DNA from: a virus
Taxonomy: Duplodnaviria > Heunggongvirae > Uroviricota > Caudoviricetes
Length of the DNA: 14,554 nt
Virus record (IMG/VR): IMGVR_UViG_3300046810_000041
Coordinates: 64,001-78,554 of that record
Direction: 5' to 3' (one strand)
Below are positions 1-14,554 of the stretch, one piece after another. Position 1 is the stretch's first letter. Every line of letters starts with the position of its first letter. The translations under genes were made by a program, and so were the position numbers. The notes under the pieces are model-generated. The model searched no databases. It was not told where the DNA came from and saw only the letters and a program-made list of their open reading frames with translations.

Positions 1-1
1 T

Positions 2-1309
2 ACTGTACAGTGGTATAAGAATGGTGTAGCAGTAGGTTCTCCCACAACTGCAGATTATGATGAAGGTGCTGACCCTTCTGATGATGGAGCATCTTACTAT
101 GCCATTGCTAGTAATGGTGTTGGTGCTAGTGTAAGGTCTAACACAGTTTACTCTTATGTAAGTTATGTCCCTGATCGCGCACCTACAGTTGATTTCCAAC
201 CATCCGATACAGTATACTCAGGCAACGGTAACCAATCCTCTACATGGCTTACTGGTGGTGGTTCTGGTAATCCTACCCCAACTCAGACATGGTATAAGAC
301 AGGAAGTGCATCCCCAGTAGGTTACGGAGGTCAGCTCACATTTAGTAATCCTACGATTGCAATTGAAGGGAGTTATTACTTTACTTTGGTTAACAGAGCA
401 GGTACTGCTACATCGAGAACTGCATCACTGACTATGGCTCGTGACCCAACATTCACAAGTCAGCCTCAGAACACCTCGGTGGCTATTGGCGGGACTGTAT
501 CGTTCTACTGTGCTGCTACATCGAACGTTCCTCTTACTTACGAGTGGCTGAATGCTGCTGGATCAATTGTAGGGACAGGTCAAAGCTTGTCGTTCACTTC
601 TGCTTATAACATGGAAGGTACTTACAGATGCAGAGTATCTCACCAGTTTGGTATGTTTATGTCAAACTCAGCTACATTTACTGCGGTTGCACCTGATCCA
701 GCTCCTGTGATCTCGACTCAACCAGTTAGTATTTCTGTAGCTAAAGGTGATGTTAGCAAATCATTCTCTTGTGTTGCTAGTCCAGTAACTGCGTATGATT
801 GGTACCGGGATGGTGTATACCAAGCGAGTGGGAGTTCTTATACTCCAAATACCGCAGTAGAAGGAACCTTCACTTACTACTGCAAAGTAACAAACGGCGG
901 CACCTCGGTTAACTCAAGCTCTGTGACTCTCACTGTTACAGCTGCACCTTCTACTTACACGTCTTATAATAATCCTTCAAATTACTTTGATGAGGCTTAT
1001 AATCGTTCATGCTCCTGGAATATCTCAGGCTCTTCGACAAGCGGTGGTGATTGGGCTAACGGCGGCGGCGATAGTTCATTGTATGATGTCATGTGTTCGG
1101 GAACAGGGACAATTGCAGGTTTAGCGTATGATACTTGGTATTCGTTATCAAGTGGTCGTACATGGCTTGTAAATCCTCCGAGCACTAGTAATGGCTCTTC
1201 AAGGACTGTCAATTTTACATTTCAAGTAAGAATTAGATCAACAGGTCAGGTAGTTTCCTCTGGCAGTGTCAATCTAGTTGCTTACGATTCTGGAGCGATA
1301 CCTCGATAA
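2..1309 (+). CDS. Multi-Ig-like-domain tail/virion protein, 5'-partial
   Basis: Frame +2 is open from base 2 (TVQWYKNG...), so the 386 start in the ORF track is internal. It has repeated I-set-like units (PT/V..QP...C/G.......W.K/R.G......G.Y.C) at about 2-170 (partial), 182-440, 446-690 and 704-940, then a beta-rich C-terminal domain. It sits just upstream of the tail fibre module. Confidence 0.8.
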   Translation, partial: TVQWYKNGVAVGSPTTADYDEGADPSDDGASYYAIASNGVGASVRSNTVYSYVSYVPDRAPTVDFQPSDTVYSGNGNQSSTWLTGGGSGNPTPTQTWYKTGSASPVGYGGQLTFSNPTIAIEGSYYFTLVNRAGTATSRTASLTMARDPTFTSQPQNTSVAIGGTVSFYCAATSNVPLTYEWLNAAGSIVGTGQSLSFTSAYNMEGTYRCRVSHQFGMFMSNSATFTAVAPDPAPVISTQPVSISVAKGDVSKSFSCVASPVTAYDWYRDGVYQASGSSYTPNTAVEGTFTYYCKVTNGGTSVNSSSVTLTVTAAPSTYTSYNNPSNYFDEAYNRSCSWNISGSSTSGGDWANGGGDSSLYDVMCSGTGTIAGLAYDTWYSLSSGRTWLVNPPSTSNGSSRTVNFTFQVRIRSTGQVVSSGSVNLVAYDSGAIPR

Positions 1310-1599
1310 TGGCTATTATTGCACCTCAAACAGCACCTAATTTTGCGACTGGCAACTATCACAAGATCCTTCGCGGAGAGCTTATTTGTGGACCTAAAGA
1401 AGAAAATCCTCGGATGATTGTCTTTATGGGTTTCTACGCTAGTGAAGCTGCCCGAGAAGCGAATGGTGATCCGATGTATACTCATATTATCACAATCCCT
1501 CTGTCGGCTATGGCGCAAGATCCTCGGATCGAGCTTTATGAACTGGCAATGCAATGTGATTTGTATGCAAATACTAACGCAACTTCTGATGTGAGTTAA
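1309..1599 (+). CDS. Small tail-associated protein (possible fibre assembly/chaperone)
   Basis: TAATG coupling to the upstream gene; 96 aa; the YHKI...FYASEAAREAN...P pattern resembles small proteins next to phage tail genes. Function is inferred from context. Confidence 0.55.
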   Translation: MAIIAPQTAPNFATGNYHKILRGELICGPKEENPRMIVFMGFYASEAAREANGDPMYTHIITIPLSAMAQDPRIELYELAMQCDLYANTNATSDVS

Positions 1600-1600
1600 A

Positions 1601-2146
1601 ATGGAAATAAGGAATGTTAAGGATCATCGTGAATTTAGCCGGTGTATGGATATTGCTGAAGCTAACAATACAGATCCTTACTTCCTTGGCGAACGAAGCT
1701 ACTTCGAGAAGAACCTGATGAAGGTGATTCAACGAGGAGCTTTGTTTAAAGTAATTCTGATGAATAATGAAATCGTAGCATGGGGCTGCGCTGTTATTGG
1801 TGCACCCTACCTACATACAAGAGAGCAAGAAGTCTCTCAAATGTACTACCAAACAAAACTAAAAGGATTTTCTGCCGTCAAAGCATTGAGGCTCTATCAC
1901 AAGTCGATGATCGAGTATGCTGAGAAGAATGGTATTGAGAAATGCGTATCGACTTCGATTATGGATACTCAGGAAACCTTTTACCGAATTCTAGAGAAGG
2001 ACGGGTGGGTTCGTCGTGGATGTACTATGGTATATAAATTACCCAAGAAGAATCCAACTGGTCCTCGGTTGGCTCTAGTGCGCATCCCAGGGCGACAGGA
2101 GAGGCTGTCAGGCAAGCAGAACGCTAGCGCCTCGCCACGCGGGTAG
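1601..2146 (+). CDS. GNAT-like (acetyltransferase-fold) protein in tail module
   Basis: The pattern VILMNNEIVAWGCAV...EVSQMYYQ...KGFSAVKALRLYHKSMIEYAEKNGIEKCVST...FYRILEKDGW matches GNAT beta4/alpha3/beta5 and the C-terminal 'Y.+.G' elements. The last ~30 aa look non-homologous. Confidence 0.6.
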   Translation: MEIRNVKDHREFSRCMDIAEANNTDPYFLGERSYFEKNLMKVIQRGALFKVILMNNEIVAWGCAVIGAPYLHTREQEVSQMYYQTKLKGFSAVKALRLYHKSMIEYAEKNGIEKCVSTSIMDTQETFYRILEKDGWVRRGCTMVYKLPKKNPTGPRLALVRIPGRQERLSGKQNASASPRG

Positions 2147-2240
2147 ACTGCCAGTATGAGGGCATGGGCCAAGCTGCGCGTGCCTCCTGGCAATACTCTG
2201 GATAGCCCAGATCAACAATTAACTAATAAAGGAAATCTAA

Positions 2241-2822
2241 ATGTCTAGGACAAAAATTACAAGCACTAACACGAGTGTTGGTACCGATGATGGAAATACT
2301 CTGTTCTCGTTCATTCAAGGCGAACAGCTTGAGTTCGGCGTTACTTTGGGTTTCCTGAGTTCGCTGAGTGGTTATACGTTCGAAGCTGTTGTCATGGAAG
2401 CACTCAACGTTGCTGGTGACGAAAGTGTACCTAACGCTGTTCGTCCGGGTGGTATTAACACTACACTTACTGTGCGTGTACCACCTGAGCGCGGCAACTG
2501 GAGTGCTTCTACAAACTATAGCATGAATGATGTTGTGTTTTATAACAACTTGTATTATATTCGAAAGAGTGGTACTAACGTTGTTGATAGCACTGCGCCA
2601 AGCCTCAGCCCTAATTGGACTGCGTATGTGCCAAATAAAATCTATGTGCAGTTCCCTCTCACAATGGGCTCTACCTGGGCTGTTAAAGCTACTCCTGGAG
2701 TCCCTGTTCATGGCTTCTTTGAACTTCGTGTCACAGAACCTGTTAGCGCGGCCTTCCCGAGAACTTGGAAGCCTCTGCGTGGTGTAGTGGAGATTCTGTT
2801 CAGCCCAACAGACGTTGTCTAA
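2241..2822 (+). CDS. Conserved virion/tail-fibre-adjacent protein with internal CBM5/12-like module
   Basis: SD AAAGGA upstream; 193 aa; residues encoded at 2499-2618 (WSASTNYSMNDVVFYNNLYY...P..SPNW) fit the W...T.Y..GD.V.Y.G..Y carbohydrate-binding motif. Confidence 0.6.
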   Translation: MSRTKITSTNTSVGTDDGNTLFSFIQGEQLEFGVTLGFLSSLSGYTFEAVVMEALNVAGDESVPNAVRPGGINTTLTVRVPPERGNWSASTNYSMNDVVFYNNLYYIRKSGTNVVDSTAPSLSPNWTAYVPNKIYVQFPLTMGSTWAVKATPGVPVHGFFELRVTEPVSAAFPRTWKPLRGVVEILFSPTDVV

Positions 2823-2834
2823 TAAAGGATAAAT

Positions 2835-5800
2835 ATGGACTACAATATTACAATCACTGATAGCGGATATGATATCCAGCTTCAGAACCAGAATCTTGAT
2901 GTAAAGATTGATCAATTAGGTCCGGCAGGCTCCGATGGTGTACTATCCCCTGATATGGTGATTCTCGGTAATACCGTGACTACCAAGGCAGGTGAAGCTG
3001 CTGTGAGTGCTACTAATGCAAAGACCTCAGAGACCAATTCGAAAACTTCTGAGACCAACTCAAAGACCTCGGAAACTAATTCGAAGACTTCTGAGACTAA
3101 CGCTTTGGCCTCTAAGAATGCAGCTGCCACAAGTGCGACTAACGCTGCAACCTCAGAAACGAATGCTCTGGCCTCTAAGAACACTGCGGTCACAAGTGCT
3201 ACTAATGCGGCTACTTCGGAAACTAACGCTTTGGCCTCTAAGAATGCTGCTGCAACCTCGGCAACGAATGCTGCTACCTCTGAAGCTAATGCTTTGGCAT
3301 CTAAGAATGCTGCGGCTGTAAGCGCAACTAACGCTGGTACTTCAGAAACTAATGCTTTAGCGTCTAAGAATGCTGCTGCAACTTCGGCAACGAATGCTTC
3401 TACTAGCGCAACTAACGCTGCAACTTCTGAAACTAATGCTTTGGCATCTAAGAATGCAGCTGCCACAAGTGCAACTAACGCAGGCACTTCTGAAACTAAT
3501 GCTTTGGCATCTAAGAATGCAGCTGCCACAAGTGCAACTCTGGCACAACAATGGGCAACCAATACTGTATCCACGGTAGATGGTACAAGCTATGGTGCTA
3601 AGAAGTACTCTACTGATGCTGCCGCTTCTGCAACTGCAGCGAATACAAGTAAGGTCAATGCAGGTACTTCTGAAACTAATGCTCTGGCCTCTAAGAATGC
3701 TGCTGCTACGAGTGCAACTAACGCTGCTACTTCCGAGACCAATGCAAAGACTTCCGAGACCAATGCAAAGACTTCCGAGACCAACGCCAAGACTTCAGAA
3801 ACTAACGCTGCAGCTTCGGCTTCCACAGCTAGTACAGCTTCGAGTAACCTGACAGCTGCTTTGGCTTCTTTCCGCGAAAAATACTTGGGCACATTCACTA
3901 CCAGCCCCACGGTTGATGGTAATGGTGCAGCTCTGAAATCTGGTGCAGAGTACTTCAATGATACTACCAATAAACTGTATGTGTATGATACAGCTTTGGG
4001 TTGGAAACCTTATGATGATGCGGCCCAGACTGCAACTACCAACGCAACCACTTCGGCCTCTCAAGCTGCGGGTAGTGCTTCGGCTGCTTCTACTTCGGCT
4101 ACTAATGCTGCAACTTCTGAGACTAATGCGCTGGCATCTAAGAATGCAGCCAAGACCTCTGAGACCAATGCAAAAACTTCTGAGACCAATGCGAAGACCT
4201 CCGAAACAAATGCTGCAACTTCCGCTACGAATGCTGCCAACTCAGCAACTGCGGCTGCTACCTCGGCTTCCAATGCTGCTGCTGCTCAAGTTAACTCGGA
4301 TTGGAATGCAACAACTGGCAAGGCTCAGATTCTGAATAAGCCTGCATTGGCTGCTGTGGCTACTTCGGGTAGTAAGGCTGATGTCGGTCTGGGAAGCGTC
4401 GAGAATAAAGCACTTTCGGACTACGGCATTGGAACAATCGGTGCAGCACCTGGTATTCTTGATCTGGACGATGTGACCATTGGTGCGGGCTTCTACTACA
4501 CTAACGCAAGCACAGTTGGAACCTGGCCTGCAGGTCTTTCTGCCGGTGGCACATTCTTGCTTCATCGTGTATTCGGTACAGCAGGTTTCCAACTCATGCA
4601 ACCTTATGGTGCCAACAATCTGTACTTCCGTAGACGTACTGGTTCTGCATGGTATCCTTGGACTGCCATCTTTAGTGAAACTTCCTTGACAAAGGTAAGT
4701 CAGCTTACTAATGATAGTAATTATCTCAAAGCAGACGGCACAGTAGCTGCAACAGCAATGCTGAATTTGGCAGCTGCAAAGTTCTGGGAAGCTAATAGTA
4801 CCGCGGGTATTGATGCTAACAATAGTGATCTTATCGGACTTAATGGGTTGTATTTCGATGACTTGGCAGATGGTACTGGTGAAGGTATTAACTTTTATCG
4901 TGATGCTACTCATTGGGATTCATTCTATGCGAACAATGGTACTCTGTACTTCGCCCCTAACCGTGTAAATGGCGCTGCTGCTTCTCCCAACGCTATTCTG
5001 CATATGGGTAACTACAACTCTTATGCTCCAAAGCTTGATGGCACAGGTGCTACTGGCAACTGGAGTATTAACTCCGCAAACGTAACTGGTGTTGTGGCAC
5101 TTGCTAACGGTGGTACAGGCGGCACTGATGCGACTTCTGCTCGTCAGAATCTGGGTGCTTATGGCTCGTTCGCGTCTATCGCGACTGGTATTGATTTGAA
5201 TACGTTGACTGCACCCGGATACTACCATCAAGGGTCTAATGCATTCGCGGCTGCTGGTGCTAACTACCCGGTTGCATTGGCTGGTGTTCTTAAGGTTCAT
5301 GCAAGCAGTGTAGGTTCGGGTGGTACATTTGTGTATCAAGAATACCATCAGTATAATAGCACCGAAGTATTTGTTCGAGCTTACTACAGCGGCGCTTGGA
5401 CAGCTTGGGCCCGAACTGTTAATACTGTTAATTTGTCAACATATGCCCTGCCAATCAGCGGCGGTACTCTGACAGGTCCAGTTACATCTAATGGTAATTT
5501 TACTATGGGTGTAGGTTACACGTTCAAACCACGTGCTCCCGCTGCTTCTGCTGCTATTACAGGGCTTACAGGTGCCCCAATCGATTACCCTGAAAGTAAC
5601 TTGGGTACTGGTGGATTTGCCGTAATGACACACCAGCCTTCTGTTGTGAACGATGGTTACCGTATGCATTTGGTAACAGGCACTTATCGTTCGGGTATCA
5701 GCAGCTATAATGGTGGATACTTCGTGGGTATGGGCGGTAACGATAATAATCCGACAGAATACTTCCTCATGAAGTTCGGTGGGGACATCACGCATAGTTC

Positions 5801-7061
5801 TGGTAAAACTTTTGTCCACTCAGGCAATGTTGGTACCTATGCTCTGACTAATACGAACTTTACAGCTAACACTAATGTGACTAAAGCAGCAGGTGTTGAA
5901 GCCTCAATGCTGTTGACTTCTGGTGTAATGCAGACTTCGTTGTTCTGGCGTGATACCGATAAGAACTTTGGTGTATACATCAATGACGGTACCACCGCAG
6001 TAACTCGCATGCGTTTTGTTGGACCTACGGGTGATGTGCGTATTATCGAAGATGCCAATGGTTCTCTGATTGTGGGTGCTGCTACCAATGATGGTTCTGG
6101 CTCTAAGCTGCAAGTCACAGGTAGCGGTAAGGTCACGGGTAACATGAGCTGCTCGGGCCTCTACTCGACTAACGCGAGCTTTATTTACGCAACAGGTGGT
6201 TACTCCGGCTCGTCTTCCGCATTAACAATGAATTATACTGGTAATGGATCTCAGTATGGTATTGTGATGAAGCCTAATACATCTACCGGGGATACCAATG
6301 CAATTACCTTCCTGAGTAGCGCTAGTACATATGCTTCTAGTGTCTATATGTCTTCGATTCAACACTTGGCCAACAACGCAGGTATGAATCTGACAGGTGT
6401 CTGGAAATGTAATGGTGGGTCTATTCTCCATGATGGTATGGCTGATCCTGTTATTGCCCGCGCTGGGGATGTCAATACCAATGATTGGAACACGATTCTT
6501 ACAAATGGTGTTTATAGGGTAGCTGCATCCACTATGGTTAATGGCCCTACAGGCTATAACTATGGGACACTGGTAGTCTTTACTACGGGCAACTCGACTA
6601 CTCAAACATATTATCCGCATCAGACTCAAGCGATGTCTATCCGAACTAAATGGAATGGCGCAGATTGGTCTGCATGGCGTAATATGGTATCTGATCAGCA
6701 ACCATTGCTTAATAAGCCAACCATTAAAGGATATCTGGAATCTTTCCAAGCACTTAATCCTGGTGCATCTGTCACATTGGATCCACAAACTAATGGTACT
6801 CTTATCAAGATTACAACGACAGTGGCAAGTACTACGGTCACACTCCCTGCGTTTGCTGCTGGTATGTCTTATACCGTCATTATCAAATACGGCGCTGCCG
6901 GACATGCTGTCACCTTTACTGTTATTTCAGGAGGTGGTACTCTTATTTGGGCTGGTGGCGCTGTACCTGCTGCAACAAGTGTGTTAGGTAAACGGGATAA
7001 GTATGTATTTACTTGTGATGATGAGCTTACTATGGGTCAAGATGGAGGAAGGAATTTCTAA
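2835..7061 (+). CDS. Long tail fibre / receptor-binding protein
   Basis: SD AAAGGA; 1408 aa. It has Ala/Ser/Thr/Asn heptad shaft repeats, a YLG...PT.D..G..L..GA.YF motif, a QVNSDWNATTG motif, three pyocin-knob-like domains (DLN/D....G.Y...W..W), and a C-terminal 'SYTVIIKY...W.GGA.P...T....D.Y.F' domain. Confidence 0.9.
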   Translation: MDYNITITDSGYDIQLQNQNLDVKIDQLGPAGSDGVLSPDMVILGNTVTTKAGEAAVSATNAKTSETNSKTSETNSKTSETNSKTSETNALASKNAAATSATNAATSETNALASKNTAVTSATNAATSETNALASKNAAATSATNAATSEANALASKNAAAVSATNAGTSETNALASKNAAATSATNASTSATNAATSETNALASKNAAATSATNAGTSETNALASKNAAATSATLAQQWATNTVSTVDGTSYGAKKYSTDAAASATAANTSKVNAGTSETNALASKNAAATSATNAATSETNAKTSETNAKTSETNAKTSETNAAASASTASTASSNLTAALASFREKYLGTFTTSPTVDGNGAALKSGAEYFNDTTNKLYVYDTALGWKPYDDAAQTATTNATTSASQAAGSASAASTSATNAATSETNALASKNAAKTSETNAKTSETNAKTSETNAATSATNAANSATAAATSASNAAAAQVNSDWNATTGKAQILNKPALAAVATSGSKADVGLGSVENKALSDYGIGTIGAAPGILDLDDVTIGAGFYYTNASTVGTWPAGLSAGGTFLLHRVFGTAGFQLMQPYGANNLYFRRRTGSAWYPWTAIFSETSLTKVSQLTNDSNYLKADGTVAATAMLNLAAAKFWEANSTAGIDANNSDLIGLNGLYFDDLADGTGEGINFYRDATHWDSFYANNGTLYFAPNRVNGAAASPNAILHMGNYNSYAPKLDGTGATGNWSINSANVTGVVALANGGTGGTDATSARQNLGAYGSFASIATGIDLNTLTAPGYYHQGSNAFAAAGANYPVALAGVLKVHASSVGSGGTFVYQEYHQYNSTEVFVRAYYSGAWTAWARTVNTVNLSTYALPISGGTLTGPVTSNGNFTMGVGYTFKPRAPAASAAITGLTGAPIDYPESNLGTGGFAVMTHQPSVVNDGYRMHLVTGTYRSGISSYNGGYFVGMGGNDNNPTEYFLMKFGGDITHSSGKTFVHSGNVGTYALTNTNFTANTNVTKAAGVEASMLLTSGVMQTSLFWRDTDKNFGVYINDGTTAVTRMRFVGPTGDVRIIEDANGSLIVGAATNDGSGSKLQVTGSGKVTGNMSCSGLYSTNASFIYATGGYSGSSSALTMNYTGNGSQYGIVMKPNTSTGDTNAITFLSSASTYASSVYMSSIQHLANNAGMNLTGVWKCNGGSILHDGMADPVIARAGDVNTNDWNTILTNGVYRVAASTMVNGPTGYNYGTLVVFTTGNSTTQTYYPHQTQAMSIRTKWNGADWSAWRNMVSDQQPLLNKPTIKGYLESFQALNPGASVTLDPQTNGTLIKITTTVASTTVTLPAFAAGMSYTVIIKYGAAGHAVTFTVISGGGTLIWAGGAVPAATSVLGKRDKYVFTCDDELTMGQDGGRNF
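3003..3548 (+). repeat. In-frame 21-nt/63-nt tandem repeat block (26 heptads: TSETNAx / ASKNAAA / TSATNAx)
   Basis: Counted from the translation. 54 nt are identical at 3423-3476 and 3486-3539, a 63-nt period. Confidence 0.95.
3666..3812 (+). repeat. Second heptad repeat block of the tail fibre
   Basis: TSETNAL ASKNAAA TSATNAA (TSETNAK)x3 TSETNAA. ACTTCCGAGACCAATGCAAAG is exact at 3729 and 3750, with a 2-mismatch copy at 3771. Confidence 0.95.
4092..4280 (+). repeat. Third heptad repeat block of the tail fibre
   Basis: TSATNAA TSETNAL ASKNAAK TSETNAK TSETNAK TSETNAA TSATNAA NSATAAA TSASNAA. Confidence 0.9.
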
Positions 7062-7873
7062 TGTTTAGTTCAAATGGAATTGCAGCAGGTAAGATTCCAA
7101 ATGGCCAACAAGTCTATACAGCACCGGGGAGCTACTCTTTAGTAGTTCCAGCTGGTGTGACTGCCCTCTCCGCTGTGCTCGTAGCAGGCGGTGGAGGTGG
7201 TGGTTATGATGACGGTGGTTCTGGCGGAAATCTAAGATACAAAAACAACATCCCAGTAACTCCAGGAGAAACTCTTACAATTATTGTAGGAGCAGGTGGT
7301 GCAGGAAACAATAACTGGAATGCTTCTATTGGAGGTGTCAGCCAACTGAAACGTGGTGCTACTGTTATCTTCGATACTAATTCTGTTATCGGCACTGTAG
7401 CAACAGGGGGTGGTAATGGCGGTGGTGGTGGCGGGTACTACGATGCTGGTAACGGATGCGATAATGGAGGCGGAGGCGGTGGTGCTGGGGGTTACTCTGG
7501 TAACGGCGCTCCTGGTAACTCTGGAGGAGCTCCTGCTGGAGGCGGAGGCGCAAGTGGATGCTATAGCACAAGCTCTTATTATACATGGGATGCCACTTCG
7601 CCGTATGCTGGAGAATCTGAAGGTTGGAATGGTACTGACGGGGGTGGTGTTGGTCTTTATGGTCAAGGTGCTTCTGGTGCTGCCTGGAGTCAAGCAGGTT
7701 CTACAACACCTACCGCTTATACCAAGAATTACGGCGGCGGTGGTGCTGGGGGATTCTCTGCTACTACAGCTGCACGTATGTATCCTGGTGCTGTGGGTGG
7801 CGGCGGCGGTGCCAGGCTTATTTGGGGTGCTGGTCGTAGTTACCCCTCAACTCTTACAGGAGATTTATCGTAA
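7061..7873 (+). CDS. Glycine-rich domain protein (tail fibre accessory)
   Basis: TAATG coupling. The pattern YTAPGSYSLVVPAGVTALSAVLVAGGGGGG...GGGGN(L)RY.NN.PVTPGETLTI.VGAGG is typical of phage Gly-rich proteins that follow tail fibres. Confidence 0.75.
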   Translation: MFSSNGIAAGKIPNGQQVYTAPGSYSLVVPAGVTALSAVLVAGGGGGGYDDGGSGGNLRYKNNIPVTPGETLTIIVGAGGAGNNNWNASIGGVSQLKRGATVIFDTNSVIGTVATGGGNGGGGGGYYDAGNGCDNGGGGGGAGGYSGNGAPGNSGGAPAGGGGASGCYSTSSYYTWDATSPYAGESEGWNGTDGGGVGLYGQGASGAAWSQAGSTTPTAYTKNYGGGGAGGFSATTAARMYPGAVGGGGGARLIWGAGRSYPSTLTGDLS

Positions 7874-8487
7874 TGTGGATTGATCTTGAAACTAAAAAGG
7901 TCGTTAATACACATAGTGAAATTAGAGCTATGCGGCCAAACTGGTCAGGTCCGGATGTAATAACTGATGAAATGATTTCAGAATTGGGATTTGCTACTGT
8001 CCTACAAGTACAACCTCAATTTGACCCTCTTTCTCAGGTTGCTTCCGAGCTTGCACCACGTTTAGTAGAGGATGTCTGGATTCAGCAATGGGATATTATC
8101 GATCTCTCTGATGTTCAGATTGCACTCAACTTCAACAAAGCTGTGCAAGATAAAAACGCGGAGATCAATGCAGCTCGTCTGAAAGCAAATGCAACTAGCT
8201 TCACCTATATGGGTAAAGAAATTGCAGTAGATACTGTTAGCTTCAATGACATTATTTCTACAAATGGATATGTTGCTCTCTTTGGGGGATTCTCTGCGGG
8301 TTGGCCAGGTGGTTGGAAAACTATAGATAATTCCTATGTTCCAATTGCTACTGCTGATGATTGGAAATCCTTCTATACAGCGATGTATACACAAGGGACT
8401 ACCAACTTTGGCAAGGCTCAAGCTTTGAAAAAGAAACTTTCCGAAGCTACTACCTTGGAAGAAATTAATAACATTAGCTGGGAGTGA
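7873..8487 (+). CDS. DUF4376-like tail fibre assembly-type protein
   Basis: TAATG coupling. The C-terminal region K.AEINAAR...FTY.G......D...W+T.DNSYV.....D......KAQALK..L..ATT.EE+..ISW fits DUF4376-type proteins. Confidence 0.7.
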   Translation: MWIDLETKKVVNTHSEIRAMRPNWSGPDVITDEMISELGFATVLQVQPQFDPLSQVASELAPRLVEDVWIQQWDIIDLSDVQIALNFNKAVQDKNAEINAARLKANATSFTYMGKEIAVDTVSFNDIISTNGYVALFGGFSAGWPGGWKTIDNSYVPIATADDWKSFYTAMYTQGTTNFGKAQALKKKLSEATTLEEINNISWE

Positions 8488-8488
8488 T

Positions 8489-8983
8489 ATGAACTACCAA
8501 GAAGCTTTAAACAATATTGAGACTGGTGACCTGATTGCAGTAAAGGGCACTGAAGGATTTCTTACTCCATTCACGCGCTTCTTTACGCGATCTGATTACA
8601 CTCATGTGGGTATCGCTTATTGGATGAACGGGAAACTGTGGATGGTGGAAATCAATGGTGGGAAGAACCATCTTATTCCAATGACACAGCTAGCAGATGA
8701 GAAGTTTGATGTATTTAAATGTCCCATCGAAGACAAGGCTCGCGTAGAAGTGGCCATTGAGCTGTCTCTCAAGGATAAGATTCCTTACGGCTACCTTGCT
8801 TTGTTCGTAGTAGGATTAATTAACTACCTCAGGATTAAAGTATTTATACATGCAAGGCGCATTCTCGAATGTGCTGGATTCTGTGTAATGATTTACGAAA
8901 CTGCAGGGTGGCCAGAGCACACTAGGATTCTGTCACCGAAAGACTTGACGGAATTTCTTCAGCTTAAGGTCTCTGTCTACTGA
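8489..8983 (+). CDS. Permuted papain-like NlpC/P60 peptidase/amidase (YaeF/YiiX, C92-like)
   Basis: It has an N-terminal 'TGDLI' motif, His in SDYTHVGI preceding Cys in LECAGF (permuted order), a 'PYG' element and a C-terminal 'SPKDL'. Confidence 0.75.
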   Translation: MNYQEALNNIETGDLIAVKGTEGFLTPFTRFFTRSDYTHVGIAYWMNGKLWMVEINGGKNHLIPMTQLADEKFDVFKCPIEDKARVEVAIELSLKDKIPYGYLALFVVGLINYLRIKVFIHARRILECAGFCVMIYETAGWPEHTRILSPKDLTEFLQLKVSVY

Positions 8984-9064
8984 AATAGCGAACACTCTCC
9001 TAGAATCTGAGGGTGTTCTCCGCCCTGAAATTTAATACAATATATTAAGTGAAGGCTAAACAAG

Positions 9065-9412
9065 ATGGAACAAGGATCTATTATGGAGCAAATGCTGTTG
9101 CAGCTCGGAGCTCTTAACCAGAGGCTTCAGACCACAGAACAACGGTTTGATAGTCTTTCTGAAGATCTTAAGCAAGTAAAAGATACTTCGGACGAAGAGA
9201 ATCGTGCTAGGAAGGAGGACTACAAGGAGCTCAAAACACAGGTGACCGAGACCAAGGAAATGATCAAGGAAATGTCGGATGTGTTTGAGACCTTAAAGTC
9301 AGGTATTAAGGTACTAGGCTGGCTTGGCAACTTTGCTAAGTGGGTTGGGGGTATCGTTGCAGCAGGTGCGGCGATCTATACGTTCTATGAAAAACTGAGA
9401 GGAAGGGCTTAA
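9065..9412 (+). CDS. Lysis-cassette membrane protein (coiled coil plus C-terminal TM; holin/antiholin-like)
   Basis: A long heptad-rich charged N-terminus is followed by hydrophobic WVGGIVAAGAAIYTFY and a basic tail. It is the first gene of the lysis cassette. The start may be 9083 (better SD). Confidence 0.55.
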   Translation: MEQGSIMEQMLLQLGALNQRLQTTEQRFDSLSEDLKQVKDTSDEENRARKEDYKELKTQVTETKEMIKEMSDVFETLKSGIKVLGWLGNFAKWVGGIVAAGAAIYTFYEKLRGRA

Positions 9413-9413
9413 T

Positions 9414-9881
9414 ATGCTTTCTGCACTTATTACATTTCTCGGAGGCTCTGTCTTCCGAATGATCTGGGGTGAACTGTCTGCTTTCTTGAATAAGAAGGAA
9501 GATCATACCCAGGAACTGGCTTTGCTTAAGGCCACCACAGAAGCTGATCAAGCTGCTCACCAGCGTAGTCTGGAAAACATGCGTCTCCAAAGTGAGCTCG
9601 GTGTCAAGCAAATCGAGGTCCAATCAGATGCTCATATCGCTGAAACTGATTCACTGTCCTTCTTGGAAGCTCAGAAGAGTGCATTCGTTAAAACAGGCAT
9701 CATGCTGGTAGATGCATGGAATGGTGTTGTGCGTCCTGCTTACGCTACCGTGGCACTTGGCCTGTGGGTCATGAAGCTGCATGTACAAGGCTACAAGATG
9801 GATGACTTCGATATCAGTATGGTCGGTGTAATCTCCGGCTTCTTCTTTGCTGACCGTTCGCTCAAAAAGTTGGGAAAATAA
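9414..9881 (+). CDS. Putative holin (3-TM GTA-holin-like)
   Basis: N-terminal hydrophobic segment plus the C-terminal 'W(N)G.VRP....' and 'GFFFADRSLKK' signature; directly upstream of the endolysin. Confidence 0.65.
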   Translation: MLSALITFLGGSVFRMIWGELSAFLNKKEDHTQELALLKATTEADQAAHQRSLENMRLQSELGVKQIEVQSDAHIAETDSLSFLEAQKSAFVKTGIMLVDAWNGVVRPAYATVALGLWVMKLHVQGYKMDDFDISMVGVISGFFFADRSLKKLGK

Positions 9882-9882
9882 A

Positions 9883-10329
9883 ATGAATCAAGCAGACTTC
9901 GATAAAGCTATCGAGTTGCTCTGCGCATTGATTCGAAAGTTCGAGGGCTGCAAGCTCATGCCTTACTTCTGCCCTGCAGGTATTCTTACTTGTGGCTGGG
10001 GAAGTACAGGCCCAGATGTAGTGATGGGTAAACCATGGACACAAGAATATGCCGATATGCGTATGAAGAGCGATGCAATCAAGTTCCTCAAAGGTGCTAT
10101 GGCTCTGTGTCCTGGTCTTACTTACAATCAGCTGGCTGCTATTGCAGATTTCTCCTACAATCTAGGTTTAGGCCGTCTTAAGAGCTCCACGCTTAGGAAG
10201 GTAATCAATGCCCGTCAGTACAACCTGGTGGCAACCGAACTCTATAAATGGGTTCGTGGTGGTGGAAAGGTTTTAAAAGGACTTGTCATTCGAAGACAAG
10301 CAGAAGCCTCCCTGTTCGATCAAAAGTAA
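9883..10329 (+). CDS. Endolysin, GH24 (T4/P1-type) lysozyme
   Basis: FEGCKLMPYFCPAGILTCGWG gives an E-8X-C-5X-T triad; also 'DFSYNLG.G...SSTL' and 'W...GG+.L.GL..RR.AE..LF'. The start is placed at ATG 9883, just after the holin stop, rather than 9847. Confidence 0.9.
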   Translation: MNQADFDKAIELLCALIRKFEGCKLMPYFCPAGILTCGWGSTGPDVVMGKPWTQEYADMRMKSDAIKFLKGAMALCPGLTYNQLAAIADFSYNLGLGRLKSSTLRKVINARQYNLVATELYKWVRGGGKVLKGLVIRRQAEASLFDQK

Positions 10330-10335
10330 TACCTT

Positions 10336-10360
10336 CCCCAACCTAACCGTTGGGGTTTTT
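10336..10360 (+). terminator. Intrinsic terminator ending the late/lysis transcript
   Basis: CCCCAAC-CTAACC-GTTGGGG (perfect 7-bp stem) followed by TTTTTATT, 7 nt after the lysozyme stop. Confidence 0.85.
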
Positions 10361-10373
10361 ATTGATGACTATT

Positions 10374-10402
10374 TGCGGGTTTATTAGCATCTTATATGAA
10401 AG
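10374..10402 (+). promoter_or_regulatory. Putative phage-specific promoter, copy 1 (TGCGG-N10-ATCTTATATGAAAG)
   Basis: The motif and spacing are identical to 11683-11711. It is intergenic, right after a terminator and 51 nt before the hydrolase start. Confidence 0.55.
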
Positions 10403-10453
10403 CATCTCAAAACTTTCATGGTTATCGATATAAGTTTATTATGAGGATACAAC

Positions 10454-10972
10454 ATGTTATTAAGAGCTTTTCTAATTTTTATTTTGCTGTTCACGTTTCA
10501 AACAGCACATTGTGAAGTTCGATTCACACAGAAGGATGTAAGATGCCTTACTGAGACCATTTATCAGGAAGCACGTGGTGAAGGTTCTGTCGGTATGATT
10601 GCTGTGGGTCACACGGTAATAAACCGACTGAAAGCTAAATGGGCTAAAACGGTTTGTGGAATCATATACCAGAAGAATCAGTTCTCTTGGACTTCCAGCA
10701 AGTTGGCCGTGGCGTCAGAGCCAGCCGACAAGGAGGCCCGGAGGCTAGCCAGGTTGGTCGCAGTAAGGCTTTTGGAGGGTGCCCATGGTGAGGGGCTTGA
10801 CGTCACAAACGGTGCCACAGCGTTCCACTCTGCACGACTGGCGAGGCGTCCGTCCTGGACTCGAAAGTCAAAGCGCGTAGCTAAGATTGGCAATCATGTG
10901 TTTTACATCTTACCAAGTAAGGAGGATAAACGTGTTAAATCATATTCAGCGCAAACTCTTGCGAATCTTTAA
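10454..10972 (+). CDS. SleB-like cell wall hydrolase (Hydrolase_2 family) with signal peptide
   Basis: CL...IYQEARGE...G..AVG..V.NR......TVC..IYQ..QFSW, GAT.FHS, PSW and KIGNH.FY motifs; hydrophobic N-terminus ending A-H-C; SD GAGGA. Confidence 0.9.
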   Translation: MLLRAFLIFILLFTFQTAHCEVRFTQKDVRCLTETIYQEARGEGSVGMIAVGHTVINRLKAKWAKTVCGIIYQKNQFSWTSSKLAVASEPADKEARRLARLVAVRLLEGAHGEGLDVTNGATAFHSARLARRPSWTRKSKRVAKIGNHVFYILPSKEDKRVKSYSAQTLANL

Positions 10973-11153
10973 AATCCTAGTATGGTCGCTTGCAGCGATT
11001 GTAATTGGTGCTTACACATTCTCAATCAAGTTCCTGGGAGTTGTAATCTTCAGCAGTGCAGCAGTGTTTGTAATCTCCAAGCTCTCTTGGATCGCTCTGA
11101 TCCTTGGTTTGGTAATTCTTTTTATCTTTGTTCTTCAACGGACTAAGCCTTAG
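10932..11153 (+). CDS. Small multi-TM membrane protein
   Basis: Strong SD AAGGAGG 6 nt before GTG 10932 (the ORF track starts it at 10887); basic N-terminus then about 45 hydrophobic residues. Confidence 0.6.
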   Translation: MLNHIQRKLLRIFKILVWSLAAIVIGAYTFSIKFLGVVIFSSAAVFVISKLSWIALILGLVILFIFVLQRTKP

Positions 11154-11161
11154 GAGGTTGT

Positions 11162-11428
11162 ATGATTGGTTCACTTAGCATGCCGGGACTCGCAAATCCT
11201 GTTGCACCTTACGTGATCAAAGCTCCGACAGAGCAAGAAATGGAAGTCTGGAAGATGGTGTATATCAGCAACAACTACCCGGACCCACACGCAGTGTTCG
11301 CCAAAGCACTTGAGTTGCCAAGGCATGAAGCAAAGAAACGGTGTTATGAAATTCTGTATACCGTGGACTTCCTCCGCCCTCTCGTCGATCAGATGTCGGG
11401 CGGTTCTTTAAAGTACGTAATCGAGTAA
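11162..11428 (+). CDS. Hypothetical protein (88 aa, soluble)
   Basis: SD AGGAGG at about 11152-11157; no recognised motif. Confidence 0.7.
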   Translation: MIGSLSMPGLANPVAPYVIKAPTEQEMEVWKMVYISNNYPDPHAVFAKALELPRHEAKKRCYEILYTVDFLRPLVDQMSGGSLKYVIE

Positions 11429-11485
11429 TACACAGGCCGCTAGTATAGGGCCTAAATTATTATAATATACACCAAGAGGATAATC

Positions 11486-11668
11486 ATGAGCAATACTAAA
11501 TACACCATCAACGAATTCAACAACGCACGTACCAACCAAGAAGTAGAAACAAAGGCGATTCGTATCATGGATCGTATTGAGACTTTCGTAATACGAGCCT
11601 TTGGTGGCCTTGTTTTGGTGATTGGTGTCATTGCAATCATCAATCATGTAGTAGAAAACTTTGGTTAA
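11486..11668 (+). CDS. Small protein with C-terminal TM helix
   Basis: SD GAGGA; AFGGLVLVIGVIAIINHVV hydrophobic segment. Confidence 0.7.
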   Translation: MSNTKYTINEFNNARTNQEVETKAIRIMDRIETFVIRAFGGLVLVIGVIAIINHVVENFG

Positions 11669-11682
11669 ACTCAACCAAAAAC

Positions 11683-11711
11683 TGCGGAAAAAGTGGTATC
11701 TTATATGAAAG
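11683..11711 (+). promoter_or_regulatory. Putative phage-specific promoter, copy 2 (TGCGG-N10-ATCTTATATGAAAG)
   Basis: Matches 10374-10402 at all 19 motif positions with the same 10-nt spacer; intergenic. Confidence 0.55.
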
Positions 11712-11789
11712 ATCTCTCTAGTACACTAGTTCGGCTTTTTAGGCTTCACGCTAGTACTACTATTTAAGACTTTCAGGCCGCAAGGTCTT

Positions 11790-11810
11790 GGGTCCATTCC
11801 GGGCCCTTTT
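11790..11810 (+). terminator. Putative intrinsic terminator
   Basis: GGGTCC-ATTCC-GGGCCC (6 bp, one G.U) followed by TTTTATTG. Confidence 0.6.
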
Positions 11811-11868
11811 ATTGTGTTGTTAATATACACCGAGTTAGTCTTCTAACTCACTACTAGAAAGAAATAAA

Positions 11869-12054
11869 ATGTATCAAGCATACAACGTAATCGCAGTTGT
11901 CGTAGAAGCACCTGTCACTGTAACTGTCCGCTGCAAGGACTGCAATACCATCTTCGGTCGTCCGCGTAAGATGTCGTTGGACGCAGCACGTCGCTTGAAA
12001 GCTCAATGGGACTTCCACCACATGGATGGTGAGTACTTCATGAGCATCGAGTAA
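11869..12054 (+). CDS. Small hypothetical protein with CxxC and HH
   Basis: 61 aa; RCKDC and FHHM; host-optimal-looking codons; preceded by the hairpin GAGTTAG-TCTT-CTAACTC (11832-11849); weak SD. Confidence 0.65.
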   Translation: MYQAYNVIAVVVEAPVTVTVRCKDCNTIFGRPRKMSLDAARRLKAQWDFHHMDGEYFMSIE

Positions 12055-12058
12055 AGTT

Positions 12059-12104
12059 TTACTCTGAGGGTATTATGAGTGCCCTCTAGGTAGCGCTTTG
12101 CTAC
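12059..12104 (+). repeat. Intergenic double-hairpin element, copy 1
   Basis: TTACTCT GAGGGTA-TTATGAG-TGCCCTC TAG GTAGC-GCTTT-GCTAC. Confidence 0.95.
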
Positions 12105-12132
12105 ATATTGTTAATTTGATAGGATACATGAA

Positions 12133-12315
12133 ATGGAACTGTTCATCATCGCTGTAATCGTAGTTGGTCTGGCAATCTTCGCTGCAGCTGTAGCAACTCA
12201 AGAGTTTAAGTGCTTCCGCAACCGTGCTAAACTCCGTGCCAAGAAAGTTGCGAAAATGAAGAAGGTCTTCAATGATCGCCGTAACCCGGACATCACTGAT
12301 GTGATCTTCAGCTAA
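12133..12315 (+). CDS. Small membrane-anchored basic protein
   Basis: SD AGGA 8 nt upstream; N-terminal TM (LFIIAVIVVGLAIFAAAVA) then a Lys/Arg-rich helix. Confidence 0.75.
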   Translation: MELFIIAVIVVGLAIFAAAVATQEFKCFRNRAKLRAKKVAKMKKVFNDRRNPDITDVIFS

Positions 12316-12318
12316 GCT

Positions 12319-12364
12319 TTACTCGAAGGGTATTATGAGTGCCCTTTAGGTAGCGCTTTGCTAC
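12319..12364 (+). repeat. Intergenic double-hairpin element, copy 2
   Basis: TTACTCG AAGGGTA-TTATGAG-TGCCCTT TAG GTAGC-GCTTT-GCTAC; 43/46 identical to copy 1. Confidence 0.95.
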
Positions 12365-12385
12365 ATAACCGTTAGGAGAAATACA

Positions 12386-12649
12386 ATGCCATTCCCAATC
12401 CTCATCCTCTGGATCTTCGGTGCAATCGCTGGTGCTTGGTCGATCCAATGGATCATCGCAGCTCTGGCTTCGAAGTACGTCCCGGTTTATCTCTTCGGGC
12501 TGTTTGCAGTATCACAGGCAACGGCAATCTTCATTGTCAAGTCTTTGATCCTGGTAGGTCTGCTGACTGTGATCTTTGCAGTCGCATTCGGTGTCTGGAT
12601 GCTGGTACGCAAGATTCGCTCGCGTAACTTCCGTCTGGGTGCAGCATGA
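12386..12649 (+). CDS. Small multi-TM membrane protein
   Basis: SD AGGAG; about 3 hydrophobic segments and a basic C-terminus (RKIRSRNFR). Confidence 0.75.
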   Translation: MPFPILILWIFGAIAGAWSIQWIIAALASKYVPVYLFGLFAVSQATAIFIVKSLILVGLLTVIFAVAFGVWMLVRKIRSRNFRLGAA

Positions 12650-12750
12650 AAGCAGCGCTGATCTTGTTCGCAGTTGGTCTGGTTGTGTTCCGTCTTCGGG
12701 TGGCATACAAGCGTAATCAATTGAAGAAACAGCAAGTCTACTACGAGTAA
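12646..12750 (+). CDS. 34-aa single-TM basic peptide (not in ORF track)
   Basis: ATGA overlap with the upstream stop; MKAALILFAVGLVVFRLRVAYKRNQLKKQQVYYE*; the stop lies immediately before repeat copy 3, as for the other copies. Confidence 0.65.
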   Translation: MKAALILFAVGLVVFRLRVAYKRNQLKKQQVYYE

Positions 12751-12754
12751 GACT

Positions 12755-12800
12755 TTACCTCGAGGGTATTATGAGTACCCTCCGTGTAGCGTCTTGCTAC
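12755..12800 (+). repeat. Intergenic double-hairpin element, copy 3
   Basis: TTACCTC GAGGGTA-TTATGAG-TACCCTC CGT GTAGC-GTCTT-GCTAC; 37/46 identical to copy 1. Confidence 0.95.
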
Positions 12801-12822
12801 TTACACTCATCATGGAGAATAC

Positions 12823-13161
12823 ATGAACACGCTGGAAATCTTGAAAGCAGCAAAAGAAAAGATTGCAACTGAAGCAACCTGGACAAACAAAGTGATTTGC
12901 CGTGATAAAGACGGTAATCCGTGTGGTAAGTTTCAGGCCGTGCAGTTCTCGTCGTTCGCAGCACTGTGGGCCGTTAACGGACATACCCTCGAAGCAATTT
13001 ATGCAGAGGTTCTTCTGCAACGGCAGATGGGTGGTGATATCTTTGAATTCGAAGACAATCACACTCATGCCGAAGTAATTCAAGCGTGGGATAAGGCGAT
13101 CGCTGAGGCAACCATTTGCCATGAGCACAACTTCATCCCGAATATGTACATTGAAATGTAA
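12823..13161 (+). CDS. Hypothetical phage protein, DUF6197-like
   Basis: SD GGAGA; the EIL.AA+E.I.....WT.....RD.DG...F....AL and I..F.D..THAEV....D.AI pattern is recalled from DUF6197-type phage proteins. Confidence 0.55.
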   Translation: MNTLEILKAAKEKIATEATWTNKVICRDKDGNPCGKFQAVQFSSFAALWAVNGHTLEAIYAEVLLQRQMGGDIFEFEDNHTHAEVIQAWDKAIAEATICHEHNFIPNMYIEM

Positions 13162-13179
13162 AATCAAAAGGAATATATC

Positions 13180-13386
13180 ATGAGCAAATTTAGCAAACTG
13201 AACACCCGTCAGAAATTCATCGCAATCGTTCTGCTTCTGGTGTTCTTCGCAGTCTTTATGATCGCTCTGCCGTTGATTGGTATTGCAATCGGAATCAGCA
13301 TCGTTGCAGGTTTGATCACCAAGATCATCCTGAAGTTCTACAAGCCGCGTCTGCGTATTTATGTGCCGCCTGCGCAGCTGAAGTAA
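13180..13386 (+). CDS. Small 2-TM membrane protein
   Basis: SD AAGGA; basic N-terminus, about 38 hydrophobic residues, basic C-terminus. Confidence 0.75.
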   Translation: MSKFSKLNTRQKFIAIVLLLVFFAVFMIALPLIGIAIGISIVAGLITKIILKFYKPRLRIYVPPAQLK

Positions 13387-13439
13387 AACAGGACGTCCTG
13401 AAAGTCCCTTCGTAGTAACCAACCCAAGGAGCAAATAGC

Positions 13440-13943
13440 ATGATCACTACCAGCACCAAACGTAGCAGCACCTTCGCAATCAGCAGCTCGATCAAGTATG
13501 GTCTGATCGTTCTTCTGATCGGTATCGCAATCGCGATCGGCAAGAGCCCGGCCTTCTTCGGGATCATCGTAATCTCGGCAGCGTACTTCAGTTATGCCCT
13601 GATTGCTTCGGCAATTGTTTCAATAGTTGCATTGGTAACTGGCTTCTTTGCAAAGAAGGAAGCCGATACCGAAGTAGGTGAAGATCTGCGTCGCTACCAG
13701 CGTCAGCAGCAACGTGATGCAGAGTCGGTTAATCCGCAACCTGCACCACAAGCAGCACCGCGTCAAGGTCCACAACCAGCGTCCCAAGTGGATGAAGAAA
13801 TTCTGGTTGATACGGACCCTGTAGCGATGGCAGCAGCAGCCCTCTCGCATCTGTCACCTGAACAGATCATGGAGCTGGTAAGTAAGTTTACAGCTGGTCA
13901 ACAACCTTCAACTGGCGGGGCGAAGGGACGTGGCAAGCAGTAA
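13440..13943 (+). CDS. Membrane protein with Gln/Pro-rich disordered C-terminal region
   Basis: SD AAGGAG; hydrophobic residues about 19-70; then RRYQRQQQR and PQPAPQAAPRQGPQP low-complexity stretches. Confidence 0.75.
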   Translation: MITTSTKRSSTFAISSSIKYGLIVLLIGIAIAIGKSPAFFGIIVISAAYFSYALIASAIVSIVALVTGFFAKKEADTEVGEDLRRYQRQQQRDAESVNPQPAPQAAPRQGPQPASQVDEEILVDTDPVAMAAAALSHLSPEQIMELVSKFTAGQQPSTGGAKGRGKQ

Positions 13944-14472
13944 TCGTAATTCCGGAGCGCAAGCACCGTCTTGGTACGCCTTCACTGATGAGTCTACTCC
14001 TGCAGCGCCTCCGCCAAGGCCTAGGAGAAACACTCATCAGGAAGGTCGTCCGCCAAGACCACCGGAACAAAGGCGATCGCCTCCGCCACCTCCGCCGCCA
14101 CGGAGTGCAAGGAAGCCGATTGCAACGGTACGCATCCCTGCCTGGTATCTTGAGGATTCCCACAAGGACCGAAGGAAGGATGCAGCGCCTGTAGAAGCCG
14201 AAGGGCGAGTACGCTTGGGGAAGCACTACGTACATTCAGTTAGACGCTTTGAACTCTACGATATAGAGATCACAGAAGTCAAGAAGTACGCAGGTCATTA
14301 CTTCAACCCAACTCTCGTAAGAGGTGTAGTTGACTTAAGCAACAACTCCTTGACGAAGTTTTATATCGCCGAGTCAGATGTGCCTGAGTTAGAAGCCCTT
14401 ATAAGGAGCGGGGGTCGTAAAGATGATTACCTCGTTGGTGGTAAGAACCCTGAGTGGTATAAAAACTTGTAG
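13930..14472 (+). CDS. Hypothetical protein with Pro/Arg-rich N-terminus and beta-rich C-terminal domain
   Basis: GTG start overlapping the upstream gene by 14 nt (start uncertain); it is the longest ORF here and ends just before the terminal hairpin. Confidence 0.6.
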   Translation: MASSNRNSGAQAPSWYAFTDESTPAAPPPRPRRNTHQEGRPPRPPEQRRSPPPPPPPRSARKPIATVRIPAWYLEDSHKDRRKDAAPVEAEGRVRLGKHYVHSVRRFELYDIEITEVKKYAGHYFNPTLVRGVVDLSNNSLTKFYIAESDVPELEALIRSGGRKDDYLVGGKNPEWYKNL

Positions 14473-14476
14473 TACG

Positions 14477-14554
14477 GATGGTCCACGCAGCGCCCACAAA
14501 TTCCCTTCCAAGGGTCTTTGTGGGCGCTGCAATCATCTTTTTTTTTTTTTTTTT
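14477..14554 (+). terminator. Long hairpin plus T17 (terminator and/or genome-end structure)
   Basis: Perfect 14-bp IR GCAGCGCCCACAAA (14487-14500) / TTTGTGGGCGCTGC (14517-14530); inner CCCT/AGGG; outer GATGGT/ATCATC; T run at 14538-14554. Confidence 0.6.

Follow-up and report, generated by a model that had tools for sequence, protein, structure and literature searches.

Three intercistronic RNA hairpins of an uncultured long-tailed phage resemble the RNase III processing signals of T7

Three copies of a repeated element (hereafter T1, T2 and T3), located between small genes at the end of an uncultured phage genome, fold on the message strand as long interrupted hairpins and are probably intercistronic signals in the RNA of a polycistronic phage message, comparable in kind to the RNase III processing sites of phage T7, a reading to which we give a probability of about 60%. 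The sequence family of the element is new, while the kind of signal to which it is assigned, the T7-type RNase III hairpin, is well known. A first-pass annotation, made from the DNA letters only, had described the element as an apparently uncharacterised double hairpin whose fixed loop is read by a factor. The existence of the repeat and its structured nature were borne out by the present analysis, but its architecture and its probable function have to be reinterpreted.

Genomic setting of the repeats

The analysed window comprises 14,554 nucleotides and corresponds to the final 14.5 kb of a 78,554-bp IMG/VR phage record (IMGVR_UViG_3300046810_000041, positions 64,001 to 78,554). Almost all genes of this phage genome are carried on the + strand. 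The phage encodes a free T7-type RNA polymerase (RNAP), a DNA polymerase, a primase-helicase, an exonuclease, a ribonucleotide reductase, a terminase and a portal, as well as a 1639-aa head-morphogenesis protein with a fused RNA polymerase domain. By RNAP, the cultured phage closest to it is roseophage DSS3_VP1 (34% identity). Given T7-type RNA polymerases and genes lying on one strand, long polycistronic messages are expected. No RNase III gene was found in the phage genome, so that any RNase III cut would need the host enzyme.

The genes around the three copies are all small and lie on the + strand. T1 is preceded by a 61-aa ORF (11869..12054) without PHROG match, whose TAA stop codon falls within the base of the T1 hairpin; a 60-aa ORF with a hydrophobic N-terminal segment (12133..12315) lies between T1 and T2; an 87-aa ORF with about three hydrophobic segments and an overlapping 34-aa ORF (12646-12750) occupy the interval between T2 and T3 (12386..12750); and a 112-aa ORF (12823..13161), which weakly matches phrog_762, a family of unknown function, follows T3. 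A protein family search returned no significant family match for the ORFs flanking T1-T3. Hydrophobic segments, judged by eye, are present in the translations of the 60-, 87- and 34-aa ORFs, and these products are therefore probably membrane proteins. The transcription unit with the three copies probably starts at a promoter-like motif, GCGG-N10-ATCTTATATGAA (11683..11711, + strand), which is situated just upstream and is conserved in related phage records, and it ends, at the end of the record, in a strong hairpin followed by a T-run. Elsewhere in the genome, many other short hairpins devoid of U-tracts, too short for RNase III, are found after stop codons.

A repeat confined to one 750-bp stretch

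The three 46-nt units of the first-pass annotation (12059-12104, 12319-12364 and 12755-12800) are real, and belong to a repeat family (D7) that spans positions 12054-12107, 12314-12367 and 12750-12803, the other two copies being 93% and 76% identical to copy 1. A 17-nt core, GGGTATTATGAGTRCCC, accounts for three exact matches against 0.04 expected. In the 78,554-bp genome the repeat occurs three times only, as found both with a pattern allowing up to three mismatches and with an unfiltered covariance model, and all three copies are confined to one 750-bp stretch; they would have been produced by local duplication. The distances first given to the neighbouring genes (3-4 nt from stop codon to copy, 21-28 nt from copy to start codon) are correct for the 46-nt unit. 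Nevertheless, the conserved unit begins 9 nt further 5', within the stop codon of the upstream gene, and in T1 and T3 the repeat takes in the last codon of that gene together with its stop codon.

Within the 46-nt unit there are 11 variable columns, three of them in the stems originally drawn and eight unpaired. These counts are exact, although two of the presumed loop changes turned out to pair with the 5' leader. Pairing is kept at all three stem positions, as had been claimed, the outer pair changing from G-C to A-U in copy 2 and a U.G pair to U-A in copy 3. The GUAGC-N5-GCUAC arms, which formed the second hairpin of that description, are invariant among the three copies, and this second hairpin gives no covariation evidence because it never varies. 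No U-tract is found 3' of any copy, which excludes an intrinsic terminator, in agreement with the earlier annotation; the only match to a terminator pattern was a weak one at hairpin 2 of T1. A search of the whole window against Rfam gave no match at E values up to 1.

Each copy folds as a single long hairpin on the + strand

The minimum free energy (MFE) fold of the + strand is, in each copy, one interrupted hairpin of 21-22 bp and about 53 nt, composed from its base of an 8-bp lower stem, a 1x1 mismatch, a 5-bp helix, an internal loop that varies from 1x1 to 3x3 across copies, a 9-bp upper stem and an AUG loop. T1 (12050..12102, + strand) folds at -26.4 kcal/mol with a z-score of -3.8 and a 2x2 internal loop; T2 (12310..12362, + strand) folds at -24.8 kcal/mol and carries A-U as the bottom pair of its upper stem; and T3 (12746..12798, + strand) folds at -25.6 kcal/mol with a z-score of -4.8 and has U-A instead of U.G at pair 6 of the upper stem. 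Over the three copies, z-scores range from -3.0 to -4.8. The double-hairpin conformer previously proposed reaches -13.6 to -16.1 kcal/mol, compared with -24.8 to -26.4 kcal/mol for the long hairpin, a gap of about 10 kcal/mol that speaks against the double-hairpin architecture. In the intact RNA, the arms of GUAGC-N5-GCUAC (T1 12090..12104, T2 12350-12364 and T3 12786-12800, + strand) are taken up by the long hairpin. The fold begins at the upstream stop codon and stops 2 nt short of the 3' end of the unit first described, which places its own end 30-33 nt ahead of the following start codon; it leaves the downstream start codons and ribosome-binding sites unsequestered.

The hairpin contains six G.U pairs on the sense strand, because of which the + strand folds far better than the - strand; the latter folds at just -14 to -22 kcal/mol, and its z-score is not significant for copy 2. 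As single-stranded DNA (ssDNA), the copies fold weakly (-7.5 to -10.9 kcal/mol) and inconsistently with one another. Thus, of the earlier proposal that wobble pairing favours a structure in either RNA or ssDNA, the RNA part holds while the ssDNA part does not, and the suggested ssDNA recombination site is disfavoured by the same weak and copy-dependent folds.

With the long hairpin as a model, 97% of cells are paired. Both partners have changed in three pairs (columns 10-52, 11-51 and 21-41), and a further three show one-sided changes compatible with wobble pairing. The two-sided changes comprise the outer G-C/A-U pair already noticed in the first-pass annotation plus two adjacent pairs of the lower stem in T3, the pairs of columns 10-52 and 11-51 joining the 5' leader to what had been taken for the loop of hairpin 2. 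The observed covariation score was reached by 26 of 500 shuffles and the copies are three recent paralogues; the covariation statistics are thin because only these three paralogous copies are available. Taken together, the folding energy, the asymmetry between strands and the compensatory changes indicate an RNA structure on the message, and the element is supported as a structured cis-element acting as RNA, as its pairing-preserving changes had first suggested.

Two further possibilities for this RNA were considered and rejected. A mini-ORF consisting of GAGGG, 4 nt and an AUG, encoding MSAL-stop, can be drawn in T1 and T2, and was discarded because in T3 it continues for about 33 codons in a different frame. 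In addition, no complementary pairing was seen that would form an anti-SD/SD switch with the downstream ribosome-binding site.

Resemblance to the RNase III sites of T7

For comparison we used the RNase III signals of T7 mRNAs, R0.3, R0.5, R1, R1.1, R1.3, R4.7, R18.5 and others. Windows of the T7 genome (NC_001604) were folded at ten RNase III cleavage coordinates, presumably those of Dunn & Studier (1983). In eight of the ten windows the coordinate maps to the 3' side of an internal loop, which supports the coordinates as cleavage positions; in these eight windows the internal loop is flanked by a lower stem and a 9-13-bp upper stem, and the folds contain 19-23 pairs at -19 to -24 kcal/mol. 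The earlier objection that the stems are too short for RNase III is therefore not sustained, since the coaxial 21-22 bp of the long hairpin equal the 19-23 pairs of the T7 sites.

The likeness extends to location and layout. Like T1-T3, the T7 sites are intercistronic, lie on the sense strand and form a repeated sequence family in one genome; they span about two helical turns, in which an internal loop separates the lower stem from an upper stem of 9-10 bp; and their upper stem shows RAGG...CCUY, G.U wobbles and an A-U/U.G distal box in the same register. The closest copy to a T7 site is T2, which reads ACTCGAAGGGTATT-ATG-AGTGCCCTTTAGGTAG, compared with ACTCAAGGGTATC-GCAA-GGTGCCCTTTATGATA in T7 R0.3; 29 of 38 bases are identical, and pairs 1-8 of the upper stem are the same, including both U.G wobbles. 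There are also differences. The internal loop is smaller and symmetric in T1-T3 (1x1 to 3x3, versus about 4x5 in T7), their lower stem, at 13 bp with one mismatch, exceeds that of the T7 sites, their apical loop has 3 nt, and they amount to three copies only, clustered in a single operon of a long-tailed phage whose genes in common with the T7 group are limited to those for replication and RNAP.

A covariance model derived from seven T7 sites was searched against the whole genome of the phage on both strands, and ranked T3 first, T2 fourth and T1 fifth, with scores of 19.3 bits (E 0.047, marginal), 13.9 bits and 12.9 bits, respectively. Genuine T7 sites left out of the model scored 27.6 bits (R6.5) and 11.3 bits (R3.8), and the held-out R13 was not reported at E values up to 5, which places it below about 11 bits; the 19.3 bits of T3 fall inside the spread of these held-out sites. 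In 641 kb of unrelated phage DNA, the maximum score was 16.2 bits, so that T1 and T2 on their own lie within the range of noise. Conversely, a model of the T element searched against the T7 genome placed R0.3 at the top (14.3 bits, E 0.24, marginal) and R1 fourth. According to our own estimate, these reciprocal top matches fall on some 0.1-0.7% of the search space, and the three matches to the T7 model count as roughly one independent event because the copies are recent paralogues.

The target of Escherichia coli RNase III has been defined as an 11-bp helix with proximal, middle and distal boxes (Pertzev & Nicholson 2006, PMC1540722). In the proximal box, position 1 is G-C, position 2 is A-U or U-A, with G-C being strongly inhibitory, position 3 is A-U and position 4 is A-U or U-A; the middle box consists of 2 bp and is tolerant; and the distal box is an A-U followed by a U.G for which there is a 'stringent requirement' (PMC1540722). 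When the upper stem of the element (T1 12066..12086, T2 12326-12346 and T3 12762-12782, + strand), with its proximal-box-like RAGG/CCUY and its invariant A-U then U.G at pairs 7-8, is placed in the register of T7 R1.1, pair 2 is the A-U of proximal position 2, pair 3 the G-C of position 1, and pairs 7 (A-U) and 8 (U.G) the distal box. Pairs 2, 3, 7 and 8, which stand in the same register in T7 R1.1 and R0.3, are invariant in all three copies, under a rule that is that of the E. coli enzyme and may not be that of the host. The change from U.G to U-A in T3 affects pair 6, a wobble in the tolerant middle box. Pair 1, at proximal position 3, is A-U, as preferred by the E. coli rule, in T2 only, and the G-C present there in T1 and T3 would lower binding by the E. 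coli enzyme. Four bases of the invariant 7-nt loop form the distal-box U.G and a closing U-A pair around a 3-nt loop. The constancy of this loop, attributed in the first-pass annotation to a factor reading it, is better explained by these pairs (PMC1540722). Likewise, an element that matches the T7 RNase III signals in design, register and, in part, sequence can hardly be called uncharacterised in kind.

The element and its neighbours in other genomes

Among cultured phages, neither the region nor the element itself has a match at the DNA level. The exact 19-nt core gave one match in IMG/VR, in unrelated GC-rich DNA, and six in JGI metagenome contigs, none of them with the flanks of the element; the latter were treated as chance matches. 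Four of the six are homologous contigs in which one frame runs through core and flanks alike, as would be expected of coding sequence. The loci of neighbouring genes were equally unproductive. Identity to endolysin homologues in IMG/VR does not exceed 43%, and the element is missing from their loci; only one homologue, at 62%, is closer, and it is located on a 1.3-kb contig; no homologues were found for the 112-aa and 180-aa neighbours; and two relatives of the RNAP (53-63% identity) are short fragments that do not contain the element.

Two families of promoter-like motifs were identified in the genome. One, CCAACCCGTTAAATTAACCC(T), is an 18-21-mer present in six copies between 3.9 and 31.3 kb; the other is the GCGG-N10 motif found just upstream of the T1-T3 unit, of which the genome has four exact copies. 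Both CCAACCCGTTAAATTAACCC and GCGG-N10-ATCTTATATGA show the feature expected of promoters for single-subunit RNAPs, namely presence at many units and retention in phages with related polymerases. The 18-mer promoter core is common to 117 IMG/VR stretches, and five large records among them encode an RNAP 59-61% identical to that of this phage; in four of these five, a GTATCTTATATGA motif is located upstream of the RNAP gene. A search with the model of the T element detected no copy in 22 related records with the 18-mer core, nine of which are at least 90% complete. A single match of the T7-site model among the related records lies inside a 621-aa ORF and is thus spurious, and repeats in the equivalent region of one relative are coding repeats.

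Alternative explanations

The main alternative that remains, although we regard it as unlikely, is an RNA hairpin that RNase III leaves uncut and that acts passively as a 3' exonuclease barrier or mRNA stabiliser, as a site that RNase III only binds, or as the site of another RNA-binding protein tuning translation of the flanking genes. The structural evidence (fold, energy and covariation) serves this explanation equally well, RNase III might bind T1 and T3 less well because of their G-C at proximal position 3 (PMC1540722), and the genome is rich in the other short post-stop hairpins, without U-tracts and too short for RNase III, mentioned above. Nevertheless, a passive barrier requires no specific sequence, whereas the upper stem fits the T7 pattern in register, including the required U.G, and the fold leaves the downstream starts and ribosome-binding sites free. 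It is quite unlikely, although compatible with a role in RNA, that the copies are cassette boundaries, that is, short homologies for recombination of small accessory genes, similar to the PeSL elements of T4-type phages (PMC2839356, PMC4122927). As in those precedents, repeated intergenic stem-loop units bracket small variable genes, here two small gene units within a cluster of orphan genes, and the inclusion of the upstream gene's last codon and stop codon in the T1 and T3 repeats would suit such a boundary. However, the PeSL unit contains a sigma-70 early promoter and the T unit does not, the only fit being a 9-of-12 match overlapping T2, in line with the first-pass annotation, which had reported no sigma-70 promoter; moreover, recombination leaves the strand-specific G.U pairs and the compensatory changes unexplained. 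These compensatory changes also bear on the possibility, which we consider very unlikely, that the copies are remnants of a recent local duplication with no function now under selection. Such remnants would account for an element found only in one 750-bp stretch of one genome, and, by our own estimate, an invariant run of 14 nt is not improbable for three copies with 76-93% identity; yet the repeat consists of the intergenic unit only, with no visible duplication of the flanking ORFs, and 97% of the cells stay paired, with three double-compensatory pairs.

The remaining alternative, highly improbable and drawn by analogy, is that of a promoter, either a hairpin promoter or entry site for a capsid-delivered virion RNAP fused to a MuF-type head protein, as suggested in the first-pass annotation from the example of phage N4, or else one used by the free T7-type polymerase. 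The analogy has some appeal, since N4 promoters P1-P3 (PMC4496689) are also present as three copies upstream of small genes, in both cases one strand can be drawn as an inverted repeat around a 3-nt loop (here, on the + strand, with a stem of 9 bp), and the genome encodes a candidate injected RNA polymerase, so that this phage, like N4, probably injects one. In N4, however, promoters have a GC-rich heptamer centred at -11, with specific contacts at -11, -10 and -8, and the solved P2 complex shows a 7-bp stem with a purine at the centre of the loop (PMC4496689), whereas the apex of the T element is AT-rich and the template strand of T1 and T2 forms a 5-bp stem with an 11-nt loop, ssDNA folding reaching -7.5 to -10.5 kcal/mol with a z-score of -0.8 for T2. 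Furthermore, pairing in the T element extends over about 53 nt, and compensatory pairing continues on either side of the apical stem for another 16 nt and so enters the stop codon. The comparison with related phages points in the same direction. It is the two other motif families that suit the two polymerases and are retained where the RNAP is 59-61% identical, whereas the T element is restricted to three copies in 750 bp, was found in none of the 22 related records and is thus not conserved together with the polymerase; a promoter role is disfavoured because the relatives keep the two promoter-like families and not the T element.

Proposed processing of the message

If T1-T3 are RNase III signals of the T7 type, the host RNase III would bind to a helix roughly two turns long and cut on the 3' side of the internal loop. 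From the cut position in T7 relative to the upper stem, the cut region is predicted at 12087..12090 in T1, 12347-12350 in T2 and 12783-12786 in T3 (+ strand), and in the R1.1 register the cut would fall at about 12089|12090, 12349|12350 and 12785|12786, three nucleotides 3' of the upper stem. Internal loops are known to limit cutting to one strand and to leave a protective 3' hairpin (PMC1540722). The upper hairpin would accordingly stay as the protective 3' end of the upstream message, and the downstream message would start with GUAGC-N5-GCUAC, refolded as a 5'-terminal stem-loop once freed from the lower stem. Indeed, GUAGC-N5-GCUAC is predicted to form a terminal stem-loop in the putative 3' product, and it may be speculated that the invariant hairpin 2 of the first-pass annotation has a role after cleavage. 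The outcome would be separate, stabilised small mRNAs for the small genes of the unit, several of which encode hydrophobic, probably membrane, proteins.

Implications

The comparisons performed here carry a warning for annotation, since repeated intergenic hairpins in phages that encode polymerases should not be taken for promoters without comparative support. Were the copies promoters of the capsid-delivered polymerase after all, the small-gene cluster would comprise the first genes expressed, and an N4-like strategy would have evolved independently in a long-tailed phage. On the preferred reading of T1-T3 as RNase III signals, the element offers a model at base resolution in which a single cut would provide both a 3' hairpin for the upstream message and a 5'-terminal hairpin for the downstream one. 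It would also mean that mRNA punctuation by host RNase III in the style of T7 reaches into a distant lineage of uncultured, long-tailed phages that possess two RNA polymerases, and the match down to the base pairs read by the E. coli enzyme hints at a host RNase III with a similar specificity.

Small genes and metagenomic matches around the element

The small-gene unit that carries the three interrupted hairpins includes, downstream of the endolysin gene (window 10454-10972), a run of small ORFs of 60, 87, 34, 68 and 167 aa (window 12133-13943), none of which gave a significant family match. Inspection by eye revealed hydrophobic segments, probably membrane-spanning, and basic tails in their products. 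The 87-aa protein apparently contains about three such segments, a layout that appears holin-like.

The 19-nt core of the element was also found in four homologous metagenome contigs (L078, L080, L081 and L082). There the reading frame runs without interruption from the flanks across the core (...REGIMSALEL...), as would be expected of coding sequence. The match is taken as a chance identity unrelated to the element. Elsewhere in the window, a 1408-aa tail-fibre-like ORF contains a long periodic array (window 3000-4280) with repeats of 21 nt (seven residues) and 63 nt.

Other hairpins and long non-coding stretches

A second intercistronic hairpin family, CAGGGTGGTCTCTAACAAGGGATCACCCTT, is present in two copies with 97% identity (genome 9411-9446 and 16948-16983, in coordinates of the full phage record), both located between a stop codon and the following ribosome-binding site. 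Several further hairpins found after stop codons open with RAGGGT (genome 4740, 19073, 46433 and 73010). Very strong hairpins also occur in two long non-coding stretches, for which a replication origin or a processing site are possibilities. The one at genome 24442-24915 includes a near-perfect 17-bp stem (24821-24876) and one match, of 14.3 bits, to the covariance model built from seven phage T7 RNase III sites (24733-24799), and that at genome 28820-29356 includes a 22-bp stem (28837-28896) followed by a T-run.

Terminal repeat and promoter-like motifs

The last 127 bp of the window (14428-14554) directly repeat genome positions 1-127. Because common metagenome assemblers use k-mers of up to 127, this repeat may be the mark of a circular assembly rather than of physical genome ends. 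Within it, a T-run roughly 17 long comes after a hairpin with a 14-bp stem, and together they resemble a strong terminator separating the small-gene unit from the RNAP gene.

A candidate second promoter family, possibly serving the second RNA polymerase, is formed by the bipartite motif GCGG-N10-ATCTTATATGAA. Its four exact copies, all intergenic and on the + strand, are at window 10373-10400 and 11682-11709 and at genome 19063-19090 and 23916-23943. Four related IMG/VR genomes (L204-L207) carry a similar sequence, (G)GTATCTTATATGA(A/T), upstream of their RNAP gene. Directly after the terminal repeat, a host-type extended -10 promoter, TGTTATAAT (genome 160-168), precedes a 43-aa ORF and the RNAP gene (genome 430-2706), suggesting that the host polymerase opens the transcription programme of this phage, as it does in T7.
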